NCBI GenBank assembly: GCA_021791915.1
Contig: JAJYVQ010000003.1
Location: forward strand, 1 to 42,450
Reading direction: 5' to 3'
Length of the DNA: 42,450 bases
Origin: Actinomycetes bacterium
GTDB taxonomy: Bacteria; Actinomycetota; Acidimicrobiia; Acidimicrobiales; JABEUL01
Shown: positions 1 through 42,450 of the stretch, piece by piece
Numbering within the stretch: position 1 is the stretch's first letter
Layout of the letters: every line of letters starts with the position of its first letter
Notes under the pieces: generated by a model
What the model saw: only the letters and a program-made list of their open reading frames with translations
Databases searched by the model: none
What the model was told of the DNA's origin: nothing
Program-made: the position numbers and the translations under genes

Positions 1-115
1 CTAAACAAATCTTCTCAACTATCAGATGAATTAAATAATTTAAAGAATTTAGGATATTTTGCTTTAAGTGCTATTTATCACGAACTTGGTTTGGATTTAC
101 TGTTTAGGAACAGAG
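1..115 (+). pseudogene. Fragment of a probable IS1634-family transposase, cut by the IS3 element
   Basis: Frame 1 reads LNKSSQLSDELNNLKNLGYFALSAIYHELGLDLLFRNR, resembling the KNxGYxxLxxIYxELGLD segment of IS1634-type transposases (recognised from memory, not searched). It ends at the IS3 inverted repeat and no continuation is recognisable after 1377. Confidence 0.5.
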
Positions 116-145
116 TAAACCTACACCAAAAAGTTGACACTTCAT

Positions 146-1018
146 TTACATAGCTTTTTCTAATTCTAACTCTTCAAATTCTTGTGGTGTCAAATAATTT
201 AAAGATCCGTGTATTCTTTCATTGTTGTACCAATTTATCCAACTAAATATTTCGAGTCTGGCTTCTTCTATGGTCATGTTTTTGGTATATGTCTCCCTTT
301 TTACTAAAGACCATAAATTTTCTGCCAGAGCATTATCGTAGGAATCTCCTACTGTACCCATAGATTGTTTCATACCCATAAGTTTTAAGGCTTGCCTAAA
401 TACAGCAGATGTATATTGGCTCCCATGGTCAGAATGAAATATTGCATCTTTAAATATAAGTTTATTTCTACTGTACTGAAGTTGTTTTAGTGCTCTAGTA
501 AATAGTTCAACATCCATTGTGGTGCCCATTGAATATCCTACAATCTTTCTGGTATATACATCTAAGATGGCAACCAGATACAGCCAACCGTCCATGGTCT
601 CTATATAGGTTAAGTCGCTCACAAATACCTTATCTATTTCAGATGCACTAAAGTCTCTTTTAAGTAAATCCAAAGAGAATTTAGCTTTCTTATCTGCAAT
701 AGTAGTTTTGATCTTTTTTCTGCTACAAGCTCCTTTTATACCTAGGTCTACCATTAATTTAGCTACTTTTTTCCTGGATATATGAATACCTTGTTGTCTT
801 AACTTATAGGTAATTTTAGGTGCTCCGTAAGTTGACTTGGATTGCCTATAAATTTGAAGGATTTGATCTTTTAGCTCTAAATCCTTTGCTAACCTATCTT
901 GTATAGCCTCTCTGCTATTTAACCAGCTGTAGTAGCTTTGTCGTGAGACATTACAGCTGTTGCAGAGAAAACTAATATTAAATTCGGCCTTCTGAGAATC
1001 GATAAACTCGTAGATCAA
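146..1018 (-). CDS. IS3-family transposase OrfB (HTH_21 + rve integrase/DDE domain)
   Basis: Motifs YGAPKI, FVSDLTYI, YLVAILDVYTRKIVGY, FHSDHGSQYTS, DNALAE, WYNNERIHGSLNYLTP. Confidence 0.95.
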   Translation of the reverse strand: MIYEFIDSQKAEFNISFLCNSCNVSRQSYYSWLNSREAIQDRLAKDLELKDQILQIYRQSKSTYGAPKITYKLRQQGIHISRKKVAKLMVDLGIKGACSRKKIKTTIADKKAKFSLDLLKRDFSASEIDKVFVSDLTYIETMDGWLYLVAILDVYTRKIVGYSMGTTMDVELFTRALKQLQYSRNKLIFKDAIFHSDHGSQYTSAVFRQALKLMGMKQSMGTVGDSYDNALAENLWSLVKRETYTKNMTIEEARLEIFSWINWYNNERIHGSLNYLTPQEFEELELEKAM

Positions 1019-1323
1019 CTTTTTTGAGTCTCCTTTACCCAGAAGGCCGAAAACCGTTTTAAGATTTCTTTCTCCATTCTTAGTTCATCGTTTTCTCTTT
1101 TAAGTCTCCTAATTTCTTCAGCTTCAGCTGTAATTTGGGAAAAACTTAAATCCTTACCATTTTTAATTTTGATCCACCTTCTAAGTGTTAAATCAGGAAT
1201 TGCAAGTTCTCTGGCAACTTCTGCAATAGATCTACTACTAGTAGTAGCCAGCAAAACAGCATCATCCTTGAATTCATCAGAGTAAGTGGGTCTTTCTCTT
1301 TTGGTTTGTTTACTTTCTTTCAT
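1015..1323 (-). CDS. IS3-family OrfA (HTH_Tnp_1 plus leucine zipper)
   Basis: YSDEFKDDAV...SIAEVAREL...LRRW and EIRRLKRENDELRMEKEILKR; 4-nt TTGA overlap with orfB, which is in the -1 frame. Confidence 0.93.
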   Translation of the reverse strand: MKESKQTKRERPTYSDEFKDDAVLLATTSSRSIAEVARELAIPDLTLRRWIKIKNGKDLSFSQITAEAEEIRRLKRENDELRMEKEILKRFSAFWVKETQKS

Positions 1324-1401
1324 ATATATATTCTCCTATATTTACATTGAAGGTGTAAGCTTTTTGGTGTAGGTTCAAGTCCAACAGACATGTTATAACA
1401 A

Positions 1402-1551
1402 ATGATTAGACAATATAACTATCCCCTTTGTACAACTAGAAATCAAGTAGTTAAGGTAAATCACATGCTTGCAATCCTATTGCTTAGTAGGCAGTGTGTA
1501 CTGTCTAATGCAATACCTGTAGAAAGCATTGGATCAAATTGACCCAATACC
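1402..1551 (+). mobile_element. Internally deleted relic of the TIR-bounded TnpB element (tnpB 5' end joined to right TIR)
   Basis: 1402-1474 aligns ungapped to the tnpB start at 22966-23038 (60/73 nt, 16/24 aa). 1531-1551 ggatcaaattgacccaatacc matches the right end 24145-24165 at 20/21 nt. The micro-ORF 1402-1542 (46 aa) stops at the same TGA inside the TIR. Confidence 0.88.
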
Positions 1552-2270
1552 AAATTCTCTCCCAAAGTTTCGATAAGGTATTGGCAATTTTTGCTCATCC
1601 TGATGATGCCGAAATTGCTTGCGGAGGGACATTGGCATCTTTTGCAAAAAATGGTTCGGAAGTTCATTTAATTTATTTAACCAGTGGAGATAAAGGTAGT
1701 TTTGATTCGAGCTTGTTACCCGATACAGTGGCAAAAACTCGTTCTATTGAGTTTAAAAAAGCGGCGGTATGTCTAGGCATTAAGTCGGTTCAAACTTTTA
1801 ATATTCCGGACGGAGAGATTGCAGAAAGCAAAGAGTTGCGATTTAAAATAGTAGAATCTATCAGATCGATTAGACCGGAACTGGTAATATGTCCAGACCC
1901 CACCGCAGTGTTTTTTTCACAGAGTTACTATAATCACAGAGATCACCGAACAACTGGATTTGTAGTATTGGATTCTATTTCTCCAGAAGCTGCAATGCCG
2001 CTTTACCATAAAGGAGCTGGAGATCCTTTTCAAGTCCCTACGGTATTTCTAAGCGGGTCACTTGAGCCGGATTTGATTGTTGATATTTCCGACGGAATTG
2101 ATCAAAAGATTCAGGCAGTTTTAGCTTACGAATCAAGAATCAGTGACGAAAGTAACTACATTAGCGATGTTGTATTAGATATGGCAAAAAAAGACGGTGA
2201 ATTGGCAAAAGTAGATTTTGGTGAAAGTTTCAGAAAGATACTTTTTAACAGCGTCGAATATCGGCAGTGA
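1539..2270 (+). CDS. PIG-L/LmbE-family deacetylase; annotated TTG start lies inside the relic TIR
   Basis: AHPDDAE and HRDH metal-binding motifs; LTSGDKG motif. Confidence 0.88.
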   Translation: MTQYQILSQSFDKVLAIFAHPDDAEIACGGTLASFAKNGSEVHLIYLTSGDKGSFDSSLLPDTVAKTRSIEFKKAAVCLGIKSVQTFNIPDGEIAESKELRFKIVESIRSIRPELVICPDPTAVFFSQSYYNHRDHRTTGFVVLDSISPEAAMPLYHKGAGDPFQVPTVFLSGSLEPDLIVDISDGIDQKIQAVLAYESRISDESNYISDVVLDMAKKDGELAKVDFGESFRKILFNSVEYRQ

Positions 2271-3628
2271 CTGACGTTTTACATGTAGATATGGATGCCT
2301 TTTTCGCTTCGGTCGAAGTGAAAGACAATCCAGAATTGAAAGGAAAGCCAGTCATAGTAGCTGGTCTTTCCAAAAGAGGAGTGGTTGCTGCTTGCACCTA
2401 TGAGGCTAGGATATTTGGGGTACGATCTGGAATGTCAACTTTGATGGCAAAAAGACTTTGTCCAGACGGAATGTTTGTGGGCGGAAGATATAGTAGATAT
2501 GTTCAGATAAGCAAACAGCTGGAAGAAGTATTAATTAGTTTCAGCCCTTATGTTGAGTTCGTTTCCTTGGACGAGGCATTTGTTGACGTTACCAAAAGTC
2601 ACAGACTTTTCGGTTCAAATAGAAAAATTGCCGAATTGATAGTGGCTAAAGTTGCCAATGAGCTGGATCTAAATTGCTCGGTTGGAATCGGATCTTCTAA
2701 ATTAATTGCCAAAATTGCTTCAAAAAAGGCCAAGCCGAATGTTATAGCTTCGACCAAAGAAATTGTTTTAGGCACGAAGATTTTTGAGGTTGAAAAATCT
2801 TCCGAAATTGAATTTATTTCAGATCTGGAATTGAAAGAGATCTGGGGGATAGGGCCCAAAACCGTTGCAAAACTAAATTCATACGGAATCTATCGTGTAA
2901 AAGATTTAAAGAAAATCGACGATGAAGTTTTAGTGAGATTAGTAAAATCCGCAAATGCAAAGTGGTTAAGTGATATCTTAAATGCCGAAGATTCTCGGAA
3001 GGTTGCCGTTGAAAGAGTGACAAAATCGATTTCGGTTGAAGCAACTTACGAAAATGATTTAACTACCCCACAGGAAATTTTTGCTGAAATCCCCAGAATG
3101 GTTGACAGTGTAGTGACAAGACTTAAGTCACAGAACTTCCTTGTTAAAACTGTAACTGTAAAACTTAAAGACAAAAATTTTAAAATAATTACCAGATCTC
3201 AAACTTTAAATCTGGCTACTGATGATATTTTTAAGATTTATGAAGCAAGCAAAAATATTTTAGAAAGATATATGGAGGTAACCGAAAGGCACCCAAAAAA
3301 TGCTTTTGTAAAAGATCCTACCTTGTTGGATGAGAATAAAATGGCCCAAGATGGATTGTTACAGTCGAATCCGAACAAATCAAAATCCAGTATGCCCAGA
3401 AATGAAGTTCCTTTGGCAATAAGGTTGGTTGGAGTTTCTCTATCTAATTTGGTTGTAGCCGACCAGTCTAATCAGTTAGGCCTATTTGATGAAACGGAGG
3501 TTAGTAAATTGACCGAAGTCATATATAACGTAAAAAATAGATTCGGACCTAACTCAATTGCGCCAGCAAGTTTAATCAAAGACGGTGAATTAATAGTTAA
3601 AACTCGAGGGGATGCGCAATGGGGGTAG
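2267..3628 (+). CDS. dinB: DNA polymerase IV (Y family)
   Basis: HVDMDAFFASVE, CTYEAR, SLDEAF, IWGIGPKT, KSISVEATY, IRLVGV; GTGA overlap with the upstream gene. Confidence 0.95.
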   Translation: MTDVLHVDMDAFFASVEVKDNPELKGKPVIVAGLSKRGVVAACTYEARIFGVRSGMSTLMAKRLCPDGMFVGGRYSRYVQISKQLEEVLISFSPYVEFVSLDEAFVDVTKSHRLFGSNRKIAELIVAKVANELDLNCSVGIGSSKLIAKIASKKAKPNVIASTKEIVLGTKIFEVEKSSEIEFISDLELKEIWGIGPKTVAKLNSYGIYRVKDLKKIDDEVLVRLVKSANAKWLSDILNAEDSRKVAVERVTKSISVEATYENDLTTPQEIFAEIPRMVDSVVTRLKSQNFLVKTVTVKLKDKNFKIITRSQTLNLATDDIFKIYEASKNILERYMEVTERHPKNAFVKDPTLLDENKMAQDGLLQSNPNKSKSSMPRNEVPLAIRLVGVSLSNLVVADQSNQLGLFDETEVSKLTEVIYNVKNRFGPNSIAPASLIKDGELIVKTRGDAQWG

Positions 3629-3734
3629 AGGTCAATCTAAGTCTAAATCAGCTCGTTGTAACGGTATCAAATGTGAAATAATAGTTATCCAAACATCTCT
3701 CGGCCACCTAATCTAAAAAAGGTATTTTGTATCA

Positions 3735-3837
3735 TGTGCCTAATAGATTGTGCCTAATAGATTCTTACTTATAGATTATTACTTATAGATTATTACTTAT
3801 AGATTATTACTTATAGATTATTACTTATAGATTATTA
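3735..3837. repeat. 14-bp tandem array (2 x tgtgcctaatagat, then 5 x t[c/a]ttacttatagat)
   Basis: Read directly; intergenic between dinB and the DUF3040 gene. Confidence 0.97.
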
Positions 3838-4126
3838 TCGTGGACAGTTTAGATATTGAACGTTTACACCATAAAATATTTGCCCACGATAAGAAATTAT
3901 AGTAATTTCTGAGTTTTTTCCGTTGACATTCAATTTAATATTGAGCTAAGCTAATTAATAGTTTGAACTAAGCTAAGGGTACAGCAGAAAAAAAGATTAG
4001 TTGCAGATTGACAATTTTAGTGCTTTAGATTCGGTTAAAATAACCGATTGTTAACTATAAAACTTAAATAAAATATATTTATATGCGATAAAAATTTAAG
4101 TCAAATTTCAAATATAATTATAGAAG

Positions 4127-4501
4127 ATGCCTTTATCAGAAGAAGAACAAAGAATATTGCATGAGATGGAGCAGAGGCTCTATGCTCAAGACAAAGAGTT
4201 GGTCGAGAAGGTTACTTCAAGTTCAGTTTATAAGTATGCGGGTAAATCTACTCTTTTGGGAGTTATAGGAGTACTGGTGGGTTTAACGGACTTGCTTGTG
4301 ATGCTATCTAAATCGATCCCCCTTTCCTTTTTGGGATTTGTAATCATGTTTGGGTCAGCACTATATATTGAACGAAATCTTAAGCGTATCGGAAATGCCA
4401 GTTGGTATGATGCTAACAAGACCTTGAAGAATTCTGGTTTACCTGAAGCGGTAAATGAGATGAAAAATAAGTTTAGAGGCAAGTTCAATCGAGATCTTTA
4501 G
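4127..4501 (+). CDS. DUF3040-family membrane protein
   Basis: N-terminus MPLSEEEQRILHEMEQRLYAQD followed by two hydrophobic helices, typical of this actinobacterial family. Confidence 0.88.
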   Translation: MPLSEEEQRILHEMEQRLYAQDKELVEKVTSSSVYKYAGKSTLLGVIGVLVGLTDLLVMLSKSIPLSFLGFVIMFGSALYIERNLKRIGNASWYDANKTLKNSGLPEAVNEMKNKFRGKFNRDL

Positions 4502-4531
4502 TGCTCGGTAACTAATTCTGAAATAAGTTTT

Positions 4532-4565
4532 ATAGTTATTTTTGCAATAGTTATTTTTGCAATAG
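4532..4565. repeat. 15-bp tandem duplication atagttatttttgca x2
   Basis: Read directly. Confidence 0.9.
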
Positions 4566-4760
4566 GTCTTTTAAGATATTGGCGGTAAAATCGTTTACTA
4601 AAACGCTAATAACGTTGTTTAGTATAGCTTGATACCTTAAGCGAACGAGTTAACGTCGTTACTTTTTTAAAATCTTTAATTTTTTTAAAACCTATTATTA
4701 CCTTAAAAAGTCCTTAAGGATTTTTTAATTAAAAAATGTATCTCTTTAATAAATCGCACA

Positions 4761-4892
4761 GTATTGTAAACGATAAGTATTGTAAACGATAAGTATTGTA
4801 AACGATAAGTATTGTAAACGATAAGTATTGTAAACGATAAGTATTGTAAACGATAAGTATTGTAAACGATAAGTATTGTAAACGATAAGTAT
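4761..4892. repeat. Perfect 16-bp tandem array gtattgtaaacgataa x8
   Basis: Eight identical head-to-tail units with no spacers. Confidence 0.98.
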
Positions 4893-5035
4893 ATTGTATG
4901 TTGCTTATCTATTTCTTGCTGATTGATTGACCGTCTAAAAGAACATTAAGATTTGTCGCAACAAAAAATCCTAATTCAAATTAATTCTATAATTGTGTGG
5001 ATGGTTTATAAAATTTACTTTGAAAAGGCTTACGG

Positions 5036-5926
5036 TTGAAAAATTTTAGAGATTCGGTTCTGGCAATTGATATTGGAGGTACCAAATATGAAATTGCTGT
5101 GGTCAGTTTCACTGGAGAAATATTGTATTCGAAAAAATATAATACTCCATCTGTAAACAGTTCCTTAAAAGTGTTTGATTCGATTAAACGCCACGCTGTC
5201 GAAATGTTGTCGAGTTATTACGGTTCGACGCAACCTTCATTTTGTTCCATTGGTTGCGGAGGACCGATGGATAAGTTTCAAGGTCACGTTTCCCCTATAA
5301 ATATTCCGGCATTTCGAGAGTTTCCTTTGGTGACGAAACTTTCTGAAGCACTCAATTTAAAGGTCTACCTAGACAACGATGCAAAGGCACTTACTTTGGC
5401 AGAAAAGTGGCTTGGTGGTGCAAAAAAACTTAATGGGTACCTTTCTATGGTGGTGTCCACGGGCATCGGAGGTGGCATATATCTAAATGGAAGGCTGTTG
5501 GACGGTAATTCTGGAAACTGTGGGCATATTGGACATATTAACGTAATAGCCAACGGTCACCTTTGTGGTTGTGGGGCATTTGGTTGCCTTGAAGCTGAAG
5601 CCTCTGGAACCGCAATAAAAAACATCTATAATGAGGCTCCACGGGATGTGAATCGGAAAATTAAACGTCGTACCGGCATGTTAGTTGGTAGGGCAGTCGG
5701 GTCAGTTTTTAATCTGTTGGATATTAACCAAGCGTTCGTCGCAGGGTCGGTTGCATTGGGATACAAGGAGTTATTTTTCGAATCTGCTCAAATGCAATTG
5801 GATAAGATCTGTAAACTGGATTTTACGAAGGAAGCTAGAATATCGCCATCGGAACTTTCGGACAGAGGGCCGATATTAGGAGCTGCGGCTATCGGATTGT
5901 TTGAAGAGAATATTATTTCTTTCTGA
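5036..5926 (+). CDS. ROK-family sugar kinase
   Basis: LAIDIGGTK, DNDAKA, VSTGIGGG, GHIGH and CGCGAFGCLEAEASG zinc motif; no N-terminal HTH. Confidence 0.92.
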   Translation: MKNFRDSVLAIDIGGTKYEIAVVSFTGEILYSKKYNTPSVNSSLKVFDSIKRHAVEMLSSYYGSTQPSFCSIGCGGPMDKFQGHVSPINIPAFREFPLVTKLSEALNLKVYLDNDAKALTLAEKWLGGAKKLNGYLSMVVSTGIGGGIYLNGRLLDGNSGNCGHIGHINVIANGHLCGCGAFGCLEAEASGTAIKNIYNEAPRDVNRKIKRRTGMLVGRAVGSVFNLLDINQAFVAGSVALGYKELFFESAQMQLDKICKLDFTKEARISPSELSDRGPILGAAAIGLFEENIISF

Positions 5927-6174
5927 AGCATAAATATTATTTAAAAGTTTTCAAGACCGATTATTTGGTATCGCAAAAGATCAATTTTACCTTGAATCAT
6001 CAGTTATAGGATTAATCAAGACCGCAAATTCATGGTCTGTCTAAGTATTTTTATTTTGTTATATTGCTTGATGTTCTTTAATTATGATAAGTTTACTTAA
6101 ACCTTACCTTAAAAAAAGTAATTTTTTTGGTTGAAAAGTTTAATTAAAAGGATAAAGGAGATAAAAGAAGCATT

Positions 6175-7593
6175 ATGGATCGAGATCTTATGCAAGAAGA
6201 TGCAGTCGGACTGGTAGAGCTGTTTAGGAACAAAACCGTTTCGCCTTCTGAATATTTAGAAGAGGTTCTGACTAACATTTCAAATTCAAAATTAAACGCA
6301 TTTTGCTATCTAGATGAACAAAATGCTAGAAATGTTGCTGCATTAGCAGATGTTTGGCTACCTTTTGGAGGAGTCCCATTTGGAATTAAACAGCTTGATC
6401 CAGTTAAAGGCTGGCCATTTACGGGTGCATCTCTGGTTTTTAAAGATAGGGTTGCAGATTATGACGCCACTTATCTGACGAGGTTAAAAAATGCTGGCGC
6501 AGTATTTGTAGGCCAAACCACAGCGAGTGAATTTGGTGGAATCAACTGTACTTCTACTAAGATAAACGGAATAACTAGAAATCCGTGGAATTTGGATAAA
6601 ACCCCTGGAGGTTCCTCTGGAGGTTCCGCTGCTTCGATTGCAGCAGGATTGATACCTATTGCAACTGGTGGTGATGGCGGTGGCTCAATTAGAATCCCAG
6701 CGGGATTTACAAATTTGTTTGGACTAAAAGTTACTTACGGTAGAGTTCCCAAAGGTCCTAAGAGTGAAATTGGTGCTTTGACTGCCGTCTTGGGATGTTT
6801 GTCCAAGTCCGTGCGCGATACTGCTAGATTTCTCGACGTAACAAACGGATATGATACACGTGACACCCTGAGTTTGTCGAAGGTTGAAGGTTATGAGAAA
6901 CATTTGGGAACACTTAATGTATCTGGTCTTAAAGTCGTTGTGACACCAAACTTCTTTGGAGCAGCATACGTAAATCCGGCAGTCGAAACTATGATCGAAG
7001 ACTCAGCAGAAGTTTTAATTAAAAGCTGTAAATTAAATAAAGTTAATGTAAAAGTGTCTGATTTTCCAAAGCTTTCACTATCTTGGGCGATGTCTAATAC
7101 CGTAGGGCTGTTCTCCGAGTTGGAGAATTTTTATCCAGACTGCGCTGATGATCTAACAGGTGAAATTAACTTTATATTAAACGTTGCATCTCACAACTAC
7201 AACATTAAAACTGCTGCGCAGTCAGAAAAAGAGCGGAAAGATTTCAATGAGAAAATGGCAGATGTTTTCGACGAAGCAGACTTAATAATCACAGCCACTA
7301 ATCCAGATACTGCCTTTGATGCTAGAGGACCAATGCCCACTAAAGTAGGACAAGTGGATTTAATAAAAGAATTTGGGTTTGAAAAAGCAATTGGGAATAA
7401 CGGAGCACTGACGATACCCGCAAATATGTATGGTTGCCCTGCAATGTCTTTGCCAATAGGAACCTTGGAATCGATGCCTGTAGGTATGCAGGTAATTGCA
7501 AAACATAACTCGGAAGATATCTTGTTAGATTTGGCATATAGATTTGAAAAAACAAAGCCTTGGACTTTGATTTGTCCCAATTCCCCGGTTTAA
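6175..7593 (+). CDS. Amidase-signature family amidase
   Basis: GVPFGIKQ (catalytic Lys), TPGGSSGGS, GGDGGGSIRIPA. Confidence 0.93.
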   Translation: MDRDLMQEDAVGLVELFRNKTVSPSEYLEEVLTNISNSKLNAFCYLDEQNARNVAALADVWLPFGGVPFGIKQLDPVKGWPFTGASLVFKDRVADYDATYLTRLKNAGAVFVGQTTASEFGGINCTSTKINGITRNPWNLDKTPGGSSGGSAASIAAGLIPIATGGDGGGSIRIPAGFTNLFGLKVTYGRVPKGPKSEIGALTAVLGCLSKSVRDTARFLDVTNGYDTRDTLSLSKVEGYEKHLGTLNVSGLKVVVTPNFFGAAYVNPAVETMIEDSAEVLIKSCKLNKVNVKVSDFPKLSLSWAMSNTVGLFSELENFYPDCADDLTGEINFILNVASHNYNIKTAAQSEKERKDFNEKMADVFDEADLIITATNPDTAFDARGPMPTKVGQVDLIKEFGFEKAIGNNGALTIPANMYGCPAMSLPIGTLESMPVGMQVIAKHNSEDILLDLAYRFEKTKPWTLICPNSPV

Positions 7594-7961
7594 AACTTAA
7601 AAGTATAGATTCGTATTTCATATCATATTTGGTTTTACCATAACAAAATTAATAGAGGTCATAAGTGGTTAACAGTTAACTTTATTGCAAGTAAGATTTA
7701 AGTTATTAAAGACGAAATAGTTCAACGGTAATTGGAACACTCAAGGCAATTTAGTACTGAAGACTTTTATTTCAAAAGATTCGATAAGCTGTTAAATATT
7801 CTGAGATTTGAAGCCCTTTGTAAGTGTTTTGAAGTGATGCGGTCAATAGCCTGAATACAGTTTAAATGTCACTTTAACCTTAGTAACTTCGACGATATTT
7901 CAATTAAATTTAAAAAGCCATTGCATAAATTTTATAATTAACTTATTTAAATACCGGTTTA

Positions 7962-9341
7962 ATGATTTCTTTCAGAAAACAAAACAAAACTAACACTTTA
8001 AAAATAACCAAGTGGCCCATGTGGGTTTTGGGGTTTGCTGTCATGATCGACAGTATAGATCAATATATTGTAAGAGGGACCTCAAACCAGATTTCAAGTG
8101 CATTTAAGGTTCACGACTTCCAAATCGGTATTCTATTTTCAGCTTTTATCGTTGTGAACGGTCTAGCCACAATGCCAGCAAGTTATATTGGTGATCGGTG
8201 GAATAGATCAAGGTTAATGGCAATTACGATAGCGATTTGGTCGGTTATCAGCTCTCTGGGCGGTCTGGTTCCGTTAGGAGCCTTCTGGCTTTTGGTGGCC
8301 TTGAGAGGCGCATTGGGATTTGGTCAGGCAGTCTCAGATCCGTCAGGATCTAGTTTATTAGCAGACTATTACGGAATAAAAGAGAGAGGAAGAGCGTTTG
8401 CTATTCAACAGTGTTTACTTTACGTTGGATTGGGGGTAGGATTGGGGATTGGGTCATATTTTGGAACCCACTTCGGTTCACTTGGCTGGCGATTTGCATT
8501 TTTTGTTTCGATAGCACCCGGTCTACTAATCGCATTGTTTTGTTGGAGGTTGCCAGAGCCCAAAAGAGGTACTGCAGATCGGGCACATATCGTAGAGTCT
8601 TTGGAGATGGAAGTAAATAATGAAAAGACTCCACTGTTTCCGAACGGTGTTGGTGGTTTCTTCTCTGATATGTACAAAGGATTGAAAGGTGACATAAAGA
8701 CTATTCTTAAAATACCCACTTTAAGGTATGCGTTAGTCGGAGTTTCCGCAATTCTTTTTGTGGTTACCGCAGTATCTACTTGGATGCCTACACTATACGA
8801 AAGACAGTATGGAATGTCTCAACAGTCTGCTAATTTGACATTTGCGACTATTGCAATATTGGCGGGTATTCCAGGTACGGTAATTGGCGGTTTTATGGCA
8901 GATAGATGGTTAAACAGGTTTTTAGGGGCAAGGGTGGTAATACCGGGCATATGTCTTCTTTTCAGCGGGTCGTTATTTATGATTTCATTCCTACCCTTGC
9001 CTTTTTACGCAGTCTTTTTACTTCAAATTTGCGCATTTTTCTCTGCAGCTTCGTCGGTCCCTGCACTTAGATCGGGCTTGTCTGATTCAGTTCCAGCCAA
9101 TCTGAGAGGTACAGGGTTTGGCGCTTTTAATGTAGCTTCAATCGTTTTCGGATCGGCGGCGGCTCCAATAGTGACCTCGGCGGTTGCTACTCAGTTCGGA
9201 GGTAATTTTAGAGTTGCATTTAGTTTGCTTATGCCAGTAGCTTTCGTGGGGACGTTTTTTTTGCTGAGGGCAAGAAACCACATCGAACAAGATACCGCAA
9301 AGATTTTCGAAGCCATTACCGATGCCTTGCAGTCTAATTAG
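7962..9341 (+). CDS. MFS transporter (spinster/ACS-like)
   Basis: About 12 hydrophobic segments, MFS motif A-like GDRWNRSR, LLADYYGIKERGRA, GFMADRW. Confidence 0.9.
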   Translation: MISFRKQNKTNTLKITKWPMWVLGFAVMIDSIDQYIVRGTSNQISSAFKVHDFQIGILFSAFIVVNGLATMPASYIGDRWNRSRLMAITIAIWSVISSLGGLVPLGAFWLLVALRGALGFGQAVSDPSGSSLLADYYGIKERGRAFAIQQCLLYVGLGVGLGIGSYFGTHFGSLGWRFAFFVSIAPGLLIALFCWRLPEPKRGTADRAHIVESLEMEVNNEKTPLFPNGVGGFFSDMYKGLKGDIKTILKIPTLRYALVGVSAILFVVTAVSTWMPTLYERQYGMSQQSANLTFATIAILAGIPGTVIGGFMADRWLNRFLGARVVIPGICLLFSGSLFMISFLPLPFYAVFLLQICAFFSAASSVPALRSGLSDSVPANLRGTGFGAFNVASIVFGSAAAPIVTSAVATQFGGNFRVAFSLLMPVAFVGTFFLLRARNHIEQDTAKIFEAITDALQSN

Positions 9342-9867
9342 TTTAAATTATCATATCGGATTGGTACTTTATCTATAAGTTTTGTTGGCGACCTAAAGTC
9401 GACTATCCTACATGAGGCTTTAGGTTAATTAAAAACGTAGTCTATGAATTTAAATTGCAAATTGAGTTGCTGCTTGAAGATCTTGATCAACAGTCCAGAG
9501 TGTGGATAAATTGGATCCTGTTATATTTTGCCCAAGAAACTGGTAACGCCTGTAATTTTAAAACTTGCAAAACCGGGCTCCATATCTGTAGGTTGCCGTA
9601 GAAAGTGAAGATATAGTTATAACACTAGTGCCTTGTAATATAATTTTAATTAACATTTAACAGACTAAATTGCAATTTGTTGTGACTTTATTGTAAATAA
9701 ATAAGATGGCAAAATGCTATCTTCATGTTAAAATATCCCATATGAAGGCAAATGAACAAGATATTTAAAGCTTGTTGATTGCCTTATTTTAAACTAATAA
9801 CCAAATAGAGTCAATTTTCAATATAAAATTATTATAGAGCAAAAGTAAATAGCGAGGTAGTTGGATT

Positions 9868-10125
9868 ATGTCAGATAGCCTTGAGATAAATCAATGGTTG
9901 AAGTCTGTATTAACCGCCGTATTAAAGCATCCGGCTTTAGCACTACCCGCAATTATTCAAGCAAAGCTTTTGGTACCAAATAACTGGATTAAAAAATATC
10001 CTTTTCTTCCACTACCCGATAAAAAGTGGATAAGGTTTCGAATGGAAACTGCTTACGGAGATCCGAACTATATTCCCGATCACGATGAAATTGCACAATT
10101 TTTGAGTTGGACCAAGGTAAGGTAA
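9868..10125 (+). CDS. Small conserved hypothetical protein (PFLPLPD...RFRMETAYG type)
   Basis: ATG with upstream GAGG; motif recalled from Acidimicrobiia hypothetical proteins, not searched. Confidence 0.65.
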   Translation: MSDSLEINQWLKSVLTAVLKHPALALPAIIQAKLLVPNNWIKKYPFLPLPDKKWIRFRMETAYGDPNYIPDHDEIAQFLSWTKVR

Positions 10126-10715
10126 GTTTAAAGTGGCTAAAAATGGTAGTACTTAAAGAATCGACTTTAGCCCCGCAGTTAAATTGTGTAACCTATGATG
10201 AGCCAGGGCTTGGATCTGCATTGGTATTAAATTTGACTTACGAACCGCTAGGAATTGTTGCATCTAAACGAGCCATGCTGCTTTCTTTGGCCTATAAAGT
10301 TGAAGTGTTGCATACAACTGGCAGATATTTTAGGTCGGCTTCTTTTGAAATTCCCGAACCTTCTGTAGTAAAACTTCGTTATCGGATCAAAACTCCATAT
10401 TTTTCGTCGATTGCATTAACTCGTAAGGCGGTATTCATAAGGGATAATCACAGATGTCAGTATTGCGGAGGACCAGCAGAAAGCATTGATCACGTCTTGC
10501 CGCGGTCAAAAGGTGGGAGCAATTCGTGGGATAACGTAGTTGCTGCATGTAAGAAATGTAATTTTAAGAAAAAAGATAGATTGATGCATGAAGTGGGCTA
10601 TTCTTTGGCCAAACCCCCTGTGATTCCAAGGAATAGATGGATGTTGATGGGGGAGTTGTGTCACAGACAGGATTGGGAGCCGTACTTAAAGCACTTGCTG
10701 TCGCTAAATCCATAA
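10107..10715 (+). CDS. HNH endonuclease (McrA/HNH_5-like); true start probably further downstream
   Basis: LVLNLTYEPL, VFIRDNHRCQYCG, IDHVLPRSKGG, WDNVVAACKKCNFKK. Confidence 0.9.
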   Translation: MDQGKVSLKWLKMVVLKESTLAPQLNCVTYDEPGLGSALVLNLTYEPLGIVASKRAMLLSLAYKVEVLHTTGRYFRSASFEIPEPSVVKLRYRIKTPYFSSIALTRKAVFIRDNHRCQYCGGPAESIDHVLPRSKGGSNSWDNVVAACKKCNFKKKDRLMHEVGYSLAKPPVIPRNRWMLMGELCHRQDWEPYLKHLLSLNP

Positions 10716-10786
10716 ATATACACAAAAGTCGACAATTAAGGTTAGCTACAACACTTTAAACTAACAATTAACTGTGGAGCATAAAA

Positions 10787-11530
10787 ATAACAAACTTTAA
10801 AACAGTTACGGGCGAACCTAAAGAACTCGCAGAAAGATCTGTTCCTAGCGAAAAATTTGTCAGAACTCTTGAAGTTATTAAGATCCCTGCTCCTATGCTT
10901 GTGTTAGGTTCTTCCCAGCATATAAATACTTTCAACATAGATAAAATAAAATCTTTATCGATTCAGGATTTAACAGTAGTTAAGCGGCGAAGTGGAGGAG
11001 GGGCAGTATTAGCGATACCTGATAGTTTTTTTTGGTTTAATCTTTTGATTCCCGCAGAAGATAAATTATACGAACCAAATTTGACTAAGAGTTTCGATTG
11101 GCTAGGGCAGAAACTGTATCTAACTTTAAAAAAATTGAAATTTGGAACTGTTCAGGATTTAGAATCGGATTTAAGAGTAAATAAATCCAAACTGACTCAT
11201 AACCCAGCTGGGAAGCTATGGTGTTTTATGGATTCGAATTATGGAGAAATATTTGTACAAGATAAGAAATTGGTTGGAATATCGCAGAGACGTACTAAAT
11301 ATGGATCTTGTTATTCAGTTGGAATAAATATTAAGTCGGAATTTGAAATAATGTGGTTGCTTACTCGGAGTTTGCTTACTCGGAGTTCAAATATTCAGTA
11401 CTGTCTAGAAGAACCAGTTGGACACGAAGATAGTATTGTTTTTGAGTTTGAAAATAGAATCGCTGTTTTTGAAATGTTAGATACGGACTCATTTATTCAG
11501 TTATTTCTTGAAGAGCTAGATAGAAGATAA
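10787..11530 (+). CDS. Lipoate-protein ligase A/BPL-LplA-LipB family protein; start probably upstream of the listed ATG at 10895
   Basis: VLGSSQ, VVKRRSGGGAV, WCF, KKLVGISQRR. The frame is open back to 10772, with GGAG (10776-10779) 7 nt before an ATA at 10787. Confidence 0.8.
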   Translation: MTNFKTVTGEPKELAERSVPSEKFVRTLEVIKIPAPMLVLGSSQHINTFNIDKIKSLSIQDLTVVKRRSGGGAVLAIPDSFFWFNLLIPAEDKLYEPNLTKSFDWLGQKLYLTLKKLKFGTVQDLESDLRVNKSKLTHNPAGKLWCFMDSNYGEIFVQDKKLVGISQRRTKYGSCYSVGINIKSEFEIMWLLTRSLLTRSSNIQYCLEEPVGHEDSIVFEFENRIAVFEMLDTDSFIQLFLEELDRR

Positions 11531-11906
11531 CCTTGCTTTAAAATACGTAAATATCTGTGGTATGGCTAAAACTGTCAAAAAAAGTTGAATACACTTGATC
11601 AATCTATATTTTTCATGCAATTTGTTAATTGAGTTCGGATTATGTCGAAAGGTTTGATTTAGTTGGTAAACTACCTATCAAATAAGAGCTTACTGTAACG
11701 CTATAAATTATGGCAATGAAAGTTGAATTAATACTTGAGATGAGTTAAATAGAATACTCAGCATGCCAAACTGATGAACTAAATTTATATGTGAATCACC
11801 TGTTTTAATTTGGCAAAATTGGATGCTGATGCTAACTGTAATGAAGTTGATAAGTAATAGCTATGATATCAGTTAGGGATATTAATAAGTAGACTTGTTA
11901 ATTCAT

Positions 11907-12000
11907 AAAGGCTTTAAATTACAAAGGCTTTAAATTACAAAGGCTCTAAATTACAAAGGCTCTAAATTACAAAGGCTTTAAATTACTGAGGTCTTAAATT
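11907..12000. repeat. 16-bp tandem array aaaggct[t/c]taaattac x5 plus one degenerate unit
   Basis: Read directly; units 3-4 carry the C variant. Confidence 0.97.
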
Positions 12001-12306
12001 TGGCCAATATTTTGTCTCTGGTCGGTTTTACTCGGCGTTTATCTATGCTATATTACCAAAATCTACCAACGAAACATCTTTTGTATAAAACGCAGTTGAA
12101 AAGTGATATCTCCAGGATTACAGTAGTCATCATTAACCGAAAGCACAGTCAAAACGTGCTGACCAATTTCGACAGTAGTTTCAATCGTAAACCAATTAAT
12201 TTGTTGAATTAAAAGCGACTAATTAACTTTTATAAAAATAGGCTTACAACCTGCTATATCGTTGTTAGGATATATATATAAATATATTAAAGATTGTGTA
12301 CCCATA

Positions 12307-12354
12307 ATATTTTAATTAATGGATATTTTAATTAATGGATATTTTAATTAATGG
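12307..12354. repeat. 16-bp tandem array atattttaattaatgg x3
   Basis: Read directly; ends 67 bp upstream of sufB. Confidence 0.95.
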
Positions 12355-12421
12355 GACATAAAATTAGGTATATCAAATTTGGTTGCATAATAATTAGTAA
12401 CTTAAAAATCAGGAAATTAAT

Positions 12422-13816
12422 ATGACATCAGTAGGAATAGGGCCTTATAAACTCGGTTGGAGCGACGCAGAAGACTATATATTTAAACCTAAAAAAGGTT
12501 TAAATGAGGACATAGTTAAAGAGATGTCGTTGATGAAAAAAGAGCCGGACTGGATGAGAGAGTTTCGGCTTAAAGCACTTTCGAGATTCGAGCAAAAGCC
12601 GATGATGAAGTGGTTTAGCGTTAATATGCCTAATTTAGATTTTAATGATATCTATTATTATATTAAGCCGACAGATAAGCAGGTAAACACATGGGACGAA
12701 CTACCGGATTCGGTAAAGACAACCTATGAAAAACTGGGGATACCCGAAGCGGAACGAAAATACTTGGCGGGGGTAACAGCTCAATACGAGTCCGAAGTGG
12801 TATATCATCGAAATAGGGAAGATCTTGAAAAACAAGGTGTTATTTTTTGTGATATGGACACTGCGGTTCGAGAACATTCCGACCTTGTTAGAAGGTGGTT
12901 CGGGAAAATTATTCCGCCCAATGACAACAAATTTGCTGCACTCAATTCAGCAGTTTGGTCTGGAGGTTCATTTATTTATGTTCCTGAAAACGTAACCGTA
13001 GAGTTGCCACTTCAAGCATATTTCAGGATAAATGCAGAAAATATGGGTCAATTTGAAAGGACGCTTATTATTGCCGATAAGGGTGCAACTGTACATTATG
13101 TAGAAGGCTGTTCAGCCCCAATTTATTCATCGGACTCGCTGCACTCTGCTGTTGTAGAACTGGTTGCTCTTGAAGGTTCCAGGATAACCTATACTACCAT
13201 TCAGAATTGGTCTAACAATGTGTATAATCTAGTGACTAAGAGAGCTCGAGCAGAAGCTGAAGCCAGGGTCGAGTGGATTGACGGCAATATTGGCTCAAGA
13301 CTAACTATGAAATATCCTTCAGTGTATTTGATGGGACCTAAAGCTTCGGGAGAGGTTTTGTCGGTTGCGTATGCAGGAAGTGGTCAGCATCAAGACGCAG
13401 GAGCAAAAATGTACCACTATGCCAAAGAGACATCGTCGACGATTATCTCTAAGTCAATATCAAAAGATGGTGGGAAGACAACTTACAGAGGGTTGGTTCA
13501 TGTGGAAGAAGGTTCTACGCATGCCAAGAGTTTCGTTCGTTGTGATGCACTGATACTGGATGAAATGTCAGTTTCGGAAACAAAACCGACCATGGAAGTA
13601 AATGAAAATGATGCATCGATTGGACATGAGGCTACTGTTTCAAAGATTGGTGACGACCAGCTTTTCTATCTTATGTCTCGCGGACTCAACGAACAGCAGG
13701 CGATGTCGATGATTGTAAACGGATTTATTGAACCAGTTACAAAAACTTTGCCGATGGAATATGCTGTGGAATGGAGTCGGTTAATAGAACTTCAGATGGA
13801 AGGCGCAATAGGCTAA
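12422..13816 (+). CDS. sufB: Fe-S cluster assembly protein SufB
   Basis: GVTAQYESEVVYH, NKFAALNSAVWSGGSF, GQFERTLI, YVEGCSAP, QHQDAGAK, HEATVSKI, EYAVE...MEGAIG. Confidence 0.97.
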   Translation: MTSVGIGPYKLGWSDAEDYIFKPKKGLNEDIVKEMSLMKKEPDWMREFRLKALSRFEQKPMMKWFSVNMPNLDFNDIYYYIKPTDKQVNTWDELPDSVKTTYEKLGIPEAERKYLAGVTAQYESEVVYHRNREDLEKQGVIFCDMDTAVREHSDLVRRWFGKIIPPNDNKFAALNSAVWSGGSFIYVPENVTVELPLQAYFRINAENMGQFERTLIIADKGATVHYVEGCSAPIYSSDSLHSAVVELVALEGSRITYTTIQNWSNNVYNLVTKRARAEAEARVEWIDGNIGSRLTMKYPSVYLMGPKASGEVLSVAYAGSGQHQDAGAKMYHYAKETSSTIISKSISKDGGKTTYRGLVHVEEGSTHAKSFVRCDALILDEMSVSETKPTMEVNENDASIGHEATVSKIGDDQLFYLMSRGLNEQQAMSMIVNGFIEPVTKTLPMEYAVEWSRLIELQMEGAIG

Positions 13817-14874
13817 GTTTTATCTTCGTCGGTATAGCTACCTGTCTTAGTATTTGTAGTTAACTGTTCTGGTGGTTCCACACTGTTTTGCATACCTGCT
13901 AAGTTTTCAAATTTTCTTAGGGTCGGTACAACTCTAGTGTCGTATGAACTTACTGCAGAGTTGAACATATCTACGCTCTGGTTAATAGACTTTCCGATTT
14001 TAAGAAAGTGATCGTTAAATTTAACAAGTCGGGTATGCAGCTCATTTGCTAGGGTACTTACTTGTTGGGCGTTTTTACTTAGGTCATCCTGTTTCCAACC
14101 GTAGGCTACGGCTTTTAATAGTGAAATTAAAGTTGTCGGTGTTGCCATAATGACCCGATCTTGTACGCCTTTTTCAATTAGATCGGGTTGACTGATTAGA
14201 GCTGAAGAAAATATTGCTTCACTTGGCATAAACATAACGACAAATTCTGGAGAGTTTTTAAATTGTGACCAGTAAGATTTAGATGACAGGTTGGTAATAT
14301 GGCGTTCTACTTCTTTGGCGTGCTGTTTTAAAAGTTCATTTCTTTTAGCAGTATCTGTATTCTCTAGGGCCAACAGATAAGAGTTGAGCGGACATTTTGC
14401 GTCCACAACAATTATTGAATCGTTGGGAAGATGCACAACCATATCTGGTCTTATGTTGGCATCTGAATTAGTAACTGAAACTTGATTGTCAAAATCGCAT
14501 TTTTCAACCATTCCAGCTAACTCGACAACACGCTTCAGTTGAATCTCCCCCCACTGTCCCCTAAAGCTGTTAGATGACAGTGCTGTCCGCAATTTAACGG
14601 TTTCTTGTACAAGTTCCTGCTGACTAAAGTCCATTGATCGTAACTGATTATACAGGTCGTTCATAGCTGAATTTCTGGAGCCTTCCAACATATTTATGTG
14701 ATGTTCGAGCCTTGACATAAGTTGATTTGTGGCATTATTAAAAACACTGTCTATTACCTGCAGATTATTGTCTTGATTTTCGGTTGAATCTTTAGACTTA
14801 AGTAACCACAAAGCAGCAATAATTCCGATAGCAAATCCAATTGCCATTGCCACGATAGCTATTAAAGCAGTCAC
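13813..14874 (-). CDS. rmuC: DNA recombination protein RmuC
   Basis: RGQWGEIQL, RPDMVVHLP, VDAKCPL, SPEFVVMFMP, VAYGWKQ; N-terminal membrane anchor. GTG at 14874 follows AAGGAG, so it is preferred over the TTG at 14889. Confidence 0.93.
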   Translation of the reverse strand: MTALIAIVAMAIGFAIGIIAALWLLKSKDSTENQDNNLQVIDSVFNNATNQLMSRLEHHINMLEGSRNSAMNDLYNQLRSMDFSQQELVQETVKLRTALSSNSFRGQWGEIQLKRVVELAGMVEKCDFDNQVSVTNSDANIRPDMVVHLPNDSIIVVDAKCPLNSYLLALENTDTAKRNELLKQHAKEVERHITNLSSKSYWSQFKNSPEFVVMFMPSEAIFSSALISQPDLIEKGVQDRVIMATPTTLISLLKAVAYGWKQDDLSKNAQQVSTLANELHTRLVKFNDHFLKIGKSINQSVDMFNSAVSSYDTRVVPTLRKFENLAGMQNSVEPPEQLTTNTKTGSYTDEDKT

Positions 14875-15281
14875 GCTCGCTCCTTTCAAGTGAATGTATT
14901 AAAACTGTAGTAATGTAGTCAACTATAACAGCAAAGTGCTTCAGTTTGGCGATGAACTTACAACTAATGAGACATTGTGTATTTGCACTATAAAGTAAAA
15001 CTTACCATAATGCTTAGGTCATATGTCAAAATAGAGTAGCGATCTAGTTTTTTCAATTATTTTCAAAGTTGTAGAAGAATCACAGTTGATCAATTTGCAC
15101 AACTTTCTCTGTCTAAATTAGGTTCAGTTACTACATGTTTGCGGTCTAGAATGTGTCTAGCCTATATCTGCTCGCACAGTTAGTTTTGTGTCAAATGAAA
15201 TATAATCTCTGTCACAACGAGATCACAATGCTAATAGCTAGGGTCTTTATAGAACAAATACCTAAAAACTTAAGAAAGTTT

Positions 15282-17351
15282 ATGAATCAAATGAAATTGT
15301 CCCAAATATTAAGATTGATTTTAATGTGTAAGAGGTCGCTTGGAAATTTTGGGCTAAATTGTGTATTTCTTACAATGTTACTTTCTTTGGTGTCGATAGC
15401 TACATTGGTTGTAGCTTACCCGAACGAGCCGGTTAGATTGCCAAGTAACATCGTAATGTCGAACATAGGGATGATGCCTTGCACCCTAAATACTGGAACA
15501 GTTACCGTAAACCATGATATGATGTTGAACCCAGGCTGTACCTACTATGAAAATTTCAATATAGTAACTTCCAATACCACTCTTAATTGCAGGGGTGCAA
15601 CCATAGATGGGCTTTCTCAGATTGGAGTTGGAGCAGGTATCAAGATAAGCGACAGTGCTTATTCGAATATGGCAAATGTGAAGGTTGAAAACTGCAACGT
15701 GGAAGGTTTTATGGAAGGGATCTTGTCAACCAGAATAGGTTTTGAATCCCTTGGCTATGGCAAAGAGTATGTTAACTATCTGTCTAATATTTTAATAGAA
15801 AACAATACCGTGTCTTATACCGAAGGTGCTGGAATCTATGTTGATGGATATGTGACTCACGTCACCATATCGCAGAATATGATAAAAAATTGTGGAAGCA
15901 CTGGTATTTATTTGGACTCGGGATCAAAATTCAATACTGTAACAAACAATATTATAGAACACAATGGATATTACGGTGTGTATCCAACCGGGCAGTTAGT
16001 TAATTATTCGGGAATTAGCGTTCGTTTATTTTCAACTGGCAGAGAGGGAATTGCCATAGACGGATCTTCATACAACACTATCGAGGATAATCAACTTACT
16101 GACAATTCCGCTGGTGGTGTATTTATTTATACTAATTGTGGTGAAGACGTTAACAGCGACCCTACCGCATGGTATCCACGCAGATACGGTTCTCACTACA
16201 ATGTAATTGAAGATAACGACTTTACAGATAGCAGTTCGGGAGAAACGGGAGTGTGGATCGGCTCAAGGATGAGCCAAAACTTATATTTTATGGACTGTTC
16301 CAATCCAGCTTATTATTCAAAACCGCTTATATATTATTCACTAGACCGTGCTTCATCAAACACTGTTGAAAACAATGTTTTTAATAATTTTACTTATGGA
16401 GTTAGGGTTGAGGCAAATGGAGCAAATGTGTCTAACAACATATTTAATGGAAATAGCCCAACTGAATATGCGGTCATTGTGGGAACCCCTATAAGGACAC
16501 AAGTATTGAACGAACCTGTGTCTGGATCGTATATTACAGACAACGAGTCTTATCTACCAAACGTCAGCCCTTACAGATTCCAGATAGGTCAGACGGAATC
16601 AACCTTTTATAATAACTATGACAATGACTCAGCTACTCAATGGTGTCAAGTAAGTGCAATTCCTTTCGATCCGATAATATTTTCTTATCTAATCGAGTCG
16701 GGCTCTGTTCCAGCTCCTACTACAGCTCCTCCAATTCCAATTTTGGGCGAACAGATGCCTTGTTTGGCACCCAGTTCTCCTTTGGGTCTTAAGGCAAATT
16801 ATTTGAATGGATCCATAACTTTAAGTTGGAATCCGCCAGCTGAAACTGGGAGTTCGCCGGTGACTAGTTACACTATCTTTGATGCAATGGGAGCTAAATC
16901 AGGAGTATTTGTTGTAGCAGGGTCCACCTCGTTTGCTTCTCAAACTTTTACAATAAATGGACTCAACCTGTATCAGACTTTCTGTTTTTATGTCAAAGCG
17001 GAAAATTCGGTCGGACTGTCATCACAATCAAATGAAGTTTGCGTTTTTACTTCCCTAGTAGCCACTAAATCAAAGTCAGCTACTGAATCAGAATCTGCAT
17101 TACCTGAAAAAAGTAATAAAACTGTTCAACCGGATATAAAAGAATACGGTGAACAAAATCTAAAAACTGGATCAACTTTGAAAAAGGCATCGAAAACAAT
17201 AGGTTTAAATATTCACAACCTTACTTCGGGTAGTACCAAAACGGACACTAACCGAATGCAAAAAAAACATATCTTAACTTTAATAGACACTTTTGAAGGG
17301 TTTCCTCTCGGGATTTATAGATCGTTGTTGCATATTTTTTTAGATGACTAG
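15282..17351 (+). CDS. Secreted right-handed parallel beta-helix (NosD/pectin-lyase-like) protein with a fibronectin type III domain
   Basis: Hydrophobic signal/anchor, repeated GIYxD/NxIxxN beta-helix motifs, FN3 motif ITLSWNPP...YTI...TINGL...FYVKAENSVG. Start uncertain; the ORF is open from 15153. Confidence 0.78.
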   Translation: MNQMKLSQILRLILMCKRSLGNFGLNCVFLTMLLSLVSIATLVVAYPNEPVRLPSNIVMSNIGMMPCTLNTGTVTVNHDMMLNPGCTYYENFNIVTSNTTLNCRGATIDGLSQIGVGAGIKISDSAYSNMANVKVENCNVEGFMEGILSTRIGFESLGYGKEYVNYLSNILIENNTVSYTEGAGIYVDGYVTHVTISQNMIKNCGSTGIYLDSGSKFNTVTNNIIEHNGYYGVYPTGQLVNYSGISVRLFSTGREGIAIDGSSYNTIEDNQLTDNSAGGVFIYTNCGEDVNSDPTAWYPRRYGSHYNVIEDNDFTDSSSGETGVWIGSRMSQNLYFMDCSNPAYYSKPLIYYSLDRASSNTVENNVFNNFTYGVRVEANGANVSNNIFNGNSPTEYAVIVGTPIRTQVLNEPVSGSYITDNESYLPNVSPYRFQIGQTESTFYNNYDNDSATQWCQVSAIPFDPIIFSYLIESGSVPAPTTAPPIPILGEQMPCLAPSSPLGLKANYLNGSITLSWNPPAETGSSPVTSYTIFDAMGAKSGVFVVAGSTSFASQTFTINGLNLYQTFCFYVKAENSVGLSSQSNEVCVFTSLVATKSKSATESESALPEKSNKTVQPDIKEYGEQNLKTGSTLKKASKTIGLNIHNLTSGSTKTDTNRMQKKHILTLIDTFEGFPLGIYRSLLHIFLDD

Positions 17352-17574
17352 TTATATTCATTTCGGAACTTATTTAGAGTTTTTAGACAAAGTAACATAT
17401 CTGAGGGTGAGTTTCTTCAAATTAATTAACGTATCTGTACAAATTTACTTGTAGTGTCTTTAGATTTAATACTGGCATTCAAATCAACTGAATCGGGGGA
17501 ATGTAAAATACGAACTGACCAAATTAATTACCTTCTGGCCACAAATCTTTAATGGAATTAGTTAAAATTAATTT

Positions 17575-17907
17575 ATGCCAATGAATGAAGACTGTAAGAA
17601 TTTTCAGTCGCGAACTTACAGTTCCGGTGAGGTAGCGAGATTTTGTATACTGGATCTTGCACCAGATGCACCATGGAGTTGTCCGGAAAACTGTCCGATG
17701 TATACAAAGCGTATGGCTGACATTGGATGGCAAAGGGGAACTCTAATTGAACCGAAGCTGGAAAGTCGTCCAGAACAGATTGATTCAAAAGATGCTGATG
17801 CGGTTCTAGATGCTGCCGAAGAGCTAGTTAATGAAGTTGGTCCGCAGGTTATTTCAGACTTTAACAAAAAGAAAGACAAGAGATTCGGTTTTAGAAAGAA
17901 GAAATAA
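17575..17907 (+). CDS. Conserved Cys-containing hypothetical protein
   Basis: MPMNEDCKNFQSRTY...FCILDLAPDAPWSCPENCP with four Cys; basic C-terminal tail. Confidence 0.7.
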   Translation: MPMNEDCKNFQSRTYSSGEVARFCILDLAPDAPWSCPENCPMYTKRMADIGWQRGTLIEPKLESRPEQIDSKDADAVLDAAEELVNEVGPQVISDFNKKKDKRFGFRKKK

Positions 17908-17927
17908 CCTTTACTAAATAGTAAAGG

Positions 17928-18788
17928 TTAGCTACCCTCGAACTTCGGTTCCCGCTTTTCAAAAAATGCACTGACAGCTTCAATCAAATCATTTGACATC
18001 AAATAAGCGGTGTTGTGCATAGCGACATCTTCTAAACCTCTGGATACCTCTTCAGCTAGGAAAGAAGTCACAGTTTTTTTAATACCTTTTACAGCCAAAG
18101 GAGAGTTTGAGGCAATCTGTTTTGCAACCGAAACTGCATAATCCATAGCATCTTCATAATCTTTGCCTACATAATTAATTAAACCAATGGCTTTTGCGTA
18201 CTCAGCGTCAATGTCTTTTCCGGTAAAAGCGAGTTCGTTTAGATGTCCGATTGAAATGATCTTGGGAAGTCTTTGAAGTGTTCCTAGGTCTGCGACCATT
18301 GCCATTTTGACTTCTCTGATTGAATAGATCGAATTTTGAGTACCGATTCTTATGTCGCAAGCAGATATCAGGTCAATGCCTCCTCCTAGGCAGTAACCTT
18401 GGATCACCGCAATGACAGGTTTTAAACATTGTTCTAGGCTAGATATCGAATTTTGAAGAAATTTTATGTTTTCGTAAAATTTCTTAAGATTAGTTGCTTG
18501 AGACGTCTTTTTCGACGGAGATGAGTTATTTGAAGTTTCCGACGTAAGTTCACCAAGCGAGCTTAAGTCCAATCCAGCACTGAAGTTGTCTCCTTTGGCG
18601 GTCAAAATGATTGCCCTGATTTCTTCAGAGTTGTCTAGATATTTGATAGCTTTGGGGAGGTTATTAAAAAAGTTCATATTCATCGCATTTTTCTTTTCGG
18701 GTCTGTTTACCCGAAGGATCGCAATATTATCGTCTAATTCAATTTCAAAACCGTTAAAGCTACTATTTTCATTATTTTGAGGTTCCAT
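17928..18788 (-). CDS. Enoyl-CoA hydratase/isomerase (crotonase; ECH1/dienoyl-CoA isomerase-like)
   Basis: NRPEKKNAM, FSAGLDL, KPVIAVIQGYCLGGGIDL, ADLGTLQRLP, AFFEKREPKFEG. Confidence 0.93.
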   Translation of the reverse strand: MEPQNNENSSFNGFEIELDDNIAILRVNRPEKKNAMNMNFFNNLPKAIKYLDNSEEIRAIILTAKGDNFSAGLDLSSLGELTSETSNNSSPSKKTSQATNLKKFYENIKFLQNSISSLEQCLKPVIAVIQGYCLGGGIDLISACDIRIGTQNSIYSIREVKMAMVADLGTLQRLPKIISIGHLNELAFTGKDIDAEYAKAIGLINYVGKDYEDAMDYAVSVAKQIASNSPLAVKGIKKTVTSFLAEEVSRGLEDVAMHNTAYLMSNDLIEAVSAFFEKREPKFEGS

Positions 18789-18884
18789 TGAATCTATTTT
18801 AGTTTTAGAAATACGTGAACTTAATCAAAGCCTACAATGTTAAAATTTATATTAAATATTTGATTTCATAGTTGAGGTTGGGTT

Positions 18885-20168
18885 CTGAGCGATACATTAA
18901 TAGATAAGATTAAGGCGGCTGTCGACGGCTCTGATGCAGTTAGCTGGATTAAAGAGTTTAGAAAAGATAGCTGCTCAAAATTAGAAAATGCTAAGTTGCC
19001 GACCTTAGAGTCTGAGGTATTTAAATTTTCCAAAATCCCAGAAGTCGAGCTGACCGAATTTGAGGTGCAAAAATCTGTTGGGAAGACAAGCCTTACTGAA
19101 ATAGAGAAACTATTAGCACAGCTTAACTACTCGCCAATTCAGGAACTGATTGATATCGGAGCGGTTGTAGTGATAACTTCTGACGGGAAGGTCTCAGATA
19201 TTATTGACAGGTCAAATAGCACGATCGTTTGTCAGAGTTCTGCGGGAAGTTTGCCTATAGATGTTACTGATAAACGCTTAGAGGAAACGGCATCTTATTT
19301 TGATTTACTTCATGGGAGCCTGATTGAAGATCTACTGTATGTTAGTTGCCCCAAGAATTCTAATATTGATAAGCCAGTGGTTATAGTTCACTTAGTTCGT
19401 GCGGAAAAATCTTTTATTGCACCTTTAGTTGTTGTCAAAGCAGGAGAGAATTCTGCGATCAGAGTTTGTGAGGTGTTTATATCTGAGGTTAACGACTCTT
19501 TTGTGATTCCAGTAACGTTGATTAATTTAGAGAAAAGCAGCAGAGTAAGTCATTTTAGATATCAACTGTTGTCACTTCAAAACATATTTGTGGCACTTCA
19601 ACTGAGCGAACAGGACGAAAATTCGCAACTGAGCAGCTTGTATCTTTCAGTTGGAAGCAAAATAGGAAGAATGAGAATAGATTCAGTTTTAAATGGGGCT
19701 GGTTCCGAAGCTCGCCTTGCTTCTGTAGGACACGGTAGATTTGACCAGAAGCTTGACTTAAGGACTAAACAGGATCATATCGGGCAGAGATCAATCTCTA
19801 GGATGACTTCGGCGATTGTCTTGGGAGGTAATGCCGAAAGCGTGACTACAGGTTTGGTTAAAATGCGAAAGGGTGCCAAAAGATCCGAAGCAATTCAGTC
19901 TAATAAAAATTTGCTGGTTTCTTCTGGTGCTAATGCAGAATCCGTACCGAACTTGGATATTTTAGAAAACGATGTGCGATGTGATCATGCTTCGTCGGTG
20001 GGTCCTATCGATTTAGACCAAGTTCATTATTTGGAGTCCAGGGGAGTTGAGACGAGAACGGCGAAGAAACTCATAATTAAAGGTTTCCTAAATTCAACCT
20101 TGGAGAGCTTGCCGAGTTCAAGCGAAACTCGGGTTGCTGGAGCGTTAATTCAGGGCTTGCCTGATTAA
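18885..20168 (+). CDS. sufD: Fe-S cluster assembly protein SufD; start probably upstream of the listed TTG at 18996
   Basis: LPTLESEVFKF, QDHIG, QSNKNLL, PNLDILENDVRCDHASSVG, HYLESRG. The frame is open back to 18876, with GAGG (18874-18877) 7 nt before CTG at 18885. Confidence 0.9.
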   Translation: MSDTLIDKIKAAVDGSDAVSWIKEFRKDSCSKLENAKLPTLESEVFKFSKIPEVELTEFEVQKSVGKTSLTEIEKLLAQLNYSPIQELIDIGAVVVITSDGKVSDIIDRSNSTIVCQSSAGSLPIDVTDKRLEETASYFDLLHGSLIEDLLYVSCPKNSNIDKPVVIVHLVRAEKSFIAPLVVVKAGENSAIRVCEVFISEVNDSFVIPVTLINLEKSSRVSHFRYQLLSLQNIFVALQLSEQDENSQLSSLYLSVGSKIGRMRIDSVLNGAGSEARLASVGHGRFDQKLDLRTKQDHIGQRSISRMTSAIVLGGNAESVTTGLVKMRKGAKRSEAIQSNKNLLVSSGANAESVPNLDILENDVRCDHASSVGPIDLDQVHYLESRGVETRTAKKLIIKGFLNSTLESLPSSSETRVAGALIQGLPD

Positions 20169-20191
20169 CAGGTTAAGAAAATGGAAATTTC

Positions 20192-20515
20192 ATGAGCAAT
20201 TTTGTTGAACTAGCCAAACTAGATGACCTTAAAAATAATGGAGCTAGTAAAGTTTCGATTGACGGTCATACTCTGGCGGTCGTTAGGTTCGATTCTGATG
20301 TGTATATACTAGACGACAGATGTTCTCATCAAAACTATTCGCTTTCAGATGGTGTAGCCGACAGAGACGAACTGACCTTGGAATGCATAAAGCATGGCTC
20401 TACATTTTCACTTTTGGACGGTAACCCAACTTGTTTACCAGCAACTAGGCCTGTTAGGGTGTACGAAATAAAAGTTGATAATAACACCGTGTATGTGAAT
20501 TTGGGAGATAGTTAG
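20192..20515 (+). CDS. Rieske-type ferredoxin of the suf cluster
   Basis: CSHQ...LECIKHGSTF [2Fe-2S] motifs; lies between sufD and sufC as in actinobacterial suf operons. Confidence 0.92.
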   Translation: MSNFVELAKLDDLKNNGASKVSIDGHTLAVVRFDSDVYILDDRCSHQNYSLSDGVADRDELTLECIKHGSTFSLLDGNPTCLPATRPVRVYEIKVDNNTVYVNLGDS

Positions 20516-21226
20516 ATGGGATTGGAACTTAATATTCAGAGTTTAAACGTTGAAGTATCTGGGAAGCAAGTTTTGACCGGGTTAAATCTTAAAATAAAAC
20601 AGGGTGAAATTCATGCCATTATGGGTCCGAATGGTTCGGGAAAGTCCACTTTGGCTTCGTCGATATTAAAAAGACCTGGTTATGTGATTACTTCAGGTTC
20701 AATCTTTCTTGACGAAACCGAAATTACAGATAAATCGGCTTACGAGATTGCTAAATTGAAGCTTTTTGTTTCAACTCAAAATCCAATCGATGTTCCGGGT
20801 GTAAGCGTAATGGACCTCTTAAGAAATTCGACAACCACAGACAAGTCTGAAGCTGAGATCATGCAGTTAGCTGAATTGTTATCAATAAAAGGTGATATGT
20901 TAAACCGAGGTTTGAATGTGGAACTTTCCGGAGGGGAAAAAAAGAGATTAGATATTCTTCAAATGCTGGCATTGGAGCCTGCTGTATGTATTTTAGACGA
21001 GTTGGATTCCGGTCTTGATGTCGACGCTTTAGATGAGTTGGCCAAATTAGTTTATGATCTTTCTGCTGTAACTTCAATGACTGTCTTAGTTATTACTCAT
21101 TATGCGAGAATATTAAAGGTACTAAAACCCAGTAGTATTCACGTGCTCCAGCAAGGTAAAATAGTGAAAACCGGTGATTTTTCCTTAGCAGAAGAGCTTG
21201 AAGTAACTGGTTACGAAAAGTTTTAG
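20516..21226 (+). CDS. sufC: Fe-S cluster assembly ATPase SufC
   Basis: GPNGSGKST Walker A, LSGGEKKR, ILDELDSGLDVDAL, VITHY. Confidence 0.95.
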   Translation: MGLELNIQSLNVEVSGKQVLTGLNLKIKQGEIHAIMGPNGSGKSTLASSILKRPGYVITSGSIFLDETEITDKSAYEIAKLKLFVSTQNPIDVPGVSVMDLLRNSTTTDKSEAEIMQLAELLSIKGDMLNRGLNVELSGGEKKRLDILQMLALEPAVCILDELDSGLDVDALDELAKLVYDLSAVTSMTVLVITHYARILKVLKPSSIHVLQQGKIVKTGDFSLAEELEVTGYEKF

Positions 21227-21338
21227 TAACCAAAATTTTCAACTAAAACACTATTAGGCGGTAACCTATTTTTGAAAACGTTGTTTATGAGTGTATTTGT
21301 ATTAATTATTTCGGTTGTAAGTGTTATAAGTTAAGTAA

Positions 21339-21932
21339 CGGAAAGTCAAGTACAAATCGCTTAAGATTAACGGTTCTTCGCATTTTAATGGGGACTATGT
21401 ATGCAATAATTCCTCGGATATGTATTCACGATGCAAACTGCTGATATGGCAATTAGTTGGAAATTCTTGGGTTGAGTTGCCGGGATTTAGTTCAAGTCTT
21501 GGAATTCCAGATGTCTTTAGTATTAATCGGGGAAATGAATTGATTGCATTGCCACTAAATGACCATCTTGTTCCAACGTGGACTTATTCTGGTGGTAGTT
21601 GGGTTGATATAAATCCAAAATTTAGCTTTGGTGAAAATAGTGGAAGCTTACCACAATTCTTGGTCGCTTATACAGGTTCAAAATGCAACGAAGTAATGTT
21701 GTTGAATGACATTGCACTAAATCATAGGAAAACATTGTCATTTAGAACTTTTGTTTGGAAGAATAATTTGTGGAAATCGTTTGTAATATCGGATCAGTCA
21801 AATTCAAACGTTGGTTTTATGATCGAGAATGGATCCACTGCTGCGGAACTACCTGGTAAAGACGGTGTAGTAGTGATTGGTCCATCAAGTAATTCGCCAT
21901 CTCATATTGGTATGGCAGTATATAAATGCTAA
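21339..21932 (+). pseudogene. Probable 5'-damaged secreted or surface hypothetical protein (listed ORF 21420-21932)
   Basis: The frame is open upstream to 21339. A short signal-peptide-like ORF MSVFVLIISVVSVIS* lies just upstream in another frame. W-rich repeats (GNSWV, GGSWVDI, NNLWK) suggest a propeller fragment. Confidence 0.4.
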
Positions 21933-22183
21933 TTTATTTATTCAATAAATATGTGAGTAAAGTTTGAAAACGCTTCTGACAGCCAAGTGGCAAAAGTAGA
22001 TGCCATGGTGCCTGCTACACCTTATTATCGGATTATCAGACTATCAGAAAAGAAAATACTTGATAATAATGGTCGAGACTGGTAATTACAGAATAAATGA
22101 TGCAGACTCTTCATTGAAGAATTCAGATTTCATTCTTACTCGTACGATAGAAATAAGTTTGTTTGAGAGTTAAAAGGCTCAGT

Positions 22184-22852
22184 TCAGTCTGTTACATATA
22201 TAATGCCATCTGAAATAGCGAGATTTAGCTGTGTTAAGTTTGACGAAGCTGGACCTGATATAACTTGTCCAGTACTTAAGTCAAATTGTGATCCGTGACA
22301 AGGGCACTGAAAAATGGACTGTGACAGGTAGGGCTGAACCGTACATCCGGCATGAGGACACACAGCGTCAAAGGCAACAAATTTATTTGAAGAGAGGTGT
22401 AGAACATATGCAGGATCGCCCGAGATTGGGTCTGTAAAAGCCGCAATTTTTCCGATGGCTACCTGAGATGCTGGTCCAATCTCGGAACCAGAAACTGTCG
22501 TCTGAGGGGTTTGCGTAGGCGTAGAAGTACTTGGTGACGTTGATCCAGTACCAGTTGAACTCGGGGCATGTGATTGATTAGAAAGATTTAAAGTGTTGGA
22601 TGTCTGAGGCGGTGTATTGCTGGACATTAATCGACCGAATATGAATGAACCACCCGCAATCAAAAGAGCTCCTACAGCCGTATAGACTGTGCTTGAAGTC
22701 AAAAATCTTCGTCGATCTAAATCTATCTGTCTGCTTCTGTACCTGATGTTTGAGCTCTTATTTATATTATTGGCATAGTTGATTAAATAGGTTTCCAAAG
22801 AAAATAGATTTTGACGTCCCGCAATTATAAGTGGGATCCATGCGAAGAAAAA
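22184..22852 (-). pseudogene. 3' part of interrupted DoxX/DoxD-Rieske fusion gene (RR-FL motif, TM helix, S/T linker, Rieske domain)
   Basis: FAWIPLIIAG continues the DoxX domain; DRRRFL; CPHAGC...CPCHGSQF Rieske motifs. Confidence 0.9.
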
Positions 22853-22965
22853 GGTAGCGGGTCAATTTGACAACAATCCCACCATCTGCGGTTGTAGCAC
22901 TTAAATTGTATAATAATAACAAGATATAAATGGTCCACTGCATAAATAGCCAACTAGAAGATACA

Positions 22966-24156
22966 ATGATAAGAACTTTTAAATATCCACTTTATCCAAC
23001 TAAAAACCAAGTAGTTAAGTTAAATCACCTGCTTGCAACTCAGTGCGAACTGTATAACGCTGTACTAGAAGAAAGAATAGGACTCTATAAATGGAATAAG
23101 AAATCAGTGTCTTATTTTGACCAATGTAAAACACTGTCTCAATTAAAAGAAGTTAGACCAGATATTACTCAATATGGTATAACTGTAAACAGAGGAACGC
23201 TACAAAGACTAGATAGAGCTTTTAAGTCTTTTTACAGAAGATGTAAAACAGGTCAAAAAGCAGGGTTTCCAAGGTTTAAGTCTTTAAGTAGATGGGATTC
23301 CGTTGAATACATGGATAAATCTGGATGGACGATAAAAGAACCTGAAAAAAGAATAAAACTGTTAGGTATTGGAGATATTAAAGTAAAATTCACCAGAAAA
23401 CTAAAAGGTCTACCTAAAAATATAGTCATAAAGAAGGTAAATGATAAAAAATGGTATATTTCTATAGTTTGTACAGATATTACCCCTGAGATATTACCTC
23501 AAACCAAGAACGAAGTAGGAATTGATTTAGGGGTAGTAAATCAGGTTACTTTAAGTAATGGAACCTTAATAGAGGGTCAGCGATTGCTACAGAAAAGCCA
23601 AGACAAGTTAACATATCACAGCCAAAAGTTAGCTAAATGCAAAAAAGGTTCAAATAGAAGAAAAAAGGTTAAACAAAACCTATCTACTGTTCATAGGAAA
23701 ATAACTAACCAGAGAAAAGATTTTAATCATAAAATAAGTAGAGAATTAATAAACAACTTTGATTTAATAGTTCACGAAGATTTAAATATTAAAAATATGT
23801 CTAAATCCAATAAAGGAACTGTAGACAATCCAGGAATTAATAGACAACAAAAGAAAGGTTTAAATAGATCAATATTAGATGCAGGCTGGAGTCAATTACT
23901 TCAATTCATGTACTATAAAGCGGAAGAAGCTGATAGAACAATTATTGCAGTAAATCCACAATATACATCACAAAAGTGTTCACAGTGTAAATATATTTCA
24001 AAACAGAACCGAACAACTCAAAACAAGTTTAAATGCATACAATGTGGATATTTAGAAAATGCTGATATAAATGCAGCTAACAATATTTTAGAGGCCGGTA
24101 GGGCCTTACAGGATAGAACAGATTTGTCTGTTTTAGAATGTGTAGGATCAAATTGA
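22966..24156 (+). CDS. tnpB: RNA-guided endonuclease TnpB (396 aa from the likely ATG at 22966)
   Basis: N-terminal RTFKYPLYPT HTH region, GFPRFKS, RuvC-I GIDLG, RuvC-II VHEDL, zinc ribbon CSQC/CIQC, RuvC-III ADINAA; catalytic D-E-D intact. Confidence 0.96.
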   Translation: MIRTFKYPLYPTKNQVVKLNHLLATQCELYNAVLEERIGLYKWNKKSVSYFDQCKTLSQLKEVRPDITQYGITVNRGTLQRLDRAFKSFYRRCKTGQKAGFPRFKSLSRWDSVEYMDKSGWTIKEPEKRIKLLGIGDIKVKFTRKLKGLPKNIVIKKVNDKKWYISIVCTDITPEILPQTKNEVGIDLGVVNQVTLSNGTLIEGQRLLQKSQDKLTYHSQKLAKCKKGSNRRKKVKQNLSTVHRKITNQRKDFNHKISRELINNFDLIVHEDLNIKNMSKSNKGTVDNPGINRQQKKGLNRSILDAGWSQLLQFMYYKAEEADRTIIAVNPQYTSQKCSQCKYISKQNRTTQNKFKCIQCGYLENADINAANNILEAGRALQDRTDLSVLECVGSN

Positions 24157-24165
24157 CCCACTACC
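24091..24165 (+). ncRNA. Putative compact omegaRNA scaffold overlapping the tnpB 3' end and right TIR
   Basis: Stem-loops gaggcc-GGTAG-ggcctt (24091-24107), tagaacaga-tttg-tctgtttta (24114-24135) and ggatca-aat-tgaccc (24145-24159); terminal CTACC (24161-24165) is complementary to the first loop. Position matches known TnpB omegaRNAs, but expression is not shown. Confidence 0.45.
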
Positions 24166-24605
24166 AAGAAAAACACTATATCTGATCCAGTAAAGTATGG
24201 ATTTGAATGAAAGCTAACAGTCAAAAATAGCGACAAAGATATCAATAAGCCTCCAACGGCGGCGATTCTTGAAAAAAGTCCGATTATAGTACCAATTCCT
24301 ACTGACAACTCAGCTAGTGCAATTATAAAACCGATAAGACCCGCATAAGAGTGAAGTGGAATGAGAAAAGAACCGATGGGAGAATGATGCGAATATGCTT
24401 TAAACTGTTGTTGAATTGAGATCGGACTGTTGGGATTAAAAAATGCTGGGTTGGCCAATTTTTGTAGTCCCGCAAATATGAAAGTAATCCCTAAAAAGAC
24501 CCTTAGCGGTAGAATTGAGTAATCAAAACGGTCATATCCTTGACGATTTTGTGATCGCTCTTTAGTATCTGACAATTTATAGATATCATAGTTAGAATCT
24601 GACAT
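24166..24605 (-). pseudogene. 5' part of interrupted DoxX/DoxD-family membrane protein gene
   Basis: PLRVFLGITFIFAGLQKLANP...ELSVGIGTIIGLFSRIAA...FHSNPYFTGSDIVFF. The listed ORF 24018-24605 reads on into the inserted element, so its C-terminus is artefactual. Confidence 0.9.
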
Positions 24606-24799
24606 ATCACTCTATTGTAGTAAATCATTATTGATAAAGGCATTCACTGAACTACCAAAAAGTTAATGAATGTGGTAAATAAATTCGCTAGCTCAATTTT
24701 TACACAACAAAGTTTTACACAATATAATTAGGTATTTTATTTTCGTATATACGATAGGAACTAATTGAACAGTTAGGTTGATTAAAATTTATTCGTACC

Positions 24800-26068
24800 A
24801 TGAAACCAGTAAGCGACAAATTTAATAAAATACAGTCAATAGCAAAAAAGGCTTTTTCGGACCTATTCGATCAAAAAAGTGCTTTTGGGAGACTCGCTTT
24901 ACTACATATGCTGATGTCTGCTGGCGATACTCTGGTAACAATTTCATTAGCTGGTTCACTCTTTTTTTCTATTTCTCCCACGGCTGCAAGAAGCCATGTA
25001 ATTTTGTACTTGATAATTACAATGACACCCTTTTCGGTGGTGGCCCCGTTCTTAGGAGGATTGTTGGATCAAAGCAGGACTATGAGAAAAGGTCTTGTGT
25101 TGCTGTCTGCACTGAGCAGAGCTATTATATGTTTTTTTATGGCAGCCAATATAAACTCGCTTCTGTTGTTCCCGCTGGCATTTTTATATTTGGTGGCTTC
25201 AAAAATTTACATTGTCACCCGAGGTGCTTTGGTAAGTGAGACGATAAGCGGGGAATCAGATTTAGCGACGGTTAACGCAAGACTTGCATTTCTGGCGGGG
25301 ATTGCTGGAGTAGTGGTGTCCCCCGTGGGAGCGGGTATTTTGAAACTTTTTGGCTCGCAATGGGATTTGAGGGTTGATATATTGCTATTTTTAATTGGAA
25401 TTGGTGCTGGACTGAGGCTTACGAAAACGATATACCCCAGAAGGCGGGAAATTACTAAAAGACAAACCTACTTTAAAAAGTATTCGGAAAAACCACAGAT
25501 CAAGGGACTTTGGAACTCTCCCAGAGGTTTTTTAGCACTTTCGGCAATGTCAGTTCTTAGGGCTTCGGTCGGATTTTTGATATTTTTTTTGGCGTTTTAT
25601 TTAAGACGTGAAAATGCGTCACTTTGGATATACGGTTTGATTTTGACTTGTTCTGCCGTCGGTTCTATGATTGGTAATATATCGGTCCCACGATTGCGAA
25701 GGTTGCTTACTGAAGAGTATATAGTCTTGGTTGCTTTGATAACTGTTTGTATATTTTCGCTTATCATTGCATTTATCGGGGGACTTTTAATCAATGCTCT
25801 GTTGGCTTTTGTAGTAGCTGTCATGGTAGCTATTGCCAGACCTTCTTTGGACTCTATTGTTCAGCACCAAGTTCCGATTTTAGAGCAAGGTAAAGCATTT
25901 GCCAGAATCGAAACTCAATTGCAATTGGTATGGGTTCTCGGTGCCATCATACCAGTTATCTTTGCACTACCGTTAGTTGCTGGTCAGTTAATTTTAGCCG
26001 GGGTTACTGGAATCGGCGCAGCGTCTTATTTCTCTTCGAAGCTGGCTTTGGATCGTACAAAGCATTGA
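24800..26068 (+). CDS. MFS-fold membrane protein (actinobacterial family)
   Basis: About 12 TM segments; AGDTLVTISLAGSLFF; VAPFLGGLLDQ; GKAFARIET. Confidence 0.82.
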   Translation: MKPVSDKFNKIQSIAKKAFSDLFDQKSAFGRLALLHMLMSAGDTLVTISLAGSLFFSISPTAARSHVILYLIITMTPFSVVAPFLGGLLDQSRTMRKGLVLLSALSRAIICFFMAANINSLLLFPLAFLYLVASKIYIVTRGALVSETISGESDLATVNARLAFLAGIAGVVVSPVGAGILKLFGSQWDLRVDILLFLIGIGAGLRLTKTIYPRRREITKRQTYFKKYSEKPQIKGLWNSPRGFLALSAMSVLRASVGFLIFFLAFYLRRENASLWIYGLILTCSAVGSMIGNISVPRLRRLLTEEYIVLVALITVCIFSLIIAFIGGLLINALLAFVVAVMVAIARPSLDSIVQHQVPILEQGKAFARIETQLQLVWVLGAIIPVIFALPLVAGQLILAGVTGIGAASYFSSKLALDRTKH

Positions 26069-26081
26069 TTTTATACTATTT

Positions 26082-26128
26082 TTAGTTTTTATGAGTTAAT
26101 AAATTAGTTTTTATGAGTTAATAAATTA
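26082..26128. repeat. 22-bp tandem duplication ttagtttttatgagttaataaa x2
   Basis: Read directly, between convergent genes. Confidence 0.9.
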
Positions 26129-26189
26129 AATATTTGACCATCTATTGGAATTTAACTACTGGCTATAACAGATGATCTCAATTCATCGG

Positions 26190-27992
26190 TCAGACATTCA
26201 GTCTTTTTTCAAGTTCATTTAGTTGATTTTTAAGTTCTTTTGGAAGTCGGTTTGCAAACTTGGCGTAATGTTCTTTAATGAGTGGAATCTCTTGTTTCCA
26301 CTCTTCGACATCAACTTTAAGAAGCTCATCCATATCTTCATCAAGAACTGATAATCCGTCAAGAGATAGGTCTTGTTTGTCGGGAACATACCCTATGGGG
26401 GTTTCGATTGCGTCGACCTTACCGATAATACGATTAAATACCCACTCTAATACTCTTGAATTTTCACCATAGCCTGGCCACAGCCATTTTCCATTTTTAT
26501 CTTTTCTGAACCAGTTAACGTAAAAGATTTTAGGGAGTTTTTCGGTATCCGTCCTATCTTTCATAGAGAGCCAGTGTGAAAAGTAATCTGCCATGTTGTA
26601 GCCACAGAACGGTAACATTGCAAATGGGTCACGCCTTAAAACTCCAGATACACCTTTTGCTGCAGCTGTTGTTTCCGAAGACATAATAGAACCTAAAAAT
26701 ACACCGTGGTCCCATGATCTGGATTGATGAATTAGAGGTACAACCGAAGACCTTCGACCTCCGAATAAGATTGCTGCGATCGGTACACCGCTTGGATCTT
26801 CCCATTCTGGGGCTATCGCAGGGTCCTGTGCAGCTGAAACTGTAAATCGTGAGTTTGGATGTGCCCCAGGTGTTTTTGAAGATGGAGTCCAGTCATTTCC
26901 CTTCCAGTCAGTTAGATGTTCAGGAAGTTCTTCTGTCATGCCCTCCCACCAAACATCTCCGTCGTCCGTTAAAGCTGTATTGGTAAATATTGTGTTTTCT
27001 TTTACAGTAAGCATAGCGTTGGGATTTGTTTCAAAGTTGGTTCCTGGTGCAACTCCGAAGAACCCAGCTTCTGGATTAATTGCTCTTAATTCACCGTCGG
27101 GACCCAATTTCATCCAACAGATATCGTCTCCGATAGTCTCTACTTTCCAGTCTTTTAGAGTCGGCACAAGCATCGCTAGATTAGTTTTACCACAAGCAGA
27201 AGGAAAAGCACCAGTTATGTATTTAACTTCACCTTCAGGGGAGGTAAGTTTAAGGATAAGCATATGCTCTGCTAACCAGCCCTCGTCTCTAGCCATAACA
27301 GACGCAATTCTCAGCGCATAGCACTTTTTGCCCAATAAGGCGTTTCCACCGTATCCAGAACCGTATGACATAATTTCCCGAGTTTCAGGGAAATGAACTA
27401 TGTAGGTATTTTCTGGGTCACACGGCCATGGTACATCACTTTGTCCGTCTTCTAAAGGAGCTCCGACTGAATGCAGACAGGGAACAAAATCACCGTCAAC
27501 TCCGAGATAGTCCAAAACTTGTTGCCCCATTCTTGTCATTATCCTAAGAGATGCTGCCACATATGGAGAGTCTGTTATCTCTACACCTAATTGAGAAATT
27601 GGAGAACCAAGGGGACCCATGGAAAAAGGGACAACGTACATAGTTCTATTTTTCATAGAGCCACTATATAGGGAATTTAACGTTTGTCGCATATCATCAG
27701 GATCTCTCCAGTTGTTGGTAGGTCCCGCATCGATTTCATTTTTTGAACAGATAAATGTTCTTTCTTCTACTCTTGCCACATCGGAGGGGTCTGACCTTGC
27801 CAAATACGAATTCGGTCGTTTTGCTTCCGATAGTTTAACGAAAGTCTTGTTCTCAATTAAGAGCTGACAGAGCCTTTCATACTCCTCAGCTGACCCATCG
27901 CACCAAACTACCTCTTTCGGCTGCGTTAATTTGGTAATGTCGTTAACCCAGTCGAGTAGTTTTTCATTTTTAGTTGGAATCTCCGTTGACAT
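26190..27992 (-). CDS. pckG: Phosphoenolpyruvate carboxykinase (GTP)
   Basis: [72 protein letters not shown]. Confidence 0.97.
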
Positions 27993-28418
27993 ATTTGGAC
28001 CTCGCTTGTTAAAGTTTTTAGTTACATTCCTGACTGTTGAGCCAAACGTTTCTAAGTAGTTCCTGATTAACTACTTATTCACCAATGCAAGTAATTTAAG
28101 TTTAAATGGTTAACACTGTTTTATGATGGTTAGCCTTACTTAATATCACTAAAATAGATTGACTGTATCAAACTTATCAAATTTTTTAACTAAATAATCA
28201 TTTTAATACAATTTGTCCTAAATCCAAGAAAAAAATTTTATGTTCTATGATTTACCACGCTAAGTGAAGATTAAAAAATTGACTAATAACGATTAGTCTA
28301 TTTTTGGTTACTAGAAGAATAAGGTACTACCTTTTATTGAGTTATTATTTAAGAAGATGTCAAAAGATTATTATCAGAATAAAGACACCTATTTGATAGT
28401 GGATAACTTAGTCATGGG

Positions 28419-29486
28419 TTGTATTTGAACGAGAAAGAATTGTTGGACTGGTTGAAGTCCGAATCTGTAAAAAAGCAAGGGTCATATTTTATAGGTGATG
28501 ATGCTGCCTTCCTGCAAGACTTTGAGAATTTGTATATAACTACTGACTCACTGGTTGAAGATGTTCATTTCGTCAGAGATGTTTTTAGTATGTATGATTT
28601 ATGTTATCGTGCAGTTAGTACTAGTCTCAGCGATCTCGCTGCTATGGCCACTAAACCTAAATATATATTGGTTTCGTTGGCAGCACCAGATGATTTTAAT
28701 ATTAAAGAGTTTTTCGTAGATCTACTTGAAATATCGAATAAATTTGAAGTTACACTTGTCGGGGGCGACATCAGCAATTCAAAGCTGGTGTTCATAAACG
28801 TGACTGCCATCGGAAGCGATCTAGGTTTTGGGGAATTTGGAAGTAATAAGAAATTTGACAAATATTTCGGCAGATCTGATCACATTTCGTTAATGGAGAA
28901 CCTGAAAGAAAATCAGGATATTTTTGTAACAGGTCCACTCGGACTAAGCGACAGGGGGTTGAAGCTTCTAAATAACTTAAATGAAACTGTTGCTAAAAGT
29001 ACCTATAAAACTGAATATACCACCAGTTTTGATAAAAGATTCGATAGATCTTCAGAGAGGGTAAAGACATTATCAAAATATTTGACTGAGTTTGAGCGTG
29101 ACTGCCTAATCAAATACCTACGACCAGAAGCAAAGATAAAAGAAGCGATTATCGCAAAGTCGTGCGGAGCTGAAGCAATAACGGACATATCCGATTCTCT
29201 TGCCTATAGCTTAGAAAGTATCTCAAAAGCTTCGGGGGTTGGAATTGTGCTCGTAGAAGTGCCAAAAGTTGTCTCAATTAGCAGTTCTGACGCATTATAT
29301 AAAGGTGAAGATTATGAGATTGTCTTCTCGATCGATCATAAAAAAACCGACTTACTATTTCAAGAATTTAAAGCTAATGATCTGCAAACCCCGATTTATC
29401 TAGGTTATAGTGATCCCAATGTTAAAGGGGTACTGCTTAATGGTAGAAATATTGATCCCAAAGGATTTGAGCATAAATTTAGTTAA
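28419..29486 (+). CDS. thiL: Thiamine-monophosphate kinase
   Basis: IGDDAA, TDSLVEDVHF, SLSDLAAM, LVGGD, VTGPLG, TDISDSL, GEDYEIVF; upstream of the rpmB-DAK2-recG block as in actinobacteria. Confidence 0.9.
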   Translation: MYLNEKELLDWLKSESVKKQGSYFIGDDAAFLQDFENLYITTDSLVEDVHFVRDVFSMYDLCYRAVSTSLSDLAAMATKPKYILVSLAAPDDFNIKEFFVDLLEISNKFEVTLVGGDISNSKLVFINVTAIGSDLGFGEFGSNKKFDKYFGRSDHISLMENLKENQDIFVTGPLGLSDRGLKLLNNLNETVAKSTYKTEYTTSFDKRFDRSSERVKTLSKYLTEFERDCLIKYLRPEAKIKEAIIAKSCGAEAITDISDSLAYSLESISKASGVGIVLVEVPKVVSISSSDALYKGEDYEIVFSIDHKKTDLLFQEFKANDLQTPIYLGYSDPNVKGVLLNGRNIDPKGFEHKFS

Positions 29487-29575
29487 TTTGTTATTTTTAT
29501 TTCTTTCAAATTGAATTATTGGATTGTTTTTGCTAAACATTTATAATCAGTAATATTAAAATTTAGGGGTATAAA

Positions 29576-31330
29576 TTGAAACTTAGTCTAAAATCAACGT
29601 TTAAGTTCACAGTTTTAACAACGATAATAGTTATGGTTACCGTATCTAATATTCTATGGAGAACTGAAAAATTAGTTGGGGCAACAGTTGTATCAAATTC
29701 GTCTTCTACTTCATCAAGTACTCAGATTAATTATAACGTAGGACCTGAAAAACTAACCGCTAACGTAAACGTCAGTGATGTTGGCAAACCAATCAATGAA
29801 GATGTCTTGGGTGTCAATCAGTTATCAGCTCCACAAGATGTTCCCTTAATGAAAGAGCTTGGGGTGCAATTTGCTAGAGTTGACGCATCGCTTGAAGGTT
29901 CGTTTGATTCCGTCAATTCCTATAACTGTCAAACTGGAGTCTGGTCAAGTGCTCTTTTAAGTTCAAGAGTTAAGTTGGTTCAGTCCGCTGGTGCACAAGT
30001 TCAGCTAATAATTGACTATTCGCCGAAGTGTTTGGAACAAGAAATAAATAATCAGGTTCCATCTAATAATTATGGACCACCCGATTTGGGTAGTGATTTG
30101 CCAAAGTGGGAATCTTTGATTTCTCAAGTCGGAACTTGGGCGATAGAACACAACATAAGATATTTTGAAGTTTGGAATGAACCAGACTGGCAGTTTTTTA
30201 GCGGTAATGTACAGCAGTACAACCAGTTATATCAGAACACGGTAATTCCGCTGGAGAAAGACGCCCAGAAGCTGAACACCAAAATATATGTGGGAGGTCC
30301 AGCAATGGCGGATGTTCTTGATCAAATTGATAGTACCTTTTTAACTCAGTTTTTAAATTTTGTATCTGCTAATAAATTACCCTTGGATTTCGTATCTTGG
30401 CACACTTATGCAAACGATCCCAATGCCGGACTGGCATCTTGGGCACCAAATGGTCTTTGCCTTACCAATCACGTGCAAACAGCAAAGATACCCTGTTATT
30501 ATACACCTCAAATGTCATCTGCGATATATAAGACCGAAGTAGAGCAAGTAAAATCTATTTTGTCTAAGTATCCGAAGTATCACCCACAGCTTTGGCTGGA
30601 TGAGTGGAACTTTGATGCCGAATCGGATCCTCGTATGAATACTCCTTACGCATCCGCATTTTTAATATCTGCAATTGAAAAGGCAACAGGAGCCGGGGTT
30701 AATGTTATGGAGTGGTACAACACCGCAGATTCGCCGAATCAAAACTATCAGGGATCTGGTCTTTTAAATCAAAGTTACCAACCAAAACCGTCTTATCTAG
30801 GATTTCAGCTTTGGCATATGATGGAAGGAAATGTAGTCAAAGTCGTTCAACACGTAACTAAAGCAAATCAGTATCAGCACGGTAGTGTATATGTTACAAA
30901 GAGTTCAGGCGGAAACTTAAATCTCTTGGTAAATAACTATGTTTCATACGATACTTCTGGAAACTTTGGTTCCTCTCCGACATCGGCAAATTCCTTAAGT
31001 AGTAGTATCGAAATTAACGGTCTGGTTGCAGGTTCATCTTATTTGGAAGTTACCCATACTATAGGTTTAACAAACCGAACGAGTTATGTGATAAGTAGTA
31101 AAAAAGTAGTTGCCGATGGGAATGGTAACCTGAAGTTAAATTTAACATCACAGGAAGAAACTACCTCAATGATAACATTGGAGCCGATCAAGTCTCAAAG
31201 TTTATCGGGCAGTTCAAGTAACAATACCGACTGGCTTACCATTCTTTTGATTGTTGTTATCATTCTCATAATAGTTACCTTGGTTTTAGCGATTAAGCGC
31301 AACAAAAACGTTAAAGCACAAAACACTTAG
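29576..31330 (+). CDS. Membrane-anchored clan GH-A glycoside hydrolase (GH39-like)
   Basis: Signal peptide, YFEVWNEPD (acid/base Glu), DFVSWH, LWLDEWN (nucleophile Glu), C-terminal TM helix with basic tail. Confidence 0.8.
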   Translation: MKLSLKSTFKFTVLTTIIVMVTVSNILWRTEKLVGATVVSNSSSTSSSTQINYNVGPEKLTANVNVSDVGKPINEDVLGVNQLSAPQDVPLMKELGVQFARVDASLEGSFDSVNSYNCQTGVWSSALLSSRVKLVQSAGAQVQLIIDYSPKCLEQEINNQVPSNNYGPPDLGSDLPKWESLISQVGTWAIEHNIRYFEVWNEPDWQFFSGNVQQYNQLYQNTVIPLEKDAQKLNTKIYVGGPAMADVLDQIDSTFLTQFLNFVSANKLPLDFVSWHTYANDPNAGLASWAPNGLCLTNHVQTAKIPCYYTPQMSSAIYKTEVEQVKSILSKYPKYHPQLWLDEWNFDAESDPRMNTPYASAFLISAIEKATGAGVNVMEWYNTADSPNQNYQGSGLLNQSYQPKPSYLGFQLWHMMEGNVVKVVQHVTKANQYQHGSVYVTKSSGGNLNLLVNNYVSYDTSGNFGSSPTSANSLSSSIEINGLVAGSSYLEVTHTIGLTNRTSYVISSKKVVADGNGNLKLNLTSQEETTSMITLEPIKSQSLSGSSSNNTDWLTILLIVVIILIIVTLVLAIKRNKNVKAQNT

Positions 31331-31388
31331 AATAATAAGTTTTAGATCGGCTCTATACTTATTACAGATTGTCTTCAAATCTTAAAAT

Positions 31389-32666
31389 CTATCCAGTACC
31401 TGAGCTTGTGGCATTTATGCCGTATGTGCAGACGCTCGATGAATTGTTAGGCCAACAGTTGGAAGTAGCGCTACCTATCGTAGGAGCATTTCTTATCAAT
31501 AATGAATAAGGTGGTGCCAAGTCCACTCCATCTGGTTCATTTAGATAACCATTTGTAGATCCGGCCACTCCTTTATGACCGTACTGCCACACTATAGTGT
31601 TGGTGGTTGGATTTATTACAATGACCCTATCGTTATAGTCATCATTGCACAAAATGTATCCATTAGTGGGAATTGGTTCACAGAGAGAGGGATGGTTTAG
31701 CTGACCGTCAGCGGTCGTCGGGGTGTATTTCCATAGTAGCTGACCTTGTTGATTAAATTTGATTAGCTGACCAGCGGTGGAGTAATCTACGGTTAAATAG
31801 ACTCCTGGTGAAACTTCATTCGTGTCAGAAGGATAAACGATCCCAGGGGGGTGCGTAGACCAAAGGATTTGACCGCTCGGAGTCATTTCGTCTACCCAGT
31901 CCCCATTTATTTCAGTGATCAAAAAGTTGCCGTCAGTCAATGGGAAAGCACCGTTAGGGCTACCGAATCTATATGGTGGGTTGTGGTAACAGTAGTGAGT
32001 TAGTAAACCTATTCGTTTGAAAGGCACCTGACTTCCGACTTTAAGAAAGTTTACAGAACAGTTTTTAATATCTCCAAAAATAACATAGTTATTGGGTAAC
32101 AACAATGCGTCATCCGGGTTGTCGACTTGGTTCGGACCCGAACCTCCCACCTCAGGCGTTCCATATCTCCAGATAAACTGTTTTGTTGCAATATTAACAA
32201 GCGAAATCATCTGGTGGTCTTCTTGTGTGACTATTATATCTTTTCCGTTCGATGTAAAAAAAGCGTCATCGGGATTAGTAAGTGAAAGGCTCCATACTAT
32301 CTGACCTGCAGGAGTTACGATAAGTATCTGATTGCCACTATCATCGGCAATTAGCACATCACTCGGTAGAACTGATGGATCCGATCCAGCTTTTAGATTT
32401 GGACCCGCCGTTACCGAAGTTCCAGCAGGGTTAGGAAATGGGAGGCTAAATTTACTTAATTGCGAAGGCGTGGTATTTTTAGTTGTCAAAGACTTAACTG
32501 TTGTATTTGAAGATTGCGAACCAGTAGTGTGTGATTTAGAGTTAGCTGAAGTAGGGCTATTAGAAGATGATTTTGAAGATATTACATAAATTGCTACAAT
32601 GATGAACGCAATCAGCAAGACAACAACTACCCCAGACCCAGTTTTATTTCTATTTCGTGAATACAT
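31389..32666 (-). CDS. Membrane-anchored extracellular beta-propeller protein (NHL/PQQ-like repeats)
   Basis: N-terminal TM helix, S/T-rich linker, repeated NPDDA/NEPDG and IVWQYG/LLWKY blade motifs. Confidence 0.72.
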   Translation of the reverse strand: MYSRNRNKTGSGVVVVLLIAFIIVAIYVISSKSSSNSPTSANSKSHTTGSQSSNTTVKSLTTKNTTPSQLSKFSLPFPNPAGTSVTAGPNLKAGSDPSVLPSDVLIADDSGNQILIVTPAGQIVWSLSLTNPDDAFFTSNGKDIIVTQEDHQMISLVNIATKQFIWRYGTPEVGGSGPNQVDNPDDALLLPNNYVIFGDIKNCSVNFLKVGSQVPFKRIGLLTHYCYHNPPYRFGSPNGAFPLTDGNFLITEINGDWVDEMTPSGQILWSTHPPGIVYPSDTNEVSPGVYLTVDYSTAGQLIKFNQQGQLLWKYTPTTADGQLNHPSLCEPIPTNGYILCNDDYNDRVIVINPTTNTIVWQYGHKGVAGSTNGYLNEPDGVDLAPPYSLLIRNAPTIGSATSNCWPNNSSSVCTYGINATSSGTG

Positions 32667-33005
32667 ACTTTATTGATTGTAGTATGTCTCGATTAAATTT
32701 TAACATCAACAATGCAAATTTCATTGCTTAGCTGCAAAGATGTGTGGATCAGAAATTAAATGTTCACTTTTTGTGAACTTTATCATAAAAAATAAAAAAT
32801 TAGATTTATGCTCTGAAGGATAACGGAGTGCTAATAAGCGTAACGAGGGTTATTTCGAATTCATAGAAAATGGCTTAAGGGTGTAATCGTGCGACTGACT
32901 GTTTTGTGCGAGTTACATTTTGAATTTGAATTTGATTCCAATAGTAGTAAGGTTGCAATAAAGACTTCAATTCACGGCTTAGCTATATTTAAAACTGACA
33001 ACTCG

Positions 33006-33095
33006 ATTGCTGACAACTCTATAATTGGCAGTTCTATTGTCGACAGTTCTATTATCGACAGTTCTATTATCGACAGTTCTATTATCGACAGCAAC
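33006..33095. repeat. 15-bp tandem array, consensus attatcgacagttct, 6 units degenerating toward the 5' side
   Basis: Read directly. Confidence 0.93.
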
Positions 33096-33105
33096 GTAAT
33101 TTATT

Positions 33106-33375
33106 TTAATCCCCAACTTCTTTTTTGGAAGTCAAAGATTTAGAATATCCTAAAACAGTATAGATAGTTGCAAAAAAAGTTAAAGGAATTAATAAGCTTA
33201 AAGTATCGAGTGGCCAATACGAGCCTTGAGGAGCGGTAAAATAAATCGTTAAAAAAATAATGATTGCCAAAGCAGTTGGGATCATGCTAAAAGCAAGTAT
33301 TTTTGGGTAATGTTTCGCCTCGGTTCTCATTGTCGAGATTGCGGAAATTAAATCTTTGAATGGGCTTGTAGCCAT
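33106..33375 (-). CDS. Small two-TM hypothetical membrane protein
   Basis: ATG start, two hydrophobic segments, no recognised family. Confidence 0.55.
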   Translation of the reverse strand: MATSPFKDLISAISTMRTEAKHYPKILAFSMIPTALAIIIFLTIYFTAPQGSYWPLDTLSLLIPLTFFATIYTVLGYSKSLTSKKEVGD

Positions 33376-33491
33376 TTTTATATTTTAATTTAAGATTGAT
33401 TCTATAGGTTGTCGAATGCTAAAAAATCGATGAGGTGGTGCGCTTTTTTTAAGATGAATTTGGAAATTATACTAGCTCAAGTAATAAAAAA

Positions 33492-34163
33492 ATGAAAAGT
33501 TTGAAGGCTTATTCATCAGATGAAAACCATCTGCCGAATCGGTCCAGAGATTCTAGAGTTACAAGACTTAGATTGACAAAGTTGGGCGATCAAAAACTTA
33601 CTTCTTTGTCTCAATTGCATTTAGAAGAACTAAAATGGTTGTCAACTAATATTTATTCAATTTGGAACGACCAGGATGATGTGATTCAAGCTGATAAAGT
33701 AATTGCAGGGAGAAAAGGTGCAGCAAGTGACGATATAGTTAAAAACAGCTTTTTAGACAAAGTATCGAGTAAGAAGTCAGTCAGTTTTGAACTGATTCGG
33801 GTGTATGAAAAAACAAAATTTACTGCAGATCAATGCGTACTGATTGACGGACTGTGGCCTAGAGGAATTTCCAAAAAAGAATCGCCGTTTAGCCTCTGGT
33901 GTAAATCTTTAGCTCCCAGCAAAGAACTTCGCACTTACTATGGCCATGACCCAAAAAAATATAAGAAGTTCTGTACGTTATATTTGGAAGAACTAAACAG
34001 TCACGATAATAAAGCAGATATCGACACAATTCTGGATAAAGCAACAAATTCAACCGTTGCACTTATGACAGCTACAAAGGACCTTAAATTGTCTCATGGA
34101 ACGATTTTGATTCCATATTTGACCGAATTGGCTATTAGAAGGAAAAAACTTGAAGACTATTAA
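33492..34163 (+). CDS. DUF488/YeaO-family protein with N-terminal partial MarR-type wing-helix segment
   Basis: C-terminal RVYE...LIDGLWPRGISK...LAPSKELR..YGHDP...YLEEL...LMTATKD; N-terminal DSRVTRLRLTKLG resembles the MarR DxR..LTxxG motif. Confidence 0.8.
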   Translation: MKSLKAYSSDENHLPNRSRDSRVTRLRLTKLGDQKLTSLSQLHLEELKWLSTNIYSIWNDQDDVIQADKVIAGRKGAASDDIVKNSFLDKVSSKKSVSFELIRVYEKTKFTADQCVLIDGLWPRGISKKESPFSLWCKSLAPSKELRTYYGHDPKKYKKFCTLYLEELNSHDNKADIDTILDKATNSTVALMTATKDLKLSHGTILIPYLTELAIRRKKLEDY

Positions 34164-34183
34164 AAATGTTTTTAAGGCTTATA

Positions 34184-34213
34184 GTTGCTAACTATGTTGT
34201 TGCTAACTATGTA
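34184..34213. repeat. 15-bp tandem duplication gttgctaactatgt[t/a] x2
   Basis: Read directly, between convergent genes. Confidence 0.85.
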
Positions 34214-34306
34214 GATTTGTAACCACTTGAATTAGTTTAAACTAATGAATCTGACTCAAAAGATATAAGATACTGAGACCTTATTTAGAAAAACTATTTA
34301 TACAAA

Positions 34307-34525
34307 TCATTTGGATGAAGGAGTCCAAATCCTTTTAGAGGGTTTAATGACCTTTCCAGCTTTGATACAAGACGTACATACGCTGATTTTTTTAGCCGAA
34401 CCGTCAACCAATGCGCGGACTTTCTGTATATTTGGATTCCATCGCTTCTTTGTTCTAGTGTGTGAATGACTTACATTCATTCCAAATGCTGGATGTTTTC
34501 CGCATATTTCACAAACTGATGCCAT
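34307..34525 (-). CDS. rpmB: 50S ribosomal protein L28 (zinc-binding form)
   Basis: MASVCEICGKHPAFGMNVSHSH..RWNPNIQ...VCTSCIKAGKV. Confidence 0.97.
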   Translation of the reverse strand: MASVCEICGKHPAFGMNVSHSHTRTKKRWNPNIQKVRALVDGSAKKISVCTSCIKAGKVIKPSKRIWTPSSK

Positions 34526-34858
34526 ATATAAAACTCCTGATGAAATTACCTTAAAATTATTTTTATTGAATTATATTGACTATTAAGATTCAAATTCTGT
34601 TAAATATAAATTTTCTATTACAATATCGACCGACAAAATTAAACTTAATCTACATGAAGAATTTAAACTTTTACCTTATCTATACTTTCCATTAAATTTG
34701 AAAATTTATCAGTCTTTTTAAATAGCATAGACAAATTAGAATACAATATAATTTAAAAACAGTATAAACTGATTTAAGCTTTAAATGTTTCTGTTCGCAA
34801 ATTTACATGCGTGCTATAAATATTGCAGTTTAAATTTTAGCATTAATTTGAGGCCGCC

Positions 34859-36547
34859 TTGTTAAATAAAATCGATTTTACTGCTTTAGACCAAATTGTA
34901 AGACAATTTAGAGACGGTCTGCGAGAAAATCAAGAAATAATAAATCGCTTGAATGTCTATCCAGTTCCAGATGGGGATACTGGGACTAACATGGCATTGA
35001 CAGCAGAATCTGTTGTAAGTGAAATTGAAACCATAAAAGATGAGCTTTCCATGTCAATTTTGGCCAAAGCCATTAGTCACGGATCTTTAATGGGGGCACG
35101 AGGGAATTCAGGAATAATTATTTCACAAATATTGAGAGGATTATCGTCGGTTTTTGAATTAAAAGACGAAATTGACTGTTTTGATGTTGCAACCGCATTC
35201 GAGCAGGCGTCTCTGATGGCCAGAAAAGCGGTTTTGAGACCAGTCGAAGGAACTATATTGACCGTCGCAACTGCGGCTGCAGAAGCTGGACTATCAGCTT
35301 GTAAATCGGACAACGCAGATATTAAGACGATATTGGAGGCGATATTCTCAGGAGGGGTCTCTGCACTTAGAATGACTCCAGAACTCTTACCAGTTTTGGC
35401 TGAATCTGGTGTAGTTGATGCGGGTGGTGCGGGGTTGATCGAACTGTTTCGCGCTTTTATTAAGGTTTGTTTAGATTACGAACCAGATAACTTACAGAAA
35501 ATTCTACCCGATAAAGTACTTGAAGTAGTCTCTAAAGCATCGGCAAAGGCGGACATTCAGATTGTAAATCATGGAGTAGAGTCAGTAGGGGATCTCAGAT
35601 ACGAAGTCATGTTTATTTTGGAGGCAAATGACGAGTCAATCGATGCGTTTAAAGATGTATGGGGAGGAATTGGGGATTCGATTGTAGTAGTAGGATCTGA
35701 TGGATTGTACAACTGCCATATCCATACTGGTGATATAGGAGCTGCGATCGAAGCAGGAATTGATACCGGAAGACCTAGAAATATCCGGGTGACGGATTTA
35801 GCCGAACAGGTTGAAGAAGAACATTGGGTAAGACAGGCAGAAGACCAAGTCGATGAAACTGATTTGAAGCCCGTACATAGTGGCCCTCCTCCAGTTACTG
35901 CAGTCGTTGCAGTAGCCACGGGAAGCGGAGTAAAGAGAATTTTTCACTCACTCGGGGTTCATTCAGTTGTGTCCGGAGGTCAGTCTATGAACCCATCAAC
36001 AGCAGATTTACTTAAGGCTGTGGAGGAACTAGACTCTCCTGCGGTCGTAATATTGCCCAATAATAAGAATATAATTCCAGTTGCAAACGAAGTAGATGCT
36101 CTAACTAAAAAAGCGGTAAGAGTAGTACCCACCAAAGGTATTGTGGAAGGTTTCGCTGCATTGTTAGCCTATGATCCTGAAGCTGGTCCTGGTGAGAATT
36201 TGTCAGAGATGACAAAAAGCGCCGAAGGCGTAATAGCTGGTGAAGTAACAATGGCAGTAAGAGATGCGTCGTCGTCAGCGGGTCAGATCCATGAAGGAGA
36301 TTGGTTGGGGATCTCGAGAGAAGGTATTCAAGTAGTTGAATTAGACTTGGCAAAATGTTGTATTGAATTACTGGATAAATTGGTAACGGAGGATCACGAA
36401 ATAGTAACCGTAATTGAAGGTGAAGGTTACAGTGTAAATGCTACTAGGCTCTTGTCTCAATGGCTTAGTGAAAATCGTGAAGGTATATCTGTAGAGGTGC
36501 ACCAAGGCGGTCAGCCACTTTATCCCTACTTGTTTTCTATCGAGTGA
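34859..36547 (+). CDS. DAK2-domain fusion protein (YloV/fatty-acid kinase FakA-like)
   Basis: LNVYPVPDGDTGTNM, GARGNSG, EGTILTV, VVDAGGAG, CHIHT, GGQSMNPST, ILPNNKNI, GGQPLYPY. Confidence 0.95.
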   Translation: MLNKIDFTALDQIVRQFRDGLRENQEIINRLNVYPVPDGDTGTNMALTAESVVSEIETIKDELSMSILAKAISHGSLMGARGNSGIIISQILRGLSSVFELKDEIDCFDVATAFEQASLMARKAVLRPVEGTILTVATAAAEAGLSACKSDNADIKTILEAIFSGGVSALRMTPELLPVLAESGVVDAGGAGLIELFRAFIKVCLDYEPDNLQKILPDKVLEVVSKASAKADIQIVNHGVESVGDLRYEVMFILEANDESIDAFKDVWGGIGDSIVVVGSDGLYNCHIHTGDIGAAIEAGIDTGRPRNIRVTDLAEQVEEEHWVRQAEDQVDETDLKPVHSGPPPVTAVVAVATGSGVKRIFHSLGVHSVVSGGQSMNPSTADLLKAVEELDSPAVVILPNNKNIIPVANEVDALTKKAVRVVPTKGIVEGFAALLAYDPEAGPGENLSEMTKSAEGVIAGEVTMAVRDASSSAGQIHEGDWLGISREGIQVVELDLAKCCIELLDKLVTEDHEIVTVIEGEGYSVNATRLLSQWLSENREGISVEVHQGGQPLYPYLFSIE

Positions 36548-38712
36548 GTCGTCATTTAACACAGCTTGCAAAAATTCCAGTAACTGAACTTACAGGGGTT
36601 ACGGTTAATAAGTTAAAATCACTAAATGAGTTGGGGATAGCAACAGTACTTGACCTTGTGACCATGTATCCAAGAAAATATGTAGATAGGTCAAATCAGA
36701 AGGATTTAATTCATAGTATCGTTGGAGAAGAATTTCTAGTCGTAGGCGAAGTTCTAAAAGTTTCAGCACCTAGACGTTCCAAATCTAACAAAACAGTTGT
36801 TGACTTAATCGTTACAGATGGTACATCTAAGTTGTGGTGTACTTTTTTTAATCAACCGTGGCGGACAAAACAGCTTGAAAACGAGAAGTCACTTGCAATT
36901 TTTGGGAAAGTTTCGGCGTTTAAGGGGAAACTGACTATGGTAAACCCAATCGTCGATTTGATCGGAAATCAGACTGGAAAGATTATCGCACTGTATCCGA
37001 CTACGGAAAGATCTGACTTGACAAATGTAATGATTTCAGGCTTTATACACCAAGCCCTGCAACGATCGAAAGAATTTGCCGATCCGCTATCTGAAATTAA
37101 CTTAAGAAAGTATGATTTGATTTCTAGGACGGAAGCATTTAATAACATTCACTTTCCAGAGTCGACTGAAATGTTAAATAAGGCAAGAAAGCGCTTAGCA
37201 TTTGATGAACTGTTGAGGTTGCAGATGCCTCTACTGGCAAAGAAAATGCGACTTCAGAATTTGCAAAAAGGTTTCAAATCCGTCGCCGGAGGATTAGAAA
37301 TACTTAACGTTAAGGGTAGCAACTTAAGCCAATTGACGTCGCTGGTTGGAGATTTCCTGAGGATATTGCCTTTTGAATTAACGTCGTCCCAAAAGCGAGT
37401 AATAAAAGAAGTTTTGTTTGATATGGCGAAGCCATACCCGATGCACCGATTATTACAGGGAGATGTCGGGTCAGGTAAAACAGTGGTTGCATTGGCTTGT
37501 CTAATTGCGGCAATCGAAAATGGTCACCAAGGGGCTTTAATGGCACCGACTGAAGTACTGGCCGAACAGCATTACTTGAATATAGTAGATATGACACGTC
37601 ATTTAAAGCTTGACGATCTGACTAGCTTGTTTAATGAGTCAAATTTTCGAGTAGCACTTCTGAGTGGTAAATTAACACCGAAGCTCAAATCTGAACTATT
37701 AATTAGAATTGAGAAGGGTGAAATAAATCTCGTGGTAGGCACTCACGCATTAATTTCTCAAGCTGTGAGATTTAAATCTTTAGGAGCAATTGTTATAGAC
37801 GAACAGCACCGGTTCGGAGTTGAGCAGAGAAGCCAACTTTTGGCTAAAAGTAGCTATCCAGACACCCTTACTATGACAGCAACTCCAATTCCAAGAAGTG
37901 CTGCCATGACTGTATTTGGAGATTTAGACCAGAGTATTTTGGACGAAATGCCGCATGGTCGCCAAATAATAGATACATTTTGGGTTACCAAAAAAGGTGA
38001 ATCAAGAATTTGGAAGAAAGTGTTAGAAGAAATAGAACATGACAACAGGGTATTTATAGTGTGCCCATTAATCGAAGATTCAGAAAAAATATCCGCAGCA
38101 TCGGTAGCTGCAGTCGCAGAAGAACTGGCGTCTGGTCCGCTTAAAGGAATTAATACAGGTATATTACATGGTCAAATTCCACCTCTTGAGCGACAGAAAA
38201 TATTCGAAGAGTTTCGCTCTGGTAAGTTTAAAGTCTTAATCAGTACTACTGTTGTGGAAGTAGGAGTAGACGTTAGAGACGCAACTGTAATGGTCATACT
38301 GGATGCAGATAGATTTGGGATCGCCCAACTACATCAGCTTCGTGGTCGGGTTGGGCGTTCAGAAAAAAAGTCTTACTGTTTTTTGCTGACCAAAGGTTCG
38401 AATCTAAGCGATATTGCAAAAGGTCGTCTGAATGCTTTGGTTAAATCAAACAATGGGTTCGAGTTATCCGAAATTGATTTTGCACTGAGAGGATTTGGCA
38501 CTCTTATGGGAACGCGACAGAAAGGAAGAAGTGACTTAAAATTAGCAAAGCTTCCTTCGGACGAACAGCTACTTTTGTTGGTAAAAGAATTTTTGAACAA
38601 ACTTGCTGAAACTGATAGAACTTTAGAGCAAAGTGATTTAAGCAAGTTTTTAAGGGCGGAAGTTTTGGCATTTCACTCTGAAGAAGATACTGAGTTTTTA
38701 ATGAAAAGCTAA
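36544..38712 (+). CDS. recG: ATP-dependent DNA helicase RecG
   Basis: RLAFDEL, QGDVGSGKT, MAPTEVLAEQH, DEQHRFGVEQR, MTATPIPR, HQLRGRVGR. Confidence 0.97.
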   Translation: MSRHLTQLAKIPVTELTGVTVNKLKSLNELGIATVLDLVTMYPRKYVDRSNQKDLIHSIVGEEFLVVGEVLKVSAPRRSKSNKTVVDLIVTDGTSKLWCTFFNQPWRTKQLENEKSLAIFGKVSAFKGKLTMVNPIVDLIGNQTGKIIALYPTTERSDLTNVMISGFIHQALQRSKEFADPLSEINLRKYDLISRTEAFNNIHFPESTEMLNKARKRLAFDELLRLQMPLLAKKMRLQNLQKGFKSVAGGLEILNVKGSNLSQLTSLVGDFLRILPFELTSSQKRVIKEVLFDMAKPYPMHRLLQGDVGSGKTVVALACLIAAIENGHQGALMAPTEVLAEQHYLNIVDMTRHLKLDDLTSLFNESNFRVALLSGKLTPKLKSELLIRIEKGEINLVVGTHALISQAVRFKSLGAIVIDEQHRFGVEQRSQLLAKSSYPDTLTMTATPIPRSAAMTVFGDLDQSILDEMPHGRQIIDTFWVTKKGESRIWKKVLEEIEHDNRVFIVCPLIEDSEKISAASVAAVAEELASGPLKGINTGILHGQIPPLERQKIFEEFRSGKFKVLISTTVVEVGVDVRDATVMVILDADRFGIAQLHQLRGRVGRSEKKSYCFLLTKGSNLSDIAKGRLNALVKSNNGFELSEIDFALRGFGTLMGTRQKGRSDLKLAKLPSDEQLLLLVKEFLNKLAETDRTLEQSDLSKFLRAEVLAFHSEEDTEFLMKS

Positions 38713-38784
38713 TTGATTGGTAGGAAGCGTTAATATTTTAATTTTGTCTAGCTAGTTTAAATTCAGAAAATAGGATTAAGTAAA

Positions 38785-39330
38785 TTGAAAATTACCGGAG
38801 GATATCTAAAAGGACAAGTAATTTCCGTATCGGATAAAAATGTTAGGCCAACTTCGTCTCTAGTAAAACAAGCAATGTTTTCTATGATCAAATCTTATTT
38901 GCTTACAGAAAGAAAGTCGCTCAACAACTTAAACGTATTGGATTTGTTCGCTGGAAGCGGCGCTTTGGGGATTGAAGCCCTTTCCAGAGGTGCTAATTCT
39001 GTGGTGTTTGTAGATAATGCATACAGTAGCTTGTCTGTCATAAAAGACAATTTACGTAAACTTGGAATAGTCGAAAAAGCAAAAGTTATAAAATCAGATT
39101 CTGTCATCTATGTGAATAATACTGAATTACAGTTTGACATTGTGTTTTGTGATCCTCCATACGGTTATACCAAATTCGAAGAGATTTTAGGAACAAATAA
39201 ACTACATTTAGCAGTACTGGAATCGGGGTCTGATATACGCAAACAGATAAATGAAAAGAATTATCGGCTTATTCAATTTAAACGATACGGTGACTCATTC
39301 GTAACTATTGTTGAACATAAGTTTTCGTAA
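38785..39330 (+). CDS. rsmD: 16S rRNA m2G966 methyltransferase RsmD
   Basis: MKITGG, VRPTS, VLDLFAGSGALGIEALSRGA, FCDPPY, RYGDS; follows recG. Confidence 0.93.
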   Translation: MKITGGYLKGQVISVSDKNVRPTSSLVKQAMFSMIKSYLLTERKSLNNLNVLDLFAGSGALGIEALSRGANSVVFVDNAYSSLSVIKDNLRKLGIVEKAKVIKSDSVIYVNNTELQFDIVFCDPPYGYTKFEEILGTNKLHLAVLESGSDIRKQINEKNYRLIQFKRYGDSFVTIVEHKFS

Positions 39331-39729
39331 TGCCTTAAAGACGGCTTGAATAGTAGATATAGGAAATAGATGGATTAACGTATAGAAATAGTAAACAAGA
39401 AAACAATCACGTGGAAACTCAGCACGGGAAAATAGAAAAGTACGAAATAGATGGACAATAAAAGATAAGTTTAGAAATGTCAATATTATAGGCAGGTAGG
39501 ATTGCTGTTACAATTCTTAAATATTGAATTAAGTAACCCAAGAGAAAATCAAATGTATAAAATTTGGAGATTTAGTTAAACCAGATCTAAATACGGTCAA
39601 GAGAAAGTTAAGAACTGGTAGACCCTTATATATGAGAGCAGAACTATTTGTCGTTGAAGTTGAGTATTGAGATTAACAAGCTGACAAATTTGTATTAAAT
39701 ATACTCGACTCTTAGAATATTTAGTTAAA

Positions 39730-41341
39730 CCTAGATCCACCGAAAAATTACCAATTTAGCAATAATTTTATCGGCACGAATACACTAAAATGCCCTTCTG
39801 GCCTAGTAAAATTGGTGTATGAACAATACAAAAAAACTTAGCCAAAAGGACACCTTATTAGTGTCACCATCTTACCACAAGTCCTCCAAGTTTTCAGTTA
39901 TATTTGATGATAAAAAAAGTGCATCATATGCGGGGCTACATTTAGTAAATGATTTTGCCACAAAACTTCAACTAATTGATCTAGCAGATCAGATTATTGA
40001 TTTAGGTGATGCTCCAGGTAGACCTAATCCAGGTAGGAAAATAATGACTTTAATAGAGTCATTTATAGTAGGGGGAGACTGCATTGACGATGCCGATGTA
40101 TTACGATCTGGCTGTAGTGAAAAGCTGGTTGACCATAAAGTTATGGCTCCTTCTACCTTAGGTACTTTTCTTAGATCATTTAGTTACGGTAATGTAAGAC
40201 AATTAGATAAATTATTCTCTGAACTCTTAAAAAAAGCTTCTGGCTTTGGAATCTTACCAAAAGATGAAGATATTACAATAGATGTCGATTCAACGATATG
40301 TGAGCTATACGGTAAAAACAAAGAAGGGGCAAGTTACGGTTATACAAAAGTATTGGGACTCCATCCTTTAATAGCTACCCTCGGTAAGGCAGGAGATATT
40401 GTACATGTCAGAAACAGAAGAGGATCAGCCCACAGTGGGAGAGGATCGGCTTACTTTATAACTGAAACTATCAACAGATTAACAAATGTAGGATGTACTT
40501 CTAATATCACATTAAGGGCTGATTCTGGCTTTTATTCTAAACACGTAATTAAAGCCTGTAGAGATAAAGGCGTTAACTACTCCATTACAGCTAAGTTAAC
40601 AGGTTCTGTTAAAAGAGCAATTGAATTAATAGATGAAAGTAACTTTGTTGAAATTGACTATACCCTAAACGGTAAAGCTTATGTTGGAGAAACTACCTAC
40701 GGTGACAATCACAGACTAATAGTTAGAAGAACCAAGATTACAGGAGATCAAGCCGATCTATTTGACAATTGGCAATATCACGCATTTATTACTGATTTAA
40801 AAGGTGACAAAGTGAAATTAGACGCATATCACAGAGATCATGCAACAGTTGAATTAAATATTAAAGATTTAAAAGAAAATGTAGGGTTAAATCATATGCC
40901 ATCTGGTAAATTTGCAGCTAACAGTGCATGGCTTGTAATCGCTGCTATGGCATATAACTTCATGATTTGGATGAAAAGAATAACTGATGATAAACGAATT
41001 ACAGCTAAAAGTTTCAGAAAGATGTTTATATTATTTGCTGGAAGAATTACCAAAAAGGCTAGAACATATATTCTTCACTTACCCCATAAATGGCAATATC
41101 AAAAACAGTGGATTAAAACCTTAAATGCCATCCAACTGCTCACTATAAAAACATAGAAATATACTATCTTAAGGCAGCCCCCAATTTTCAACCGGCGCCT
41201 TCGACTCAAATAAACAAATCAAAACTTCTGATAGAACACGTACCAATTTCAACAGTTATATACCAAAACTGAATTTCCCAATACGACACAGTCATTTTTT
41301 GATAATTTTAGTATTACTAATGATTTTTCGGTGGATCTAGG
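39730..41341 (+). mobile_element. Complete IS1380-family insertion sequence (1612 bp)
   Basis: Terminal IR cctagatccaccgaaaaat at 39730 and its inverse ending at 41341; the CCTAGAT start resembles ISEcp1-type ends. Flanks are tttagttaaa / tttagttaca. Confidence 0.92.
39819..41156 (+). CDS. IS1380-family DDE transposase
   Basis: SYAGL, GGDCIDDADVLR, APSTLGTFLRSF, IDVDST, YGYTKVLGLHPL, LRADSGFY, HRDHATVELNIKDLK, FAANSAWL. Confidence 0.95.
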   Translation: MNNTKKLSQKDTLLVSPSYHKSSKFSVIFDDKKSASYAGLHLVNDFATKLQLIDLADQIIDLGDAPGRPNPGRKIMTLIESFIVGGDCIDDADVLRSGCSEKLVDHKVMAPSTLGTFLRSFSYGNVRQLDKLFSELLKKASGFGILPKDEDITIDVDSTICELYGKNKEGASYGYTKVLGLHPLIATLGKAGDIVHVRNRRGSAHSGRGSAYFITETINRLTNVGCTSNITLRADSGFYSKHVIKACRDKGVNYSITAKLTGSVKRAIELIDESNFVEIDYTLNGKAYVGETTYGDNHRLIVRRTKITGDQADLFDNWQYHAFITDLKGDKVKLDAYHRDHATVELNIKDLKENVGLNHMPSGKFAANSAWLVIAAMAYNFMIWMKRITDDKRITAKSFRKMFILFAGRITKKARTYILHLPHKWQYQKQWIKTLNAIQLLTIKT

Positions 41342-41791
41342 TTTAGTTACACCTGGGGGAATCAAGTCAGAAGAGCTACATTGAGAACTCCGTAATCCTT
41401 TCAAGTCTATCATAAATTGCCTAATTTCATTAATCTGTTTTTGAACTTGATCTATTACTACAGACTTAACTGTCTTTAGAGTCCTATTTACTGTACTTTG
41501 AACAGCATTGCCGACACATCCTATCCAAGTCAAAGGGTCTCCGTTACATTGGTGCTTCCCACTTGGATCCCAGCCATTGACAGGATTATCCCCTGAAACT
41601 ATAGGAACTGACGCATATTTGGTTGAACTAGTAGTAGTTTTTGGCCTTTGAGCAGGTAAAATATAACAGAAATTAGCAGTTAAAAGGGAGGGGTTACAAA
41701 AAAAGCGGGAATATGCGTTTTTTGAAGTTGAAGTTGAAGTCGTACCAGTTAATTCTGTTTGATTTTTAAGTGAAATTGAAAGTGTTTTCAC
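41342..41791 (-). pseudogene. Orphan RHS-type C-terminal tip (core-end motif plus variable domain), truncated by IS1380
   Basis: GDNPVNGWDPSG (41558-41593) matches the NP..xDPxG end of RHS repeat-associated cores; no YD repeats upstream; the last 30 aa of the listed ORF are IS sequence. Confidence 0.6.
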
Positions 41792-41903
41792 GACTGAAAT
41801 TTTAACATAGGACTTGGATTTATTTTAGAATCTCATTGGAATAGAATATTTTCTAAACATAATTTAAGTTTTAAAGTATAGCGGAAATGTTATTTACTTG
41901 GTT

Positions 41904-41939
41904 AAACGGTTCTTCCCATTAAAATGCGAAGGACCGTTT
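41904..41939. repeat. 36-bp near-perfect palindrome with a 24-bp inverted copy at 21369-21392
   Basis: aaacggttcttc-c-catt-aa-aatg-c-gaaggaccgttt; the reverse complement of 41915-41938 matches 21369-21392 at 23/24 nt. Confidence 0.85.
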
Positions 41940-42199
41940 ATTGGTACTTAAAAATATCGGAACCGTCACAATCTTATCCTTCTAAATAACAGTTGTGGAA
42001 GATATTCAAGTAATTATTTTTTTAGATAAATAACTTACCAAATTATTTGATGGTTTTGTAACTCTGTTTAAGGTTAGCCAAATATCCCAGTCCTGAGACA
42101 AAATCGGAATTTCTGTGATTAAAATCGACACAAATCCAAGAGCTTGAGACAACACAAAGCTATCATAATCTGCTTTGCCCTATTGGATAACTTTAAAGA

Positions 42200-42450
42200 C
42201 TATATTTGGCATTTGACTTCGGACAGGTTTGAGCAAACCATAAAATCGACGCTTCGATAACCGGAATAATTTGCAACCGAGTAAACTGATACTTGAGTAG
42301 CCGTCGCACCTCTCCGCATAGCATCTTGCTGTTCAGTTTCTTGCCATGCAAAAGTATCTGGAACTACACAACAAGATACATTTTCATATTTAGCACAAAT
42401 ATACTGACCACTCGGTTCACCTCCTATCGTGGAAATATATCCCGATAACC
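42200..42450 (-). CDS. 3' end of a Cys-containing hypothetical protein entering from beyond the window
   Basis: Open frame LSGYISTIGGEPSGQYICAKYENVSCCVV...VCSNLSEVKCQI* ending in TAG at 42200-42202; absent from the ORF track because the start is outside the window. Confidence 0.55.
   Translation of the reverse strand, partial: LSGYISTIGGEPSGQYICAKYENVSCCVVPDTFAWQETEQQDAMRRGATATQVSVYSVANYSGYRSVDFMVCSNLSEVKCQI

Follow-up and report, generated by a model that had tools for sequence, protein, structure and literature searches.

A probable immobile relic of a TnpB-carrying element with IS1-family ends at the start of a PIG-L gene

Overview

Positions 1378–1551 of the window (the whole 42,450-nucleotide stretch of DNA analysed, which is one whole contig of a 256-contig assembly) are very probably a relic, immobile and non-coding, of a TnpB-carrying non-autonomous element whose ends are of the IS1 family. 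Judged from its alignment with the intact reference member of the family in the same window (the full copy), the relic retains tnpB codons 1–39 and only 18–32 nt of the right end of the element, a combination that points to ordinary transposon decay rather than to a guide-RNA-bearing or mobile mini-element. The features of the locus, together with the related elements used for comparison, are listed in Table 1.

Table 1. Coordinates of the relic, its neighbours and related elements. Plain coordinates refer to the window.
Feature	Coordinates	Strand	Description
IS4/IS1634-like transposase gene fragment	1–115		100% identical to C33:29323–29437, where the gene is uninterrupted
IS3-family insertion sequence	116–1377	−	orfA 1015–1323, orfB 146–1018; Pfam HTH_Tnp_1 plus rve/HTH_21
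End of the left-end (pre-ATG) region of the relic, 24 nt	1378–1401	+	Aligns with the ATG-proximal part of the full-copy left end
tnpB nt 1–73 (codons 1–24)	1402–1474	+	82% identical to the full copy; 16/24 residues identical
Residual 46-codon open frame	1402–1542	+	TnpB residues 1–39 with a 5-residue insertion, plus SN*
Copy-specific 17-nt stretch TCCTATTGCTTAGTAGG	1475–1491	+	Replaces the parental 2 nt CT; net +15 nt, in frame
tnpB nt 76–117 (codons 26–39)	1492–1533	+	31/42 identical to 23041–23082
Right TIR TCAAATTGACCCAATACC	1534–1551	+	17/18 versus full copy 24148–24165
PIG-L/LmbE-family deacetylase gene	1539–2270	+	Pfam PIG-L, 6.4e-30
Target-site copy AAATTCTC abutting the right end	1552–1559	+	Corresponds to codons 3–5 (E-I-L) of the orthologous PIG-L gene
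Intact reference member (full copy)	22853–24165	+	18-bp TIRs; perfect 8-bp TSD AAGAAAAA; single ORF 22966–24156, 396-aa TnpB
Autonomous elements	L093:150–2725; L111:4236–6381; L166:1098–3988		Perfect 8-bp TSDs in 2/3
GC-rich structured MITEs, 89–97 bp	L139:4294–4382; L162:1255–1343; L159:10458–10554, 12203–12299		Exact 18-nt TIR; TSD 7/8 or 8/8
Tandem arrays, C74	G000:C74:27395–27425, 27500–27551		Both in the decayed left part of the relic
Tandem arrays, window	3726–3837; 4728–4919; 11883–12010; 32997–33086

Homology map and deletion junction

The initial annotation described a diverged, internally deleted copy of a TIR-bounded TnpB element, and the homology map bears this description out. Over 1401–1474 the relic is identical to the tnpB start of the full copy (22965–23038) at 61 of 74 positions, or 82% (blastn, repeat search), which agrees with the first 73 nt of tnpB recognised earlier at 1402–1474 with 82% nucleotide identity and 16 of 24 shared residues. 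The 20 of 21 nt claimed for the right TIR are likewise recovered, as 17 of 18 nt at 1534–1551 plus the preceding GGA. What has to be revised is the claim that only 73 nt of tnpB survive and are joined to the TIR by a separate segment of ~55 nt: positions 1492–1533 instead continue the tnpB 5′ coding sequence.

This assignment was supported by comparison of 1475–1533 with the whole interior of the full copy, in which the best local match was 23041–23082, lying directly after the 5′ match and equalled by 2 of 2,000 shuffles. With the junction zone excluded, 1475–1519 matches tnpB nt 74–200 (27 of 3,000 shuffles as good), and the same stretch shows no match to the last 130 nt before the TIR of the full copy (1,487 of 3,000 shuffles as good). 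A placement of 1475–1533 as the diverged last ~70 nt of tnpB (the NILEAG... region), which would make the hairpin within it the 3′ hairpin, was rejected by these two shuffle tests.

At the protein level, residues 1–44 of the relic align with TnpB residues 1–39 with 24 of 44 positions identical and one 5-residue gap (BLASTP, E=2e-12; tblastn agrees), and by this match as well as by blastn (82% over 74 nt) the peptide is homologous to a bona fide tnpB product. It has no Pfam match, and the TnpB domains (the OrfB_IS605 RuvC core and the Cas12f1-like TNB/zinc-finger) are missing from it.

The repeat search pairs 1520–1553 with 24134–24167 at 85%, and the deletion junction falls within 1520–1533, a stretch that fits the 5′ parental site at 11 of 14 positions and the 3′ parental site at 10 of 14. 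Both parental sites read TAGAA..(T/A)(A/T)GGA; since each carries this imperfect TAGAA..TAGGA repeat, the loss of ~1.06 kb is read as a deletion between imperfect direct repeats. A search of the window for the TIR pattern returned 1534–1551 (−), 22853–22870 (+) and 24148–24165 (−), with no occurrence in 100 shuffles. The right TIR of the relic is preserved at 17 of 18 positions compared with 74–82% elsewhere in the relic, a difference that is not significant (binomial estimate, p ~0.1).

Origin of the hairpin

The hairpin reported earlier at 1478–1515 is present, with a folding energy of −16.1 kcal/mol (z = −2.2) that 6 of 200 shuffles equalled. It was created by a copy-specific net insertion of 15 nt within the 5′ coding remnant: the 17 inserted nt together with CAGT make up the 5′ arm, native coding sequence makes up the 3′ arm, and the homologous part of the full copy forms no hairpin (−4.4 kcal/mol, z +0.65). 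In a multiple alignment, the copy on C167 shares CT with the full copy at the position where the relic carries TCCTATTGCTTAGTAGG. The insertion, at 1475–1491, is partly an imperfect inverted copy of 1500–1515, and this inverted-copy pattern suggests that it probably arose by a template-switch (quasi-palindrome) mutation.

Three differences distinguish the hairpin of a second strain (run X6): 1499 T>C falls in the loop, an A-U pair is lost through 1502 T>G, and 1511 C>T leaves G-U in place of a G-C pair. All three are non-synonymous in the residual 46-codon frame, and they give no sign of selection on the hairpin structure.

The element family

The TnpB of the full copy contains the OrfB_IS605, Cas12f1-like TNB and HTH_OrfB_IS605 domains (PF01385, PF07282 and PF12323). 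The family is in general decay in this genome, where one copy is intact, a second has lost 64 aa in frame, and at least seven others are 5′ or 3′ fragments, the breakpoints of which are all different. The copy with the in-frame deletion (G000:C6:27457–28558) is near-full and ~90% identical, with a TSD, AAGTTAAG, matching at 8 of 8 positions; it lost its 64 codons between two KKG-coding repeats, and the IVHEDL (RuvC-II) region went with them, the same habit as the deletion between direct repeats in the relic. A 299-bp two-ended mini-element with degenerate TIRs and an internal 12-nt tandem repeat, present in a single copy at C143:37426–37724 (G000), is flanked by the TSD CAATTAGT/CAATTATT (7/8).

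Outside this genome, an intact copy that is 68% identical, with a TSD of 7/8, was found in a related genus (G005:C98). A 544-bp composite derivative, also from a related genus (L040, G004:C108:11327–11870), has the TSD CAATATTG/CAGTATTG (7/8) and consists of two left TIRs (outer and inner, the inner one with the first 8 tnpB codons), the last ~170 nt of tnpB and a right TIR. Exact matches to the 18-mer GGTAGTGGGTCAATTTGA were found on at least 120 metagenome contigs. Three metagenome elements of 2.1–2.9 kb with the identical TIR each encode a single-ORF IS1-family transposase (PF03400; 27.4, 29.1 and 20.9 bits, modest against the cut-off of 24.1) plus cargo, which comprises a ClpP-like SDH protease, an NYN-domain protein and a methyltransferase with DUF5343.

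The occurrence of same-ended copies with 8-bp TSDs on C6 and C143, in G005 and G004, and in metagenomes upholds the initial view that the TIR belongs to the TnpB element family. The sharing of an identical TIR by IS1-transposase elements, tnpB-only elements and MITEs makes it likely that an IS1-family enzyme mobilises this TnpB clade.

Candidate guide-RNA scaffold

Where TnpB systems have been characterised, the 3′ part of tnpB, as far as the right end of the element, encodes the scaffold, and the guide lies just outside. Altae-Tran et al. (PNAS 2023, PMC10691335) extend this geometry to DDE-linked TnpBs. Consensus folding of the last 125 nt of the family (24041–24165; alignment A2, seven members) gave three hairpins and a long-range helix, which pairs the right TIR (UCAAAUUGACCCAC) with GUGGAUAUUUAGA ~105 nt upstream and encloses all three hairpins. 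The fold contains five pairs with double changes, shows no net covariation bonus and is a prediction only. The last ~120 nt of the family are a candidate omegaRNA scaffold on this model. In its terms, and by analogy with characterised TnpBs, the scaffold region is deleted in the relic and everything but the TIR strand of the predicted fold is missing; of the ~100 nt or more of structured sequence that an omegaRNA locus would have directly upstream of its right end, no more than 18–32 nt survive.

The initial proposal, in which the hairpin and end of the relic might act in trans as a derivative of omegaRNA-bearing or MITE-like kind, is not sustained. The hairpin lies in the 5′ coding remnant and owes its existence to the copy-specific insertion; a right end of at most 18–32 nt, the lack of a recognisable left TIR, the single copy, its absence from the relatives and the lack of a matching transposase in the assembly count further against it. 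In its first form, as an omegaRNA remnant that gives a guide (the PIG-L 5′ end, 3′ of 1551) to the TnpB of the intact copy, the proposal is extremely improbable. The right end, corresponding to the scaffold 3′ end of TnpB systems, is admittedly nearly intact and abuts the flank as it would abut a guide, but from so short a remnant the predicted three hairpins and the upstream helix strand are deleted, and the hairpin that the relic does have is neither homologous to the hairpins of the family nor conserved between strains. A search against Rfam at the gathering threshold gave no match in the window, and a guide directed at the neighbouring essential-operon DNA would target its own genome. Three metatranscriptome runs from the same study yielded no contig on 1300–3700, a result that is uninformative, as the organism reaches only ~8x in the DNA runs.

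True left flank and target site

The IS3-family insertion sequence, with inverted repeats at 118–140 and 1353–1375, sits 24 nt upstream of the relic ATG and is bordered by a 4-bp target duplication, AGTC (1378–1381). Its insertion is polymorphic, being present in runs X1–X3 and absent in X5 and X6. At its left terminus here the element reads TAAACCTACACC, an inversion of its own right-terminal sequence, in contrast to TGGACCTGCCCCC in every other copy. The start of the contig beyond it is probably an assembly chimera joined via the IS3 repeat, in which case 1–115 would not be the true left flank of the relic. This is because 1–115 match a gene on C33 and no public contig spans the junction 115/116: no Logan contig crosses it, and in 4 runs all contigs covering 1–115 continue as C33-type sequence.

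The IS3-free contigs from X6 and X5 join C74:27607 (...ATACAGTC) directly to window position 1382 (CAACAGAC...), and C74 itself ends in the IS3 left end (G000:C74:27608–27745), so that AGTC is the target duplication and nrdR, on C74, is the actual neighbour to the left. By these joins, the C74 (nrdR) and window contigs are adjacent in the genome. Three other contigs that end in the IS3 left terminus (C117, C152 and C10) were considered as the left-end partner and proved unrelated, C74 being the true one. In three congeners (G001–G003) nrdR is followed within 10–25 nt by the PIG-L gene and then by dinB, and the element site is empty; because nrdR lies directly before PIG-L in all three, the TnpB element is taken to have entered the junction in the lineage of this genome.

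On this true flank, no left TIR was found in the 800 nt upstream (C74), where the best match has mismatches at 7 of 18 positions. The left-end body is represented only by a collinear patch of 20/26, which is not significant alone (232 of 2,000 shuffles as good), and the remaining decayed left part is filled by tandem 13-nt and 15-nt repeats. The IS3-free strains show no indels relative to C74, and the loss of the left end is therefore old. The genome at large is rich in short intergenic tandem arrays with units of 13–16 nt.

The PIG-L start in G003 reads ATGATTGAAATTCTT and the right end of the relic abuts AAATTCTC, and therefore the insertion is placed in PIG-L codons 3–5. A partial GAAATTC at the nrdR stop (C74), without an adjoining TIR, has no better than an even chance of being a remnant of the left target copy. 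The partner predicted by the initial annotation, a left end preceded by AAATTCTC, was found nowhere in the assembly. One candidate, C133:15193 (AAATTCTC plus TIR with 5 mismatches), was dismissed as a chance match inside a CapD-like polysaccharide-synthesis gene.

The PIG-L gene start

At 1539–1583 the PIG-L gene has lost its native ATG through the insertion of the transposon. Downstream of an in-frame stop, the one canonical start left in frame is the TTG at 1539, inside the relic TIR, which gives 14 residues before LAIFAHPDD compared with 12–13 in the 7 orthologues examined. The TGA of the relic frame (1540–1542) overlaps this TTG (TTGA). As the only canonical start lies in the TIR and overlaps the TGA, the relic may furnish the PIG-L start, perhaps with its frame as a coupled leader. 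That the right end of the relic now supplies the PIG-L 5′ end and a TTG start is plausible from the sequence, and would be its only plausible present role, a passive one. A promoter and terminator scan of 1300–1700 found nothing.

A stronger version of this role would add function to the relic while remaining compatible with its being a relic. On this account the relic has been exapted: its TIR supplies the PIG-L start at TTG 1539, and the 46-codon TnpB remnant serves as a leader, translationally coupled to the gene, by which expression was restored once the insertion had destroyed the native start. The in-frame deletion and the preserved right end would then both be explained by selection for PIG-L/dinB expression. 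In favour are the position of TTG 1539 as the only canonical start, with an N-terminus of orthologue-like length, the right-end boundary at codon 3 of the orthologous gene, and the fact that both indels (the 1.06-kb deletion and the 15-nt insertion) keep the frame, with stop and start overlapping. Set against this, neither a promoter-like site nor a strong Shine-Dalgarno is present, the peptide sequence varies between strains (3 of 3 differences non-synonymous), a frame would survive two indels by chance in an estimated ~1/9 of cases, and the IS3 element is tolerated 24 nt upstream. We regard exaptation as unlikely. Against a plain relic stands the 46-codon frame itself, which has stayed open through two indels and may indicate some constraint, as does the better, though not significantly better, preservation of the right TIR.

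Copy number and mobility

The relic is present in a single copy in its genome, is absent at the DNA level from 60 relatives, and has a junction 23-mer that is absent from the metagenome contig collection; a related-locus search of genome contigs returned only relatives of 30–40% identity. No IS1-type transposase was found in the 93%-complete assembly (tblastn, PF03400 search) or in six other genomes of the taxonomic family. Among the 60 relatives, the TIR is linked to an IS1-like protein only in G050 and in a G041 fragment. The G050 locus (L071, G050:C144) has an IS1-like transposase between TIRs matching 15/18, and at the exact-TIR sites in G010, G029 and G041 the neighbouring ORFs tested included no transposase.

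A single TIR is all that remains, the relic lacks a nuclease and the predicted guide-RNA scaffold, and no cognate transposase was found in its genome; as a mobile element it is inert. That an IS1-type transposase could still move it in trans, as a MITE-like non-autonomous element, is rated highly improbable. The 89–97-bp MITEs and the 299-bp two-ended mini-element, with these TIRs and 8-bp TSDs, do exist, so the family does generate short derivatives. The relic, however, has only one TIR, its single copy has a junction that is unique across the genome, the 60 relatives and the metagenome contigs, no cognate transposase was found in the genome, and in this strain IS3 disrupts its left part further.

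History of the locus

The history of the relic is partly observed and partly inferred. An ancestral copy of ~1.3 kb would have inserted into the first PIG-L codons, immediately downstream of nrdR. An internal deletion of ~1.06 kb between the imperfect TAGAA..TAGGA repeats would then have removed codons 40–393 and, with them, the whole region that corresponds to the omegaRNA scaffold of TnpB systems. The hairpin would have arisen through the in-frame gain of 15 nt, for which the opposite strand of the adjacent downstream sequence was probably the template, as in a quasi-palindrome extension. The outer left end would have decayed past recognition, and the latest step would be the strain-specific insertion of IS3 24 nt upstream of the relic ATG.

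The relic in itself matters little, being a fossil. It independently confirms the 18-nt repeat as part of the TnpB element family, and it helps to order the events at the locus, from an insertion after the split from the congeners, through the deletion, to the strain-specific IS3 insertion.

Comparison with known systems

Among the closest known systems is the IS1 family, the single-ORF, cargo-carrying type of which (ISMhu11-like) has ends of the form GGnnnTG and 8-9-bp duplications (ISfinder/Siguier et al.). The family TIR, GGTAGTG..., fits GGnnnTG; 8-bp TSDs flank copies on C6 and in G005, the elements in C255, L093 and L111, and the MITEs; and a PF03400 DDE_Tnp_IS1 transposase is encoded by elements whose 18-nt TIR is identical. 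The relic differs from such elements in being one-ended and without a transposase.

The parent family also resembles the DDE-linked and solo TnpB elements described by Altae-Tran et al. (PNAS 2023, PMC10691335), for which the passages concerned report shared inverted ends and a tnpB 3′ end within a few bases of the transposon end. Like them, it is tnpB-only and has ITRs identical to those of transposase-containing elements. The DDE partner named in those passages of PMC10691335 is IS630 only, whereas the partner here is an IS1-family transposase, and the relic, unlike the elements described there, is only a degenerate fragment.

As a short, non-coding internal-deletion derivative of an insertion sequence, the relic is comparable to bacterial MITEs and to the PATEs derived from IS200/IS605, but these keep both ends and occur in multiple copies, whereas the relic has one end and is unique. 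Finally, the parent element, like the IS1341-type solo tnpB elements of the IS200/IS605 family, carries no gene other than tnpB. Asymmetric subterminal hairpins, with neither TIRs nor a TSD, are characteristic of IS200/IS605 elements; the family described here, in contrast, has 18-bp TIRs and 8-bp TSDs.

What the first reader, a model, noticed from the sequence alone, without database searches (positions are those of the whole stretch)
22845..24173. TnpB RNA-guided nuclease carried by a TIR/TSD (DDE-type) transposable element
Seen in the sequence: an intact tnpB fills ~91% of a 1313-bp unit with 18-bp terminal inverted repeats (17/18), a perfect 8-bp TSD (aagaaaaa), no transposase, and a stop codon inside the right TIR. 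Established: bacterial TnpB normally travels in IS200/IS605 (Y1 HUH; subterminal hairpins, no TIRs, no TSD) or IS607 (serine recombinase; no TSD) elements, whereas capture by TIR/DDE transposons is mainly known for eukaryotic Fanzors. Inference: this is a bacterial non-autonomous TnpB element mobilised in trans by a DDE transposase. The GGnAGTG terminus and 8-bp TSD resemble IS256/ISH6 (Mutator-like) or IS6 ends. A second diverged copy (1402-1551) shows it is a family. It poses a mechanistic puzzle: in IS605 the TnpB TAM equals the transposase target motif, but a DDE element duplicates its target, so this TnpB may have a relaxed TAM or a different role.
Basis: partly seen in the sequence, partly recalled or inferred. 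Interest (0 to 1): 0.92.

Follow-up and report, generated by a model that had tools for sequence, protein, structure and literature searches.

The report
TnpB nuclease riding IS1-type transposon ends
A 1.3-kb mobile element whose only gene is the RNA-guided nuclease TnpB has the inverted ends and 8-base target duplication of IS1-family cut-and-join transposons, so a borrowed transposase most likely moves it; I found no paper describing this TnpB carrier.

Summary
Window 22853-24165 is a 1313-bp element with 18-bp inverted ends (17/18) and an intact tnpB whose stop codon lies in the right end. It is flanked by a real 8-bp target duplication. A same-genus genome has the uninterrupted DoxX-Rieske gene with one AAGAAAAA.

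The inference of a DDE-type carrier holds, but the proposed families (IS256/ISH6/IS6) do not. The same inverted repeat (GGTAGTGGGTCAnTTTGA), always with 8-bp duplications, bounds IS1-family elements elsewhere. Two of these are plasmid copies annotated 'IS1 family transposase'. Of 120 loci carrying that repeat, 39 carry the transposase and none carries tnpB.

The right end also forms the last hairpin and pseudoknot strand of a conserved guide-RNA-like fold. TnpB relatives at 47-68% identity keep these ends.

TnpB-bearing copies have a G just outside the left duplication in 10 of 11 cases, against 8 of 27 IS1-type elements without tnpB. This may be a TAM.

Weak points: no genome I sampled holds both the transposase and this TnpB clade, and this genome's family is decaying. 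Prokaryotic TnpBs between inverted repeats of DDE transposons were already described in 2023, so this is a new variant of a known kind, not a new kind.

The parts
22845..22852 (.). Left copy of the 8-bp target-site duplication (aagaaaaa). The base just before it (22844) is G.
   Evidence: The empty site in G003 has one copy.
22853..22870 (.). Left terminal inverted repeat GGTAGCGGGTCAATTTGA, of the IS1-type GGnnnTG kind.
   Evidence: It matches 17/18 the TIR of IS1-family elements.
22871..22965 (+). Leader between the left TIR and the tnpB start. No function assigned.
   Evidence: No convincing sigma-70 match on the + strand.
22966..24156 (+). tnpB, 396 aa (408 aa from the alternative ATG at 22930). 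The RuvC D187/E271/D367 motifs and two CxxC pairs are intact. The last codons (S-N-stop) are encoded by the right TIR.
24092..24106 (+). Stem-loop 1 of the putative omega-RNA: AGGCC[GGUAG]GGCCU. The loop GGUAG is at 24097-24101.
   Evidence: Covariation in 3 of 5 pairs across 12 copies and relatives.
24145..24165 (+). Terminal hairpin GGAUCAAAUUGACCC plus tail CUACC (24161-24165), which can pair with the GGUAG loop as a pseudoknot. This is the putative 3' end of the omega-RNA scaffold.
   Evidence: 92% of cells paired, and 0 of 500 shuffles reach the observed covariation score. The pseudoknot pairs are nearly invariant, so they are consistent with the fold but not proven.
24148..24165 (.). Right terminal inverted repeat TCAAATTGACCCACTACC.
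24166..24173 (.). Right copy of the 8-bp target-site duplication.
24166..24185 (+). Flank that would be read as the guide if the scaffold ends at the element boundary (aagaaaaacactatatctga). This is an inference.
   Evidence: By analogy with IS200/IS605 TnpB. Not tested.
22184..24605 (-). Interrupted host gene, a DoxX(DoxD)-Rieske fusion. The N-terminal part is 24605-24166 and the C-terminal part is 22852-22184.
1401..1551 (+). Internally deleted remnant of a diverged family member: the tnpB 5' end joined to a right TIR (TCAAATTGACCCAATACC, 1534-1551).

Best explanation
The element is a transposase-less member of an IS1-family lineage of DDE transposons. Its only cargo is a TnpB/omega-RNA module.

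Shown:
- It inserted into a DoxX-Rieske gene with an 8-bp staggered-cut footprint.
- Its 18-bp ends are the ends of IS1-family elements that encode a single-ORF IS1-like transposase.

Inferred:
- Such a transposase, supplied in trans, binds the two TIRs and moves the unit. IS1 chemistry is copy-and-paste or cointegrate.
- TnpB is an active RNA-guided nuclease. Its omega-RNA ends exactly at the right TIR, so its guide is read from the flank, starting with the duplicated 8 bases.
- The G just outside the left duplication acts as a minimal TAM-like mark of the unoccupied site. At the occupied right junction that position holds the terminal C of the TIR, which would spare the element's own junction.

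In this genome the family looks stranded. There is one intact copy and about ten broken ones, and no cognate transposase was detected.
For: 1. True TSD and empty site.

2. More TSDs in other copies:
- C6, aagttaag.
- C143:37426, caattagt/caattatt.
- G005:C98 (TnpB 68% identical), caaaatag/caaaataa.
- P0195 lineage (48% identical), tgaaatcg.

3. The exact TIR pattern found at least 120 loci in viral contigs.
- 39 of them hold an IS1-like transposase beside the TIR, and none holds tnpB.
- 27 distinct TIR pairs have 8-bp TSDs, 25 of them perfect. Eleven carry the transposase and 16 are MITE-like.

4. Identity of the transposase:
- Pfam DDE_Tnp_IS1 scores 26.8 bits against a cut-off of 24.1.
- NCBIfam transpos_IS1 gives E = 1.2e-15.
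- Homologues at 56-60% identity are annotated 'IS1 family transposase' on plasmids. One is Mesorhizobium loti CP050295.1, with the TIR 18/18 at both ends and TSD cgctggtg. Another is Acidiphilium multivorum NZ_CP041717.1, with TSD aagccgag.

5. ISfinder's IS1 definition (ends GGnnnTG, direct repeats of 8-9 bp, DDE) is quoted in PMC10425158 and PMC6807381. It fits GGTAGTG and 8 bp.

6. The IS1-like transposase occurs in 8 of 401 genomes of the same order. One is G252, a TIR pair with TSD gggcgtcg.

7. TnpB is intact. The 3' fold is conserved with covariation.

8. G at position -9 occurs in 10 of 11 TnpB-bearing copies, against 8 of 27 IS1-type elements without tnpB. On the 10 copies scored, Fisher p = 0.002 (9/10 against 8/27) and binomial p = 3e-6 against this genome's G content. 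The P0195 copy, seen in the same call, adds an eleventh copy with G. The flank after the right duplication shows no complementary C.
Against: - No genome in my sample holds both partners. The IS1-like transposase is absent from this MAG (local tblastn) and from G001-G007. The eight Acidimicrobiales genomes that have it lack this TnpB clade.
- No element with the transposase and tnpB in cis was found.
- MAGs lose repeats and plasmids, so absence is weak evidence, but trans-mobilisation remains an inference.
- The Pfam IS1 score is only just above its cut-off, and the NCBIfam score is below its equivalog cut-off. This is a distant IS1 branch.
- The pseudoknot pairs hardly vary, so covariation does not prove them.
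- The G/CAA target signature could instead be the target preference of the unknown cognate transposase. n = 11 left flanks, several from related genomes.
- No RNA data exist for this organism. All sequencing runs found are DNA.
Confidence: 0.72

Rival explanations
1. The carrier is an IS1595-family element. Earlier notes of this scan concluded this for look-alike tnpB-only elements in other genomes. An IS1595 transposase would move it.
For: - IS1595 elements also make 8-bp TSDs; the copy at G005:C62 has TSD aaatataa.
- They occur in the tnpB-bearing genomes G004, G005 and G000.
- One IS1595 end (G005:C68, ACGGGCTAGTCATTTAGCTCCTCC) matches the TnpB right end at 14 of 24 positions in register.
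- NCBIfam gives the partner transposase a weak IS1595 hit, E = 3e-4.
Against: - Every IS1595 copy whose ends I could define has different termini: AAGGGCTTTC.., ACGGGGTAGCG.., TATCCCTGTT...
- The exact 18-bp TIR is found around transposases that score best as IS1. NCBIfam gives E = 1e-15 for IS1 against 3e-4 for IS1595. Pfam DDE_Tnp_IS1 is above its cut-off, and no Pfam IS1595 hit appears. PGAP annotates them as IS1 family.
Confidence: 0.08
2. It is an ordinary IS200/IS605 (IS1341-group) element moved by a Y1 TnpA. The 'TIR' would be two similar subterminal hairpins and the 'TSD' a coincidence.
For: - Both ends contain a small palindrome (GTCAATTTGAC and GGATCAAATTGACCC) near the tip, as IS605 ends do.
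- The nearest TnpBs outside the clade (38-42% identical, from Deinococcus and Mycobacterium) are IS605-type. One lies next to an IS200/IS605 tnpA.
- Metagenomic relatives at 30-40% identity have hairpin ends without TSD.
Against: - The non-palindromic outer six bases (GGTAGY / RCTACC) are inverted as well.
- Five independent copies have 8-bp duplications of different sequence.
- The empty site has one copy of the 8-mer.
- The same ends bound DDE-transposase elements and MITEs down to 36 bp.
Confidence: 0.02
3. Two separate things are nested. A canonical tnpB unit sits inside an older IS1-type MITE, and only the MITE shell is mobile. The tnpB module would keep its own inner ends.
For: - Empty MITEs with the same TIRs exist, from 36 bp to 2.6 kb: G113's 40-bp unit, G389's 225-bp unit, and 16 in viral contigs.
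- As an account of how the fusion arose, capture of a tnpB unit by a MITE is plausible.
Against: - The tnpB stop codon and the last hairpin and tail of the conserved RNA fold lie inside the right TIR. No room is left for a separate right end.
- Relatives at 47-68% identity in other families keep tnpB flush with the same TIRs.
- No inner hairpin/TAM junction was seen.
Confidence: 0.05
4. The element is a dead relic. tnpB survives by chance or has been recruited for a host function, and the target-site signature reflects old transposase preference, not TnpB activity.
For: - The genome has one intact copy against about ten fragments.
- No transposase was found in this or sister genomes.
- Many clade members are single-copy and sit at fixed sites between housekeeping genes across samples.
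Against: - The catalytic motifs and zinc-finger cysteines are intact.
- The insertion is young enough that the TSD is perfect and a same-genus genome is empty.
- Metagenome contigs show further insertion sites of the same family.
Confidence: 0.13

Closest known systems
DDE-transposase-associated TnpB branches (DDE-1 to DDE-6) and solo TnpBs with the same ends (Altae-Tran et al. 2023, PNAS, PMC10691335)
   Same: A prokaryotic TnpB lies between inverted terminal repeats of a DDE transposon. The tnpB 3' end lies within 250 bp of the transposon end. Solo TnpBs are inferred to be mobilised in trans.
   Different: The only partner named in that text is IS630. A 2026 review (PMC13565253) lists ISL2, IS630 and IS1031, all with 2-3-bp duplications. 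Here the ends are IS1-type with an 8-bp duplication, and no cis transposase was found. I could not see the paper's supplementary data, so membership in one of the six branches is untested.
IS1 family, single-ORF cargo-carrying relatives (for example the elements in Mesorhizobium loti plasmid CP050295.1 and Acidiphilium multivorum plasmid NZ_CP041717.1)
   Same: The TIR matches 17-18 of 18 bases and starts GGnnnTG. The TSD is 8 bp. The last codons of the end-proximal gene (S-N-stop) are encoded by the TIR.
   Different: Those elements carry an IS1-like transposase plus passenger genes (HTH/Peptidase_M78, restriction-modification genes and others). This one carries only tnpB and a guide-RNA-like fold. 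Its right TIR is extended into a hairpin.
Fanzor1 and Fanzor2* in eukaryotic TIR/TSD transposons (Bao and Jurka 2013, PMC3627910; Yoon et al. 2023, PMC10711439)
   Same: A TnpB-type nuclease is the cargo of a cut-and-paste-type transposon, often non-autonomous. The TIR is predicted to be part of the guide-RNA scaffold.
   Different: This one is bacterial, and the TnpB is of the ordinary IS605-like type (about 40% identical to Deinococcus TnpBs). In Fanzors the TSD is reported as part of the scaffold. Here I cannot tell whether the 8-mer is guide or scaffold.
IS1341-group (tnpB-only) members of IS200/IS605
   Same: They are tnpB-only, about 1.3 kb, and the protein family is the same (NCBIfam IS200_TnpB 230 bits, below that model's cut-off).
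   Different: IS200/IS605 elements have no TIRs and make no TSD (PMC13565253, PMC3119063). This element has both.

Membership tests
TnpB (RNA-guided endonuclease, OrfB_IS605) | OrfB_IS605 (RuvC) plus zinc-ribbon TNB domains | tested here: met
   Pfam PF01385 86.9 bits, PF07282 73.1 bits, PF12323 26.8 bits. NCBIfam guided_TnpB 274.5 bits against a cut-off of 100.
TnpB (RNA-guided endonuclease, OrfB_IS605) | Intact RuvC D-E-D triad and CxxC..CxxC | tested here: met
   GIDLG (D187), HEDL (E271), NADINAA (D367), and C338/C341/C357/C360. All are conserved in the 68%-identical relative. Residues were assigned by motif, not by structure.
TnpB (RNA-guided endonuclease, OrfB_IS605) | An omega-RNA overlaps the 3' end of the gene and ends at the element boundary | tested here: inconclusive
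   A conserved fold with covariation in stem 1 and the terminal hairpin. No Rfam match. No RNA runs available.
TnpB (RNA-guided endonuclease, OrfB_IS605) | TAM-dependent RNA-guided DNA cleavage | not testable with these tools
   Indirect only: G at -9 in 10 of 11 copies.
IS200/IS605 (IS1341 group) | No terminal inverted repeats and no target duplication; insertion 3' of a TAM | tested here: not met
   18-bp TIR and a proven 8-bp TSD.
IS200/IS605 (IS1341 group) | Mobilised by a Y1 (HUH) TnpA | not tested
   No tnpA lies in the element. I did not search the genome for Y1 genes. The footprint makes the question moot.
IS1 family (as carrier) | Ends GGnnnTG with terminal inverted repeats | tested here: met
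   GGTAGCG / GGTAGTG. The definition is quoted in PMC10425158 and PMC6807381.
IS1 family (as carrier) | Direct target repeats of 8-9 bp | tested here: met
   8 bp in five tnpB copies and in 27 elements with the same TIR.
IS1 family (as carrier) | Encodes an IS1-family DDE transposase | tested here: not met
   None in this element or genome. It is met in elements with the same TIRs elsewhere. The element is therefore a non-autonomous derivative, not an IS1 in the strict sense.
IS1595 family (as carrier) | The TIRs are shared with IS1595 transposase-bearing copies | tested here: not met
   IS1595 copies in G000, G004, G005 and G013 have other termini.
IS256, ISL3, IS6 (as carrier) | The TIRs are shared with those transposases | tested here: not met
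   IS256 ends ..TGTGTAAACAC. ISL3 ends GGGCCTTCAGGC.. and GGCTCTTCTGGC... No IS6 in this bacterial family.
DDE-associated TnpB branches of Altae-Tran et al. 2023 | Position in their TnpB tree (DDE-1 to DDE-6) | not testable with these tools
   The supplementary files are not held.

The most novel reading that the evidence does not exclude
A large, mainly actinobacterial TnpB clade has fused the 3' end of its guide-RNA scaffold (last hairpin plus pseudoknot strand) to the transposase-binding inverted repeat of IS1-family transposons. RNA-guided homing would thereby be refitted to a transposon that duplicates its target. The guide would begin with the duplicated 8-mer. The TAM would shrink to a G just outside the duplication. 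The terminal C of the inverted repeat would mark 'occupied' and so protect the element's own junction.
Probability: 0.35. Interest if true: 0.8.

Novelty: new variant of a known kind. Interest (0 to 1): 0.6.

Why it matters
TnpB is the ancestor of Cas12 and a compact genome editor. Its biology has been worked out for IS605 and IS607 carriers, which excise without a scar and do not duplicate their target.

A carrier that duplicates 8 bases raises a clear, testable question: how does the nuclease tell an empty site from its own junction? The copies found here offer a concrete answer to test (G versus the terminal C of the repeat).

The finding also adds IS1, a classical and well-studied family, to the short list of DDE partners of prokaryotic TnpB. 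It shows that one 18-bp sequence may serve both as a transposase binding site and as part of a guide-RNA scaffold.

For annotation, it explains a class of tnpB-only 'IS1341-like' genes that have inverted repeats.

Tried and rejected
1. Partner search by TIR in this genome found only tnpB copies and chance matches.

2. Partner search by TIR in 401 genomes of the order found mostly chance hits in high-GC genomes, plus two MITE-like units.

3. IS1595, ISL3, IS256 and IS6 were tested as partners by Pfam searches of eight related genomes and by reading the ends of each copy. All have other termini or are absent.

4. A TIR pair 3.1 kb apart in G004:C178 encloses an IS1595 fragment. It has no TSD, and the fragment has its own unrelated ends, so this is a coincidence.

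5. Relatives from genome contigs and metagenome contigs (30-40% identical) have no TIR or TSD. They have IS605-like hairpins.

6. The context of eight clade members from the protein collection (P0121, P0181, P0167, P0231, P0151, P0195) shows no neighbouring transposase.

7. Rfam finds no family.

8. Metagenome contigs laid on the locus show extra insertion sites. They show no empty-site or circle junction.

9. An AT-rich IS1-like element laid on the same runs gave nothing.

10. No co-occurrence of the IS1-like transposase and this TnpB clade was seen in any sampled genome.
Full report
**What is there.**
- Window 22853-24165 is a 1313-bp unit. Its ends are inverted repeats, GGTAGCGGGTCAATTTGA and TCAAATTGACCCACTACC, matching 17/18. 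The motif is far over-represented in the window: 3 matches against 0.06 expected.
- An intact tnpB (22966-24156, or from the ATG at 22930) fills 91% of the unit. Its TGA stop lies inside the right repeat.
- The protein is a standard TnpB. Pfam finds OrfB_IS605, Cas12f1-like TNB and HTH domains. NCBIfam guided_TnpB scores 274 bits. The D-E-D motifs and four zinc-finger cysteines are intact.
- The unit is flanked by aagaaaaa on both sides.

**The duplication is real.**
- The element splits a minus-strand gene.
- A genome of the same genus (G003, contig 98) aligns without a gap across the joined flanks. It has a single AAGAAAAA inside an intact DoxX-Rieske fusion ORF.
- Deleting the element plus one repeat copy from the window restores the same 366-aa ORF, with DoxD/DoxX and Rieske domains.
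- This rules out IS200/IS605 (Y1) and IS607 (serine recombinase) chemistry. Neither makes target duplications (PMC13565253; PMC6188088 abstract).

**It is a family.**
- The 2.59-Mb MAG is a low-GC member of the Acidimicrobiales, according to earlier notes and the names of related proteins. It holds 14 BLAST matches to the element, and only the window copy is intact.
- C6:27457-28558 is an internally deleted copy with the perfect TSD aagttaag.
- C143:37426-37720 is a MITE-like derivative with caattagt/caattatt.
- Window 1401-1551 is a remnant.
- A 68%-identical TnpB in another genus (G005:C98) has the same ends and the TSD caaaatag/caaaataa.
- TnpBs at 46-49% identity keep recognisably the same ends: G007, and the lineages of P0181, P0167 and P0195 from peat and other metagenomes. 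P0195 has the perfect TSD tgaaatcg.
- Relatives at 30-42% identity do not have such ends. They are IS605-like, with hairpin ends, and one lies next to an IS200/IS605 tnpA. So this is a sub-clade that arose within ordinary IS605-type TnpBs.

**Whose ends are they?**
- I first tested the transposases present in this and sister genomes. These were three kinds of IS1595, two kinds of ISL3, and IS256. All have other termini, and IS6 is absent.
- The answer came from an exact-pattern scan of the viral-contig collection. At least 120 loci carry GGTAGYGGGTCANTTTGA.
- 39 of the 120 have, next to the repeat, a 280-300-aa single-ORF transposase. None has tnpB.
- In these loci and a few others fetched later, 27 distinct repeat pairs are flanked by 8-bp duplications, 25 of them perfect.
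- Eleven of these carry the transposase, usually with passenger genes such as an HTH/Peptidase_M78 protein. Sixteen are MITE-like, as short as 36 bp.
- The transposase hits Pfam DDE_Tnp_IS1 just above its cut-off, and NCBIfam transpos_IS1 at E = 1e-15.
- Its homologues at 56-60% identity on plasmids of cultured bacteria are annotated 'IS1 family transposase'.
- In Mesorhizobium loti plasmid CP050295.1 the element has the repeat 18/18 at both ends and the TSD cgctggtg. In Acidiphilium multivorum plasmid NZ_CP041717.1 the TSD is aagccgag.
- ISfinder's definition of IS1 (ends GGnnnTG, direct repeats of 8-9 bp, DDE, copy-and-paste or cointegrate) is quoted in two papers. It fits GGTAGTG and 8 bp.
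- The same transposase occurs in 8 of 401 genomes of this order. One is a repeat pair with the TSD gggcgtcg.
- In both kinds of element the end-proximal gene finishes with S-N-stop encoded by the repeat.

**The right end also forms RNA structure.**
- I aligned the last ~87 nt of 12 copies and relatives.
- They share a stem-loop AGGCC[GGUAG]GGCCU, with compensatory changes in three of five pairs. They also share a terminal hairpin (GGGUCA..UGACCC) and a tail, CUACC, that is complementary to the GGUAG loop.
- Overall 92% of cells pair, and no shuffle of 500 reaches the observed covariation score.
- The pseudoknot pairs barely vary, so they are compatible with the fold but unproven.
- The layout matches what is expected of a TnpB omega-RNA whose scaffold ends at the element boundary. 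It means the 18-bp repeat is at once the putative transposase site and the 3' end of the scaffold.

**A target-site signature specific to the tnpB-bearing elements.**
- In 10 of 11 left flanks, the base just 5' of the duplicated 8-mer is G. The flanks come from this genome, G005, G006, a metagenome contig and the P0195 lineage.
- 8 of 19 duplications start with CAA(A/T).
- The base after the right copy shows no complementary preference.
- In the 27 IS1-type elements without tnpB, G stands there in only 8.
- The test covered ten copies: Fisher p = 0.002 for 9/10 against 8/27. The P0195 copy, seen in the same call, makes it 10 of 11.
- One reading: G is a minimal TAM-like mark of the empty site. 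At the occupied right junction that position holds the terminal C of the repeat, which would protect the element from its own nuclease.
- The other reading: the unknown cognate transposase has this preference. I cannot separate the two readings.

**Weak points.**
- No genome I sampled holds both partners, and I found no cis arrangement. Trans-mobilisation is therefore inferred from shared ends and footprint.
- MAGs often lose repeats and plasmids, and the transposase is common on plasmid or virus-like contigs. Absence is therefore not strong evidence.
- In this genome the family looks stranded and decaying.

**Novelty.**
- Prokaryotic TnpBs between inverted repeats of DDE transposons, including solo TnpBs with the same ends, were described by Altae-Tran et al. 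2023.
- A 2026 review names ISL2, IS630 and IS1031 as the partners.
- I found no paper that links TnpB with IS1.
- Earlier notes of this scan report many look-alike elements and assign them to IS1595. For this element my tests favour IS1.
- I rate it a new variant of a known kind.

Noticed in passing
window 39819-41156 (+): A 445-aa DDE transposase (Pfam DDE_Tnp_1_4, 165 bits). It is repeated elsewhere in the genome; contig C53 matches 1000 bp at 92.6%. Several contig ends match window 41100-41830. It is unrelated to the tnpB element.
   Followed up: partly
L252 (GCA_027390165.1, DAHYGF010000010.1) 2880-4240: In a closely related assembly, one contig joins the left junction of this genome's C6 copy (TSD aagttaag) to the right junction of the window copy (aagaaaaa), through a full-length tnpB that is 94% identical. 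This is either recombination between two copies or an assembly chimera across the repeat.
   Followed up: partly
L314:6179-6214; G113:C25:8218-8257 (L085): These are minimal mobile units made of nothing but the two IS1-type inverted repeats. One is 36 bp with no spacer and the other is 40 bp with a 4-bp spacer. Each is flanked by an 8-bp duplication.
   Followed up: no
L392 (G050:C144) 3091-3134: A right end and a left end of IS1-type elements lie head to tail, separated by exactly 8 bp (gcgctcgg). This could be a tandem insertion, or a junction like those of transposition intermediates.
   Followed up: no
G005:C40:155-1612 (L202): A 482-aa restriction-modification-type ORF ends with ..INSN-stop inside a solo copy of the inverted repeat. 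The repeat seems to supply the gene's last codons.
   Followed up: no
G000:C1:1-1000; L235:1398-2446: This genome's only IS1595-family transposase (285 aa) is cut by a contig end. The complete copy in a sister assembly has weak ends (TATCCCTGTT..). Its closest relatives are in Saccharimonadales/Patescibacteria, which suggests transfer between phyla.
   Followed up: partly
L253, L262, L402, L409 (metagenome contigs): Clade members at 47-49% identity sit as single copies at fixed intergenic sites between housekeeping genes (dapA/dapB, pnp, holB/tmk, amtB). The same sites recur across many samples, so these copies look long fixed, not recently mobile.
   Followed up: partly

What the first reader, a model, noticed from the sequence alone, without database searches (positions are those of the whole stretch)
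24091..24190. Right TIR may double as the 3' end of an unusually compact omegaRNA
Only 78 nt separate the NAANNI codons from the element end, and there is no IS605-type right-end hairpin. Three stem-loops can form, and the loop of the first (GGUAG, 24097-24101) is exactly complementary to the last five bases of the TIR (CUACC, 24161-24165). This mirrors the pseudoknot that places the guide in characterised TnpB omegaRNAs. If real, the transposon end and scaffold end coincide and the guide is TSD plus flank (aagaaaaacactatatc…), which targets the empty doxX allele. The left junction of the filled allele matches only the first 8 nt. A 5-nt match can arise by chance, so this is a hypothesis.
Basis: inference. 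Interest (0 to 1): 0.75.

Follow-up and report, generated by a model that had tools for sequence, protein, structure and literature searches.

The report
Transposon end doubles as guide-RNA scaffold
The last 75 bases of a small jumping gene that encodes the RNA-guided nuclease TnpB very likely form that nuclease's guide-RNA scaffold, whose first hairpin loop pairs with the final bases of the transposon's inverted repeat; related copies support the pairing, but no RNA has yet been seen.

Summary
GGUAG (24097-24101) is the 5-nt loop of a 6-bp hairpin and is complementary to CUACC (24161-24165), the last bases of an 18-nt TIR. The element (22853-24165) has a perfect 8-bp TSD and interrupts a DoxX-Rieske gene.

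Comparative evidence supports the loop-terminus pairing:
- In 46 related right ends, 93% of cells pair and four of five pairs show changes on both sides (GGUGG/CCACC, GGUAA/UUACC, GGUCG/CGAC, GGCA/UGUC).
- 20,000 shuffles of the termini never reached this count.
- Where the two TIRs differ, the loop usually follows the right end.
- Synonymous codon choice in tnpB is frozen only at the five codons covering this hairpin.
- Gene-less miniature elements keep a GGUAG-loop hairpin in non-coding sequence.

The conserved scaffold is 75 nt here and about 57 nt in high-GC relatives, against 116 nt in ISDra2. The tnpB stop codon lies inside the TIR.

The TIR (GGnnnTG) and TSD are IS1-type. A relative with the identical TIR encodes an IS1 DDE transposase; this genome assembly has none.

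Insertion sites carry an orientation-specific G|C motif, possibly a TAM.

Not shown: the RNA, where the guide starts, and cleavage. This is a new variant of a known kind; Fanzor1 is the closest parallel.

The parts
22845..22852 (.). Left copy of the 8-bp target-site duplication AAGAAAAA. The base before it (22844) is G.
   Evidence: An 8-bp TSD is also seen in 14 other family members.
22853..22870 (+). Left terminal inverted repeat GGTAGCGGGTCAATTTGA, an IS1-type GGnnnTG end.
   Evidence: 17/18 match with the right TIR. A near-identical 19-bp TIR (16 of this TIR's 18 bases) flanks an IS1-type DDE transposase element in G213.
22966..24156 (+). tnpB, 396 aa from the ATG at 22966 (an in-frame ATG at 22930 would give 408 aa). 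The RuvC D/E/D residues and the CxxC...CxxC zinc finger are present. The stop codon TGA (24154-24156) lies inside the right TIR.
   Evidence: Pfam OrfB_IS605, Cas12f1-like_TNB and HTH_OrfB_IS605. Alignment A1. Closest solved structure is ISDra2 TnpB, E = 6e-40. The stop codon is 9 nt from the end in most relatives.
24091..24107 (+). Stem 1 (24091-24096 with 24102-24107) and its loop GGUAG (24097-24101), the 5' strand of the proposed pseudoknot. It lies on the codons E-A-G-R-A-L.
   Evidence: Synonymous codon entropy is 0.34 bits here against 1.49 elsewhere. A non-coding equivalent, CCCUC-GGUAG-GAGGG, occurs in miniature elements.
24108..24141 (+). Stem 2, a variable hairpin. The base pairs 24108-24110 with 24139-24141 covary, and the inner stem is 24114-24122 with 24127-24135.
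   Evidence: Base pairs are 95.6% paired, with 14 and 7 changes on both sides. The hairpin is rebuilt with other sequences in relatives.
24145..24159 (+). Stem 3, the hairpin next to the guide: GGAUC (24145-24149) with GACCC (24155-24159). Its 3' half and loop are TIR sequence. Two of the five bases of its 5' half (GG, 24145-24146) lie outside the TIR, and the corresponding left-end bases do not match them.
   Evidence: 88% paired, with 3 pairs showing changes on both sides.
24148..24165 (+). Right terminal inverted repeat. Its last 5 nt, CUACC (24161-24165), are the 3' strand of the pseudoknot and the predicted end of the omegaRNA scaffold.
24166..24181 (+). Predicted guide: the right TSD copy AAGAAAAA (24166-24173) plus 8 nt of doxX flank. 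The 16-nt length is assumed from ISDra2.
   Evidence: Inference from TnpB and Fanzor biology. The 16-mer is unique in the assembly. No RNA data exist.
22184..24605 (-). The interrupted DoxX-Rieske gene. Joining the flanks with one TSD copy restores a 366-aa ORF.

Best explanation
Window 22853-24165 is a non-autonomous transposon with IS1-family ends (GGnnnTG inverted repeats, 8-bp target duplication). Its only gene is tnpB.

The last 75 nt (24091-24165) lie almost wholly inside the 3' end of tnpB. They most likely encode the scaffold of the TnpB guide RNA (omegaRNA): stem 1, a variable stem 2, a short stem 3, and then the terminal bases of the inverted repeat.

The loop of stem 1 (GGUAG) pairs with those terminal bases (CUACC), probably over 4 bp with the top pair of stem 1 open. 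This forms the pseudoknot that sits just before the guide in TnpB and Cas12 RNAs. The same DNA therefore serves as the transposase's substrate and as the 3' end of the RNA scaffold.

Transcription would run on into the flank. The guide would then be the target duplication plus downstream host sequence, which matches the uninterrupted doxX allele. It does not match the left junction, where only 8 nt agree.

The comparison of sequences shows:
- the ends and the target duplication;
- the IS1-type partner in relatives;
- the covariation of all three stems and of the pseudoknot;
- the codon-level constraint confined to stem 1;
- the gene-less miniature elements carrying the same module.

Still inferred:
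- that the RNA is made and processed;
- that the guide begins at or within 1-3 nt of the repeat end;
- that TnpB cuts the empty site;
- that the G|C target motif is its TAM.
For: 1. Anatomy: the TIR is 17/18 complementary, with an 8-bp TSD here and in 14 relatives. TnpB domains and catalytic residues are present.

2. Pseudoknot: on alignment A4 (46 right ends) 93.2% of cells pair, and 4 of 5 pairs show changes on both sides.
- L130 has GGUGG with CCACC.
- L131 has GGUAA with UUACC.
- L047 has GGUCG with CGACA.
- L088 has GGCAA with CUGUC.
- L087 has GAAAG with CCAUC.
- Termini changed to CUGCC keep a U.G pair.
- The 5 compensated cells were never reached in 20,000 shuffles of the termini, where the maximum was 4.
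- Controls with the 3' partners of the whole structure slid by 1-3 columns pair at only 26-50%.

3. In L130, L131 and L042 the left TIR differs from the right TIR at these positions, and the loop follows the right end. This argues for a pairing local to the right end, not a shared transposase site.

4. Among 22 high-GC tnpB genes, the five codons R-A-G-R-A on stem 1 and its loop are nearly fixed as CGG GCC GGT AGG GCC.
- Their codon entropy is 0.34 bits against 1.49 elsewhere.
- None of 171 other 5-column windows is as low.
- The six codons just upstream vary normally.
- The RNA-level constraint therefore starts at stem 1.

5. At least 11 gene-less miniature elements with the same right TIR keep a hairpin CCCUC-GGUAG-GAGGG in non-coding DNA, followed by stems 2 and 3 and CACUACC.

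6. The stem-1 loop is the only conserved complement to the terminus within 200 nt upstream, in 23 of 26 elements.

7. Precedent from the literature:
- In ISDra2, nt -6 to -2 pair with the loop of stem 1 and stack on it (PMC10097598).
- The Fanzor SpuFz1 omegaRNA has a 75-nt scaffold spanning the right IR, a 14-15-nt guide from the flank, and gene-less 'ghost' copies (PMC10432273).
- DDE-associated TnpBs have inverted terminal repeats with the tnpB 3' end within 250 bp of the transposon end (PMC10691335).

8. IS1 link: L101 in G213 is a 2,104-bp element with the TIR GGTAGTGGGTCAGTTTGAA and the TSD GGCTCAAA. It encodes a protein matching DDE_Tnp_IS1 at 36 bits, above the cut-off of 24.1.
Against: - No RNA evidence: three metatranscriptomes of the same study hold no contig from the locus, and Rfam has no match.
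- The fold z-score is only -1.93.
- A 5-nt loop closed by G-C pairs cannot pair fully without opening the stem.
- The fifth pair fails in 8 of 44 sequences.
- L132 (GGUAA with AUACC), L129, L100 and the damaged copy C6 carry mismatches.
- Most family members share GGUAG with CUACC unchanged, so the covariation rests on about five lineages.
- By position in the coding frame, the ISDra2 pseudoknot partner appears to lie about 20-25 nt further upstream, read from an ISDra2-like relative. Homology of the hairpins is therefore not established.
- The first flank base is C in 50 of 57 sites, which is odd for a freely variable guide.
- No IS1 transposase is found in this MAG.
- No empty doxX allele is seen in five metagenome runs. 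Neither current mobility nor homing is shown.
Confidence: 0.72

Rival explanations
1. The complementarity reflects DNA, not RNA. The internal GGTAG(G)GGCC would be a subterminal copy of the TIR tip, a second transposase-binding site, which evolves together with the ends.
For: GGTAGGGCC resembles the left TIR start GGTAG(Y)GGGTC. In L132 and L047 the loop equals the left TIR tip.
Against: - In L130, L131 and L042 the loop follows the right tip while the left tip differs.
- Only the 5 loop bases covary with the terminus.
- In the miniature elements the flanking stem is CCCUC/GAGGG, so the wider resemblance to the TIR is lost while the hairpin is kept.
- The DDE-bearing element L101 and the NYN-cargo element L102 use the same TIRs, and no such internal hairpin was noticed in the end sequences printed. 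Their interiors were not systematically searched.
Confidence: 0.08
2. The pairing is real, but the omegaRNA is not compact. The functional RNA would start well upstream in tnpB, as the roughly 230-nt primary ISDra2 transcript does, and stem 1 would be an internal element.
For: - ISDra2 omegaRNA is made as a longer RNA, and its 5' part is disordered (PMC10097598).
- Nothing here maps a 5' end.
- RNAfold of 23940-24185 proposes long-range pairs, though with z = -0.84.
Against: - Synonymous sites in the codons immediately upstream of stem 1 vary normally. No other window of the gene shows a constraint like stem 1.
- Three right-end fragments in this genome (C143:11900, C143:37724, C106:462) all begin about 9-14 nt before stem 1.
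- In the miniature elements, no sequence resembling the tnpB elements precedes the hairpin.
Confidence: 0.15
3. The scaffold does not end exactly at the TIR. The first 1-3 flank bases (C-R-A) would belong to the scaffold or be read as part of the TAM, so the true guide would start inside the TSD.
For: - The first base after the omegaRNA-bearing end is C in 50 of 57 sites and never G. Positions 2-3 are enriched for R and A.
- ISDra2 has an unpaired base (-1A) between the pseudoknot strand and the guide (PMC10097598), and the IS605-type relatives show two bases (AC) there by eye.
- In Fanzors the 5' TSD is read as part of the TAM (PMC13565253).
Against: - The window copy and C6 start with A, and three sites start with T, so C is a preference and not a requirement.
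- The bias could be a target preference of the transposase.
Confidence: 0.3
4. The match is chance plus separate constraints. The loop would be fixed by the protein motif A-G-R and the terminus by the transposase, with no interaction between them.
For: Both segments are highly conserved: 28 of 46 sequences have GGTAG with CTACC. The motif NIL-x-A-G-x-A is general in TnpB.
Against: - The rare codons GGT and AGG are kept in 65-70% GC genomes, with no CGN arginine codon among the 15 of 22 genes that keep Arg there.
- The residue after G changes (R, K, G) in step with the terminus.
- Non-coding miniature elements keep the loop.
- The permutation test argues against independence.
Confidence: 0.05

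Closest known systems
ISDra2 TnpB-omegaRNA (Deinococcus radiodurans; IS200/IS605 family; PDB 8H1J, 8EXA, 8BF8)
   Same: - The nuclease family is the same: the best solved match is E = 6e-40 over residues 4-376.
- The RNA overlaps the 3' end of tnpB and ends at the transposon's right boundary.
- A pseudoknot forms between the loop of the 5'-most stem and the bases just before the guide.
- A hairpin sits next to the 3' pseudoknot strand (PMC10097598).
   Different: - The ISDra2 scaffold is 116 nt with a 19-nt stem-1 loop, a triple helix and stems 2/3a/3b. Here the scaffold is 54-75 nt with a 5-7-nt loop.
- The ISDra2 pseudoknot strand appears to lie further upstream in the coding frame.
- ISDra2 is moved by a Y1 TnpA as single-stranded DNA, has no TIR or TSD, and its TAM TTGAT is the TnpA target. 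Here the ends are IS1-type with an 8-bp TSD.
Fanzor1 (SpuFz1) elements of Spizellomyces punctatus
   Same: - A single RNA-guided nuclease gene lies between inverted repeats.
- The omegaRNA has a 75-nt scaffold spanning the right IR, with a 14-15-nt guide from the flank.
- Many gene-less 'ghost' copies keep the IRs and the RNA region.
- Conserved bases upstream of the left IR act as the TAM (PMC10432273).
   Different: - Fanzor1 is eukaryotic, with a larger protein.
[quoted passage not shown]
- Its transposase superfamily is different.
Prokaryotic DDE-associated TnpB branches (DDE-1 to DDE-6; Altae-Tran et al. 2023, PMC10691335)
   Same: - The TnpBs sit between inverted terminal repeats.
- The tnpB 3' end is within 250 bp of the transposon end.
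- Solo tnpB copies are bounded by the same ends as transposase-bearing elements, implying mobilisation in trans.
   Different: - The partners named in the literature read here are ISL2, IS630 and IS1031 (PMC13565253). IS1 is not listed.
- Here tnpB and the transposase were never seen in one element.
- No omegaRNA structure, and no dual use of the IR tip, was described for those branches in the texts read.
IS1 family insertion sequences
   Same: - The ends follow GGnnnTG and the TSD is 8-9 bp (ISfinder description, from my own knowledge).
- A DDE_Tnp_IS1 protein lies within an element carrying the identical TIR.
- Derivatives carrying passenger genes exist, such as L102 with an NYN-domain gene.
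   Different: - The window element has no transposase, and none is detected in this MAG.
- Its insertion sites show an orientation-specific G|C motif, which is not expected from a symmetric DDE transposase.

Membership tests
TnpB-omegaRNA (OMEGA) system | TnpB protein with a RuvC-like nuclease domain (D, E, D) and a zinc-finger/TNB domain | tested here: met
   Pfam PF01385, PF07282 and PF12323. GIDLG, HEDL, NADINAA and the CxxC pairs are present. ISDra2 TnpB is the best PDB match.
TnpB-omegaRNA (OMEGA) system | A structured non-coding RNA that overlaps the tnpB 3' end and ends at the transposon's right boundary | tested here: inconclusive
   A conserved structure with covariation in three stems runs exactly to the TIR end. 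The RNA itself was not observable.
TnpB-omegaRNA (OMEGA) system | A pseudoknot immediately 5' of the guide | tested here: met
   This is met at the level of sequence covariation only. Loop-terminus pairing is 93% paired, with 4 of 5 pairs compensated and 0 of 20,000 permutations reaching the count.
TnpB-omegaRNA (OMEGA) system | A guide taken from flanking DNA and a TAM 5' of the target at the left flank | tested here: inconclusive
   An orientation-specific motif exists: G at -1 in 13 of 15 sites and C at +1 in 50 of 57. No cleavage or RNA data exist.
IS200/IS605 family (including the IS1341 group) | No TIR and no TSD; subterminal hairpins recognised by a Y1 TnpA; insertion 3' of a fixed tetra- or pentanucleotide | tested here: not met
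   The element has an 18-nt TIR and an 8-bp TSD. It has no tnpA, and no fixed 4-5-nt left-flank motif is present.
IS1 family (non-autonomous derivative) | GGnnnTG inverted repeats and an 8-9-bp TSD | tested here: met
   The end is GGTAGCG/GGTAGTG, and the 8-bp TSD is seen at 15 sites.
IS1 family (non-autonomous derivative) | A cognate DDE_Tnp_IS1 transposase acting on the same ends | tested here: inconclusive
   The transposase is found with the identical TIR in G213 (L101) and G456 (L197). It is absent from this MAG. Mobilisation in trans was not tested.
DDE-associated TnpB branches of Altae-Tran 2023 | tnpB encoded next to a DDE transposase inside the same inverted repeats | tested here: not met
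   None of the roughly 40 loci examined carries both genes. The link rests only on shared ends.

The most novel reading that the evidence does not exclude
A TnpB lineage has been captured by IS1-family transposons. The variable tip of the IS1 inverted repeat has become the pseudoknot strand of the shortest natural TnpB guide scaffold so far (about 57-75 nt), written almost entirely inside the tnpB reading frame. Gene-less 'ghost' miniatures carry the RNA alone. The orientation-specific G|C motif at insertion sites would then be the TnpB TAM. RNA-guided cleavage of empty sites, and not the DDE transposase, would decide which insertions of a cut/copy-and-paste element persist.
Probability: 0.4. 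Interest if true: 0.68.

Novelty: new variant of a known kind. Interest (0 to 1): 0.56.

Why it matters
- It gives a bacterial counterpart to the Fanzor arrangement, where the guide RNA runs through a DDE transposon's inverted repeat. It also shows, by covariation, that a few bases can be shaped at once by a transposase and by an RNA fold.
- It links TnpB to IS1-type ends. The papers read here do not list IS1 among the DDE partners of TnpB.
- It offers a very short natural scaffold (about 57 nt in high-GC relatives), which may interest people who trim guide RNAs for compact genome editors.
- The asymmetric G|C target motif makes an open question testable: what an RNA-guided nuclease does for a transposon that leaves a variable target duplication.

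Tried and rejected
- Rfam scan of 22500-24600: only chance-level hits.
- RNA evidence: no RNA run holds the locus, and the three metatranscriptomes of the same study give zero contigs.
- Empty doxX allele or excision joints in five DNA runs: none. Only other insertion sites and internal deletion variants appeared.
- TIR search in this genome allowing 5 mismatches: mostly noise, and no transposase lies next to the better hits.
- Scans of genome and metagenome collections with protein patterns gave few loci.
- Class-wide and order-wide covariance-model searches found the right end in only about 12 genomes, mostly one genus.
- My first idea was that the loops of IS605-type relatives (GGACU/GGGCU against AGUCAC; GGGAC against GUUCAC) extend the covariation across subfamilies. 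I dropped this as proof. In an ISDra2-like locus the terminus has a perfect 5-bp complement (UGAAC) at the D-L-N codons upstream, near where the cryo-EM structure places the ISDra2 partner, and not in the local hairpin loop.
- A second GGT codon about 147 nt upstream complements the terminus in 11 of 26 elements. The neighbouring Arg codon there is unconstrained, so it was rejected as a partner.
- Stem 2 as an intrinsic terminator: no terminator-like site was found, and there is no U-run in relatives.
- The promoter scan was uninformative.
- One over-permissive regular expression for the flank tally was discarded and redone.
Full report
**1. What is in the window**

Positions 22853-24165 form a 1,313-bp element.
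- It is bounded by 18-nt inverted repeats, GGTAGCGGGTCAATTTGA and TCAAATTGACCCACTACC, 17/18 complementary.
- It is flanked by a perfect 8-bp duplication AAGAAAAA at 22845-22852 and 24166-24173.
- Its only gene is tnpB (22966-24156), with Pfam OrfB_IS605, Cas12f1-like_TNB and HTH_OrfB_IS605.
- The RuvC D/E/D residues and the zinc-finger cysteines are present.
- The closest solved relative is ISDra2 TnpB, E = 6e-40.
- The element sits in a DoxX-Rieske fusion gene on the minus strand. Joining the flanks with one TSD copy restores a 366-aa ORF.
- The host is a low-GC Actinomycetes MAG from mine-drainage samples.

**2. Check of the observation**

- N-A-A-N-N-I is 24070-24087, 78 nt from the end.
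- Stem 1 is 24091-24096 with 24102-24107, and its loop GGUAG is 24097-24101.
- CUACC is 24161-24165.

RNAfold gives three stem-loops, but z is only -1.93. Neither the fold nor a 5-nt match is convincing alone, so the question had to be settled by comparison.

**3. Relatives**

This genome holds a second copy with an internal deletion and its own 8-bp TSD (C6). It also holds several right-end fragments and miniature derivatives.

The protein has about 2,680 homologues at E < 1e-40. The nearest cluster, at 46-53% identity, is mostly from Acidimicrobiales and Actinomycetes metagenomes.

I fetched DNA by pattern scans, exact-protein look-ups and a covariance model of the right end. This gave 46 right ends in alignment A4.

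**4. The pseudoknot**

On A4 the loop-terminus helix is paired in 93.2% of cells. Four of its five pairs show changes on both sides.

The informative lineages are:

| Locus | Loop | Terminus |
|---|---|---|
| L130 | GGUGG | CCACC |
| L131 | GGUAA | UUACC |
| L047 | GGUCG | CGACA |
| L088 | GGCAA | CUGUC |
| L087 | GAAAG | CCAUC |
| L048, L066 | GGUAG | CUGCC (U.G pair) |
| L043 | GGUAG | AUAUC (G.U pair) |

- Shuffling whole termini among sequences never gave 5 compensated cells in 20,000 trials, where the maximum was 4. It matched the percentage paired in only 0.025% of trials.
- Sliding the 3' partners of the whole four-helix structure by 1-3 columns drops pairing to 26-50%.
- The loop is the only conserved complement to the last 5 nt within 200 nt upstream, in 23 of 26 elements.

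Exceptions exist.
- The fifth pair (loop G with terminus C at 24161) fails in 8 of 44 sequences.
- L132, L129 and L100 carry mismatches.

**5. Three further lines show that RNA, not protein or the transposase, is being selected**

(a) Left and right repeat tips. In L130, L131 and L042 the two tips differ, and the loop matches the right one.

(b) Codon choice. In 22 high-GC tnpB genes the codons R-A-G-R-A over stem 1 are almost fixed as CGG GCC GGT AGG/AGA GCC. GGT and AGR are rare codons in such genomes.
- Mean codon entropy is 0.34 bits against 1.49 for 182 comparable columns.
- None of 171 other windows is as low.
- The codons just upstream vary normally.

(c) Miniature elements. Genus g163 holds at least 11 gene-less miniatures of about 150-160 bp with the same right repeat. 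They carry a hairpin CCCUC-GGUAG-GAGGG in non-coding DNA, then a stem 2, a stem 3 and CACUACC. The loop is kept while the stem is rebuilt from other bases.

**6. The other helices**

- Stem 1, the base of stem 2 and stem 3 all covary.
- Stem 2 is rebuilt with unrelated sequences and lengths.
- Stem 3 uses TIR bases for its 3' strand. Two of the five bases of its 5' strand (GG, 24145-24146) lie outside the TIR, and the corresponding left-end bases do not match them.
- The top pair of stem 1 is unpaired in 10 of 45 sequences. This fits the steric need to free a base or two if a 5-nt loop is to form a 4-bp pseudoknot.

**7. Compactness**

From the first base of stem 1 to the terminus the scaffold is 75 nt here and 54-63 nt in most relatives, with a mode of 57 nt. 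ISDra2 has 116 nt (PMC10097598).

- Constraint starts at stem 1 (point 5b).
- Three right-end fragments in this genome all begin about 9-14 nt before it.
- The tnpB stop codon lies inside the TIR, 9 nt from the end, in most copies. The RNA module is thus written almost wholly in coding sequence.

A longer primary transcript cannot be excluded.

**8. Relation to ISDra2**

In ISDra2, nt -6 to -2 pair with -102 to -106 in the 19-nt loop of stem 1 (PMC10097598).

In an ISDra2-like locus (L034) the terminus has a perfect 5-bp complement, UGAAC, at the D-L-N codons about 25 nt upstream of the local hairpin. This is close to where the ISDra2 structure places the partner.

The architecture here (loop of the 5'-most stem pairing with the bases before the guide) therefore works like ISDra2. 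It is not shown to be homologous position for position.

**9. What moves it**

The ends are not IS605-type.
- In G213 a 2,104-bp element (L101) has the 19-bp TIR GGTAGTGGGTCAGTTTGAA and the TSD GGCTCAAA. It encodes a 291-aa protein matching DDE_Tnp_IS1 at 36 bits, above the cut-off of 24.1.
- A second such element is in G456 (L197).
- L102 carries an NYN-domain gene between the same ends.
- GGnnnTG ends and 8-9-bp TSDs are the ISfinder description of IS1 (my own knowledge).

The tnpB element is therefore best read as a non-autonomous IS1-type element moved in trans. This MAG, which is 93% complete in 256 contigs, has no detectable IS1 transposase.

The published DDE partners of TnpB named in the texts I read are ISL2, IS630 and IS1031 (PMC13565253, citing PMC10691335).

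**10. Guide and TAM**

By analogy with all TnpB and Fanzor systems, the guide should be the flank after the repeat. Here that is AAGAAAAACACTATAT.
- It matches the empty doxX site.
- It is unique in the assembly.
- It matches the left junction only over the TSD.

A new observation bears on this.
- At 15 sites with a confirmed TSD, the base just 5' of the TSD in the left flank is G in 13.
- The first TSD base next to the omegaRNA-bearing end is C in 50 of 57 distinct sites and never G.
- The mirror positions show no such bias: the last TSD base is G in 11 of 46 type-A sites and base +9 is C in 15 of 46.
- Ends without an omegaRNA module show none either, in 16 ends read by eye.

A symmetric DDE transposase should not produce an orientation-specific motif. 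The simplest reading is selection through TnpB, either as a short TAM ending in G or as a requirement for C at the scaffold-guide junction. This is inference. It also leaves open whether the guide starts at +1 or a few bases further in.

**11. What could not be shown**

- No RNA was observable.
- No empty allele or excision product appears in five metagenome runs. The doxX insertion is present in several samples, and depth suggests about 2-3 copies.
- Cleavage, the TAM and mobilisation need experiments.

**12. Comparison and verdict**

The element works like a TnpB-omegaRNA system. Its layout is closest to Fanzor1 elements, where a 75-nt scaffold spans the right IR, the guide comes from the flank, and ghost copies exist (PMC10432273).
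- It is not an IS200/IS605 member, because it has a TIR and a TSD.
- It fits the IS1 family as a non-autonomous derivative.

I rate it a new variant of a known kind, of moderate interest.

Noticed in passing
L151, L154, L156, L160, L165, L168, L169, L178, L182, L185, L193; full views in L195 (about 2140-2300) and L196 (about 2104-2262): Gene-less 'ghost' miniature elements of about 150-160 bp in genus g163. They have IS1-type TIRs and a complete omegaRNA-like module: a hairpin CCCUC-GGUAG-GAGGG, stem 2, stem 3 and CACUACC. All 11 are followed by C. They may supply guides to TnpB in trans.
   Followed up: partly
Left flanks of 15 TSD-confirmed family members, and right flanks of 57 sites (for example window 22844 and 24166): An orientation-specific target motif. 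G lies just 5' of the TSD in 13 of 15 sites, and C is the first TSD base in 50 of 57. TSD positions 2-3 are enriched for R and A. There is no mirror-image bias at the other TSD boundary.
   Followed up: partly
window 1402-1551: A miniature derivative of the same family. The first ~73 nt of tnpB are joined to about 55 nt and then the right TIR ending CCAATACC. It lacks the stem-1 hairpin. Just beyond its end (about 1576-1590) lies GGTATTGGCAATTTT, which looks like another TIR.
   Followed up: no
L102 (G213:C6:249-2294): A 2,046-bp element with the same TIR type (GGTAGTGGCTCAGTTT) and the TSD CGGAGTTC. It carries an NYN-domain protein and a 269-aa ORF but neither a transposase nor tnpB. IS1-type ends therefore mobilise varied cargo.
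   Followed up: partly
L187 (G456:C2:725814-725842) and L170 (G379:C223:505-567): Two TIRs lie head to head with only 5 nt (L187) or 14 nt (L170) between them, forming 29-38-bp 'empty' elements. In L170 a further right-end fragment follows.
   Followed up: no
G000:C143:37426-37724 (L088/L010): A miniature derivative of about 300 bp in this genome. It has a left TIR, four tandem copies of AAGAATATTACT, and a right-end module whose loop and terminus have co-varied (GGCAA with CUGUC).
   Followed up: partly
window 23640-23862, in runs X6 and X9: Contigs from sediment and wastewater metagenomes carry a variant of the element with a 210-bp in-frame internal deletion, between the direct repeats AAAAAAGGTT.AAATAGA at 23641 and 23851.
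   Followed up: no
window 24154-24156, and relatives: The tnpB stop codon TGA is part of the TIR (AAATTGACCC), 9 nt from the element end, in most family members. The variable C-terminal tail of TnpB is therefore dictated by the RNA stems.
   Followed up: yes
L093 (G457:C3:266586-266654): A family member whose right tip is replaced by ...GAATGGCATGA, with a matching inverted copy at the left end. Both ends are flanked by the inverted sequences GGAGGCCCCCCT and AGGGGGGCCTCC. It may represent a different end type or a rearrangement.
   Followed up: no
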